Below, one piece after another: positions 1-44,487 of a stretch of DNA of 44,487 nt. The stretch covers positions 1 to 44,487 of IMG/VR virus record IMGVR_UViG_3300049171_000067. One strand, written 5' to 3'. The notes beneath the pieces are model-generated. The model was not told where the DNA came from, did not search any database, and saw nothing but the letters and a program-made list of their open reading frames with translations. A program made the translations under genes and the position numbers. The stretch's first letter is position 1. Every line of letters starts with the position of its first letter. This stretch comes from a virus. Its lineage: Duplodnaviria > Caudoviricetes.

Positions 1-57
1 AGGCTGACCGCTTTACCGGACTAAAGAAAATAAAAGTACTTCACCAAACTAAAGTTT

Positions 58-2613
58 CTAGTCTGGTGAAGATAAACCGCCGCCAGATACTACTGTGAGA
101 TTCGGTTTGCCTTGCATTTTATCGCGGATCTCTTTGTCAACTTCTTTGTAATGTTTGCAATCACGTTTCACTAGCTCATAAAACTTCTCTTTTGCTTGGT
201 TGTAGGCTAGTTTGTATTCATCTGATCCTTGCTTGGTTCGTTTTCCTTCCCAAATGAAAGCTGGAGCAGGAAAGATTACATTTGCTGATCCTTCGATAGA
301 GTAGAGGCAGCCATGATTGTCAGGCAAGTTTTTGATTTGCTCTTCCGTGAATGTGTTATTCATCAAATCGACTGCAAGACTCACATCGCCTTTTTGTCTA
401 AGTGAGATTTGAAAGCCACAGTTGATTTCTAACGCGTCTTTTACTTTCTGATCGAGTGAATCAACATCTTGAGTACTTTGCCACAGCCCGAAACGAAATT
501 TTCTTGTCTGCTGAATTATGTCGGCGAATCTTTCGATTTTAAACATTTGGGCCTCATCTACGATCATATAGTGATGTTTTCCGGTGTAGGCTTCTCTTGC
601 TTTTGCCGTGTGAAAGTAGTTATTCGCTACCCATGCTGCTGTTAATTTATAAACGTCATCGTTAGCATTTTTGAAATCAATGAGCACGATTTCTCCCTTT
701 TCAAAAGAACGTTTCCCACTGATGACATTATTCGCTTGTGCAAAACTACGTTGCATATCTTTGTGTCCTAAGAAAGGAAAAAGACGGGTTACAATTGCGG
801 AAATGCTAGTAGGTTTTTTTCCTTGCTTTTGTTTTTCAAGGATTTCCTCCAGTAATTCTTCTAACTCAGCTTTTATATACTCGTTGTCCACTTCATCAAT
901 CACATTAGAGAGAAAGTTTGTATCTCGGAATACTTTCGTTATTTGAGCGATAGTGTGATTTTCTTCCCCGTCTGATAAAAGAGCTTCTATAGCCATCTGC
1001 AATAAAACAGCGCTTTTTGATAAATCACCAGGGAATGCTGACAGAATAATTTGAGTTGCCTCTGCAGCTTTTGCCGATATAGAACCTTGGTTATTCTCAT
1101 CAAAGTGAAGTAAATTCAACGGCGTAGGATACTCATTTTCTGGGTTGAAAGAGTAACATCTAACCCGGCTCCAATCTACTTTCACCCCTTGACGTTCCTG
1201 TTCTAATAATCGATTCATAACAAGAAGATTCGCAAGTTCATGTGGATCAAACTGAGTCATTCCAGCCTCAATTAAACCCAATACCCAAGCCTCAACAAAT
1301 CCATCTGCAATACTTCCCAAAGTTGCCCCTTTACCTGATCCGGTCATACCTGGAATAATTCCATGACGGTCTAATGTTTCCCAATCTAGATAAATCGGGC
1401 GACCTTTTTGGATGATATCCTCAATGGTTCGTTCTCCATTAACCTTTGGAGGCAGGAGACTCTCATGATCAGCGTAACCGATTCTTAAACCTTTACGTAG
1501 TTCATGATTTTTCGGTTTGAGCTTCTCCATAATGGTTTCTATTTGTTCCATGACTTGGTGATTAGTAGGTGGAGTAAAGAGCAATTGTGCTAACTCATTA
1601 TCATTCCAGATCATTTTCCTTCTAGGCAGAATGAAATTGTAATTCAATCCATTTTGAATTCGAGACACCCAATGTTTCTTTAATATGAGAGAGTTGTTAA
1701 CTCCTTTTGTGTGCTGCTCTATTTGTCGTGATATGTCCACGATTCCTTTTTTAGACCAGAGATTTACAGTGACTTCAAACGCTGAATGACCTCGGAAACG
1801 CTTTGTTATTTCTGTTTCATCCATGTTTTCGGTTTTGGTTTTCTTCTTTTTGGATAAGAAGCGGCTTAATGCGCTTTTTCCATCTTCACGAAAATCATCT
1901 ATATCAGTTGGTGTGAATCTTACATCGATCACACTGCTTTTCGGCATGGTATACAATATTGAGCCCATGTTATTAGAAAGAATGTTGCTGATACCATAGC
2001 CGCCTTCTTTTCGACTAAATACCATGTGACCTGAAAAGCCTGTTCCTTTCTCGAAAAAAGGTATCTCATCGAATTCTGTATCTAATCTCACTGAATGATG
2101 AGGTAAGAACTCTTTCAAGTTGTTCATATAGGATTCTGTTTGATCCTGTGGGACTAAAAAACGAAAACTAATAATTCCTTTTTCGTCTTTGATAATCAGA
2201 TATCTAGCCCAAGCTTTTCCTTTAATCATTTTTTTGAACCAGTGACGCTGCACATAAAAGAATGATTTTGTTAGCTTTTCTATATCATGAGACTTAATAT
2301 CATGTACTTGGCTTGGTGCTACTTGAATCACGTCTAATTTTTCGTTTTTTAGTTGTGCTATTTTCAAACCGCCGTAGGTTAGACCTGCTACGGCAGCCGT
2401 TCCAGCTCCGATCCCTATGATATCTACAGCTGTATTTGTTATTTGATCAAATGAGCTTGATGTATTTGCAGTTGCCTGCTCTGGCTCTAGGATCGGATTT
2501 AATTTGTTCCAAAGCCAATATAAACCACCGATAAAAGCAGTTCCGCCGATTCCAACAGTGGCTTTGTTTAATTCTTGTTCTCCACCGTTTTGTTCTTTCA
2601 AGTATTCTTTCAT
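58..2613 (-). CDS. VirD4/TraG-like (FtsK-HerA superfamily) membrane-anchored ATPase, putative coupling protein or DNA translocase
   Basis: Two N-terminal hydrophobic segments, Walker A GMTGSGKG, Walker B IVDEAQ, followed by the RKFRFGLWQSTQ motif typical of coupling-protein/HerA ATPases; ATG at 2613 has SD AAGGAG (track start 2622). Confidence 0.8.
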   Translation of the reverse strand: MKEYLKEQNGGEQELNKATVGIGGTAFIGGLYWLWNKLNPILEPEQATANTSSSFDQITNTAVDIIGIGAGTAAVAGLTYGGLKIAQLKNEKLDVIQVAPSQVHDIKSHDIEKLTKSFFYVQRHWFKKMIKGKAWARYLIIKDEKGIISFRFLVPQDQTESYMNNLKEFLPHHSVRLDTEFDEIPFFEKGTGFSGHMVFSRKEGGYGISNILSNNMGSILYTMPKSSVIDVRFTPTDIDDFREDGKSALSRFLSKKKKTKTENMDETEITKRFRGHSAFEVTVNLWSKKGIVDISRQIEQHTKGVNNSLILKKHWVSRIQNGLNYNFILPRRKMIWNDNELAQLLFTPPTNHQVMEQIETIMEKLKPKNHELRKGLRIGYADHESLLPPKVNGERTIEDIIQKGRPIYLDWETLDRHGIIPGMTGSGKGATLGSIADGFVEAWVLGLIEAGMTQFDPHELANLLVMNRLLEQERQGVKVDWSRVRCYSFNPENEYPTPLNLLHFDENNQGSISAKAAEATQIILSAFPGDLSKSAVLLQMAIEALLSDGEENHTIAQITKVFRDTNFLSNVIDEVDNEYIKAELEELLEEILEKQKQGKKPTSISAIVTRLFPFLGHKDMQRSFAQANNVISGKRSFEKGEIVLIDFKNANDDVYKLTAAWVANNYFHTAKAREAYTGKHHYMIVDEAQMFKIERFADIIQQTRKFRFGLWQSTQDVDSLDQKVKDALEINCGFQISLRQKGDVSLAVDLMNNTFTEEQIKNLPDNHGCLYSIEGSANVIFPAPAFIWEGKRTKQGSDEYKLAYNQAKEKFYELVKRDCKHYKEVDKEIRDKMQGKPNLTVVSGGGLSSPD

Positions 2614-2657
2614 TGTTTGCACTCCTTCTATTCTGTGTTGATCCGAAAGAATTTGAT

Positions 2658-2669
2658 GAACATTTGTTT
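2658..2669. promoter_or_regulatory. Possible LexA (Cheo) box upstream of the ATPase gene
   Basis: GAACATTTGTTT fits GAAC-N4-GTTY; an identical 12-mer is at 9100-9111. Confidence 0.4.
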
Positions 2670-2783
2670 ACTTTGTTATTTTCTCCTAATAAGTAGTAGA
2701 TAGATATGCTAGAATTGAAATGTTCAAATTTCCTTTGGACATTCCCCGTCCAGTTTCGCGGCTCGGCGGGGTTATTTGTGTTT

Positions 2784-2945
2784 CTAGAAATCAGATTTTA
2801 CTTTGTCCCACTCAGATACGTTTGTATCTACGCCTTTGCCGGATTCAATTTGCCCTTCGATTCCTTTCCCATCTTGCCAATCGGTCACTTTTTCTCCTCC
2901 AGAACCAGCCCATGTATTTTTCAACACATCGTCAGAACTTCCCAT
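2784..2945 (-). CDS. 53-aa micro-protein (MGSSDDVLKNTWAGSGGEKVTDWQDGKGIEGQIESGK...), paralogue of 3726..3872
   Basis: Translated by hand (below track cutoff); SD AAGGAGG; about 60% identical to 3726..3872. Confidence 0.8.
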   Translation of the reverse strand: MGSSDDVLKNTWAGSGGEKVTDWQDGKGIEGQIESGKGVDTNVSEWDKVKSDF

Positions 2946-2959
2946 TTGTAAAAGCCTCC

Positions 2960-3130
2960 TTATTCGTTTTCCTTGTTGTTTTTATTGAACTTCTCCAGTA
3001 GAAGTTTAATCGCCTCATCAAGCAGTTTTGATTTTGGGATCATCGTGTCCTCTGATAATTCATTGAATTTCTCGAAAAGTCCGTTTTCCATCGTGTTACT
3101 AAATCGTGTTCTGTTTTTTAAACTGCTCAC
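2960..3130 (-). CDS. Ribbon-helix-helix DNA-binding protein, likely autorepressor of the ATPase operon
   Basis: LKNRTRFSNTMENGLFEKFNELSEDTMIPKSKLLDEAIKLLL is an RHH pattern; GTG at 3130 with SD GGAGG. Confidence 0.8.
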   Translation of the reverse strand: MSSLKNRTRFSNTMENGLFEKFNELSEDTMIPKSKLLDEAIKLLLEKFNKNNKENE

Positions 3131-3151
3131 CTCAAACCCTCCTTTTCTTAC

Positions 3152-3180
3152 ATTATAATGCAAACTTAATGTTAATGCAA
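3152..3180 (-). promoter_or_regulatory. Leftward sigma-A promoter of the RHH/ATPase operon
   Basis: Minus strand TTGCAT-17 nt-TATAAT; overlapped and flanked by TAATGCAA x2 and GTTAAATAA x2 repeats (candidate RHH operators). Confidence 0.7.
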
Positions 3181-3214
3181 GTTAAATAAGGTTAAATAAA
3201 TTTATAAAAAGTGC

Positions 3215-3243
3215 TTGCACTTTGATTAACTTTAAAGTATGAT
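3215..3243 (+). promoter_or_regulatory. Rightward sigma-A promoter of the micro-ORF operon
   Basis: TTGCAC-17 nt-TATGAT. Confidence 0.7.
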
Positions 3244-3274
3244 GTACTCAACTACAACGAAAGGGGTGCAAACA

Positions 3275-3481
3275 ATGCTTAGTTTACTTGAGTTTCTTCT
3301 AGTCTTAGCGGTGGTCATATCTGTGGGGGTGCAACTAGTGGCGACGATTTGGAAGCTGAAACTTGCTATTAAAAAAGTAGCTCGTAAAGTTTCCGATAAC
3401 GTGATTGTAGCTTTCCTTATAAAAATCGGAATGTTCTTATATTTCGGTTTGGTTGCTACCGTTGACCGTTCCATCAACTAG
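3275..3481 (+). CDS. Small two-TM membrane protein
   Basis: Two hydrophobic stretches; SD AAGGGG before MLSLLEF (track start 3239 overlaps the promoter). Confidence 0.65.
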   Translation: MLSLLEFLLVLAVVISVGVQLVATIWKLKLAIKKVARKVSDNVIVAFLIKIGMFLYFGLVATVDRSIN

Positions 3482-3513
3482 AAGGAACTCAAGTATGTGG
3501 GGGAGGTGAAAAG

Positions 3514-3714
3514 ATGTTCTTTAAACCGAGTGAATTTGAGATCGATGGGAAACTAGATCGATATTACAAACTTGATGGTAAAATCTATTCTTGTTTGAAC
3601 GATGTAACACCCAACGATCCCGATTATGATCATTGGCAACGTCAAGCAAAGCGCATGATAGAAGAAAAGAAAAAGCTTATAGAATGGTTCCGAAAATATG
3701 GAATTGATTATTAG
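3514..3714 (+). CDS. Hypothetical protein (66 aa)
   Basis: ORF with strong SD GGAGGTG. Confidence 0.75.
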   Translation: MFFKPSEFEIDGKLDRYYKLDGKIYSCLNDVTPNDPDYDHWQRQAKRMIEEKKKLIEWFRKYGIDY

Positions 3715-3725
3715 GAGGAAATCAT

Positions 3726-3872
3726 ATGAGAAGTTCAGACAATATTTTTGATAATCTTTGGAGTAAATCTGGCGGGGAAAAGATCACAGAGTGGGAAGAC
3801 GGCAGAGGGATCGAGAATCAAATTGAAAGTGGTAAAGCACCAGATACCCAGCTACCGGAATGCGATTGGTAA
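3726..3872 (+). CDS. 48-aa micro-protein (MRSSDNIFDNLWSKSGGEKITEWEDGRGIENQIESGK...), paralogue of 2784..2945
   Basis: Translated by hand; SD AGGAGG; homology to 2784..2945. Confidence 0.8.
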   Translation: MRSSDNIFDNLWSKSGGEKITEWEDGRGIENQIESGKAPDTQLPECDW

Positions 3873-3910
3873 ATCAGATGAGGTTTTATTAACTCTAGGA
3901 GGTGAGATGA

Positions 3911-4015
3911 ATGATTCGTTACAACATCATCGACGACATTGCAGCAGTAGCAGCAGGAACAATGTCAACAGAGGAATTTGTCAAGAAGCATGGACAGAAA
4001 CCAGAAAAAAAGTAA
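3911..4015 (+). CDS. 34-aa micro-protein MIRYNIIDDIAAVAAGTMSTEEFVKKHGQKPEKK
   Basis: Translated by hand; SD AGGAGGTG. Confidence 0.55.
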   Translation: MIRYNIIDDIAAVAAGTMSTEEFVKKHGQKPEKK

Positions 4016-4285
4016 AGCACCCTCACACGTGGTAAGAGTGCCCCTCAGAAGCTCATTTTATCACGTGTGGGAGCTTTCCGCAAAGGAGGAATCCCACAGT
4101 GTTAATCAACCATGTTGATTTAGAGCCATGGCCAACAGAGCCGATAAGCCGATAACTAACAATCCTGTTTAATATAAAAATCCATGTTGCGAGGTGATTC
4201 CAATGACTCGTGAACCAGCGGAGTACTAATTTTATCAAACGAAATTCAAGTAATAACAAATAAAAATTGAAATGGAGTGTTTTAC

Positions 4286-4441
4286 ATGTACATCCCAGGA
4301 GATCCAAAGGAAGCTTTGGAGGCCATTAAAAAGTATATGAGTAAACCAGGTCTTACAGCAAAGGAAATTGATGTTCTTCTTGATGCTGCAAAGGAAGCAC
4401 AACGCAGAGTAAACGAGGATTTAAAACGTTTGAAAGGTTAG
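4286..4441 (+). CDS. 51-aa helical micro-protein (MYIPGDPKEALEAIKKY...)
   Basis: Translated by hand; SD GGAG. Confidence 0.6.
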   Translation: MYIPGDPKEALEAIKKYMSKPGLTAKEIDVLLDAAKEAQRRVNEDLKRLKG

Positions 4442-4445
4442 TTCC

Positions 4446-4490
4446 TTGCTACAGCTCATGAATATATGTCATGGGCTGGATGGAGGGAAA
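4446..4490 (+). repeat. Hairpin repeat copy 1 (TTGCTACAGCTCAT...TGGGCTGSATGGAGGGAAA)
   Basis: Direct repeat with 5298-5338; CAGCTCAT/RTGGGCTG stem retained with a different loop. Confidence 0.8.
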
Positions 4491-4523
4491 TCACCATAAT
4501 ACAAACATATTGGAGGAATACAG

Positions 4524-5291
4524 ATGGGATTTTTGAGTTTCTTTGGTGGGAGTAGTTCAGTGTCAGATAAACGTCGGAGCGTATACGAACGGCTTATAGA
4601 CCAATTGAAAAGAGAGTTGGGTGATATCGAGGATAAAATAGAACGATACAAAAACTGGATTTACGACAATGAACAAGAAGCTCGTGACAAATACAAAGAA
4701 TGGGAGCGAAAGAAAGATGAGTATCTAAAGCTCCACTGGGCTTGGCAGACAGAAAAAGACCATCGGCAAAAGGATAAAATGAGGGTTGATGCGGGGTACG
4801 CCCTCAATATAACTACTCAACTCGAACAAAAGTGGAAGAAGTATGAGCGCGAAGAAAAGAAGCTAAAACGTGACCTAGAGGATTACGAGCGTTTGTATCG
4901 AGAGAAAAAACAAGAAATCAAAGATACGGAACGCGACTTTGATCACGCAATGGATGAACTAAGAACTGAGATACGTGAGCTAGAAACCGAAATACGGGAA
5001 AAGGAATATTATTTGCGTCAATACGAGAAGGAAAGAGATGACGCTAAATATGAAATGAAGTATTACAAAGAAGATACCGAGCGGTGCGAGCGTGAGGTGC
5101 GTAACGCCAAATATAAAAATAAGGATCAAGAAATAATTGAAGAACTCGAAGACCGAGCAGACGATGCACGAGAAGAGTACCAAAAACAGAAAGAATTGTT
5201 TGAGGAGTTTCAGAAAGAGTGTTGGAAGACTGAGCAGAAAATACGCGAACTCAAAGAGGAATTACGTGATCTGGAGGATGCTTATAGATAA
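4524..5291 (+). CDS. Highly charged long coiled-coil protein (255 aa) with N-terminal MGFLSFFG
   Basis: E/K/R-rich helical sequence with no prolines; SD GGAGG. Confidence 0.8.
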   Translation: MGFLSFFGGSSSVSDKRRSVYERLIDQLKRELGDIEDKIERYKNWIYDNEQEARDKYKEWERKKDEYLKLHWAWQTEKDHRQKDKMRVDAGYALNITTQLEQKWKKYEREEKKLKRDLEDYERLYREKKQEIKDTERDFDHAMDELRTEIRELETEIREKEYYLRQYEKERDDAKYEMKYYKEDTERCEREVRNAKYKNKDQEIIEELEDRADDAREEYQKQKELFEEFQKECWKTEQKIRELKEELRDLEDAYR

Positions 5292-5297
5292 CTTTCT

Positions 5298-5338
5298 TTG
5301 CTACAGCTCATCTGTATGGTGGGCTGCATGGAGGGAAA
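5298..5338 (+). repeat. Hairpin repeat copy 2
   Basis: Direct repeat with 4446-4490. Confidence 0.8.
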
Positions 5339-5413
5339 GAACTCCAAATATTGCTACAATAGGAGGATATATCAGGTTACATCTTATTATTTTTGTGAGG
5401 TTGGAGGTATCAC

Positions 5414-5578
5414 ATGAGTAGGGATTACATTGATGAAAGTAATGTTGATTTGTATTGGGAAGAGTTGATGGAAGAGGGGCAAACAACTTGCCCAGAGTGC
5501 AGTAGAGTATACGCTCCCAAGCATTATGACGGCTGCCCCTCATGTTTGATTGATGATAATTATTATGATGATTACTAA
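5414..5578 (+). CDS. 54-aa acidic zinc-ribbon micro-protein (CPEC...CPSC)
   Basis: Translated by hand; SD GGAGGT; two CxxC motifs. Confidence 0.7.
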   Translation: MSRDYIDESNVDLYWEELMEEGQTTCPECSRVYAPKHYDGCPSCLIDDNYYDDY

Positions 5579-5680
5579 AACAGGCGGCGCGGCTGCCATC
5601 AAATAAAAAAGGAATCCGCGTGGGACTCCTGTCTGCAAATAGAGTGTACCACGTGGATTCCTCAAAAAAAAGGGGAATGC

Positions 5681-5818
5681 ATGATGGGATTAGGTTTCAT
5701 GGACAACTCAAAAGGTAGTAAGGCTCACGAAGAATCACACAAGCAATTACTCGAAAAAAAGGAAATCGAGAAAGCTAAAAAAGATCGTGAAGAAAAAGAG
5801 AAGAAAAATAAATGGTAA
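5681..5818 (+). CDS. 45-aa Lys/Glu-rich micro-protein
   Basis: Translated by hand; SD AAGGGG; ends at a terminator. Confidence 0.55.
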   Translation: MMGLGFMDNSKGSKAHEESHKQLLEKKEIEKAKKDREEKEKKNKW

Positions 5819-5824
5819 AAGCGA

Positions 5825-5850
5825 AACCCCTCTTATGAGGGGTTATTTTA
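5825..5850. terminator. Probable bidirectional intrinsic terminator
   Basis: AACCCCTC-TTAT-GAGGGGTT hairpin between convergent genes. Confidence 0.65.
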
Positions 5851-6154
5851 GTTGTCCATTATGTAAGTGTAGTAAGTTGTTTTCTGCCAGCAACATGAAA
5901 CATTCGTAGAGATCCAGCCAGATATTACGGTTTTTGATGTCGTCTTGTTTTCCAAAGTAAATTGCAACATCACCAAGCCAGTCTTCAATAGCTTTGGGAG
6001 AATGATCTTGGATAGATCGTAAGATCATTGGTTTGATTTGATTGAACTTAGATAAGATAAGGCGTTCGTCATCCAAATAGATTCGGTCTGTATAGTCCAA
6101 TGCTCGAAGCTTTGACCAATCTTTACTAATTTTCCGAGTAAGAAGATTAACCAT
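5843..6154 (-). CDS. Hypothetical protein
   Basis: Track ORF 5843..6190; AGGAG SD favours start at MVNLL (6154). Confidence 0.65.
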   Translation of the reverse strand: MVNLLTRKISKDWSKLRALDYTDRIYLDDERLILSKFNQIKPMILRSIQDHSPKAIEDWLGDVAIYFGKQDDIKNRNIWLDLYECFMLLAENNLLHLHNGQLK

Positions 6155-6176
6155 AATATCAATCACTCCTATTTTT

Positions 6177-6377
6177 TTAATCTGGAACATGCTCGATCAC
6201 TTGATCAATCCTAAGCCCATAATAGTTACAGATTTTATCAACTGTATCCCAACTAACAGGTTCATCCTTCCACACTTTGGAGGCGGTTCTAGAGTTTAAT
6301 CCAACCTTCTCCACAAGTTCCATACGGTTTCGGTTGTCAGCAGCATGCCACATTCGAAAAGGCTTAAACGAAATCAT
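6177..6377 (-). CDS. Small Cro/C1-type HTH regulator
   Basis: MISFKPF...ELVEKVGLNSRTASKVWKDEPVSWDTVDKICNYYGLRIDQVIEH; SD GAGGAG (track start 6395). Confidence 0.8.
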   Translation of the reverse strand: MISFKPFRMWHAADNRNRMELVEKVGLNSRTASKVWKDEPVSWDTVDKICNYYGLRIDQVIEHVPD

Positions 6378-6518
6378 ATTTTTACTCCTCTGCACATTAA
6401 TTTGTATATATGTAAAAATAAATGTACTTTTATGTTGATGACAGCATAAGCTATAGTATAAACTTAATATAGAAACAGCAAAAAAAACATAAAAAAATAC
6501 ACCTCGAAAGGAGGTGGT

Positions 6519-7007
6519 CTATGTAACAATAGCTGGTTCGATTACTTTTATTTCATCCTCATATTCGACTTCCACACCAGCCACTGGAGCAGGGACATTA
6601 CCCCATAACCACATTACTATCTCATCTAAATCATCAATATTCCCAACAAACTTATAGCCTTGATATTGAAAGCCAGCGCGTTTTTTTGATAGTTCCTCAT
6701 TATTGTTAGCATCTGCAAAGAATTTGCATGCTACTGGAGGGTAACCAAGAATCTTGCCTAGCAAGTATGTATTTTCAATTGATGGATCATTGACGGCTGC
6801 TAAGTAGTTGCTTTTAAGCTGCTCTGTTTGAAAAAACAAGATCCCAATATCGTACAAAGTGCCAGGGTTATCAAAGTCTTCTAGTTCATACTCGATGACA
6901 TGGGGGTAATTCAGGCTATGTAATTGATGGAGTATTTCACCATCGAATCGACTAGAACAAAGATAAGAGGGCTTGTACCCTTTTAAGAAAGATTCGTGTG
7001 TTTCCAT
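6519..7007 (-). CDS. Hypothetical protein (162 aa)
   Basis: ORF with LGKILGYPPVACKFF motif; followed by a hairpin and U-tract near 6490-6515 on the minus strand. Confidence 0.7.
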   Translation of the reverse strand: METHESFLKGYKPSYLCSSRFDGEILHQLHSLNYPHVIEYELEDFDNPGTLYDIGILFFQTEQLKSNYLAAVNDPSIENTYLLGKILGYPPVACKFFADANNNEELSKKRAGFQYQGYKFVGNIDDLDEIVMWLWGNVPAPVAGVEVEYEDEIKVIEPAIVT

Positions 7008-7038
7008 TGTTACACCTACTTTTAAGGAGTTGATCCGA

Positions 7039-7158
7039 TTGGCTAAGAAATATGTGTGCCCTGAATGCCGTGATGACTACGAAACAAACGAGAGTAATCC
7101 AATATGCCCAAAATGCTCTGCTAAAGAAAAGAAAAAGATCTATCTAAAAGAAAAGTAA
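7039..7158 (+). CDS. 39-aa zinc-ribbon micro-protein (CPEC...CPKC)
   Basis: TTG start with SD AAGGAG; two CxxC motifs; followed by a terminator. Confidence 0.6.
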   Translation: MAKKYVCPECRDDYETNESNPICPKCSAKEKKKIYLKEK

Positions 7159-7163
7159 AACAT

Positions 7164-7190
7164 AAGACTGGGGATTATCCCAGTCTTTTA
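7164..7190. terminator. Intrinsic terminator, possibly bidirectional
   Basis: AAGACTGGGA-TTA-TCCCAGTCTT perfect stem with T-rich tails on both strands. Confidence 0.7.
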
Positions 7191-7228
7191 TATTTCCATC
7201 CGATGTGTTTTGTTTCCCACTTGACGAA

Positions 7229-7250
7229 ATAAAAAAAGCCCCTTAGGGCT
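7229..7250 (-). terminator. Terminator closing the receptor-peptide operon
   Basis: Minus strand AGCCC-TAAG-GGGCT followed by a T-tract. Confidence 0.7.
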
Positions 7251-7281
7251 ATCGCTTCGGTGGTACTGGATCTGAACCCAT
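7249..7281 (-). CDS. Leaderless 10-aa peptide MGSDPVPPKR
   Basis: Near-perfect SD AAAGGAGGT 5 nt before ATG; lies between the propeptide stop and the terminator. Confidence 0.55.
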   Translation of the reverse strand: MGSDPVPPKR

Positions 7282-7301
7282 ATGATAACCTCCTTTCTTT
7301 C

Positions 7302-7430
7302 TTAGCAGCAGGATGGCTCAAAATAAGTTACATATTGTGTTTCGGATTGATTGTACCCGTCTCCAAAGGAAGTATTCGTTGGAGCTATACAAAGGATTGC
7401 AACGGCAATTATTGCAATAAGTGTTTTCAT
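7302..7430 (-). CDS. 42-aa secreted signalling propeptide (AimP/PapR/NprX-like) MKTLIAIIAVAILCIAPTNTSFGDGYNQSETQYVTYFEPSCC
   Basis: Translated by hand; SD GGAGGT inside the receptor 3' end, ATGA overlap with receptor stop; Sec-type signal peptide; canonical RRNPP gene order. Confidence 0.8.
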   Translation of the reverse strand: MKTLIAIIAVAILCIAPTNTSFGDGYNQSETQYVTYFEPSCC

Positions 7431-8719
7431 AATTTATGAACCTCCAATTTTTGTGTATGTAACATAAGATGTTTTTCGGAGTAAAAAAAGAACTTTTCTG
7501 TATTTTGAGTTTTGTAAACTTTTGTAAGCAATAAAATAATTGTTTCTAACTTATCACTTTGCCTGTTTTCAGCAATTTCTAGAGCAGTAAGGAGATGTTT
7601 CTCGGCTTCTTTTAATTGGTCGATACCGATATAGTAGTCACTTAGAGCAACTAAGACATTCACAAATCGATGGCCATTATAGCTGTTTTGCTGACAAATA
7701 GAAATCGCCGCATCAAAACAAGCTTTGGCTTGATTTATCTGACCTTCCGCCATATGAAATGAGCCTTTTTTTGTGTAAGCTTCAACAATGATAATTGGAT
7801 TACTTAATCGATCTTGATAGGAAAGAGCTAATTGGAAATAATCTTCTGCTTTTTTCTTTTCTCCCAAGTCTGAATAGAGAATTGCAACCAATGAAGTGAT
7901 CCAGCAGTGCTGGTCATATTTTTTGTTATCTCTAGCATATTCCAGAGCTTCTTTTGCTATCATAAGTGCGGTTGTATTGCGTGATTTGATCTTTTCCAAG
8001 AGAGATTTATATCCCAATACTTTCAATCGAACATCGGGATCGTCGATTTCATCCAGAACTAAATATAAATATTCTATATCGTCATGTGCGTAAAGAAATC
8101 TTCCCATCTTTTCTAAAAAGACACATCGATTGATACGCAGTTGATAAAAGAGCTTTGGATTTTCTCCACTTTCATCAAAGGCAGCGATAGAGTTATCAAT
8201 TGCTTTTAGTGCTCCATCTACATCGTTCAAAAAATATTTAGCATTTGCGATCACATTGTATACATAGGACAAAAGGTTGGTATGTTTTAGCTTTTTTATA
8301 TGTTTCCTTAGATACTGAATTGCCTCTTCGCCTACTTGTACTGCTTTTTTCATTTTTTTTTGAAACAGGAGTACTTTTGACTTATGAACAAGTAAGAATC
8401 CTGTATGTTCCAGATTACTTTTCATATCCTGTGGTTCTAGTTCGGCTAGAAGAGCATCTGTTGCTGGTGCTAAATCTGTCTTATGCAATAAGATCATTTT
8501 TGCATGATCCGTATCATTTGAAAGCAATAGCTTTTCTTTGATATCAAATCCGAGTTGTCGAGCAGCAGCAAAATATACTTCTTGGTCAGATACTTGTCCA
8601 AGTTCCAACCTACCAATACTGGATCTAGAAATGCCAATCAGTTTGCCTAGTTCATCTTGTGATAGTTGTTTTCTATTTCTTTCAGTTGCGATGATCATTC
8701 CCATGGATTTAGAATCCAT
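7427..8719 (-). CDS. XRE-HTH + TPR peptide receptor / transcription factor (RRNPP family, AimR/NprR/PlcR-like)
   Basis: N-terminal LSQDELGKLIGISRSSIGRLELG HTH, then multiple TPR-like repeats; 430 aa; adjacent propeptide. Confidence 0.85.
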   Translation of the reverse strand: MDSKSMGMIIATERNRKQLSQDELGKLIGISRSSIGRLELGQVSDQEVYFAAARQLGFDIKEKLLLSNDTDHAKMILLHKTDLAPATDALLAELEPQDMKSNLEHTGFLLVHKSKVLLFQKKMKKAVQVGEEAIQYLRKHIKKLKHTNLLSYVYNVIANAKYFLNDVDGALKAIDNSIAAFDESGENPKLFYQLRINRCVFLEKMGRFLYAHDDIEYLYLVLDEIDDPDVRLKVLGYKSLLEKIKSRNTTALMIAKEALEYARDNKKYDQHCWITSLVAILYSDLGEKKKAEDYFQLALSYQDRLSNPIIIVEAYTKKGSFHMAEGQINQAKACFDAAISICQQNSYNGHRFVNVLVALSDYYIGIDQLKEAEKHLLTALEIAENRQSDKLETIILLLTKVYKTQNTEKFFFYSEKHLMLHTQKLEVHKL

Positions 8720-8777
8720 TTAGCAAAACCACGCTTTCCAATAAGTATAATATACATCCTCTAAAAAACGGTTATTT

Positions 8778-8910
8778 TGGGTTGCCCAGATTTATTTTGG
8801 GTTTTGGGTAATAACAGAATATTAGGAATAGACACCCCTTGTATATCAAGGGGTTTTTAGTCAGAAAAATCAGGCATTACCCAAAACCCAGCGAAAAGTT
8901 GGGTAACCCA
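8778..8910. promoter_or_regulatory. Symmetric array of TGGGT/ACCCA half-sites upstream of the receptor
   Basis: TGGGTTGCCCA (8778), TGGGTTTTGGGTAAT (8798) inverted with ATTACCCAAAACCCA (8876), central ACCCCTTG/CAAGGGGT palindrome (8834-8854), TGGGTAACCCA (8900). Confidence 0.6.
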
Positions 8911-9099
8911 GATTTGCTTAAAACTATTGGCAAACGCTTACATAGAAACTATACTTAATTACAATATAAACCGAATATATCAAAATTAAAATTAAATTTT
9001 CTTTTTTTTGACAAAAAATATTTCATTGATGCCTTTATTTATGGAAAATGGTTCTAACTATATTGTAGTTTCAAAATGAAATGTATATAAATACCTGTA

Positions 9100-9111
9100 G
9101 AACATTTGTTT
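9100..9111. promoter_or_regulatory. Possible LexA box upstream of 9152
   Basis: GAACATTTGTTT 40 nt upstream of the ATG. Confidence 0.5.
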
Positions 9112-9151
9112 GTGTGGAGGTAAAATAAAATCACATACGAGGTGAACAAAC

Positions 9152-9472
9152 ATGAATACGATGGAAACAGAAAAAAACTACCCAGTTAAACAGTTTCTGG
9201 ATAGCATTGGTCAACAATTCAAAGTATTCGATTCAAAAAGTACTTTGGTGAAATCAAGTTACAGGAATACTCTGTATATCATGGATCGTATTTCAAAACA
9301 GAATAATATCAAGAATAAAAGAGAACTGCTAAAACAAAAAGTAATGAAGATTGAGCGGGAAACTGGTATTTACACGCTCAATGTAGAACTACTTTTACGT
9401 GAGTTATTAAAACAGGATCAAGTCAGCGTTTACGCCTTTCTAGATCAGAAAGAATTCGATCAGCTAAATTGA
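9152..9472 (+). CDS. Hypothetical protein, candidate SOS-inducible antirepressor
   Basis: SD GAGGTG; overlaps the repressor 3' end by 50 nt; function inferred from context only. Confidence 0.55.
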   Translation: MNTMETEKNYPVKQFLDSIGQQFKVFDSKSTLVKSSYRNTLYIMDRISKQNNIKNKRELLKQKVMKIERETGIYTLNVELLLRELLKQDQVSVYAFLDQKEFDQLN

Positions 9473-9785
9473 GAAAGAAATCTAATTCCTCGTCTGGGAT
9501 CTCTTTTCCTTTGTATAGAAGGGGTTTTTTAAAAAGTTCTTCTAAGTCTAAAGCTTCTTCTTTGTTATCTGTTAGTCCTGGCCGATCCGTTCTACCCATT
9601 AAATAATCTACAGTTGTTTCTAGAACATCGGCCAAATTAGACATAACCAGTTTATCCCGTGGAATTCTCCCATTCTCATAATTGGTTACCGTTGAACGTG
9701 GCTTATTAATTCTTTTCGCTAAATCTTCTTGTGTCCAATTTTTATTGATTCGTAACTCTTTGACACGATCCCCAAAAACTTTCAC
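9423..9785 (-). CDS. XRE-family repressor (CI/ImmR-like), switch 1
   Basis: FGDRVKELR...WTQEDLAKRINKPRSTVTNYENG...LADVLETTVDYLMGRTD; no peptidase domain. Confidence 0.9.
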   Translation of the reverse strand: MKVFGDRVKELRINKNWTQEDLAKRINKPRSTVTNYENGRIPRDKLVMSNLADVLETTVDYLMGRTDRPGLTDNKEEALDLEELFKKPLLYKGKEIPDEELDFFLNLADRILSDLERRKR

Positions 9786-9840
9786 TTCTTTGATTCACCT
9801 CATTTCATTAACCATTCATTAAGATCAATTATAAAGTGAT

Positions 9841-9903
9841 ATGTTCTCGATAGGAACTTTTTTTTGAATTACCGTTGACAATGTTCGTTAGATGAACTAT
9901 AAT
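9841..9903 (+). promoter_or_regulatory. Early rightward promoter with GTTC-N7-GAAC operators
   Basis: TTGACA(9875)-17 nt-TATAAT(9898); GTTC-N7-GAAC at 9843 and 9883, third copy at 10153 inside cro. Confidence 0.8.
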
Positions 9904-9948
9904 AATATCAAAGGTTAGGTAATTTCGAAATGTTTGGAGGTGGAAAGA

Positions 9949-10182
9949 ATGCGGGAAGAGTTGCACAATTCTAGAAAAAAACTAAAACTTACTCAACAAC
10001 AAGTAGCCGATAGAGTTGGTATATCAAGAAGTTTTTATTGTCGTATTGAATTAGGAAAAGAAGATCCTAACCTAGAGTATGCATGCAAAATAGTACATGT
10101 TTTGAATACAAACATTGAAAATGCGTTTAATGATATTTTTTTACGCTTCGACGTTCGTTCAAGGAACAAAATAGCAGTATGA
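9949..10182 (+). CDS. Cro-like HTH protein, switch 1
   Basis: LTQQQVADRVGISRSFYCRIELG; divergent from repressor; SD GGAGGTG before ATG 9949 (track start 9934). Confidence 0.85.
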   Translation: MREELHNSRKKLKLTQQQVADRVGISRSFYCRIELGKEDPNLEYACKIVHVLNTNIENAFNDIFLRFDVRSRNKIAV

Positions 10183-10205
10183 GGCAACAAAAAAAGCCCG
10201 ATGGG

Positions 10206-10466
10206 CTAGATTGCGTTTCTCTTAGTCTTCTGTAGCTTGAGAATCTCAGCATCCTGTTTAGCGGATCGCACAGAGAGTGCATTAAGTAAGTATTCCTGAT
10301 TTTCTTGGGAGTCAATAAGTTGATTTAATAACTCAGTATGTTGAGCTTGTACTTTCTCCAAATTAGCAACCTTGTTGTTAGTAGCACCAACGATTTGAAG
10401 GAGTTGAGTGATCATTTTTTCTTGGCTATCGAGTTTCTCAATAATGAGATCCATTTTATCAGACAT
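10206..10466 (-). CDS. Coiled-coil hypothetical protein antisense to the early operon
   Basis: 86-aa heptad-rich ORF ending at a hairpin terminator (10190-10208). Confidence 0.6.
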   Translation of the reverse strand: MSDKMDLIIEKLDSQEKMITQLLQIVGATNNKVANLEKVQAQHTELLNQLIDSQENQEYLLNALSVRSAKQDAEILKLQKTKRNAI

Positions 10467-10549
10467 CTATATCAGCCTTTCAAAGGAGGTGATCCATATC
10501 AAACGCAACGACAAATTGCCGTCTATATGCGGTAAGACAATTAGCAATG

Positions 10550-10619
10550 TAAAGCCCGCCCGGTGTTCGAGCACCAAAGCGAGCCGCAAACAAAAGTAAA
10601 CGTACTGACATGATACCAC
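10550..10619. repeat. Conserved hairpin element copy 1 (AAAGCCCGC..GGTG..CACCAAAGCGAGC...CATGATACCAC)
   Basis: Near-identical copy at 14177-14248. Confidence 0.8.
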
Positions 10620-10647
10620 TTGTTAAACAAAAGGAGAAGATACACCA

Positions 10648-11499
10648 ATGAAATTTAGTGAATCATTTACTGAGATCGCTGTAGCTCTTGTTAAATTTCG
10701 CGAGATAGTAGAAGCACCAAAAAAGAACAAAGTAAACCCTCATCTGAAATCAAAATATGCAGACTTACAAGCAGTCATTGATGCAATAACACCTGCACTT
10801 GCAAAATGCAAAATGACATTCCTTCAAGACACAGTGACAAACGAAAAGGGAGAAACAGGAGCATGGACCATGTTTCTTCACGAGTCTGGCCAATATGTTG
10901 AATTTAACCCTGTATTCATTCCAAATAGCAACAAAAACGCTCATCAAGAAGGTAGTGCACTATCATATGCAAAACGTTATAGCCTTTCAATGGCAGCCGG
11001 TGTAGCAAGCGAGGATGATGATGATGCAGCGGCAATTGTACCAGACAAACAACCACAGCAAACGACACAACGGAAGCAATATCAGCAAAAGCAACCAACT
11101 CAACCAAAAACAGAAAAACCTGTAGCAAGAATGACCAAGGAAACACTTGCTAAAATCAAAAACGTTTGGGACTTAACCTCCTTGTCACTAGAGCAACTTG
11201 ATAAGCAAACAGAAAAATATTTCAAATTACCATTGAATCAACTTACAGAAGAACAAGGTCAAAAGCTCTTGGAAATATTTGAATCTAAGAAGTCAGAAAC
11301 CAAAGAACAAAAAAAGAATAGGTTTGCAGCATTATTCGCTGCTGGTAAATCGCAACAACTTAGCAATGATCAAGTGAAAGAGAAGGTGTATGAGAAGTAC
11401 AGCATTGATAGTTTGACAGAGTTGGATGATGTGAAACTAGCAGATGCAACAAAGTGGATTAAAAATTATGGCAAGAAAGATACAAAGAAAGTCAGCTAA
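10648..11499 (+). CDS. ERF-family single-strand annealing protein
   Basis: KNKVNPHLKSKYADL and GSALSYAKRYSLSMAAGVASEDDDDA signature. Confidence 0.9.
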   Translation: MKFSESFTEIAVALVKFREIVEAPKKNKVNPHLKSKYADLQAVIDAITPALAKCKMTFLQDTVTNEKGETGAWTMFLHESGQYVEFNPVFIPNSNKNAHQEGSALSYAKRYSLSMAAGVASEDDDDAAAIVPDKQPQQTTQRKQYQQKQPTQPKTEKPVARMTKETLAKIKNVWDLTSLSLEQLDKQTEKYFKLPLNQLTEEQGQKLLEIFESKKSETKEQKKNRFAALFAAGKSQQLSNDQVKEKVYEKYSIDSLTELDDVKLADATKWIKNYGKKDTKKVS

Positions 11500-11541
11500 A
11501 CGAGGGGAGATAATCTCCTCTCCAAAACAGGAGGAACGAAA

Positions 11542-11688
11542 ATGGTAGAAATCTATTGCATTACGCGTGATGGTATCAAAATGCCACCAGTGGAAGTGCC
11601 GCTAAATAAAGCGGATGCCTATGTGAAACAGCTAAAAGTTACATTTTCAGTCGTTTATACCAAAAGCCTAGTTCGTGTGTATGTGTAG
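11542..11688 (+). CDS. 48-aa hypothetical protein
   Basis: Translated by hand; SD AGGAGG. Confidence 0.6.
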   Translation: MVEIYCITRDGIKMPPVEVPLNKADAYVKQLKVTFSVVYTKSLVRVYV

Positions 11689-11724
11689 GGGAGATTTCTC
11701 CCCTCTCCCATAGGAGGGATCAGG

Positions 11725-11901
11725 ATGCATGTAGGATACAAATTTCTGAGCGATGAAGGCGCGGTGTTTGAAGTTATCGCAATAGATGGTGATTCTTGCG
11801 TAATCAAAAAGCCATCAGGAAAAATATTCACCTTGAAGCGAGAAACGCTGGAATACTTGAGTTTCGTGAAATCGATTATGGAGGCGGAAATATGGGACTG
11901 A
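11725..11901 (+). CDS. 58-aa hypothetical protein
   Basis: Translated by hand; SD AGGAGG. Confidence 0.6.
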   Translation: MHVGYKFLSDEGAVFEVIAIDGDSCVIKKPSGKIFTLKRETLEYLSFVKSIMEAEIWD

Positions 11902-11950
11902 AACCAGCAGGATACATTCAAAATCACATTAGAAAAGAGGAACAAGCATC

Positions 11951-12223
11951 ATGAAACGTTATTTAGTGAGTTGGACCTTAAAGAGCAACGAGGAACCACA
12001 GACAATCATAGTTACAGCACCAGATAAACCTGAAGCTGCAAGAGCAGCACGGATAGAGTTAGGTTTTAAGAAATGGTTTGTGTGGGGTGTAGATGAACTA
12101 TCAGACAAAAAATGCGACTTTTGTGATCAGTATGCAGTAGAACCAACTGATGTTATGACCTTTTGCAATGAGCACTGGGAAGAGTGGGGAGAAATGATAG
12201 GTGCAAGTTACGGCCAATATTAA
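11951..12223 (+). CDS. Hypothetical protein with Cys/His cluster
   Basis: Operon context; CDFC...CNEH. Confidence 0.7.
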   Translation: MKRYLVSWTLKSNEEPQTIIVTAPDKPEAARAARIELGFKKWFVWGVDELSDKKCDFCDQYAVEPTDVMTFCNEHWEEWGEMIGASYGQY

Positions 12224-12235
12224 GGAGGGATCAGC

Positions 12236-12472
12236 ATGATGTCAATCAGATCACAGTACTACAAATTTATAAAACGTGAGTGTGTGACCTGTCCTTTCTA
12301 TGTGAAATGGGAGGAATCGACAGAAAACAACCCCACTTGCCAGATCGAGGAACAAATGGCTTGGGCTGCTCACACTGGCAACAGATTAGAGTTTCCTTAT
12401 GAGTGGCTAGAAGAGAATAGAACCGAGGTTTACAGCTGTAAGAAGAAACCACAAATGGAGGAGATCGCATGA
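12236..12472 (+). CDS. Hypothetical Cys-containing protein
   Basis: SD AAGGAGG; operon context. Confidence 0.7.
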   Translation: MMSIRSQYYKFIKRECVTCPFYVKWEESTENNPTCQIEEQMAWAAHTGNRLEFPYEWLEENRTEVYSCKKKPQMEEIA

Positions 12473-12648
12473 TAAAAATTCCTATGGTTGGTACTGTACA
12501 ATGCCCACGATGTGACGCAAAAGTTGCAGCTTTAAATAAGATTTTATTCGCCGCGGATGTTACTAAGGCTCAATACAATGAAGGGCTTTGCTCTCATTGT
12601 ATTGTGGAGGTAGAAGAAAAAGAAATCAGTGGAGGGATCAGCGAATGA
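12469..12648 (+). CDS. 59-aa zinc-finger micro-protein (CPRC...CSHC)
   Basis: Translated by hand; ATGA overlaps with both neighbours. Confidence 0.65.
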   Translation: MIKIPMVGTVQCPRCDAKVAALNKILFAADVTKAQYNEGLCSHCIVEVEEKEISGGISE

Positions 12649-13043
12649 ATAAAGTGATTTGTATCGGACGTCTGACAAAAGAGGCTGATCTCAAATATAC
12701 GCAATCAGGAATAGCTGTGGCGCGTTTTACATTGGCTGTACAGCGTAACTTCTCCAATGCTCAAGGAGAATATGAAGCCGATTTTATACAGGTTGTAGTG
12801 TGGCGTAAACAGGCTGAAAACGTGGCTACGTATACAGGTAAGGGTTCTCTGGTAGCCATTGACGGAAGATTACAAACCGGCAGCTATGAGAAGGATGGTC
12901 GCACAGTGTGGACCACAGAGGTCGTAGCGGATCAAGTGAAGTTTCTGGATTCGAAGAAGAAGGAGTACCAGGAGGATAACGGCGGCGATCCGTTTCAATA
13001 CGCTGGAAAGCCTATAGAATTGCCGGATGATCTACCTTTTTGA
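12645..13043 (+). CDS. ssb: Single-stranded DNA-binding protein
   Basis: MNKVICIGRLTKEADLKYT...GRLQTGSYE...DDLPF acidic tail. Confidence 0.95.
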   Translation: MNKVICIGRLTKEADLKYTQSGIAVARFTLAVQRNFSNAQGEYEADFIQVVVWRKQAENVATYTGKGSLVAIDGRLQTGSYEKDGRTVWTTEVVADQVKFLDSKKKEYQEDNGGDPFQYAGKPIELPDDLPF

Positions 13044-13063
13044 TAAATGGGAGGCTGGCCTCC

Positions 13064-13291
13064 CTATTCTTTGAACATGGGATCACTAAAGAATTCCGCT
13101 ACTGTGATTCCAAAGTATGTACAAATCTTTTCTATGGTAATCACACTAGGGCTTTTACTCTCACGTTTCATCACACTATTTAGTGTTGATTGTCTTACTC
13201 CAGAAAGTGATGCTAGCTTGTTTATTGAAATCCCTTGTTCATCGCATAAAGCCTGTATTTTATCAGGGATTTTATCAGACACATTCATCAA
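13064..13291 (-). CDS. Small XRE HTH regulator
   Basis: GISINKLASLSGVRQSTL...TIEKICTYFGITVAEFF. Confidence 0.85.
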   Translation of the reverse strand: MMNVSDKIPDKIQALCDEQGISINKLASLSGVRQSTLNSVMKRESKSPSVITIEKICTYFGITVAEFFSDPMFKE

Positions 13292-13296
13292 TACAC

Positions 13297-13614
13297 CTAC
13301 TTCTCTATCAATGTATCAATCGTACTTAGTAGGGATTTACGTTGCTCTGGTGATAGCTTTTTACCTGCTTGAAGCCAATGTTGTAAATCGGGAGAAAGTT
13401 CATCATCTGAAAAGAATTCACCTAATGAAACATCAAGAGCCTTACAAATACTTAACAGAACATCATAAGAAGGGAAAAACTTTCCCTTTTCAATACGGTT
13501 CACACTTTCTTGTCTTTTACCGATGATTTCAGCGAGTTCAGTTTGGCTTATGTTCTGGATTTGTCGAAGTTCTTTTATTCTTTGGCCTAAATCAAACAAT
13601 TTCATCACATCCAT
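13297..13614 (-). CDS. XRE-family repressor, switch 2
   Basis: LGQRIKELR...ISQTELAEIIGKRQESVNRIEKG...ICKALDVSLGEFF. Confidence 0.9.
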   Translation of the reverse strand: MDVMKLFDLGQRIKELRQIQNISQTELAEIIGKRQESVNRIEKGKFFPSYDVLLSICKALDVSLGEFFSDDELSPDLQHWLQAGKKLSPEQRKSLLSTIDTLIEK

Positions 13615-13744
13615 TTATGACGTAAAAAGTCATTATTTTAGAAATCTGCGAATTAGTGAGAAACACAGAGATAATCAATAATAAATCAATAAAATTGACG
13701 TTATACATCATAAACAAAGTTTGTTTTTATGACGTAAAAAGTCA
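13614..13744. promoter_or_regulatory. Three operators of switch 2 (TTTATGACGTAAAAAGTCA)
   Basis: Identical 19-mers at 13614-13632 and 13726-13744; inverted 16/19 copy at 13696-13714; core TGAC-N7-GTCA. Confidence 0.8.
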
Positions 13745-13773
13745 ATAATATAAATAAGAGAGGTGACCACCAC

Positions 13774-13974
13774 ATGGTAGGGATCAATATAAAACAGCTT
13801 AGAAAGGAAAAAGGATTGAACCAAATTCAATTAGCTGAAGCTATCGGATTACGTCAAGAATCATTAAGCCGAATCGAAAGAGGACGTATCAATCCGTCAA
13901 TGAAGACGCTCAAAAATATAGCTACAGAACTTAATGTTCCGGTGTCAGTGTTATTTGAAGAAAAATCAGCTTGA
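13774..13974 (+). CDS. Cro-like HTH protein, switch 2
   Basis: LNQIQLAEAIGLRQESLSRIERG; recognition helix RQES shared with the divergent repressor. Confidence 0.9.
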   Translation: MVGINIKQLRKEKGLNQIQLAEAIGLRQESLSRIERGRINPSMKTLKNIATELNVPVSVLFEEKSA

Positions 13975-14031
13975 TAACCAAAAGGTAATCAACCAAGGCA
14001 AAAAAATAACCTCCTGAGAGGGGGTGAAAAA

Positions 14032-14226
14032 TTGAACCGTGATAAATCGAAATTACCAACGATCAACACAAAGGTGTCCAGTATTTGCAATAAACAACAG
14101 AATCCAGTGAAACCTATCAAACACTATCATGCATTAAAGAAAAACGAAAACATCTTTGAAGTAATCGCATCATTTTTAAAGCCCGCTTGGTGCGCGAACA
14201 CCAAAGCGAGCAACAAACAAAAATAA
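14032..14226 (+). CDS. Small basic protein overlapping hairpin element copy 2
   Basis: SD GGGGGTG; C-terminus KPAWCANTKASNKQK resembles KPARCSSTKASRKQK ending at 10599. Confidence 0.5.
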   Translation: MNRDKSKLPTINTKVSSICNKQQNPVKPIKHYHALKKNENIFEVIASFLKPAWCANTKASNKQK

Positions 14227-14248
14227 CAGATTAGGGTCATGATACCAC
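14177..14248. repeat. Conserved hairpin element copy 2
   Basis: Near-identical to 10550-10619. Confidence 0.8.
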
Positions 14249-14279
14249 ATTATGAGCCTAATGGGGAGAGATTTTCATC

Positions 14280-14624
14280 ATGGGGATAGCAATCGAATCA
14301 TTACCAGAGCACTGGGTGGCTGCAATCACTTTCAATAAGTCATTATCGGTTCCAGTAAAGTGGAAGCCAGCAAAGAAAGTATCATATCGTTCCGGTCGTG
14401 GAATGTACGACTACAACAATCGCAGTAGTAAATATCATGTGTTGTTGATGGATGATTTCAAGGCCGGACGGATCAAACGAAATAAAGGATCATTCCTCTG
14501 TAACGCCAAAGTCACCGATCCAAGCACACATCAGGCAATCAACATGAACGAGCTAGACATAGAGCAGTCCAAACGGCACAAGGTTACATGTCCTGATTGT
14601 TTGAAACGAGTATCAAAATTATAA
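14280..14624 (+). CDS. Hypothetical protein with H/C/CxxC metal-binding residues
   Basis: ORF; YH...LC...TCPDC. Confidence 0.7.
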   Translation: MGIAIESLPEHWVAAITFNKSLSVPVKWKPAKKVSYRSGRGMYDYNNRSSKYHVLLMDDFKAGRIKRNKGSFLCNAKVTDPSTHQAINMNELDIEQSKRHKVTCPDCLKRVSKL

Positions 14625-14673
14625 ATTCATCGGGTGGCTTCGGTCATCCACTCACCATAGGGAGGGGAAGCAC

Positions 14674-15684
14674 TTGGCAGTATATAGACACGTGCACGTA
14701 TCATTTTGGGAAGATTCAAAAGTAGTGGAGGAAATGACACCAGAGGATAAGTTCTTTTATCTCTACTTGCTCACTAATCCAAATACAACACAAATAGGAA
14801 TCTACCCTATCACAAAAAAGAAGATGGCTTTTGACATGGGTTATTCTCTCGAAAGTGCTAACGCTTTGATAGATCGGTTTGAGAATCACCATCAGGTTAT
14901 CAAATACAACCAAGAAACAAGGGAAATAGCCCTTTTGAATTGGGGGAAATACAACCTCAATCGTGGTGGTAAACCAGTTGAGGATTGCATGAGAAAAGAA
15001 CTAAAGGAAGTAAAAGATACAAATTTGATTCAAATGGTTGCTCAAAAAGTTGGTAATGATCGTTTGAAATCCTTATATTTAGCGGCATCAGACGATACGT
15101 CACCCGATACGTCCACGACACGTACCACGATAAGTGGACAAAAAGAAAAAGAAAAAGAAAAAGAAAAAGAAAAAGAAAAAGAAAAAGAAAAAGAACCTGA
15201 TAAGCCAACTCCATCGAAAAAAGAAAAACGTCCCAAAGAAAATCTATCGTCTACCAAAGATGTTGAGACCTTTGTTGAAAAGCAAATGCTTTCCAACCCT
15301 TCGCCAATTAATAGAAAAATATTAGTTAAATATATTGATTGCTTAAGGCTCTACAGGAAAACAGCTCGAATATCCACCAACATTGTAGAAGCTGAATGGG
15401 ATAAGTGGAAGAATTTCCCCGATACAGTTGTTACATATGCAATGTTGCAACACATTGAAAGGCACCAGGACAAAGACAGAGAATATACGATCGGAATTAT
15501 GAGGAGAACTACTGAACATGAAGCAAGTAGAAAACTCATGATAATTGCCAACAAACAGGAGGGTAACAACAATGCAACCAGTAACAGCGTTTATGGCGGA
15601 TATCCAAGCGAGGTCGGAAAGAATGAAAGCACATCTGAGGGAACAGGTTACTACGACCAATTCGATGGACTCTTTGCAAACTAA
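14674..15684 (+). CDS. Phage replication initiator (replisome organiser)
   Basis: MAVYRHVHVSFWED...MTPEDKFFYLYLLTNP N-terminus typical of Bacillota phage initiators; directly upstream of a DnaC-like loader. Confidence 0.85.
   Translation: MAVYRHVHVSFWEDSKVVEEMTPEDKFFYLYLLTNPNTTQIGIYPITKKKMAFDMGYSLESANALIDRFENHHQVIKYNQETREIALLNWGKYNLNRGGKPVEDCMRKELKEVKDTNLIQMVAQKVGNDRLKSLYLAASDDTSPDTSTTRTTISGQKEKEKEKEKEKEKEKEKEPDKPTPSKKEKRPKENLSSTKDVETFVEKQMLSNPSPINRKILVKYIDCLRLYRKTARISTNIVEAEWDKWKNFPDTVVTYAMLQHIERHQDKDREYTIGIMRRTTEHEASRKLMIIANKQEGNNNATSNSVYGGYPSEVGKNESTSEGTGYYDQFDGLFAN
15091..15195 (+). repeat. Probable lytic origin inside the initiator gene: four CGATACGT-like iterons plus (AAAGAA)x9
   Basis: CGATACGT 15093 and 15105, CGACACGT 15116, CGATAAGT 15128; perfect hexamer tract 15142-15195 encoding (KE)9. 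Confidence 0.65.
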
Positions 15685-16441
15685 CTTTGATTGCCTGAAA
15701 TGCAAAGATGAGGGTTATATTCTCGATGGGTGGACAGCAACAGAATGTACTTGCTTGATGAAGAAGCGTTATCAAACAAGGCTAAAGGGAGCGATGATTC
15801 CTGAAGAATTTGAAGATGATACGTTGGATAGTTACAAAGTCGCTGATCCAACACAGAGAATATTGCTGGATGCTGCTAAACAGTATCTAGCGGAATATGA
15901 CGATATCAAAGATAACTCTAGTAATGGACTTGGCTTCTTGGCTACATATGGAGAACAGAGATTAAATGCTATCCGAGATTTGGATAAGAAAAATATGATT
16001 AAACAAAAACATAATAGCTATGGATTGGGGAAAACACATCTCCAAGTAGCCATTGCAAAAGAGTTGCTAAAGCAAGATGTTGCTGTTTTGATCGTGTCTG
16101 ATGCGATTATCATGGATGAGATGATGGCTTATAAGTCGGATAAAGAGAACAAAGATTTATACTATCGGAAGTTTGATGCATTGGTGAATGTTCCTGTTCT
16201 GATTTGGGATGACATTGGTAAATCCAATTCCAGTGAAGCCAAACGGACTATGTATTTTAACATCATCAACGAACGGTACAAAAAGAAAAAAGCGATCATC
16301 TTCAGCTCCAACGAAGATCGATACACATTAGAAAGCAGAATAGGAGATGCAGCCGCATCCAGATTGTTCAGCATGGCAAAGGGACGTATTTATCGAGTAG
16401 AGGGACAAGATTATCGATTACTTGGAAAGAGGGCGGTCTAA
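15572..16441 (+). CDS. DnaC/IstB-like AAA+ helicase loader
   Basis: CLKC...CTC Zn site, GLGKTHL Walker A, VLIWDDIG Walker B, IINERY; SD GGAGG before ATG 15572. Confidence 0.9.
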   Translation: MQPVTAFMADIQARSERMKAHLREQVTTTNSMDSLQTNFDCLKCKDEGYILDGWTATECTCLMKKRYQTRLKGAMIPEEFEDDTLDSYKVADPTQRILLDAAKQYLAEYDDIKDNSSNGLGFLATYGEQRLNAIRDLDKKNMIKQKHNSYGLGKTHLQVAIAKELLKQDVAVLIVSDAIIMDEMMAYKSDKENKDLYYRKFDALVNVPVLIWDDIGKSNSSEAKRTMYFNIINERYKKKKAIIFSSNEDRYTLESRIGDAAASRLFSMAKGRIYRVEGQDYRLLGKRAV

Positions 16442-16752
16442 TGGGTGAAGTCGCTTGGATAACAAGAAGAACCGAGGAAGATAACATTAAATGGATTGAA
16501 AATAATTACATGAAAAAGAAATCCCGTAACATCTATATGGCTTTGGAAGATGACAACATGAATTTTTATTGGGATGAGAAGGAGGTGTTGCTATTCGATA
16601 AGATTTGGAAGCGAGGAACAAACATCATGGATATTGCTGATACTTTCAGGCGTGATCCTGACGAGGTAATGATCCTTGCTATTGATCGAGCGAGGAAAGG
16701 CTTTATAGGCAAGAGAAAAGGCGGAATAGTGGGAATGGGTTCGACAAAATAA
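16441..16752 (+). CDS. Conserved phage HTH-like protein
   Basis: MNFYWDEKEV...IMDIADTFRRDPDEVMILAID pattern; coupled to the loader gene. Confidence 0.7.
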   Translation: MGEVAWITRRTEEDNIKWIENNYMKKKSRNIYMALEDDNMNFYWDEKEVLLFDKIWKRGTNIMDIADTFRRDPDEVMILAIDRARKGFIGKRKGGIVGMGSTK

Positions 16753-16775
16753 AAAATAAGGTGTGGTTATGAATA

Positions 16776-17099
16776 ATGGCAAAAGAATTTTCTGATGTAT
16801 TAAAAAGTTACGAAGAAAAACAACAAAAAGAATGGGAATTGGCTCAGAAACTAGAGGAGACAGGCGAAGGAAAAGAAGTTGTTGATGGTTGGTTTAAGTT
16901 GATTGTAAGCAAAGAGGAATATGGGATTATCGTTGATGCTCTCGAAGAATTATTCATGAATGCTGATATCTCAGATGAAGATAGTAATCGAATTAAGGAA
17001 GTTTTGTCAGATATATCAAGCAGAAAGACTCTTCCAAATAGAAAAGAGCTATTATTGTCAACTGGTTTAGATATACCAGGTCAAAACTTAGAAGACTAA
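16776..17099 (+). CDS. Hypothetical protein
   Basis: ORF with SD AAGGTG. Confidence 0.65.
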   Translation: MAKEFSDVLKSYEEKQQKEWELAQKLEETGEGKEVVDGWFKLIVSKEEYGIIVDALEELFMNADISDEDSNRIKEVLSDISSRKTLPNRKELLLSTGLDIPGQNLED

Positions 17100-17214
17100 A
17101 ATAAAAAGCCCAACTATGGCCATAGTTAAGCTTTGGTGAAAGAATGCAATTTTACTAAATATACACATTGCCCATTGTAACGCGAAACAGTGGGCAAATC
17201 AAGGGGGAAGCATC

Positions 17215-17457
17215 ATGAGTAATTACACTTATGATTCATGCGGACGAATTCAGTACAATCCAGAATTACATCCGAATCACAAGCGACCATATAAATTATC
17301 GGAATTAGAGTACCTTTGCAAGTATTGGCAACGCGGTAAACGCAGAGAAATATCCTTTGCTCTCGGAAGAACAGAAGCTACTTTGGCAGATAAGGTTTGC
17401 AAATTGAGAAAAGCTGGTCAGTTTGATCACTACAAGAATTTAAATACATTCAACTAA
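17215..17457 (+). CDS. Conserved Bacillota phage HTH-like protein
   Basis: YNPELHPNH...ELEYLCKYW...ISFALGRTEAT. Confidence 0.7.
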   Translation: MSNYTYDSCGRIQYNPELHPNHKRPYKLSELEYLCKYWQRGKRREISFALGRTEATLADKVCKLRKAGQFDHYKNLNTFN

Positions 17458-17468
17458 GGGGAATAATC

Positions 17469-17708
17469 ATGACAAATAAATTCAAATGGAAATTGGAAAC
17501 CAACGACATTGTAGAAAAAGGAAACATCTTTCGAGATGGTGATGATGGATACAAGATTACCAGTATCGAGCGAATAGAGGAGCTTCATGGGACTGTATAT
17601 GTAACCTTTCGAGCTAGGAAGATGACAAATAAGGAAAGAGATAACTTCTTTGAATTCTTAAATGATCTAGAAGAGAAGCGGAAACAAATGGAGGGAGATG
17701 AATCATGA
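17469..17708 (+). CDS. Hypothetical protein
   Basis: SD AAGGGG; operon context. Confidence 0.7.
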   Translation: MTNKFKWKLETNDIVEKGNIFRDGDDGYKITSIERIEELHGTVYVTFRARKMTNKERDNFFEFLNDLEEKRKQMEGDES

Positions 17709-17947
17709 AAATGTACGTCGTGTGGCACTCCCCTTATGACGAGGGCGACCGTTACATTACTATCCACAAAACATTCGAGGATGCCAGAACGGATGCAATG
17801 AATGATATGGATGGAAGTAGTGATTGTATCCGCATCTATGAAATGGGATTTGGTGATACTCGTTTTTATCGTGGTGATTGGATTTGGGAATGTGAAGCTG
17901 ATTATCATACAGGGGAATTGACTGAGACATACACAGGGGAGAGATGA
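17705..17947 (+). CDS. Hypothetical protein
   Basis: ATGA coupling with upstream gene. Confidence 0.7.
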   Translation: MKMYVVWHSPYDEGDRYITIHKTFEDARTDAMNDMDGSSDCIRIYEMGFGDTRFYRGDWIWECEADYHTGELTETYTGER

Positions 17948-18193
17948 ATGATGAACATGTATTTCATCTACAGACCATCTACACACGAGTTCCTAAGATT
18001 CTACGACGGCGGGCCTTATGGTCCACACGTAGGATGGACATATGATAGCGGACTATCCTACTTATTTCATACACGAAAGCAAGCCACAACAGCAGCAGAA
18101 GCCATATCACAAGCAGATCACCTGCAGATACAAGTGATTACGTTTCGCGAGATGGGACGCAGCACGATCGAATACGAGGGGGAAGCGTCATGA
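17948..18193 (+). CDS. Hypothetical protein
   Basis: Abuts upstream stop; operon context. Confidence 0.7.
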   Translation: MMNMYFIYRPSTHEFLRFYDGGPYGPHVGWTYDSGLSYLFHTRKQATTAAEAISQADHLQIQVITFREMGRSTIEYEGEAS

Positions 18194-18381
18194 AAAGATT
18201 TCCCCGCTCAGGTTGTCCAGGTGTGACATGGCATCGTACAGGTGGAAGATGGATCGCTAGAGCTTGCAAGAATGGCAAAGAAATATATCTAGGGTGTTAC
18301 ATCCATAAAGAGGATGCTTGTAGGGCTAGAGAGCATTTCCTAGAAACAGGAATCATCTCAAAAAAGCATGATGCATCATGA
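18190..18381 (+). CDS. Stand-alone AP2-domain DNA-binding protein
   Basis: SGCPGVTWHRTGGRWIARACKNGKEIYLGCYIHKEDACRAR. Confidence 0.8.
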   Translation: MKRFPRSGCPGVTWHRTGGRWIARACKNGKEIYLGCYIHKEDACRAREHFLETGIISKKHDAS

Positions 18382-18572
18382 CACACATTCGTGTGGTGTA
18401 TCAGACATTTGGCCTTCAATGTGGTTATACCAAATGGATTCGGCAATCAGAGCTTAACGAATGGTTAGCATTCAGACAAATACCATATGATGCATGGATC
18501 TGGATTGATAAAGGCGACAGGTACGACCGCTACCTAGGATATGAGAATCAACAAATTCATCTTACAGCATAG
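18378..18572 (+). CDS. Hypothetical protein
   Basis: ATGA coupling with upstream gene. Confidence 0.65.
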   Translation: MTHIRVVYQTFGLQCGYTKWIRQSELNEWLAFRQIPYDAWIWIDKGDRYDRYLGYENQQIHLTA

Positions 18573-18584
18573 GGGGATGGCATC

Positions 18585-18866
18585 ATGACAGATAAAACTG
18601 TACAAAAGATCGTCCGCTTAGAAAAAGAAGTTAAACGGCTTAAATCTATGCTCTCCAAAGTAGAAACACAATTGAAAACCTTAGATATATCTACTCATGA
18701 GGTTTGGTATCAAGAGTACCAAGAAGGAAAAACATTCGCCCAGCTTGGAGAGAAATATCACATAAGCCCTGCAACCATCCATATAGCATTTAAGGAGCAT
18801 GGATGGGCTACTAGGAAGAGAACTAATTTTATGAAACGTAAGGAGACAAAAAATGAAGGTGCTTGA
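18585..18866 (+). CDS. Coiled-coil plus HTH protein
   Basis: GKTFAQLGEKYHISPATIHIAFKEHG. Confidence 0.7.
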   Translation: MTDKTVQKIVRLEKEVKRLKSMLSKVETQLKTLDISTHEVWYQEYQEGKTFAQLGEKYHISPATIHIAFKEHGWATRKRTNFMKRKETKNEGA

Positions 18867-18973
18867 TCAATAAGAAATCCCCTTGCCAATGGTGACACAT
18901 TAGCAGGGGAATCCCTCTTTTGGTGCTTGGATGGATCTACACACAAGGATTATAACACATAGGAGTGGTAACG

Positions 18974-19402
18974 ATGGGAGTACTTAAATTGGATTACCGC
19001 CGTGAAGTAGAACAAATGTTGAAAAAGTATCCAGCATATAGAAGATCAATGAACGTATTACCTGCTTGTGTCCCAAGCTATGAAGAGAGAGTACAAGGAG
19101 GGGAGCAGGAATACATCTCATCAACAGAAAAATACGCATTCATCCGAGCTGAAAGAAGACAACTTGTAGAAGATGTGGAACTAGCGTTATCCTTCTTATC
19201 ACCAAAGGAAAAGGAACTGATTCATTTAACGTATTTTGTAGAAGAAAAACCGCTTATCAATATTATTTGGATGAAGCTGAACATGAGCAGATCAACATAC
19301 TACCGTCAAAAAGATTCCATTTTAGATAAGATAGCTCCCGTCCTCATGGGAACTTTTGAGAAAAACGCGGGAACTTTTGGGACGAATCACATGGTAACAT
19401 GA
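18974..19402 (+). CDS. ArpU/RinA-family late transcription activator
   Basis: Last early gene; LSPKEKELIHLTYF...IWMKLNMSRSTYYRQKDSIL; SD AGGAG favours ATG 18974 (track start 18965). Confidence 0.85.
   Translation: MGVLKLDYRREVEQMLKKYPAYRRSMNVLPACVPSYEERVQGGEQEYISSTEKYAFIRAERRQLVEDVELALSFLSPKEKELIHLTYFVEEKPLINIIWMKLNMSRSTYYRQKDSILDKIAPVLMGTFEKNAGTFGTNHMVT
19348..19400 (+). promoter_or_regulatory. Putative activator-binding direct repeats and late promoter
   Basis: GGGAACTTTTG at 19348 and 19369 (21-bp spacing), then extended -10 TGGTAACAT; matches the layout known for RinA/ArpU-type activators. Confidence 0.65.
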
Positions 19403-19440
19403 TAGTAGTTATATATATAAATTAGTTTGTCACACATACC

Positions 19441-19518
19441 AAACCCCGACGAGCGGAAGACAACAACAAACACACTCACCACAGTGAAAATGAGGTCTGC
19501 ACAGCTCGTGGGGGTTTT
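19441..19518 (+). ncRNA. Multibranched structured RNA at the start of the late transcript
   Basis: AAACCCCGACGAGC pairs with GCTCGTGGGGGTTT, enclosing AGAC/GTCT and CTCA/TGAG stems. Confidence 0.4.
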
Positions 19519-19689
19519 CTATTTGAGAAGCACGGTCATATGATCGTGTTTTTTGTTTATATCAAATAATAGGGGTCTAGAAGCCCGAATTTCAAAAAAT
19601 ACATTCGAGTAATATGATCTATCATTATTTTTATTTTCGTTCGCCTCAGAGGTAAATAGAGGCCTATTTTACTATAAGGGGATGACAGA

Positions 19690-19854
19690 ATGGTTCCAAT
19701 TCTCAGAGAAGGCGACACAATTCAATTGAAAGATGGTCGGCGTGGAGTTGTATTCTACATCAATCGTAGGATTAAGCATTATCAGGTGATGTGCAGAGAT
19801 GATTACCATGAGATGATTCCGTGGGATCAGGTAAAAGAAAAAGCCGCCAATTGA
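19690..19854 (+). CDS. 54-aa hypothetical protein
   Basis: Translated by hand; SD AAGGGG. Confidence 0.55.
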   Translation: MVPILREGDTIQLKDGRRGVVFYINRRIKHYQVMCRDDYHEMIPWDQVKEKAAN

Positions 19855-19874
19855 TGGAATTGGTGTTTTCTAGG

Positions 19875-20021
19875 TGTTTAAAAAGGTAGACCTTGTGAAA
19901 CTACAAATTACATCTCCTATAATGTGTGTCAAAAGATTAAATTGTCAATTATTAAACGTTTGATAATATCCGTTCACCTTTTGACACTTGAATGATATAA
20001 TATTCATAAAAGGTTGAACGG
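19875..20021. promoter_or_regulatory. Putative res site of the resolvase
   Basis: Interleaved inverted repeats GTGTCAAAAG/CTTTTGACAC and CCGTTCACCTTTT/AAAAGGTTGAACGG directly upstream of the gene. Confidence 0.55.
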
Positions 20022-20032
20022 GAGGAAGACAA

Positions 20033-20692
20033 ATGAAACAAAAAGTGTTTGGGTACATTCGGGTAAGTGCGAAAGATCAAAACCCAGATCGCCAACTTTA
20101 TGAAATGCTGGAACTAGGAATCGAAGAACGAGATATTTTCATGGATAAACAATCAGGAAAAGATTTTGACCGTCCAAGTTATCAAGCTCTTAAACGGTGT
20201 TTGCGTGAAGGTGACATACTCTATATTAAATCCATTGACCGTTTTGGTCGTAACTCCAAGGAGATAAAAAAAGAGTGGGAGTATATCACGCAAGAGTTAA
20301 AAGCAGATATAAGAGTCATGGACATGCCGTTACTCGATACCACACAGTATAAAGATACTTTGGGATCATTCGTTAGTGATTTGGTTTTACAGGTCTTGGC
20401 GTTTGTTGCAGAAAGGGAACGGGATAACATTAAGCAACGACAAAAAGAAGGTATTTCTGTTGCCAAAGCTCAAGGAAAGCATTTAGGACGACCGAAAATC
20501 ACATTAACTGATATGCAACAAGAAACATTTCAAAGCCTCTATCCTAGATGGAAAGCTGAGGAAATAACAGCGGTTCAATTTATGAATGAATTAGGACTTA
20601 AGAAAAATACATTCTATCGCACCATCAAAAAATACGAGAACCAGCATCCGGCTACTGAGGGGCAACGGAACCATATAATGGAATCTATCTGA
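20033..20692 (+). CDS. Small serine recombinase (resolvase family)
   Basis: GYIRVS catalytic motif, DKQSG, IDRFGRN, GKHLGRP, C-terminal HTH; 219 aa is too short for a serine integrase. Confidence 0.95.
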   Translation: MKQKVFGYIRVSAKDQNPDRQLYEMLELGIEERDIFMDKQSGKDFDRPSYQALKRCLREGDILYIKSIDRFGRNSKEIKKEWEYITQELKADIRVMDMPLLDTTQYKDTLGSFVSDLVLQVLAFVAERERDNIKQRQKEGISVAKAQGKHLGRPKITLTDMQQETFQSLYPRWKAEEITAVQFMNELGLKKNTFYRTIKKYENQHPATEGQRNHIMESI

Positions 20693-20889
20693 CGGACTAG
20701 AGCACGAACCGTCTCATAGGGTCGATGGTGAAATTGCGGCATTTTTGCATATCCCCCCGAAATAGTACATTAGGGAGCAACGGAACAGAAAACCGGAATA
20801 AGCCTTATCGGATATGTAAAACCAGCATCCGTGTCACAAAGCGCAATTTGCCCAACAATTGGAAATAATCCTGCGGGGAGGTATAAGCC

Positions 20890-21057
20890 ATGGCATTTGA
20901 TGAGAAGGTATCCAAGCTTCTGGATAATCTCCCAGATCAAATGGAAAAGGATATCAAGGAGTTTAACCAAGATCAAAAGAAGCTGGAAAGAGAAATGAAT
21001 GATTTTGATAAAGATTTGAAACGAGATATAGCCAACAGTCGACTGCTCAGAAAGTAA
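20890..21057 (+). CDS. 55-aa coiled-coil micro-protein
   Basis: Translated by hand; SD GGGGAGGT. Confidence 0.6.
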   Translation: MAFDEKVSKLLDNLPDQMEKDIKEFNQDQKKLEREMNDFDKDLKRDIANSRLLRK

Positions 21058-21273
21058 TCAAAACAAACTCAACTGCTGACCATGATCAAAATGTAACCGA
21101 AACTGCTTGTGGGTAATCACAGCTCCAGCCAACTGCAAGCCGTCTACGCTCACAGTGCGATCAAATGTTACCTGTACATTGCGTGAGGTCACAGCGTCGA
21201 TTCGAGCAGATACATTTTCATATACAGTGCCATCTTTGCCATACCAGATATCACCTATTATAAAAGGTTCCAT
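21058..21273 (-). CDS. Hypothetical protein ending QQLSLF
   Basis: SD AGGAGGTG; terminal QLSLF matches the beta-clamp-binding consensus. Confidence 0.7.
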   Translation of the reverse strand: MEPFIIGDIWYGKDGTVYENVSARIDAVTSRNVQVTFDRTVSVDGLQLAGAVITHKQFRLHFDHGQQLSLF

Positions 21274-21378
21274 GTGATCACCTCCTAGTAATTGTAATCT
21301 ACTTTGCGGGTAATGACATCTTCGCTGGTATTACCCCATGTTAAGGATCATGGTAAAATTCTCCTATGAGGTGATCAC

Positions 21379-21618
21379 ATGGAGAAAAACTATTTTAAGA
21401 TTAATCTAAGAGTGCATGACTCACGTAAAAGAAAAAGTTATACGGATTTCAGGGTTACTGAGTTACCTAAATACGTAAATGTTGACGTGAATGATGTAGT
21501 TAAATTCGAATCAGACTTCACTGATGAATTGGAAGCCTCGTTAGGCAGCGGCGAATATATAGAAGAAGTATCATCTGTGGAAGAAATCTCAAAAGATGAG
21601 TACACAAAATATATATAA
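21379..21618 (+). CDS. Hypothetical protein (moron)
   Basis: SD GAGGTG and upstream TGGTAAAAT extended -10. Confidence 0.7.
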   Translation: MEKNYFKINLRVHDSRKRKSYTDFRVTELPKYVNVDVNDVVKFESDFTDELEASLGSGEYIEEVSSVEEISKDEYTKYI

Positions 21619-21752
21619 ATCACTTTGGGGTAAGGCACCGATTCACACATTGAGGGGCCACTCTGGAAAATATATGTATCTATCGTGCCGCTTTTGGACT
21701 TATCTCGGATTGCTTATGACAGGGTTCCTACCATAGACCGCAAAGTAAGTTA

Positions 21753-21778
21753 AACCACTCACACGAGTGGTATTTTTT
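21753..21778 (+). terminator. Terminator-like hairpin upstream of terS
   Basis: ACCACTC-ACAC-GAGTGGT then ATTTTTT. Confidence 0.55.
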
Positions 21779-21800
21779 ATGCTCTGGAGGTGGTGAGGAT

Positions 21801-22253
21801 GTGGCAAAAGGTAAATATCAGGAGTGGATAACTGAAGAAGGTTTGCTGCGAATCCAAGGATGGGCAAGAGATGGTCTAACAGATGAGCAAATAGCCCACA
21901 ACATGGGGATCACGGCTAGAACTCTTTACAATTGGAAAACAAGTTATGTTCCGATTTTTCAGGCCCTAAAAGAGGGGAAAGAAATAGTTGATCGGAAAGT
22001 AGAAAACGCCTTACTCAAAAGAGCTTTAGGATATAAATACACAGAACAAACCGTCACTAATAAAGGCGATGTAGTCAATGTAGAAAAATACGAACATCCA
22101 AATACAACCGCTATTATCTACTGGTTGAAAAATCGCAAAAAGAAAACATGGCGTGATAAACATGAAGAGGAAAAAAGTAGTGAAACAAAAAGGCGAATAA
22201 TCATCGTTAACAATCTTAAAGAGATGGAAAGTAAAAATGATGATAAACAATAA
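21801..22253 (+). CDS. terS: Terminase small subunit (HTH type)
   Basis: GWARDGLTDEQIAHNMGI...VENALLKRALGY...TTAIIYWLKNR; overlaps terL. Confidence 0.85.
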   Translation: MAKGKYQEWITEEGLLRIQGWARDGLTDEQIAHNMGITARTLYNWKTSYVPIFQALKEGKEIVDRKVENALLKRALGYKYTEQTVTNKGDVVNVEKYEHPNTTAIIYWLKNRKKKTWRDKHEEEKSSETKRRIIIVNNLKEMESKNDDKQ

Positions 22254-23502
22254 CGATATGATATGGGATTTATGGAATATCGTTGGCAGTGGTTACGCTG
22301 ATATGTGGGATTATCAAGGACGATACTTGGCTATTAAAGGCGGAAGGGGCTCGAAGAAGAGTAAGACCACCGCTATTCGTTGGATAGTAAAATTGATGGA
22401 GCATCCAGCAGCTAACCTTCTTGTCATTAGGAAAATATTTAATACTCATCGTGATAGTACATTTGCTGATTTAAAATGGGCTACTTATCAATTAGGAATA
22501 TATGAGGATTGGCATTTCAAAACATCGCCATTAGAAGCCGTCTATATTCCCACTGGACAGAAAATATTGTTTCGCGGTTTGGATAATCCTCTTTCTATTA
22601 CATCGATCACAGTAGAAAAGGGTTATTTGTGCTGGTGTTGGTTTGAGGAAGCTTACCAAGTAACAAATGAAGATGATTTTAACAAAGTAGATATGTCTAT
22701 CCGTGGTGATACTGGTGGACTGTTCAAACAAATAGTTCTTACTTTCAACCCTTGGAACGAATCGCATTGGTTAAAGAAACGTTTCTTTGATGTTGAGCAA
22801 CCTAATGTGAGACATTTTACCACCAACTACCTATGTAATGAATTTCTAGATGATGCGGACCGTGAGTTATTTGAGTGGATGAAAAAGCATAATCCTAGAC
22901 GTTATCGTATTGAAGGTATGGGAGATTGGGGCATAGCTGAGGGTGCTATATTTGATAACTGGGAAGAAAGAGACTTCGATTATCAAGAGATTGCCAAGCG
23001 TAAAGGTGTTCAATCAGCGTTTGGGTTAGATTTTGGGTATTCAGTTGATCCAACAGGTTTTATTGCTCTGTTGGTGGATGAAGAACAAAAGGAAATATAC
23101 ATCTATGATGAGCATTACCAACGCGCTATGCTCAATAACGAAATAGCTAATATGATTAAGTACAAAGGTTACAGCAAAGAAAAAATCATCGCTGACAGCT
23201 CGGAGCCAAAAAGTATTGCTGAAATCAAGAAACACGGCATTGGTCGGATCAAAGCAGCAGAAAAGGGCAAGGACAGTATTCTAAACGGTATCCAATTCGC
23301 TCATCAGTTCAAAATATATGTTCATCCCAAATGTACAAACACCATCGTTGAGCTTTCAAACTATGTATGGGATCAGGACAAAGACGGTAAAACGATAAAC
23401 AAGCCAGTCGATGAGTATAACCACTTGATGGATGCCATGCGCTATAGTTTGGAGCCCATACGGAAAGGAATCGCCAAGGCTAAGGCAGTCAAACGAATAT
23501 AA
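22237..23502 (+). CDS. terL: Terminase large subunit, PBSX/SPP1-like (headful type)
   Basis: GGRGSKKS Walker A, WFEEA Walker B, TFNP, GLDFG and NHLMDAMRY nuclease motifs. Confidence 0.95.
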   Translation: MMINNNDMIWDLWNIVGSGYADMWDYQGRYLAIKGGRGSKKSKTTAIRWIVKLMEHPAANLLVIRKIFNTHRDSTFADLKWATYQLGIYEDWHFKTSPLEAVYIPTGQKILFRGLDNPLSITSITVEKGYLCWCWFEEAYQVTNEDDFNKVDMSIRGDTGGLFKQIVLTFNPWNESHWLKKRFFDVEQPNVRHFTTNYLCNEFLDDADRELFEWMKKHNPRRYRIEGMGDWGIAEGAIFDNWEERDFDYQEIAKRKGVQSAFGLDFGYSVDPTGFIALLVDEEQKEIYIYDEHYQRAMLNNEIANMIKYKGYSKEKIIADSSEPKSIAEIKKHGIGRIKAAEKGKDSILNGIQFAHQFKIYVHPKCTNTIVELSNYVWDQDKDGKTINKPVDEYNHLMDAMRYSLEPIRKGIAKAKAVKRI

Positions 23503-23515
23503 AGGAGGTGGCAAA

Positions 23516-24994
23516 TTGATTACAGATTTATTAGCAGGACAAGGACTCACAATGAACGAGATATTAGCAGAGCTTAGAGCATTGAACGGTCAAATCAATA
23601 GCCAGATTATCACTGATTTGATTACCATGCATCAGCCGGACAGAGATCGCATGATTAAACTCTATCATCGTTACAAGTGTTTGCATGATGGTGTTCCTAT
23701 ATTTGATAGACAGGTTGCAGAATATGAAACCATTAACCATAAGTTAAACAATGATTTTTTTGGTGAGATTGTGGATACAAAAGTGGGCTATTTTATGGGT
23801 CTGCCTGTAACGTATGGAGTTAATCGTGAGGCAAAAAATTATGAAACAAAAGATGAGGTAATACAAGATTTTATTCAATACAATCTCATTGAGGATTTGG
23901 ACAGCGAAACATCAAAGATCGCCGCAATTTGTGGACTTGCTGCAAGATTGCTTTATATCGACACTGAGGGCAAAGAAAGAGTAATGAACGTTCCTCCTTG
24001 GGAATGCGTCTTTGTTTATGACAGGAGCATCCAAGAATCGCAGTATGCATTACGTTATTATCCTATCGGGGTTGTGCCGCAAATAGGCGGCGAAGCTACC
24101 GAGCGGATACGGGTGGAGTGGTATGACCACACTCATGTCACCTTTTATATCCAAGATGATCAGGGGAATTACATTCTAGATGACACAGAACCAATCAACC
24201 CACGACCACATCTATTCGACGGTATTACGTTGCTTGCCTTTCCCAACAACGAGGAGATGCAAGGTGATGCAGAAAAAGTACTGTCTTTGATCGATGCTTA
24301 TGACCGTGCCTTTAGCGATGCTAACAGTGAGATTGAGGCTTTTCGATCTGCTTATATGCTGTTCTATGGCTTCGAGGTTGATGCAGAGACATTGGAAACA
24401 ATCAAGAGAACAGGGGCATTTGGTATCCCAACCGCAGAGGATGGGTCTAGAGTTGAGTATTTGACTAAAGATCAAAATGATCAGTCCATCGAAAATCATT
24501 TGAATCGATTGGAGCAAAACATTTTACGCTTTGGGAAATCGGTTAACTTTACTGATGAGCATTTTGCATCCAATATCAGCGGAGTAGCAATGAAATTCAA
24601 GATGTTTTCTTTGGAATCCAAATGTATGATATCTGAGCGTAAATTCAATGCAGCACTACAACGGCAGTTTAAATTGCTGGCCAGCGTGTGGGCGAAAAAG
24701 GGGTTATCATTTGATCTGAGGGACATCACATATCAGTTTAAACGTAACTTCCCACTAAACATGCTAGACGAAGCACAGACTAGTGCAACGCTCAAAGGAC
24801 TAGTGAGTGAGAAAACAAGGCTGTCCTTGCTCTCTTTCATTGACGATCCAGAAGAAGAACTTCAAGCGATGGAACAGGAAATATATGATCTTATCCCCGG
24901 TGATCCTGTGCAGGGGGTGATGATTAATAATGACACTGGAGCAACAGCAGCAACAAATAGAACAGCAGACAGAACAAAAACAGAACGAACTTGA
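23516..24994 (+). CDS. Portal protein, SPP1 gp6-like
   Basis: IVDTKVGYFMGLP, LIDAYD, SGVAMKFK motifs; TTG 23516 with SD AAGGAGGTG. Confidence 0.95.
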   Translation: MITDLLAGQGLTMNEILAELRALNGQINSQIITDLITMHQPDRDRMIKLYHRYKCLHDGVPIFDRQVAEYETINHKLNNDFFGEIVDTKVGYFMGLPVTYGVNREAKNYETKDEVIQDFIQYNLIEDLDSETSKIAAICGLAARLLYIDTEGKERVMNVPPWECVFVYDRSIQESQYALRYYPIGVVPQIGGEATERIRVEWYDHTHVTFYIQDDQGNYILDDTEPINPRPHLFDGITLLAFPNNEEMQGDAEKVLSLIDAYDRAFSDANSEIEAFRSAYMLFYGFEVDAETLETIKRTGAFGIPTAEDGSRVEYLTKDQNDQSIENHLNRLEQNILRFGKSVNFTDEHFASNISGVAMKFKMFSLESKCMISERKFNAALQRQFKLLASVWAKKGLSFDLRDITYQFKRNFPLNMLDEAQTSATLKGLVSEKTRLSLLSFIDDPEEELQAMEQEIYDLIPGDPVQGVMINNDTGATAATNRTADRTKTERT

Positions 24995-25715
24995 GCAAGC
25001 ACTTGCCTTTGCTTTTGGACTGCTGCTATTAGGATTAACTGGTGTGGCAGCACAAGCGATAAGTAGTATAGCAGTTGTTGGGGCTGATGCTTTGTGGCGT
25101 TCCATGGTCCCGCTGATCAATACTGAATTTCGTAAGATTAAAAAGCAAGTACCAGATACATTTACCATCATCATTCGATCCATTCATGATGATATGATTC
25201 GCGCATTGCGGTCAGATGGTATTGATGTATCTGATTCCTTGACACAAAAGGATATACAACAATTGATACAAAAGCACATTGCAGGTCTTACTTTAAATGA
25301 TCGTATCGAACGAAACCGCAAACGATTCATTGCACAGCTTCGAGATGTTCTACTGATATCAGTTAAAAAGAATGAAACTTATGATGAAATGAGCAAACGT
25401 ATTCGATCTCTTGTAGAAAGTCAAGGGAGCCGGATGCGTTTAATTGTGCGTACCGAGGTTCATCGGTTGAGAAATCGAATTGTATTCAATCTGTCTAAGT
25501 TGGTCAGCAAATCAGGCATCAAATTGAAAAAGACTTGGATTGCTAGAATGGACAACCGGACACGACAAGCCCATAGAAGACTAAACGGCACGACAAAGCC
25601 AATCAACAGCAATTTCGCAAGTACAGCAGGTGGACATGGTCCAGCTCCTGGGCTGATGGGGAATGCTGCTGATGACATAAATTGTAGATGCAGACTTAGA
25701 TTAAATATTTCTTGA
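24930..25715 (+). CDS. Minor head morphogenesis protein (Mu gpF/SPP1 gp7-like)
   Basis: LIVRTE, KTWIARMDNRTRQAH, INCRC. Confidence 0.85.
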   Translation: MTLEQQQQQIEQQTEQKQNELEQALAFAFGLLLLGLTGVAAQAISSIAVVGADALWRSMVPLINTEFRKIKKQVPDTFTIIIRSIHDDMIRALRSDGIDVSDSLTQKDIQQLIQKHIAGLTLNDRIERNRKRFIAQLRDVLLISVKKNETYDEMSKRIRSLVESQGSRMRLIVRTEVHRLRNRIVFNLSKLVSKSGIKLKKTWIARMDNRTRQAHRRLNGTTKPINSNFASTAGGHGPAPGLMGNAADDINCRCRLRLNIS

Positions 25716-25756
25716 ACTACTAGGCTCGTACTAGTAGGGCATAGGAGGAACAGAGA

Positions 25757-26341
25757 ATGAGTGAAGAACAAAACAATCAACCTGTAGTGGAACAGAAACC
25801 AAGTGTCACTTTGGATGATATCAAGAATTTAGCATCGCAAAATGAAGACATTCAGAAATGGTTGCAGAGCGAGAAGGACAGTCATTTTTCCCGATCGTTA
25901 GAAACGTGGAAAGAAAACAATCTGTCTTCGCTGGTAGAACAAGAAGTGAAGAAGTTATATCCAGAGGAAACGGAAGAGCAAAGACAACTTCGAGAGCTAA
26001 AATCACAGTTTGATCAGTTGCAGAAAGAAAAACAGCTCGAAACCATACGAAATCAAGCGTATAAACAGGCTACTGAAAAAGGGTTACCTGTTGAACTGCT
26101 TGATTTTTTTGTTGCCAGTGATGCAGAAAAGACTATGGAAAATCTTTCGGTACTGGAAAATGTATTTTCCCAAGCGGTACAAAATCAAGTCAATCAAACG
26201 TTTAAAACAAATGGCAGGGAACCATTCAAAGCGAATGATGCTCAACCCAATAGTATTGAGGCCCAATATCAAAAAGCGATGCAAGAAGGCAATATCAGCC
26301 AAGCAATAGCGTTAAAATCCAAAATGTATGAATCGGAGTGA
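25757..26341 (+). CDS. Capsid scaffolding protein (DUF4355-like)
   Basis: Position before the capsid gene; coiled coil; EKGLPVELLDF. Confidence 0.8.
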   Translation: MSEEQNNQPVVEQKPSVTLDDIKNLASQNEDIQKWLQSEKDSHFSRSLETWKENNLSSLVEQEVKKLYPEETEEQRQLRELKSQFDQLQKEKQLETIRNQAYKQATEKGLPVELLDFFVASDAEKTMENLSVLENVFSQAVQNQVNQTFKTNGREPFKANDAQPNSIEAQYQKAMQEGNISQAIALKSKMYESE

Positions 26342-26348
26342 ATGAGAT

Positions 26349-27287
26349 ATGGCAGTAATTAATGGTCAGGGTACTACATTTAATCTACCTAACTTTGTGG
26401 GGGAAATCTTTGCACTTACCCCAACAGAAACCCCATTTCTAAGCGCAATCGGCGGTCTTACTGGTGGTATGCGTACCAGCTCAAAGGAATTTGCATTTCA
26501 AGATTTTAGCTTGCCAGCACCAGCGCAACCAGTCAATCAGTTAGAAGGTCAAAACGCTCCACCGCCAAGTGAAATTGATAGAGCGCAAGTTTTTAACGTG
26601 GTTCAAATTTTCCATGAAACTCTTGAGATTTCCTATACCAAACAAGCAGCAACAGGAAATATATCTGGTCAAAGCATCTTAGGAAATCAACCTGTGATGA
26701 ATGAGGTGGACTGGCAGACACAACGAAAATTAGAGATCATTGCAAGAAACATTGAGTATACCTTCTTGAACGGTGTCTTCTCCAATCCGGCAACAAACGT
26801 CAATCCTGGGAGACAAACAAGGGGACTACTCCAAGCGATTACCACAAATGTAGTGGATGGAACTGGTAGCACTGACTTTAAAACAACTTTCAATTCCTTG
26901 TTGCTAGAAATGTTTACTAACGGCGCACCATTTGGAGCAAATACAGTTATCATCACTAACGGATTCCAGAAACAACAAATTTCCAATGCTTACGGTTATG
27001 CGCCAGAAGATCGAAATATCGGTGGTGTAAACATCAACCAAATTGAAACGGATTTTGGTCGCTTTGGTGTGATGTTAGATCGCTATATGCCAGCAGATAC
27101 CATTGTTTTGGCTGACCTTAGTGTGTGTTCTCCTGTGTTTCTAGAAATTCCGGGCAAAGGATTCTTGTTCCGTGAGGAACTAGCGCGTGTTGGTGCGGCA
27201 TTCAAGTATCAAATTTATGGTGAAGTTGGTTTAGAGTCGGGACCAGAGTTGTTCCATGGCAAAATCACTGGACTGCCAACAACTTAA
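26349..27287 (+). CDS. Major capsid protein
   Basis: TFNLPNFVGEIF..TPTETPFLS, NVVQIFHE, RQTRGLL, IETDFG, QIYGEVGLE; position. Confidence 0.9.
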   Translation: MAVINGQGTTFNLPNFVGEIFALTPTETPFLSAIGGLTGGMRTSSKEFAFQDFSLPAPAQPVNQLEGQNAPPPSEIDRAQVFNVVQIFHETLEISYTKQAATGNISGQSILGNQPVMNEVDWQTQRKLEIIARNIEYTFLNGVFSNPATNVNPGRQTRGLLQAITTNVVDGTGSTDFKTTFNSLLLEMFTNGAPFGANTVIITNGFQKQQISNAYGYAPEDRNIGGVNINQIETDFGRFGVMLDRYMPADTIVLADLSVCSPVFLEIPGKGFLFREELARVGAAFKYQIYGEVGLESGPELFHGKITGLPTT

Positions 27288-27296
27288 GGAGGATGA

Positions 27297-27620
27297 ATGA
27301 TGGAATTAAAATATATGAGTGGACTTCCTCCAAGACTTCGGGAAGTTCTGGAAGCGTTGGAAGCAGGAGAGGGAGTGGTAACAGATGGCTCTATTTCCAC
27401 TGCAAAGCTTGCAGATAACGCAGTCACAGCGGCAAAAATTGTAAACGGCGTTGTATCTCTAGCCAAACTAGATACAGCGACACAAAACACGATCAACGGT
27501 AAATTGACAGCAACGAAGGCAGCTACACAAGCAGACAGCACTGCAACGGATGTTGCTGGATTGGTAACGGATTTTAATGCATTGTTAGCAAAGCTAAAAG
27601 CAGCAGGGTTAATGAATTAG
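27297..27620 (+). CDS. Head fibre / decoration protein
   Basis: ISTAKLADNAVTAAKI repeats; DSTATDVAGLVTDFNALLAKLKAAGLM C-terminus. Confidence 0.75.
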   Translation: MMELKYMSGLPPRLREVLEALEAGEGVVTDGSISTAKLADNAVTAAKIVNGVVSLAKLDTATQNTINGKLTATKAATQADSTATDVAGLVTDFNALLAKLKAAGLMN

Positions 27621-27659
27621 GGGGCTTATGCCTCCTTTTCTATTTGGAGGTGAGAAAGT

Positions 27660-27830
27660 TTGAAATTTACATGTGAAAGATATCCATCCTTACTTGTGAT
27701 GTATGGAAAAAAGCCTGTACGGTTTGAGGACGGCGAACTTGAAACAGAAGATAAGGAGCTAATAGAAGTATTGAGGAAAAGCTCAAATGTTACTGAGGTA
27801 AAAGAAACAAAGAAAAAAGGTGCTAAGTAA
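27660..27830 (+). CDS. 56-aa small head-module protein
   Basis: Translated by hand; TTG with SD GGAGGTG; VRFEDGELETEDKELIEVL. Confidence 0.65.
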   Translation: MKFTCERYPSLLVMYGKKPVRFEDGELETEDKELIEVLRKSSNVTEVKETKKKGAK

Positions 27831-28180
27831 TGGCAACGATCACCGTAGATGAGATCAAAACGCTGTTGCTCATCCCTGCCAGTAATACCAAATATGATGA
27901 ATACCTGCCAGTGTTGTTGCCAAAAGTGTTGTCATTTGTGAAGCAATACTGCAATCGTGATTTCGTTGATCCAGAGACAGGTGAGGACGATTATCCAGAT
28001 GGTATCGGTTTAGCTGTTGCTCAACTATGCCGTTATCACATCAAAGAGACTCAAATACAATTGGAGGCTATCAGAGGGAATAACAACACAATGTTGCCCT
28101 TATATCCACCTAATCTCCTGACAGCACTCAACCAATGGCGGCGCATTCGATATGTCGCATTCAAGGAGGATATCTTATGA
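27830..28180 (+). CDS. Head-tail connector/adaptor (SPP1 gp15-like)
   Basis: VDEIKTLL...YDEYL...VKQYCNRDF; position. Confidence 0.8.
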   Translation: MATITVDEIKTLLLIPASNTKYDEYLPVLLPKVLSFVKQYCNRDFVDPETGEDDYPDGIGLAVAQLCRYHIKETQIQLEAIRGNNNTMLPLYPPNLLTALNQWRRIRYVAFKEDIL

Positions 28181-28350
28181 AAGTCATCGTCACTAATAAC
28201 CACGGCGATCCGATTCACCGCCTTGGTATTGAGTTTCTTCCACATGATGAAAAAGAAATAACAGTAGATGATCCTAATCACCGCAGGATTTTAGATGCTT
28301 GCCGTTTTCTCTCTGTCAAAGAAGCAACGAAAAAGAAGGCTGACAAATGA
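28177..28350 (+). CDS. Small hypothetical virion-module protein
   Basis: ATGA coupling on both sides; SD AAGGAGG. Confidence 0.65.
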   Translation: MKVIVTNNHGDPIHRLGIEFLPHDEKEITVDDPNHRRILDACRFLSVKEATKKKADK

Positions 28351-28772
28351 GTTTCGATATAGAGGTAAAACACAATTTAGATGATTTGGAGAGACGTTCA
28401 AAACAATCTATTATTTCTGCTGTCCGAGAAATAGCAAGCCTTTGTATGAGTCGCATCCGTGCCAATAGCCCAAAACGTACAGGTGCATTATCTCGATCTT
28501 GGATGATGGAGAAAGTGAACGAGTTAACCTATAAAGTATCTACCTCCATCAAATACGCCAAGTGGGTGAATGATGGGACTGGGATATATGGATCGGGTAA
28601 ACCAATCACTCCAAAACGTGCTAAGTACTTACGGTTTCAAATCGGCGGCAGTATCATCTTTGCGAAATCGGTCAAGGGACAAAAGGGACAGCACTATGTA
28701 GAGGAAACGGTAAGGCAAACAGAAAATAGAGTCGAATCCATTGTATCTAAATGGATGAAAAGGGTTGGATAA
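28347..28772 (+). CDS. HK97 gp10-like neck/tail completion protein
   Basis: SPKRTGALSRS, YAKWVNDGTG, VKGQKGQHY. Confidence 0.85.
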   Translation: MSFDIEVKHNLDDLERRSKQSIISAVREIASLCMSRIRANSPKRTGALSRSWMMEKVNELTYKVSTSIKYAKWVNDGTGIYGSGKPITPKRAKYLRFQIGGSIIFAKSVKGQKGQHYVEETVRQTENRVESIVSKWMKRVG

Positions 28773-28775
28773 ATC

Positions 28776-29243
28776 ATGGCTTATCAAGTCAGTAACTTAA
28801 GTTTGTATCAAGAGAGACGTAAGGTCATTGATCTAATCATGGCTAAGTTAGACAGCGAACGGACAGAAACAGGACTACTCCCTGATGTGTCGGCTGTGGT
28901 TTATGGAGATCGAACAGATGCAGCAAACATTGATGAACAACCAACAATATGGATTATTCCTGCTGCTCATGCGATTAACCCTACTAGTGGGGGTGTTGCG
29001 ATTCATGACTTTACATTTGACTTTGTATCAATGCTGATGGATTACGATTCTGCTCAAGGTAAAGACCGCGTAGAGGAAGTTTCCTCGCGAGTTTATGATG
29101 CCCTAATGAAAAATCGTAGTAGGAATGACGAGGTTTTTGACATTTTACCTCTGATTTACAATCCAGCCAGTGAAGCAGTGCAGAACTCAAACATATACTT
29201 TGCTAGCGTGCAATTAGCTTTTCGCATTCAAAGGAGGGAATAG
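28776..29243 (+). CDS. Probable tail terminator
   Basis: Position between gp10-like gene and tail tube; size. Confidence 0.6.
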   Translation: MAYQVSNLSLYQERRKVIDLIMAKLDSERTETGLLPDVSAVVYGDRTDAANIDEQPTIWIIPAAHAINPTSGGVAIHDFTFDFVSMLMDYDSAQGKDRVEEVSSRVYDALMKNRSRNDEVFDILPLIYNPASEAVQNSNIYFASVQLAFRIQRRE

Positions 29244-29244
29244 A

Positions 29245-30189
29245 GTGGGAATTACCAGATACTTATCGTTTGTGGAAGAAGCAACACATGGTACACCAGT
29301 GCTGACAGGTGGGGAAACCATTGATCCATTAAGTGCGGAACTGGAGCCGTCAGGAGATAATGTAATCATTTACGAGGGTGCGAGCAGACTAGATAAATTA
29401 GCAGTACCGGGACCATATCTAAACGAAGGTTCTATTGCTACTGCTTTTGATAACAAAGCTTTTCCATGGTTCTTAAAGTGGGCACTGGGAGGATACGAAG
29501 TTACTGGAACAACTCCATCCTTTACGCACCGATTTTTCCCACAACAAAATGCTTTGATGCAACCCTTTACCACAAGGGTAGGAAAAGACATCTTTGAGCA
29601 TATTTATAGCGGATGTGTAGTAGGAACAATTGGTCTGGAATATGATCGGGAGTTTGTTAACGCTAACGTCGATGTCATTGCAGGAAGAGATTCGCAACAG
29701 GCGTTAAATGCAACGCCAACCTTTACCGAGGGGCAAATCTATGCAGGATGTAATGTAACCGTGGATATTGATGCAACCGACCAATCAACATATGTAGAAA
29801 CTTTTTCGCTAACCATTGAAACAGGTGCAGATGCAGAAAACGGAGTTACCGTTGGCAGCCGTTACCCAAGACGCGCATTTCGCGGGTCTTTTTTAGTTGA
29901 GTTGGAGATGACCATGAGTTTCTTTGATACCAGTCAGCTAGAGTTGTTCTGGGGTGATCCAGCCGGACCGCTTGTGTGTAATGTGGGCGACTTTCCAATG
30001 ACGATACATTTGGGGACAGACGTGGATATCATTTTACCTCGTTTGGTTTATACAAACGTATCCATTCCACTACCAGGACGTGACCGGATAGAACAAACGG
30101 TAACCGCTCGGGCTTTAGTGGCCGCCAATGGATCAGGACCAATTGAGTTTTCCATTACAAATAACAAAGCAAGTTATACCGTCGCATAG
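29245..30189 (+). CDS. Major tail tube protein
   Basis: EEATHGTP, FLKWALG, FTHRF, YSGCVVGT; position before chaperones. Confidence 0.85.
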   Translation: MGITRYLSFVEEATHGTPVLTGGETIDPLSAELEPSGDNVIIYEGASRLDKLAVPGPYLNEGSIATAFDNKAFPWFLKWALGGYEVTGTTPSFTHRFFPQQNALMQPFTTRVGKDIFEHIYSGCVVGTIGLEYDREFVNANVDVIAGRDSQQALNATPTFTEGQIYAGCNVTVDIDATDQSTYVETFSLTIETGADAENGVTVGSRYPRRAFRGSFLVELEMTMSFFDTSQLELFWGDPAGPLVCNVGDFPMTIHLGTDVDIILPRLVYTNVSIPLPGRDRIEQTVTARALVAANGSGPIEFSITNNKASYTVA

Positions 30190-30200
30190 GAGGCTATCAA

Positions 30201-30629
30201 ATGGCAAGAGTTACACTGGATTTGCTGAAAGGCATCAAGCATACAGAAACGGTAAAAATCGACTACAGAGGTCAGCTATTAGAATTTGAGGTTAAACCGC
30301 TCAATCATAACATTGCTACGAAGATACAAAAAATACTTGGTCAACATATCGAAAACCGTGTAAGAGGTCGGAACAAGAAGACCCTAGATGCAGAGGTCAC
30401 CATGAACACTGGACAAGCAATAGAAGGGAAATACCAAGCATGGTTACAGGCTACTTTGCATGGCTTGGTTGATCCACAATTGACGGAAGCTGAAATTTTG
30501 GAACAGTTGTTACCCCAGTGGATTGAACAAATTGGTCAACATGTCATGGTGATATCTGGTATTGAAGAACCAACAGAGGAAGACGAGGAACTGGCTGCAA
30601 ACTCCTTTCGAGAGGCTGATTCGAAGTAA
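30201..30629 (+). CDS. Tail assembly chaperone (G-like)
   Basis: Position between tail tube and tape measure; ends NSFREADSK. Confidence 0.8.
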   Translation: MARVTLDLLKGIKHTETVKIDYRGQLLEFEVKPLNHNIATKIQKILGQHIENRVRGRNKKTLDAEVTMNTGQAIEGKYQAWLQATLHGLVDPQLTEAEILEQLLPQWIEQIGQHVMVISGIEEPTEEDEELAANSFREADSK

Positions 30630-30795
30630 CGAGGCAGAAGATTTTTTTATTTTCATTGTGGAAATGGGTTTGTCTCTTGAAACATATAACAATCTAACTC
30701 TGGTCCAAAAGGCTGCATTGTTGTATCAGTGGAACCAGAAACAAAAACGAGCTGAAAAAGAAACAAAACAGAAACCAAGTAGAGGGAGGAGGTAA
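30607..30795 (+). CDS. Frameshift extension of the tail chaperone (T-like), +1 frame
   Basis: Overlapping ORF with no good start or SD; TCC-TTT-CGA at 30603-30611. Confidence 0.65.
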   Translation, partial: FERLIRSNEAEDFFIFIVEMGLSLETYNNLTLVQKAALLYQWNQKQKRAEKETKQKPSRGRR

Positions 30796-30797
30796 CA

Positions 30798-33014
30798 TTG
30801 GCTAATGTAATTGATATCATCGTCAAAGGACACGACCAGACCAGTAAAATCTTTCGTAAGATCGGACGAGAAGCAGACAGAGCATTTCTACAAGCAGAAC
30901 AATCTTTCAAGCGTCTAGAAAATGAAATGAAATCCATTCCTGATATTCAAATTGATGCAGATACTTCAAAAGCTAGGGCTGAAATTACTGCCTTACAAAC
31001 AACGATCGCACTACTGGAAGATAAGGATATTGAAATCGATGTAAAGGCAAATACTCGTTTATTTATGCGAGCTATTGCGGCTATCTCTCCTGCTATGGTT
31101 CCAACGTTAGCAGCGGGAGTGGTAGCGGTTGGGGGATTAACTGCCGCATTTGCCGCCGCTGGTGCTGGAGTGTTGGGTTTTGGAGCAGTAGCGACTACTG
31201 TACTAGGAAAGGTATTTGAGGCTACAAAAGACGGCAAACTGGAGCTACAAGGGCTGACAAAAGAGCAACAGAACGCAGCAAAAGCATTACGGCGATTTAA
31301 GGATTATTGGACAGACTTTGCTAACTCTTTTCAAAGTCCTATTCTGGATATATTTACTCAATCGCTTCTAGTCCTTACTTACACCATTGACCAAATGAAG
31401 CCTGCAATAGATGGAGCAATTAGAGGTATCCAAACATTACTCAATGGAGTAAAGCAATTTACAAAAACAAGCGATTTCCAAGACTTCTTTCGATTCCTTG
31501 GGAACGAAGCGGAAACATCGATCGTAGCATTCGGACAAGCAGCAGGGAATGTGATTCGTGGGGTGATGAGCCTTATGATGGCTTTTGCTCCACTAGCTAA
31601 AACGATGCAGAATGGCTTGGTAGGATTGACAAAAGGGTTTGCAGACTGGGCGGCGAGTATGGAGAATGATTCCGCTTCGTTTGAGCGGTTTGTTAATTAT
31701 GCAATGACAAACGGTAGAACGGTTATCTCTCTTATCAAAGACATAGGGGCTATTGTCGGTAATGTATTGGTCATTCTAGCTCCTATAGGATCAGTTATAT
31801 TGAGTGTTCTTAGTAATGCTGTATCTGGACTTAGAACATTTACAGATGCGTTGAAGAATGCCTTCTCCACTGGTAACTTTTCTGCTATCCCTCTAGCGTT
31901 TATTACATTGGTTAATTCGATTTTGCAATCCATAATAAGCAGGCTACCAGCGTTTATACAAACAGGGTTACAAATGCTCACATCACTTGCGCAAGGTGTT
32001 GTTAATGCGCTTCCTGCACTCTTGGCAATGATCAGCAATTTGGTTACGCAAATACTACAAATCATCGTTCAAAATTTGCCTTTGATTCTGAGCGCAGGAG
32101 CAACTATTTTATTGACACTCATTCAAGGGATCGCGAACAATTTACATCTTATGATCCCGATTGTTTTTGCGCTAATTAATACAGTCGTTACAATTATTAC
32201 TCAAAATCTACCTTTGATTATTGCTTTAGGTGTATCCATCTTGAATCGTCTGATTGATGGAATAACCCAAGCGATGCCTTCATTGATCAATGCAGCGATT
32301 CGAATCATCTTGGAAGTTATTAATGGTATAACAAGAAATCTTCCTAAGATTATCGATGCAGGTATCAAAATCATTAATTCTTTGATAAATGGAATTACAA
32401 AAACGCTCCCTAATCTAATAGATGCAGCAGTTAAATTGATTATTGCGATCATCGATGGAATATCGCGCAACTTACCCAAGATTATTGATGCTGGTGTAAA
32501 AATCGTCGTCGCCTTGGTTCAAGGACTGAGTAAAGCAATTCCTCAAATTGTTGCGGCTCTACCTAAGATTATTAACTCGATAAAAGATGGATTAAAAAAA
32601 GTGAACTGGAGACAAGTTGGGGTTGATATCATTTCTGCCATTGCTTCCGGTTTAAAATCGATTGTTCTCACAATCCCTAGACCGAAGATACCAAAGATCA
32701 ATATAAGTGCTGCATCAACCAGTGTTGCAGGGATTAGTATTCCATACCCTAAATTCTCTGTATCTTGGTTTGCAAAAGGTGGGTTGTTTGATGGGCCGTC
32801 TGTTGTAGGTGTGGGGGAGGCAGGGAAAGAAGCTATCATCCCGCTGAGTGGCCCAAATATGCGACCATTCGCCCAAACAATAGCAAAAGAAATGGACAAC
32901 GGATCACCCCAAGGAAAACAACAAAACACAACCATTAACATATACGAAGCCCAACGAACAACAGATAAAGAAGTATTGAACGCTCTACGAAAGGCGGCGT
33001 TCCTGTATGGCTGA
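30798..33014 (+). CDS. Tape measure protein (738 aa)
   Basis: IDIIVKGHDQTS N-terminus, periodic LP..I..G repeats, WFAKGG...VGEAGKEAIIPL C-terminus. Confidence 0.9.
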   Translation: MANVIDIIVKGHDQTSKIFRKIGREADRAFLQAEQSFKRLENEMKSIPDIQIDADTSKARAEITALQTTIALLEDKDIEIDVKANTRLFMRAIAAISPAMVPTLAAGVVAVGGLTAAFAAAGAGVLGFGAVATTVLGKVFEATKDGKLELQGLTKEQQNAAKALRRFKDYWTDFANSFQSPILDIFTQSLLVLTYTIDQMKPAIDGAIRGIQTLLNGVKQFTKTSDFQDFFRFLGNEAETSIVAFGQAAGNVIRGVMSLMMAFAPLAKTMQNGLVGLTKGFADWAASMENDSASFERFVNYAMTNGRTVISLIKDIGAIVGNVLVILAPIGSVILSVLSNAVSGLRTFTDALKNAFSTGNFSAIPLAFITLVNSILQSIISRLPAFIQTGLQMLTSLAQGVVNALPALLAMISNLVTQILQIIVQNLPLILSAGATILLTLIQGIANNLHLMIPIVFALINTVVTIITQNLPLIIALGVSILNRLIDGITQAMPSLINAAIRIILEVINGITRNLPKIIDAGIKIINSLINGITKTLPNLIDAAVKLIIAIIDGISRNLPKIIDAGVKIVVALVQGLSKAIPQIVAALPKIINSIKDGLKKVNWRQVGVDIISAIASGLKSIVLTIPRPKIPKINISAASTSVAGISIPYPKFSVSWFAKGGLFDGPSVVGVGEAGKEAIIPLSGPNMRPFAQTIAKEMDNGSPQGKQQNTTINIYEAQRTTDKEVLNALRKAAFLYG

Positions 33015-33867
33015 TTTTGAAGTAATATCTTGGATATCTCCTGATAATCAAGAAACTATTATCACAGTACAAGATTGGATTGATGTTTCTGGATGGTCTG
33101 GTTTCAATAATCCTGATTTCGAGCATATAGAAGACCCTATTCCTTTTGAAGATGGGTCTTTTTATCGTAGATCAAAGACATTACCAAGGGAATTGGAGAT
33201 TGATTTGATTGTGTGGGGTGCGAATCGATCCGAGCTGTTCCAGCGAATTCGGCAATTAACGCAATCGCTCAACGTCTACAAAGGAATAGGGAAAATAAAA
33301 TTTGTTTCGCCGGATCTCATCGAGCGGAGCATTTTTTGTTTATATAAGCAGGGTCTAGAGGGGAACGAGGGTGAAGATGGCGGTGTGTCTTGGCGTAAGA
33401 TCACATTAACATTCCGAGCATTTGATCCTTATTTCTATGGATCAGAAACAACAGAAGTTTTTCAACTAGACCAGAACCCGCCGATGTGGTTTCCGTTTTT
33501 CCCCTTGAACCTTGGCGGTGACGCGGTTGTGTCTCAAATCCAGATTGACAACACGGGTGATGTAAAGAGCTTTCCTACTTGGACAATACATGGTCCCGGC
33601 GATGACCCGAAGATGACCAATCTCACAACAGGCGAGGTTCTAACGATCAGCGGTGTGACATTAGATGAAAATCAAACGATCACCATTGACACCAAATCAA
33701 GACAGATTACATTAGACGATAACACTAACCTCTTGCCGTTTCTGGCTTGGGGTTCTACATTTTGGACGCTGGAACCTGATGTTAATCAAGTAAAAATAGA
33801 AATGGCAAACGCTACAGCCTCATCTTCTATACAACTGGCTTATTCTCCGCGTTATTTGGGGGTGTGA
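33007..33867 (+). CDS. Distal tail protein (Dit)
   Basis: Follows tape measure; TFRAFDPYFY, NTGDVKSFP, LEPDVN. Confidence 0.85.
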   Translation: MADFEVISWISPDNQETIITVQDWIDVSGWSGFNNPDFEHIEDPIPFEDGSFYRRSKTLPRELEIDLIVWGANRSELFQRIRQLTQSLNVYKGIGKIKFVSPDLIERSIFCLYKQGLEGNEGEDGGVSWRKITLTFRAFDPYFYGSETTEVFQLDQNPPMWFPFFPLNLGGDAVVSQIQIDNTGDVKSFPTWTIHGPGDDPKMTNLTTGEVLTISGVTLDENQTITIDTKSRQITLDDNTNLLPFLAWGSTFWTLEPDVNQVKIEMANATASSSIQLAYSPRYLGV

Positions 33868-35057
33868 TGATGTACGAAATATGGATACGTGACAGTCAAC
33901 TGGATAGAATCGCGCCTGTTCTCAACTTTACAAAGTTAACCCTCAACATGAATTTTAACGACGTGGGCAAATGGATATTGGAGTTACCACCAGAGGAAAC
34001 AGAATCAATAAACAAGCTTCTTGAAGTTCGCAGAGAAGGCAATGGATTGGGCGGTATCATCGTAACTCGTGACGGTAATATCATTTTCTCTGGTCCAATC
34101 CGCAATATAGAAATGAATGAAGATTGGAGCAGTGACGAAGATAATGGTTCTTTTATTGTCTATGGAATCGATGATACTGGATTGCTTGCCACTCGAATGG
34201 CTGTTCCTCCGGTTCCAGAAGATGGTCAATATCGATTCCATCGGGGTACAGGAATAGGATATGACGTGGTAACAGGATCTTCCGAAACCTGTATGCTTCA
34301 TCTTGTAGAAAATAACATCGGTTACTTGGCTGTCGATGGTCGCGCTATTCCCTTACTCGCTACCACTACAGACGGATTAAAAGGTACAACAATCACCGTA
34401 CGTAGTAGATATGATTACTTGATAGACAAGCTGAAGGAAGCCGCTTTATCTGGTGGATTAGGATTCCGAGTCATCCAATCCTATGACGATTTTTTTGAAA
34501 TTCCGGTTTTGTTATTTGAAGTGTTTGAACCCGAAGATGTAACAGGGACCGTAGTTTTCAGCAAGGAAAGACGGAATTTATCCGGCTATAAATATCATGT
34601 AGAAGCTCCCGAGGGTAACTACATTCTCTGTGGCGGTGGTGGTGAGAATACAGCGCGGTATTTCGTGGGCACTGGGGACGAGCCGAGCCGCTTGTTATAT
34701 GGAACAATTGAGTATTTTCTAGACCAACGGCAGACCACTGTAGAAGCTGAATTACTCCAAGCGCTCTACAACGAACTAGAGGAGCGGACCGAGAAAACAC
34801 GGCTTGAAATATACCCGATAGATGTTGAGGGTACTAGATTTATGGAGGATTACGACTTAGGATATAAAGCTACAGTCGAAGTCCAAGGAGAAACCATTCA
34901 TGATGTCATTCGCTCTGTGCAGATAACATTAGACAAAGATGGGGAAATAATCACGCCTTTTGTAGGGACTCCAGGGACTTACATTGGTACCGCATTTCGT
35001 TTATTCGATGATTACCGACGTTTACAGGGTCGTGTAGGCAAAATAGAAAGAAGGTGA
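33864..35057 (+). CDS. Baseplate hub / minor tail protein (ReqiPepy6 Gp37-like)
   Basis: FNDVGKWILEL, IIFSGPI, GGGGENTAR, DYDLG; position after Dit. Confidence 0.8.
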   Translation: MMMYEIWIRDSQLDRIAPVLNFTKLTLNMNFNDVGKWILELPPEETESINKLLEVRREGNGLGGIIVTRDGNIIFSGPIRNIEMNEDWSSDEDNGSFIVYGIDDTGLLATRMAVPPVPEDGQYRFHRGTGIGYDVVTGSSETCMLHLVENNIGYLAVDGRAIPLLATTTDGLKGTTITVRSRYDYLIDKLKEAALSGGLGFRVIQSYDDFFEIPVLLFEVFEPEDVTGTVVFSKERRNLSGYKYHVEAPEGNYILCGGGGENTARYFVGTGDEPSRLLYGTIEYFLDQRQTTVEAELLQALYNELEERTEKTRLEIYPIDVEGTRFMEDYDLGYKATVEVQGETIHDVIRSVQITLDKDGEIITPFVGTPGTYIGTAFRLFDDYRRLQGRVGKIERR

Positions 35058-35061
35058 TAAG

Positions 35062-35973
35062 ATGCCAACTTATGATTATTTTCCTTTCGATTCGGGTCTT
35101 GGTGCCAATAGTACTGAATCCCGATGGCGTGAAATGATGCGGAAAATGAAAACAACTGGAATCGTAGCAGAGGGTACAGGGATGACAGCTTCAGATAATT
35201 GCGCTGTCTCTGACGGATCAGGAATGCAGATTGAAATAGAAGCGGGTAAAGCGTGGGTTAGAGGTCATTTTTTTTCTCATACAGGTACACCCGCTACTCT
35301 TGCGATTAACTCCAATAGTTCAGGATCAACACGGACGGATCTTGTTGTTATTCGGGCTGATTTCGTCAATAACACCATCCAATATCAGGTACTACAGGGA
35401 ACTACAACACCTGTACAGAACGCCAACACATGGGATCTTCCTCTGGCAAATGTAGCGGTTCCTAATGGTGCCGTTAGCGCCTCTTCTTTTACCTTTACTG
35501 ATAGAAGAGTATTTGCAACTTTTAGCACATTAGCACCGTCTGTCCGCAAAGACGGAGTCAATTTCACCCTAGCAAACAACATTTTTACAAGTGTAAACCT
35601 CTCAGGTGCCACCGATTGGATCACACAAGACACGATGTACTCAGGAACAGATAATACACGTTTGATATGTACACAGGATGGATTCTATCTTTTATACGGT
35701 TCGGCTACATTCGGCGGTCCATCTGGTGCACCTTCGGTAGCTGCTCCACGCCGTATCATTCGATTTATGGTAAACGGAACCGCAGTTGTAGGATTACAGC
35801 AAATATACGCTCCTAACATGGCTATTGGTCTTTCGACTACTGCTATGGTTCGCTTGTTTGCTGGTGATTATGTTCAATTTCAAGTGTACCAAGAGTGCGG
35901 CGCTGGAATCACGACAGGCATGTCGACGATGCATGCTGCGCTTCATTATCTAAATAGCAATTCTATTTTATAA
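35062..35973 (+). CDS. Tail fibre / receptor-binding protein
   Basis: YFPFDSG N-terminus, RTDLVVIR, WDLPLA, TDRR; beta-rich C-terminal domain. Confidence 0.7.
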   Translation: MPTYDYFPFDSGLGANSTESRWREMMRKMKTTGIVAEGTGMTASDNCAVSDGSGMQIEIEAGKAWVRGHFFSHTGTPATLAINSNSSGSTRTDLVVIRADFVNNTIQYQVLQGTTTPVQNANTWDLPLANVAVPNGAVSASSFTFTDRRVFATFSTLAPSVRKDGVNFTLANNIFTSVNLSGATDWITQDTMYSGTDNTRLICTQDGFYLLYGSATFGGPSGAPSVAAPRRIIRFMVNGTAVVGLQQIYAPNMAIGLSTTAMVRLFAGDYVQFQVYQECGAGITTGMSTMHAALHYLNSNSIL

Positions 35974-36036
35974 AGTATCGCACCTAGTGATGCTTATTTG
36001 TTTTTCTGGGGGTGAGTGTCAAGGAGGTACATAAAC

Positions 36037-36351
36037 ATGACTAGACATCAACATACACAATATGATCTGATGAAAAAATTAGATAAATTGGATACAAGGC
36101 TTGATAAATTAGAAACGAACATCGCTGTGCTAGGCTCTATTTTAGCCCAATTACAATCTGATATTAACAAAGTAGAAAATAGCAATGTTCAACAAATAAG
36201 CGAAGTAGAGAAAAGAAATATCAAACAGGTGAACGATTTGGAGCAACAAATCAAAGATTTGAAGGCTCGCTTTTGGACCATGTTCACCATCTTTATCACC
36301 ACTACGGCGGGGTTTATAGCGTGGGCAGTTCAAATCATCTTATCAAAGTAG
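36037..36351 (+). CDS. XhlA-like lysis accessory protein (coiled coil plus C-terminal TM)
   Basis: SD AAGGAGGT; precedes the holin. Confidence 0.6.
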   Translation: MTRHQHTQYDLMKKLDKLDTRLDKLETNIAVLGSILAQLQSDINKVENSNVQQISEVEKRNIKQVNDLEQQIKDLKARFWTMFTIFITTTAGFIAWAVQIILSK

Positions 36352-36364
36352 AGGAGTAATCATC

Positions 36365-36619
36365 ATGAAAAATAATCGATTTCGTAACGCTGGTCTTTGG
36401 ATCAGCGTTATTTCCTTTATTCCAATAGTCTTGGAGTCATTTGGAGTTGCAGTACTACCTGAGCAATGGGGTGTTGTGAAAGAGACTCTATTGGCTCTTA
36501 TTTCGCTTTTAGTTGTATTTGGGATACTCAGTAACCCCACGACGGAAAACGCTGGTTACAGCGACGATAAGGAGGTCACAAGCGATGGAGATAAAACAAA
36601 AGTTGATACCAACCTCTAA
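36365..36619 (+). CDS. Holin
   Basis: RFRNAGLWIS, two TM helices, GILSNPTT..GYSD. Confidence 0.9.
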   Translation: MKNNRFRNAGLWISVISFIPIVLESFGVAVLPEQWGVVKETLLALISLLVVFGILSNPTTENAGYSDDKEVTSDGDKTKVDTNL

Positions 36620-37292
36620 CCGAAATACACGACCAGGAATAAAGATGAATCCCATTTATATCACCATACATGAAACGGATAACACAAATAAGGGAGCAGA
36701 TGCATCTGCTCATGCAAGGTTACAGGCTTCAGGTAACAGTAGGACTGCATCATGGCATTATTCGGTTGATGAGGCCGAGATATATCAAAGCGTTCCTGAT
36801 AATGAGGTTGCATGGCATGCGGGAGATGGGCGTGGAACTGGCAATCTAAAGAGTATCGGCATCGAAATATGCGTGAACAGTGATGGCAACTTTGCCAAAG
36901 CCAAAGAAAACGTTGCTTGGCTTGTTCGTCATCTCATGTCCAAACACAACATCCCGATCGGAAACGTGGTCCAGCATAACAAGTGGAGTGGCAAAAACTG
37001 TCCGCGTAGGCTTCGCGCAAGTGGCTGGAGTTCTTTTATCAATCTGATTAAAAGTAATCCTACAGCTGTAACAGCACCCAAAACAGCAGAAAATATGTAT
37101 GATCTCTCGTATCTCAAAGACTACGAGCTTATTGGAATCCGTAGCAGTAAACATCCTAATGAGATCCATGAGAAAGTAACATGGGCCATGGAGGCTAACG
37201 CCAATTGTGTTCTATTGCTCAAGCGTGGTTATGATCTTCGAGGATTACAAAAGGCACTCAATGAGATGTATCAAGAGGAGGAAACAAAATAG
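36585..37292 (+). CDS. Endolysin, N-acetylmuramoyl-L-alanine amidase (Amidase_2, XlyA/CwlA-like)
   Basis: YITIHET, SWHYSVD, AWHAGDG, SIGIEIC, QHNKWSGKNCP; ATG 36585 with SD AAGGAGG. Confidence 0.95.
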   Translation: MEIKQKLIPTSNRNTRPGIKMNPIYITIHETDNTNKGADASAHARLQASGNSRTASWHYSVDEAEIYQSVPDNEVAWHAGDGRGTGNLKSIGIEICVNSDGNFAKAKENVAWLVRHLMSKHNIPIGNVVQHNKWSGKNCPRRLRASGWSSFINLIKSNPTAVTAPKTAENMYDLSYLKDYELIGIRSSKHPNEIHEKVTWAMEANANCVLLLKRGYDLRGLQKALNEMYQEEETK

Positions 37293-37580
37293 ATGATTAC
37301 ATTTCCTGAGTATGATCTTGTGGTCGGTGATCAGTGTTTATATTACCCTGCACCTGATGAATTCGCAGATACGGAAGGTGATACTTACCCCGCTATGGTT
37401 CTTCGTGCTGTTGGATATGACATACAAACCAATGCGCAACTTTGCGATATCATTGTTTTTACTGAGGCAGGAACATTTGTCAAAAAGAGCGTTACACGTA
37501 AAGATGCTGGCGAAGTGAATCCGGGTTTCTTTTCGAACACTGTTGACAATGTGATTAGGCATTTCAAAGAAAACAACTGA
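37293..37580 (+). CDS. Hypothetical protein, last gene of the late operon
   Basis: Abuts the endolysin stop; SD GAGGAGG. Confidence 0.65.
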   Translation: MITFPEYDLVVGDQCLYYPAPDEFADTEGDTYPAMVLRAVGYDIQTNAQLCDIIVFTEAGTFVKKSVTRKDAGEVNPGFFSNTVDNVIRHFKENN

Positions 37581-37584
37581 TAAT

Positions 37585-37612
37585 AAAAAAGCGAGGGTTT
37601 CCGCCCCTCGCT
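37585..37612. terminator. Terminator between convergent genes
   Basis: A-tract then AGCGAGGG-loop-CCCTCGCT. Confidence 0.7.
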
Positions 37613-37862
37613 AATCAAATAAATCCACATTTGATTTATTCAATTCTTCTTTCAACATACTAGCTAAACTCTCACATCGTTGTAGTTCCAATTTCGTTTC
37701 CACATAATGCTCATTTTCACCAAGATAGGATTCATCATCATGAAGATTAAAGTTATCTTCTATGTAGCTTTCAAGGTTAGAACTCCGGATTCTAACAGAT
37801 TGATAAAGGCTCTCTAATTCCTCATCAGTCATCCATAAAACATAAGCTTTCGGTTGCTCCAA
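37611..37862 (-). CDS. Acidic hypothetical protein
   Basis: TTG start with SD GAGGGG. Confidence 0.6.
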   Translation of the reverse strand: MEQPKAYVLWMTDEELESLYQSVRIRSSNLESYIEDNFNLHDDESYLGENEHYVETKLELQRCESLASMLKEELNKSNVDLFD

Positions 37863-37897
37863 ATGTTTCCCCTCACTTGTGATATACTCTGATCTAA

Positions 37898-38023
37898 CAT
37901 CTTATAAATCTCTCTCTCCTGATCGGTTAACGCTGGTCAGGCTTTTTTGTTTTTGTTATGATAAAAATACCATAATAATAAATCCTCTGTCCTGATCAGC
38001 GCACTGCTGGTCAGGCTTTTTTT
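37898..38023 (+). repeat. Two tandem terminator-ended units, candidate small RNAs
   Basis: ATAAATC..CTCT.TCCTGATC-var-GCTGGTCAGGCTTTTTT twice, each preceded by an extended -10-like motif. Confidence 0.6.
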
Positions 38024-38057
38024 ATTTGTCCATGTTATTATGTAGGAGATATACCAT

Positions 38058-38089
38058 AAATACAGAAATACAGGTATACAGAATTACAG
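38058..38089 (+). promoter_or_regulatory. Four tandem octamers (AAATACAG AAATACAG GTATACAG AATTACAG): par operator / parS
   Basis: Lie between the -10-like TGTTATTAT and the SD of parA. Confidence 0.75.
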
Positions 38090-38105
38090 GAGGAGGATTT
38101 TTATT

Positions 38106-38879
38106 ATGGGGAAAGTAATATCGATTGGGATCGGGAAAGGTGGAGTTGGTAAAACCACCACTTGCGCCATGATTTGCGATCTTTTATCTGAATCTGGGTA
38201 TAAGGTTTTAGCAGTCGATTTTGACAGTCAGGGGAATCTGACGCAAATGATGACACGGCAAAGCCTTTTCGATTTTGAGGACCGAACGATCTTTGAAGCA
38301 CTAAAAGAAAAAGACGCAAAGAAATACATACATGAAATTACAGATGATCTCCATATTATCCCTGCTGACGATTACTTGGCTTATCTCTCCAAGTATCTCT
38401 ATACAGAATATAGTGAGGGGCATCCATTCACTTTACTGGCTGACACTATCAAACCTCTCAAAGAAAACTATGATTACATCATCATCGACCTGCCTCCAAA
38501 CTTGGGAGATCATACTTTGAATGGATTGGCTGCTAGTGATTTCGCTGTTGCCATCTTCCAACCAGAGCCATTTTGTTATGATGGTTTACTTCGTTATGAG
38601 GAAACGGTTGATCTTGTACAAGAAGAGATTAACAAGGATATGAAATTCCTCGGAATCATTACATCCATGATGGATAGTGTTGCTAGTCTTGACGAGTCCG
38701 TTTATCAAAAAGCGAAAATACAGTTTAAAGATCTGATTTTTGACACTATTATCAAGCGTAGAACACGCATCAAAGAATATTCTCTGATTGGAGTTAAAAA
38801 GGATTCCGCTAAGGATCGGGTAACCCTAAAACCTTATGTATCACTTGTTAAGGAGCTGATCGAACGTGCGGAAGCGTAA
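38106..38879 (+). CDS. parA: ParA/Soj Walker-A partition ATPase (type Ib, no N-terminal HTH)
   Basis: KGGVGKTT, VDFDSQGN, YDYIIIDLPP. Confidence 0.95.
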   Translation: MGKVISIGIGKGGVGKTTTCAMICDLLSESGYKVLAVDFDSQGNLTQMMTRQSLFDFEDRTIFEALKEKDAKKYIHEITDDLHIIPADDYLAYLSKYLYTEYSEGHPFTLLADTIKPLKENYDYIIIDLPPNLGDHTLNGLAASDFAVAIFQPEPFCYDGLLRYEETVDLVQEEINKDMKFLGIITSMMDSVASLDESVYQKAKIQFKDLIFDTIIKRRTRIKEYSLIGVKKDSAKDRVTLKPYVSLVKELIERAEA

Positions 38880-39624
38880 ATTGTTTGATGACATGTTGAA
38901 TGATATTCCTCGAAAAAAAACAACAAAAAAACCTGATCCACAGGATTCCATAAATACAGAATCACAGAAACCTGTAAATACAGGTTTACATAATGACAGT
39001 AATACAGATTTAAAGAATTCCGGAAATACAGAACAACAGGAAGACGTGATTACAATAACACAGGAAACCGGAAACACAGAATTACACAATTCCAGCGATA
39101 CAGGAATACAGGAATCTGTAAAACCAGAATTACATGAAACTGTATTACCCGAATTACAGGATAATGTAAATACAGGATTACAAGAAACCGCAATTACAGT
39201 TATACAGGAACCCATAAAAGAGGAGTTACAGATAACTGGTAATCCAGTTTTACAGAATTCTGTAATCCCAGAAACACAGATAACTGTAAAACCGGAATTA
39301 CAAGAAGATGTAAATACAGAAATACAGGATACCGGAAATACACAAACACAGGACTCTGTAATTAAGGAAATACAGAAAGCTGTAAAAACAGGTTCCCGTA
39401 AATCCAGAAATACAGTTACCCAGAAAACCAAAAATACAGGTTCACAGGTAACTGTAAATACAGGAATACAGGAAGCTGTAGTGAAGAAAACATTCGATGT
39501 ACCGGAATCGCTGAATAGAAGGCTAAAAGTTGGGGTAGCTCTCTCAGGTCATAAGTTTGAAAAAGATTTAGTTATGGAAGCCATCAACCGTTATTTAGAT
39601 CAACTTAATATACCGAAGATGTAA
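38866..39624 (+). CDS. Centromere-binding protein with 8-aa repeat linker and C-terminal ribbon-helix-helix
   Basis: Overlaps the parA stop; basic N-terminus; VKKTFDVPESLNRRLKVGVALSGHKFEKDLVMEAINRYL is an RHH pattern. Confidence 0.75.
   Translation: MRKRKLFDDMLNDIPRKKTTKKPDPQDSINTESQKPVNTGLHNDSNTDLKNSGNTEQQEDVITITQETGNTELHNSSDTGIQESVKPELHETVLPELQDNVNTGLQETAITVIQEPIKEELQITGNPVLQNSVIPETQITVKPELQEDVNTEIQDTGNTQTQDSVIKEIQKAVKTGSRKSRNTVTQKTKNTGSQVTVNTGIQEAVVKKTFDVPESLNRRLKVGVALSGHKFEKDLVMEAINRYLDQLNIPKM
38941..39480 (+). repeat. 22.5 x 24-bp degenerate tandem repeat (3 octamers per unit), candidate intragenic parS
   Basis: Approximate consensus CAGGAATCTGTAAATACAGGAATA; encodes QDSINTES, QKPVNTGL ... 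QVTVNTGI with no indels. Confidence 0.85.
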
Positions 39625-39652
39625 AAGGGAGCTTTCAAAGGCTCCTTTTTTT
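39625..39652 (+). terminator. Terminator of the par operon
   Basis: AAAGGGAGCTTT-CA-AAGGCTCCTTT followed by a T-tract. Confidence 0.8.
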
Positions 39653-39665
39653 ATTTAATTAGTAA

Positions 39666-39694
39666 TTGCACAAATGTGCTAAATGTGCTAATAT
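39666..39694 (+). promoter_or_regulatory. Sigma-A promoter overlapped by AAATGTGCT repeats
   Basis: TTGCAC-17 nt-TAATAT; the spacer is AAATGTGCT x2 and contains a GCACA/TGTGC inverted pair. Confidence 0.65.
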
Positions 39695-39717
39695 TATGAA
39701 TAAGGGAGGGTGGAAAA

Positions 39718-39885
39718 ATGTCAGAAGGAAAAAGTGAATTAAAAAACATGAGGGTTTACATGGATGAGAATCTACATTATGCATTGAAAATATATGCAGC
39801 TACCAAGAAATTGACGATGCAAGATGTTATTGCTGAGGCATTGAAAGCCTATATTCCTGAGGAGTTGTGGAAGGAGGATAAATAA
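39718..39885 (+). CDS. 55-aa ribbon-helix-helix regulator
   Basis: Translated by hand: KNMRVYMDENLHYALKIYAATKKLTMQDVIAEALKAYI; SD GGGAGG. Confidence 0.8.
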   Translation: MSEGKSELKNMRVYMDENLHYALKIYAATKKLTMQDVIAEALKAYIPEELWKEDK

Positions 39886-39993
39886 AGGTTTGCTGGCGAG
39901 CGTCCAAACAACACCAGCAAACCTCGAGAACGAGTCTTACAAAAAGACTCCCGTTAAGTGTACATGAAAAAAATCAACAGGAGTGAGACAAAA

Positions 39994-40896
39994 ATGAGAA
40001 AAGCATCAAAAGTAATTGACATATTGATACTGATTGCTGGAATTTTGTTAGCAGCAGTAGTCATTGGTCTTTCGTTCAATAACACGGCAAATTTTGCCGC
40101 AATATTCGGAGTAAACCCTTATCTAGCAGCAGGTGTTGTTGAATTTATGTTTGCTCTATTGTTAGGTATTAGAGGATATCAACGAGCAACACAACGCAAT
40201 GTACCATTGTTTTTAGAGATTGGCTACTTTTTCTTTTTTGCTATAGTAACTGCTGTAAATATGTATGGACTTGGAAGTATAGAACCAGTACTTGGACATA
40301 TCGCAGGTCTAGTTATTTCTGGAGCTATGTGGTTAATGGAAACTACCTTGGTGTGGTGGTTGACTAAAAAAGATCTGCCATACACCAAAAGCATCAGAGA
40401 ACGTCTAAGAGACGCTAAGAGAGACATAAACGAAGAGAAAGCTATTCAACGCATCGAGTGGATGAAATGGGAAGCTAAGAAGCCGGATTTGAAACTAATA
40501 AAAGAAGCTCGGAAATTTGAGGAGCAACGGAAAAAGGTTATAGGAGACGGTCTCCCGGAGTTTTTTAACCAACCTATACCCCAACCAGAAGTACATGAAG
40601 TTATCGCAACCACTGTCCAAGAGGAGCAGAGTAATCAAGCTGAGGTGGTACCATTCAAAAGACAAATAGGTTTCTTTTCTCCTGATACTACTGAAGTTAT
40701 TGAAGCCAAAGCAGAGACTCAGGAAAAAGATCACCTATTTAAACCGAACACTGACGCAAGGCAACAGGCAATACAAACCGCTAATGATTTGATGAATAGA
40801 CTCGGGCGAATACCAACAAAAAAGGAGTTAATGGAAGAAGGAGGATTGAGTGATCATTACGCTCGTATCGCCAAAAAATCCATTGACACAAAATAG
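39994..40896 (+). CDS. Four-TM membrane protein with coiled-coil cytoplasmic tail and probable C-terminal HTH (DUF2637/Spd-like architecture)
   Basis: Four hydrophobic helices, then charged region and GRIPTKKELMEEGGLSDHYARIAK; SD AGGAG before ATG 39994 (track start 39958). Confidence 0.6.
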   Translation: MRKASKVIDILILIAGILLAAVVIGLSFNNTANFAAIFGVNPYLAAGVVEFMFALLLGIRGYQRATQRNVPLFLEIGYFFFFAIVTAVNMYGLGSIEPVLGHIAGLVISGAMWLMETTLVWWLTKKDLPYTKSIRERLRDAKRDINEEKAIQRIEWMKWEAKKPDLKLIKEARKFEEQRKKVIGDGLPEFFNQPIPQPEVHEVIATTVQEEQSNQAEVVPFKRQIGFFSPDTTEVIEAKAETQEKDHLFKPNTDARQQAIQTANDLMNRLGRIPTKKELMEEGGLSDHYARIAKKSIDTK

Positions 40897-40980
40897 CCAC
40901 GAACCCGCATGGGAGACGTTGGGAGACGATTCCTACTTCAACGTCTCCCAATTCTTCAAACCACTAAAGGAGTGAACACA

Positions 40981-41436
40981 TTGGGGCAAATTAATTACAC
41001 AGAATTATTCTTACAAACAGATCTCAGTGGTATCAGTTCAAGAGCACGTAAAAACCCAGAAGAGAGAAATGAATTGGAGAAGAGAATTAAGTTATTTACA
41101 GCATGGGCAAAGTTAAGGGGGATTTATAAAGAGTCGCAAGCCACCAAAAGTTGGTGGTCTGTTTTAGGAAAGCGAACCCCTAGTCAATATTGGTCTCATA
41201 CGAAAGAAGTGGAAGGCATTCAAATTTTTGACCATGTTTCCTTGTATCTGAGCAAAGATAATGGAAAAATACTCACTTCCCATCCTTATATGGATTACAC
41301 AGAGAACGAAAAAGAGACAATCAAAGAATGGGGCAGAGAAAAAGGATTGAAAATTTTGATCCATCCCTCATCAAAGAGCTGGTATTATCCAGAGCAGACT
41401 TCATTCATTGAAATTATGAAAGTGCGAGAGTATTAG
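40981..41436 (+). CDS. Hypothetical protein
   Basis: TTG start with SD AAGGAG; FDH...TSHPY...SWYYP motifs. Confidence 0.7.
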   Translation: MGQINYTELFLQTDLSGISSRARKNPEERNELEKRIKLFTAWAKLRGIYKESQATKSWWSVLGKRTPSQYWSHTKEVEGIQIFDHVSLYLSKDNGKILTSHPYMDYTENEKETIKEWGREKGLKILIHPSSKSWYYPEQTSFIEIMKVREY

Positions 41437-41448
41437 TAAACATCCAAA

Positions 41449-41474
41449 TAAAAAAGGGAGCAGATTTGCTCCCT
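41449..41474. terminator. Terminator hairpin (U-tract on the minus strand)
   Basis: A-tract then GGGAGCA-GATT-TGCTCCC. Confidence 0.6.
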
Positions 41475-41789
41475 CAACTAATGCGAGAATCTATGAAACT
41501 ATCATCCACTTGTCGCAGGATGTAAATATTGGTAGAATCATAGGCAGTAAAATAAACCAACAAAAAAATAAAAGCGCCTTGCTGGGAACAAGGACGCCGC
41601 ACTTCGTAAAGTAGTCGCTGACAACAACTGCTTTACATTTAATCAAATTTATCACCACAATTGTAACGAATTTCTATTTAGTGGTCAATACACAAAAAAG
41701 AAAAACGACCATGACAATTGTATGTATACATCTAGAAGTAAAACGTGCGGCGGTCCTCTCCAGTAAGGCTAATGGGAGAGGTATTTGGC

Positions 41790-42743
41790 ATGGCTAAAGA
41801 AAGATTTATCAATGCAAGACGTAGCGGATTTACAACTATTATCAATTCAATGTTAGATGATCCAGAGCTATCTTTACAGGCAAAAGGTCTTTTATCTATC
41901 TTTTTATCAAATTCGAATGACTGGGAAATACACATGAAAGAAATTATCAAGCGTTCCAAAAATGGTAGAGATGCACATTACAAGGCAATAAACGAACTTA
42001 TTGAAAACGGATACTTCTTTAGAACTCAAGTGATGGAAAAAGGAAAGTTCAAAGAGATGATATACATATTCAGCGACAACAAAGAGGATGTACAAGAAGC
42101 AATGAAACAGCTTGATAAACAAGGACTTCTACCGCATACGGAAAATCAGGAAACGGAAGAAAAAAAACCGTTTCCTGAAAAACCGGATACGGGAAAACCG
42201 GATACGGAAAATCAGGACAATAATAATACTAAGGTTAATAAACCTAATACTAAAAATACTAAATCTAGTATGTATGTAAGTACTGATGCTGATAAATCAT
42301 CTATTGAAATTTACAAAGAAAATTACAAGCTTACCAAGTATGCAAAGACGAAACTAGAATCTTTTATTGAAACTCATGGAGAAGAACTAACAAAACTTGC
42401 TGTAGAGCGTACAGTCAAAAAAGGTAAAGAAGAAAACATGATTGCATACATAGAAGGCATGTTGAAAAATTGGGCTAAATTAGAATTGAAATCAATCCTA
42501 GAAGTAGAAGCCCATGAGAAAAAGCATTGGAAGGATAAGAAAAAACCCAAAAGCAAAAAGAAGCAGATAAAGGAAGGTAACCTACCAACTTCAATAGCTG
42601 CACAAAACGAGATCCAAAAGGGATCACTGGAAGCAGCATCAGGAAAAGAAGAAGAAATGACAGATGAAGAGTTAATGGCAATGCGTGCGGAATCTTTGCG
42701 TATTTTAGAAGAAGGACGCGAGCAATTTTCGCCAATAGATTAA
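41790..42743 (+). CDS. Second replication initiator (winged-HTH N-terminus, DnaD-like C-terminus), candidate plasmid Rep
   Basis: FTTIINSMLDDPELSLQAKGLL...DW...AINELIENGY; AYIEGMLKNW; internal iterons; SD GAGAGGT. Confidence 0.8.
   Translation: MAKERFINARRSGFTTIINSMLDDPELSLQAKGLLSIFLSNSNDWEIHMKEIIKRSKNGRDAHYKAINELIENGYFFRTQVMEKGKFKEMIYIFSDNKEDVQEAMKQLDKQGLLPHTENQETEEKKPFPEKPDTGKPDTENQDNNNTKVNKPNTKNTKSSMYVSTDADKSSIEIYKENYKLTKYAKTKLESFIETHGEELTKLAVERTVKKGKEENMIAYIEGMLKNWAKLELKSILEVEAHEKKHWKDKKKPKSKKKQIKEGNLPTSIAAQNEIQKGSLEAASGKEEEMTDEELMAMRAESLRILEEGREQFSPID
42132..42216 (+). repeat. Iterons inside the second initiator gene (candidate plasmid origin)
   Basis: 15-bp-period CCGGATACGGAAAA / CAGGAAACGG repeats and an inverted CCGTTTCCTG, followed by an AT-rich tract. 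Confidence 0.65.
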
Positions 42744-42884
42744 TATAGGTATCTGATAGATTAATATATAGCCAAAATTCGAACTCTATAGGGGTAAATT
42801 CGAACGAAAATGGTAGAGTTAATGGTTATGTATTCGGAATGCATAAAACACTCTCACAATTAAAAATAGGAGGCAGTTTTATAT

Positions 42885-43061
42885 ATGGAGTTCCATATGT
42901 GGGATAGACAGCAGTTAGAGAAAATGGTGAATGGATCAATCAAAGCGACGAAAGCACAGATTAAACAGTTTGAAGCCGCAAATCAAGCGGAACAGCTTCG
43001 CACAGCTAAAAGTAGATTAAAGAGATATCTGGAGTTGTTGGAAAAGGTTCGAGCTTTGTAA
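42885..43061 (+). CDS. 58-aa helical hypothetical protein
   Basis: Translated by hand; SD AGGAGG. Confidence 0.55.
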   Translation: MEFHMWDRQQLEKMVNGSIKATKAQIKQFEAANQAEQLRTAKSRLKRYLELLEKVRAL

Positions 43062-43189
43062 GCAAAAGAGCCACCAAAACGGCGGCTCTATGCACAACCA
43101 TATGTCCTATTTAGATTTACGTCTGAATAGAACGTATGATCTTTATCATATCAAATGTGGCGATGTGTTCCATCCGGTAAAATCAACCA

Positions 43190-43390
43190 TTAGTTAACTA
43201 ACCATAGCATAAACGGAGTAAATACCCATGACATGAAAAGAGAAAATATAGGGATGATGATTAGACAAGCTATCATCATCCTCTGTTCCTTTTTGCTTCG
43301 TCCGATAAAAGGAGAAATAAGACGAACTGCGCCTATTAATAGAGCACAAACCCCAATAATGGCAAAAGACATCCAAACTTGCAGAGACAT
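43190..43390 (-). CDS. Small two-TM membrane protein
   Basis: SD AAAGGAGGT; two hydrophobic helices. Confidence 0.7.
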   Translation of the reverse strand: MSLQVWMSFAIIGVCALLIGAVRLISPFIGRSKKEQRMMIACLIIIPIFSLFMSWVFTPFMLWLVN

Positions 43391-43478
43391 ATATTTATAC
43401 CTCCTTTCGGAAAATTCATTATTTTACATAATATAACATCTTGATCAAAGGAAAAAGCCTCCCAGCGATTGAGAGACT

Positions 43479-44288
43479 TTACTCTGTTCCTAATATTGGA
43501 GTTGCTTTGTGGCCAGCAAGGAAAGGTGTTTCTTCTCCTTCAACGAATGCGTACATCATCGGCATTTCATCTGGTAACTTCATCGGAAGTTTACGCTTTT
43601 TAATCTCTTCCTCCATTTTGATGAGGTACGTTCCAATTGCTTCTTGGGCTTTTCTAGTAATAAGGTTCACTCTTGAATCTCTGGTAGTTACCCATGTAAT
43701 CGGGAAGAGTTTTCCGACCATTACAGCTAACATCATATAACGATGAATCTTTGTTTCTATTTTTCCGCCATTCTCTGATCCAGTGTCAAATTCAAGCAGG
43801 TGGCTACTGTCTTTAAGCTTTATCATAGCATCAGGGTTAACTGGCGATTTCTTTGGTTTCATTTGATAGTGCAGGAACGACATTGTGTCTCTGGTGGAAT
43901 ACCAGTTTTCAACAGGCAAACCAGCCTGAAAAGCTCGGCATAAGATTCTATTAGTCCCCATGAAATGACCAATTTGACCTCTGATAGATAATTCATCTTC
44001 TTCATATCCAAGTGCATCATCCCTCATAGCTTTCACATGCTGGATTCCTTTTTCTCCTAAAGTGTAGACGTATGGTGATCGATACTTTGGTCGCCAGGTA
44101 ATCAGATAATTCTTTCCTAGTGTCCGAATTCTTTGCAAAGCTCCATGTATTTGATTACTGGACCATCCAGTTACAATCTGCAATGTTTTTTGGTCCGTAA
44201 TTCGAAGACTGAAAATGACCCCCATCAATGTATCTGTCATGTTTCTGTATTCATATTCGCTTGGTTTTTCTAACCAGTGTGCAAGCAT
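43479..44288 (-). CDS. Replication-relaxation (Replic_Relax)-family protein, winged helix plus PD-(D/E)xK-like domain
   Basis: YVYTLGEKG, H...N, VNPDAMI...LLEFDTGSE...IETKIHRY; SD AAGGAGG. Confidence 0.75.
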   Translation of the reverse strand: MLAHWLEKPSEYEYRNMTDTLMGVIFSLRITDQKTLQIVTGWSSNQIHGALQRIRTLGKNYLITWRPKYRSPYVYTLGEKGIQHVKAMRDDALGYEEDELSIRGQIGHFMGTNRILCRAFQAGLPVENWYSTRDTMSFLHYQMKPKKSPVNPDAMIKLKDSSHLLEFDTGSENGGKIETKIHRYMMLAVMVGKLFPITWVTTRDSRVNLITRKAQEAIGTYLIKMEEEIKKRKLPMKLPDEMPMMYAFVEGEETPFLAGHKATPILGTE

Positions 44289-44487
44289 TTTAATTCCTCC
44301 TTATTGTTATCTATGCATTAATTAAACAGTAATCAGTCATTATATAAACATTATTCATCTTTAATTCAAAAAAATAAGAAATCACTTGGCACTATTCGGT
44401 TTAGCTGGCGGGATAGAGTCAAGACTTCCTAATTACATAACATAATGTAATTGATCATATCATGATCTTTTAATAATGGCTCCCGTC

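Follow-up and report, generated by a model that had tools for sequence, protein, structure and literature searches.

A predicted RRNPP-kind peptide-receptor unit with a Cys-Cys propeptide and a leaderless micro-ORF on a putative Thermoactinomycetaceae phage-plasmid

Described peptide-receptor systems

Signals of the RRNPP route are made as propeptides which are exported, trimmed and re-imported (PMC9765709, available text). Among the described systems, NprR-NprX of the Bacillus cereus group resembles the locus presented here in combining a helix-turn-helix (HTH) domain and a long TPR superhelix with a downstream propeptide, predicted here to be secreted. The locus is located in a 44,487-nt stretch of viral DNA (IMG/VR record IMGVR_UViG_3300049171_000067), referred to below as the window. 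In contrast to NprR-NprX, it is element-borne, has a ligand candidate of the [DE]PxCC type and includes a second, leaderless gene. The arbitrium system (AimR-AimP-AimX of SPbeta and phi3T) also associates a receptor carried by a temperate element with a coupled propeptide beside a lysogeny switch, and its purpose is likely similar. In phi3T, aimX is found behind aimP and a terminator between them is overridden by the receptor (PMC10769878, available text). The window differs in that no terminator-separated aimX follows the peptide gene and in that candidate operators are found upstream of the receptor.

Leaderless communication peptides (LCPs), such as that of RopB-SIP, are encoded by ORFs comparable to those described here: 7-10 codons, led by a ribosome-binding site (RBS) and adjoining an RRNPP receptor. 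In the available text of Aggarwal et al. 2023 (PMC10518010), LCPs are mostly hydrophobic, are tied to the RopB clan and none is found in phages or prophages. Micro-peptides of the window type, in contrast, are polar, contain proline and occur on phage-plasmids, in the window behind a leader-bearing propeptide. Membership of the RopB clan was rejected, since no Rgg model appears among the profile matches of the receptor and the micro-peptide is polar and Pro-rich. PrgX (pCF10), a single receptor for two peptides of which one activates and one inhibits (PMC9765709, available text), provides a model for the two-peptide logic proposed below. However, PrgX peptides are exported and usually encoded away from the receptor (same source), whereas both candidates of the window are in the receptor operon and one is leaderless.

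The receptor family is probably that of candidate 'subfam_17' of RRNPP_detector (Bernard et al. 2023, PMC10075063), the two being compared by bacterial family and size only. As far as the source is available, subfam_17 consists of HTH-TPR receptors (432-476 aa) from Thermoactinomycetaceae; Sec propeptides accompany some of them, and others are listed as 'loose', with 12-13-codon ORFs carrying a strong RBS. Homologues of the window receptor come from the same bacterial family and size range, including K. pulmonis QKG83307.1. In contrast to the window, all 17 receptors in the available supplement rows are chromosomal and are given as coordinates without peptide sequences. The plasmids of Staphylospora marina and pTvu19 (see below) are absent from these rows, none of whose accessions recurred in 30 homologue look-ups. 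In the main text, as available, 'cystein' is absent and Thermoactinomycetaceae are named once, in an unrelated context.

The receptor and its peptide genes

The initial annotation had described an RRNPP-like communication module in which a 430-aa HTH-TPR gene is coupled to a 42-aa ORF. Both genes are indeed on the minus strand and overlap by ATGA (Table 1), and this two-gene layout stands, while a leaderless third gene and operator-like palindromes had been overlooked. RRNPP_detector looks for a receptor of 250-500 aa with TPRs and an N-terminal HTH, together with an SD-led ORF of 10-100 aa within -60 to 400 bp. At this locus a TPR protein of 430 aa with an N-terminal HTH adjoins a 42-aa ORF at offset -4 preceded by GGAGG, in agreement with the RRNPP layout.

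Table 1. Features of the unit and of its upstream region in the window (L002, S. marina plasmid; L004, close relative of the window)
Feature	Position	Strand	Remark
Bidirectional terminator-like hairpin	7164..7187	.	next gene convergent
Intrinsic-terminator-like hairpin and U-run	7237..7250	(-)	closes three-gene unit; near-identical hairpin behind L004 micro-ORF
Leaderless 10-codon micro-ORF MGSDPVPPKR	7249..7281	(-)	counterparts in L002 (31152) and L004 (5137)
Micro-ORF ribosome-binding site AAGGAGG, spacer 7	7289..7295	(-)	
42-aa propeptide, Sec-type leader (by hydropathy), ends EPSCC	7302..7430	(-)	ATGA overlap with receptor stop
Propeptide ribosome-binding site GGAGG, spacer 10	7441..7445	(-)	within last receptor codons
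HTH-TPR receptor, 430 aa	7427..8719	(-)	Thermoactinomycetaceae RRNPP-type family, 'CC clade'
Palindrome TGGG-N3-CCCA, candidate operator	8778..8788	.	near receptor's own promoter region
64-nt imperfect inverted repeat, 7 TGGGT/ACCCA half-sites	8778..8910	.	surrounds hairpin 8834-8854
Second TGGG-N3-CCCA palindrome, candidate activator site	8900..8910	.	16 nt before a -35 element
Promoter-like site, 10/12 consensus match, faces divergent ORF	8927..8955	(+)	region holds such sites at chance frequency
106-aa ORF, no known family, candidate output	9152..9472	(+)	divergent from receptor; overlaps repressor 3' end by 50 nt
CI-like HTH repressor	9423..9785	(-)	
Cro-like HTH	9934..10182	(+)	behind perfect sigma-A consensus promoter 9875-9903

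The receptor includes HTH_3 (PF01381, residues 11-61, E 3e-7), TPR_12 (E 9e-16) and TPR_MalT (E 3e-14) domains. The best RRNPP structural match of its AlphaFold model (pLDDT 94) is NprR-NprX (Z 25.7, rmsd 5.1, 339 aligned, 11% identity), ahead of Rap phi105 (Z 23.6), RapI (22.8), the weaker match AimR (19.6) and PlcR (17.2). Such an NprR-like score is not specific, since unrelated TPR proteins match the model equally (APPBP2, Z 26.8; MalT, Z 25.5), and generic TPR proteins dominate PDB searches by sequence and by Foldseek. In the family alignment Asn148 is the commonest residue of its column (110/115), as is Asn197 (71/115). Such Asn residues in RRNPP receptors contact the peptide backbone. 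The AimR model NF038310 does not match the receptor and is above its cut-off in none of three records; with neither this match nor a terminator-separated aimX slot, the affiliation to arbitrium suggested initially is not retained. Two Logan contigs contain positions 6900-9300 with zero differences but are not independent support, because they are possibly the source of this DNA.

The propeptide has a basic N-terminus with one Lys, followed by an 11-residue hydrophobic core of mean hydropathy 3.49. It has no lipobox match and was therefore not taken to be a lipoprotein. It terminates, as had been read, in QYVTYFEPSCC, and Cys accounts for 0.93% of residues in the long ORFs of four element records. 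The vicinal cysteines had been singled out from this sequence only; they are a conserved trait of one receptor clade, present in two distant plasmid relatives. The S. marina plasmid carries a 43-aa leader-bearing ORF, missing from the PLSDB gene table, which overlaps the receptor gene and ends in DPKCC. On the Thermoactinomyces vulgaris plasmid pTvu19, a receptor fragment overlaps an annotated 51-aa hypothetical protein ending in EPSCC; this tail is identical to that of the window while the remainder of the propeptides differs. The pTvu19 receptor gene is cut at the record origin and its 5' part was not found at the other record end, which may reflect sequence missing from the assembly or a truncated gene.

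All three members of the clade with DNA at hand have the CC end, as against none of the eight propeptides from other receptors whose end is known, these eight representing only about four lineages. The clade has 15 members; the remaining 12, for example WP_198050768.1, WP_198059795.1 and WP_198065147.1, are covered here by protein sequence. It unites the three CC receptors with a support of 96 among 91 rows and of 100/99 among 31 rows, the latter being picks from the 91-row tree and two further matches; C-terminal tails were cut from tail-bearing rows for these trees. The place of the window receptor inside the clade is unsure because its branch is long, and although the window and S. marina receptors belong to the same clade, they are only 23-25% identical. 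No cysteine column is common to these two full-length CC receptors, and a covalent disulfide between receptor and peptide was rejected on this ground. A chemical role of both thiols, through oxidation or binding of metals once the peptide is outside and beyond a mere specificity code, is possible, at somewhat less than even odds. No paper on Cys-Cys RRNPP peptides was found in a literature search in which subscription journals were largely outside the scope.

The third gene and its AAGGAGG site begin beyond the CC stop, 20 nt separating the propeptide from the micro-ORF, whose stop runs into the terminator hairpin. With 10 codons, this RBS and no leader, it has the properties of an LCP-type ORF. 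The counterpart in the same slot of the S. marina plasmid is MSGEPIGG. In L004, MGDPRDG is the sole peptide gene and there is no leader-bearing propeptide. In all three records (window, S. marina, L004) the micro-ORF has AAGGAGG and is immediately followed by a terminator hairpin; no micro-ORF is found behind the CC propeptide of pTvu19. SD-led ORFs of 5-20 codons number 24 in four records (22,455 of the 42,965 bases of L004 being taken in), and five of these have [DEN]P near their end, three of which occupy the post-receptor slot. The window micro-peptide overshoots the family register described below by two residues (D-P plus five). A leaderless micro-ORF on phage-plasmids, behind a leader-bearing propeptide, is new relative to the literature searched.

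Two further micro-ORFs were observed. One, at 4203-4229 (+) of the window, 3 kb from the module, is SD-led, reads MTREPAEY with an exact E-P-x-x-x end and may be due to chance. The other (L004:5672-5701, MLLGDPSDA) is followed by a terminator-like hairpin and lies 0.5 kb behind MGDPRDG, giving two leaderless peptides for one receptor.

The micro-ORF might be regarded as an effector of the AimX type, acting on another phage or host protein within an arbitrium-like logic, in view of the position of the module beside the immunity region and of the bicistronic aimP and aimX of phi3T, where AimX is a small peptide (PMC10769878, available text). This is very unlikely: the gap of 20 nt that separates the two peptide genes showed no terminator and one follows the micro-ORF instead, the micro-peptide has the ligand motif and stands in for the propeptide in L004, and the receptor has no AimR model match. 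Indeed, the aimP-terminator-aimX arrangement is not present, because two terminators and then a convergent gene follow the peptide genes.

The ligand motif across the receptor family

A phmmer scan with the receptor identified, at E <= 1e-10, 137 proteins, of which those of full length are about 20-30% identical to it, and 114 near-full-length homologues were retained in the family alignment from 149 non-self matches listed. Among 30 homologues looked up, every one with a named organism was from a Thermoactinomycetaceae genus (Lihuaxuella, Staphylospora, Kroppenstedtia, Thermoactinomyces, Desmospora, Paludifilum, Salinithrix, Melghirimyces, Baia or Paenactinomyces, most of which we take to belong to this family). 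There was no receptor match among INPHARED phages, and viral scans with the receptor, P0152 or A11 gave no usable relative (one HTH-only match and one false positive). Word-index homologue searches returned the receptor itself and that of L004 only.

Seventy loci, together with the window, L002, L003, L004 and L087 (pTvu19), provided 35 family receptors when weaker HTH-only matches were ignored, and 11 with a cut-off 3' end were dropped. An adjacent propeptide, expected of homologous receptors in the initial annotation, is indeed frequent: 12 of the 24 complete loci have one of the leader type (in L097 with a degenerate leader). A further six have a leaderless micro-ORF only, one (L114) has a fused tail and five have no peptide gene. 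The end [DEN]-P-x-x-x is found in 8 of the 11 propeptides whose end is known, that of L098 running off its contig, and the other three lack the motif at their end. It is also carried by four of the six micro-ORF-only loci, one ending at DPP, and not by the other two. Micro-ORFs without a propeptide accompany the receptors of L004, L089, L108 and L116. In the third group the motif forms the end of the receptor itself: 18 of the 114 homologues end in [DE]PPx1-3 (mean 0.04 and maximum 2 in 2000 shuffles), and in 11 of the 18 an in-frame Gly-Gly then Met corresponds to the footprint expected of GGAGG and ATG. Sixteen of the 18 group with L114 in one clade (19 rows, support 99), so this fusion of motif and receptor has long been maintained. 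The motif is also fused to the end of the L114 receptor, with an in-frame SD and ATG upstream. The AlphaFold model of this receptor, in which the linker has a pLDDT of about 50 and the final motif 69-76, is suggestive of a disordered linker with confidence regained at the last residues, as would fit docking. In the fused-tail receptors, where an RBS and ATG are often nested in frame, a tethered ligand could possibly be combined with an independently translated copy.

The family motif [D/E/N]-P-x-x-x-COOH exists in three encodings, secreted, leaderless and receptor-fused, and these three forms of one motif are new relative to the literature searched. This search, again with subscription journals largely outside its scope, found no paper on the peptide code of the family or on receptor-fused ligands. 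The likely propeptide core E-P-S-C-C falls in this family-wide register, its cysteines therefore taking the two final positions of the motif. The mature signal, placed at the C-terminus in the initial annotation, is likely a short peptide ending in E-P-S-C-C, and a peptide of the EPSCC type is very probably the ligand of the receptor.

These data bear on two simpler readings. A TPR regulator with chance small ORFs and no signalling is extremely unlikely: although no protein found exceeds 20-30% identity to the receptor, the leader, the register and the CC ending are conserved across records and the motif enrichment is far above shuffles. The other reading, an ordinary single-peptide RRNPP pair in which CC is only a clade specificity code and the micro-ORF a redundant or vestigial pheromone duplicate, has more in its favour, namely the position of CC in the variable last two slots of the register, the missing micro-ORF of pTvu19, the duplicated pheromone genes of Rap systems (PMC9765709, available text) and the two full-length CC receptors with no common cysteine. 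It is nevertheless unlikely, since the strong RBS and slot of the micro-ORF are maintained in two records with receptors 23-25% identical, the leaderless format stands alone in L004, L089, L108 and L116, and the window and pTvu19 have the same EPSCC tail on otherwise different propeptides. The balance is slightly in favour of a micro-ORF that is translated and binds the same pocket where, by analogy with PrgX, it would most likely oppose or prime the secreted signal. Some 'eavesdropper' receptors are perhaps not peptide-less, because peptide genes fall below the 10-codon floor of current detectors.

Several variant forms were observed. The receptors ending in D/E-P-P-x-x are P0018, P0023, P0028, P0031, P0035, P0038, P0056, P0063, P0065, P0070, P0084, P0091, P0097, P0105, P0110, P0122, P0125, P0151 and that of L114 (L114:2974-4365); the Paenactinomyces protein WP_181750302.1 is one fused member. 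The propeptides behind the receptors of L101 and L098 have tandem 7-residue repeats of the TSAFPGP type (about seven in L101), a 'chatterer' form. In L097 (4318-4434) a DPVHI end is kept while the hydrophobic leader has decayed relative to L099, possibly an intermediate between the secreted and leaderless forms.

The upstream region, its output and the element

The exact palindrome TGGG-N3-CCCA is present in two copies in the 44.5 kb, both inside the same 432-nt intergenic stretch, and none of 5000 shuffles repeats such a palindrome. This gap holds seven half-sites against 0.48 expected per 432 nt, while one-mismatch palindromes are at chance level (8 found, 5.6 expected). In L004 the divergent ORF is retained (50% identity) beside a different receptor, and the palindrome is absent from the 22 kb examined; a palindrome that belongs to the receptor would be expected to disappear when the receptor is swapped. 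The palindromes are probably operators of the receptor.

The equivalent slots of L004 (3900-5123) and of the window (7427-8719) carry receptors of different clades, the sensor cassette appearing to have been exchanged together with the palindromes. The region upstream of the S. marina receptor (L002:29447-29574) contains candidate operators of its own, namely repeated GGTCA half-sites and a GGTCAATTGACC palindrome.

As had been noted, the module is next to the immunity region, the repressor-like and Cro-like genes being located about 0.7-1.5 kb from the receptor start, and the receptor adjoins the repressor in all three phage-plasmids. The end of the repressor gene is likewise overlapped by a divergent ORF in L004 (by 53 nt) and in S. 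marina (by 8 nt), the S. marina ORF showing no likeness by eye to that of the window. We infer that the receptor controls the divergent transcript, whose effect on the repressor would come either from an antirepressor protein or from antisense interference. Whether the output is this repressor switch rather than the transfer genes is evenly balanced. An output in plasmid functions (copy control or the relaxase/ATPase genes for transfer), or on a host sporulation protein via an NprR/Rap-like N-terminal bundle, is rather doubtful. In its favour, the CC system is present on pTvu19, with no annotated virion genes, an ATPase and replication-relaxation pair is common to the S. marina plasmid (40% and 35% identity), and the nearest folds are NprR and Rap, which target Spo0F or transfer (PMC9765709, available text). 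However, no exact copy of the palindrome is found near the transfer genes of the window, and the common position of receptor and repressor also speaks against this reading. The output may differ between elements, as suggested by pTvu19, which has neither annotated virion genes nor a divergent ORF.

Judged on its sequence, the module is a real, conserved peptide-receptor unit of the RRNPP kind, not arbitrium proper. With a probability of roughly 0.6, the three genes form an RRNPP-type sensor in which a population signal would be balanced against one made inside the cell. The propeptide would be exported, trimmed, re-imported and then bound in the TPR groove, and the re-imported EPSCC peptide would report the number of cells carrying the element. 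The leaderless D-P peptide, from the same transcript, would remain in the cell, take the same groove and either fix the threshold or oppose the outside signal. Through both palindromes upstream of it, the receptor would act on the divergent gene, which is convergent with the phage repressor, and the vicinal thiols would meet oxidation or metals only while the peptide is outside the cell. A broader proposal is speculative and rather less probable: Thermoactinomycete elements might share a thiol-gated [DE]PxCC language with cross-talk between unrelated elements, with the receptor also taking a leaderless in-cell peptide and the three encodings leading by natural steps from self-regulation to signalling between cells.

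For this RRNPP family a likely ligand code is now defined, from which synthetic peptides can be designed. Were the signal gated by its cysteines, element density would be read together with redox or metal state by one intracellular quorum system and, were the micro-gene a second ligand, a single operon would encode one public signal and one private signal. Through the fused-tail and leaderless forms it becomes possible to test how peptide communication arises from, or decays into, self-regulation.

The initial annotation had placed the module on a phage-plasmid, and the element agrees with this. PHROGs matches among 18 proteins scanned include terminase, portal, major head, tape measure, Dit and endolysin; a replication initiator, ParA and a serine recombinase of the resolvase type are present as well. 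The sole plasmid match of the receptor in the plasmid search is the 45-kb circular S. marina plasmid (23% identity), which has head and tail genes, ParA and an ATPase/replication-relaxation pair like that of the window. Since the window has both phage and plasmid genes and the S. marina plasmid is alike, we infer a Thermoactinomycetaceae phage-plasmid. L004, the only relative found in neighbour-gene scans, is close (ATPase 76% identical, flanking genes 50-84%) except for its receptor (22%). Phage structural genes are absent from the annotation of pTvu19. No mating-pair genes were recognised among the window proteins scanned and no terminal repeat was found at the window ends. The 854-aa HerA/VirD4-like ATPase and the replication-relaxation-like protein (58-2622 and 43479-44288) would be adjoining if the record is circular, as they are in S. 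marina and L004. Two replication modules, as expected for a phage-plasmid, are located at 14674-16441 (phage-type initiator and ATPase-motif gene) and 41745-42743 (plasmid-type DnaD/Rep beside ParA).
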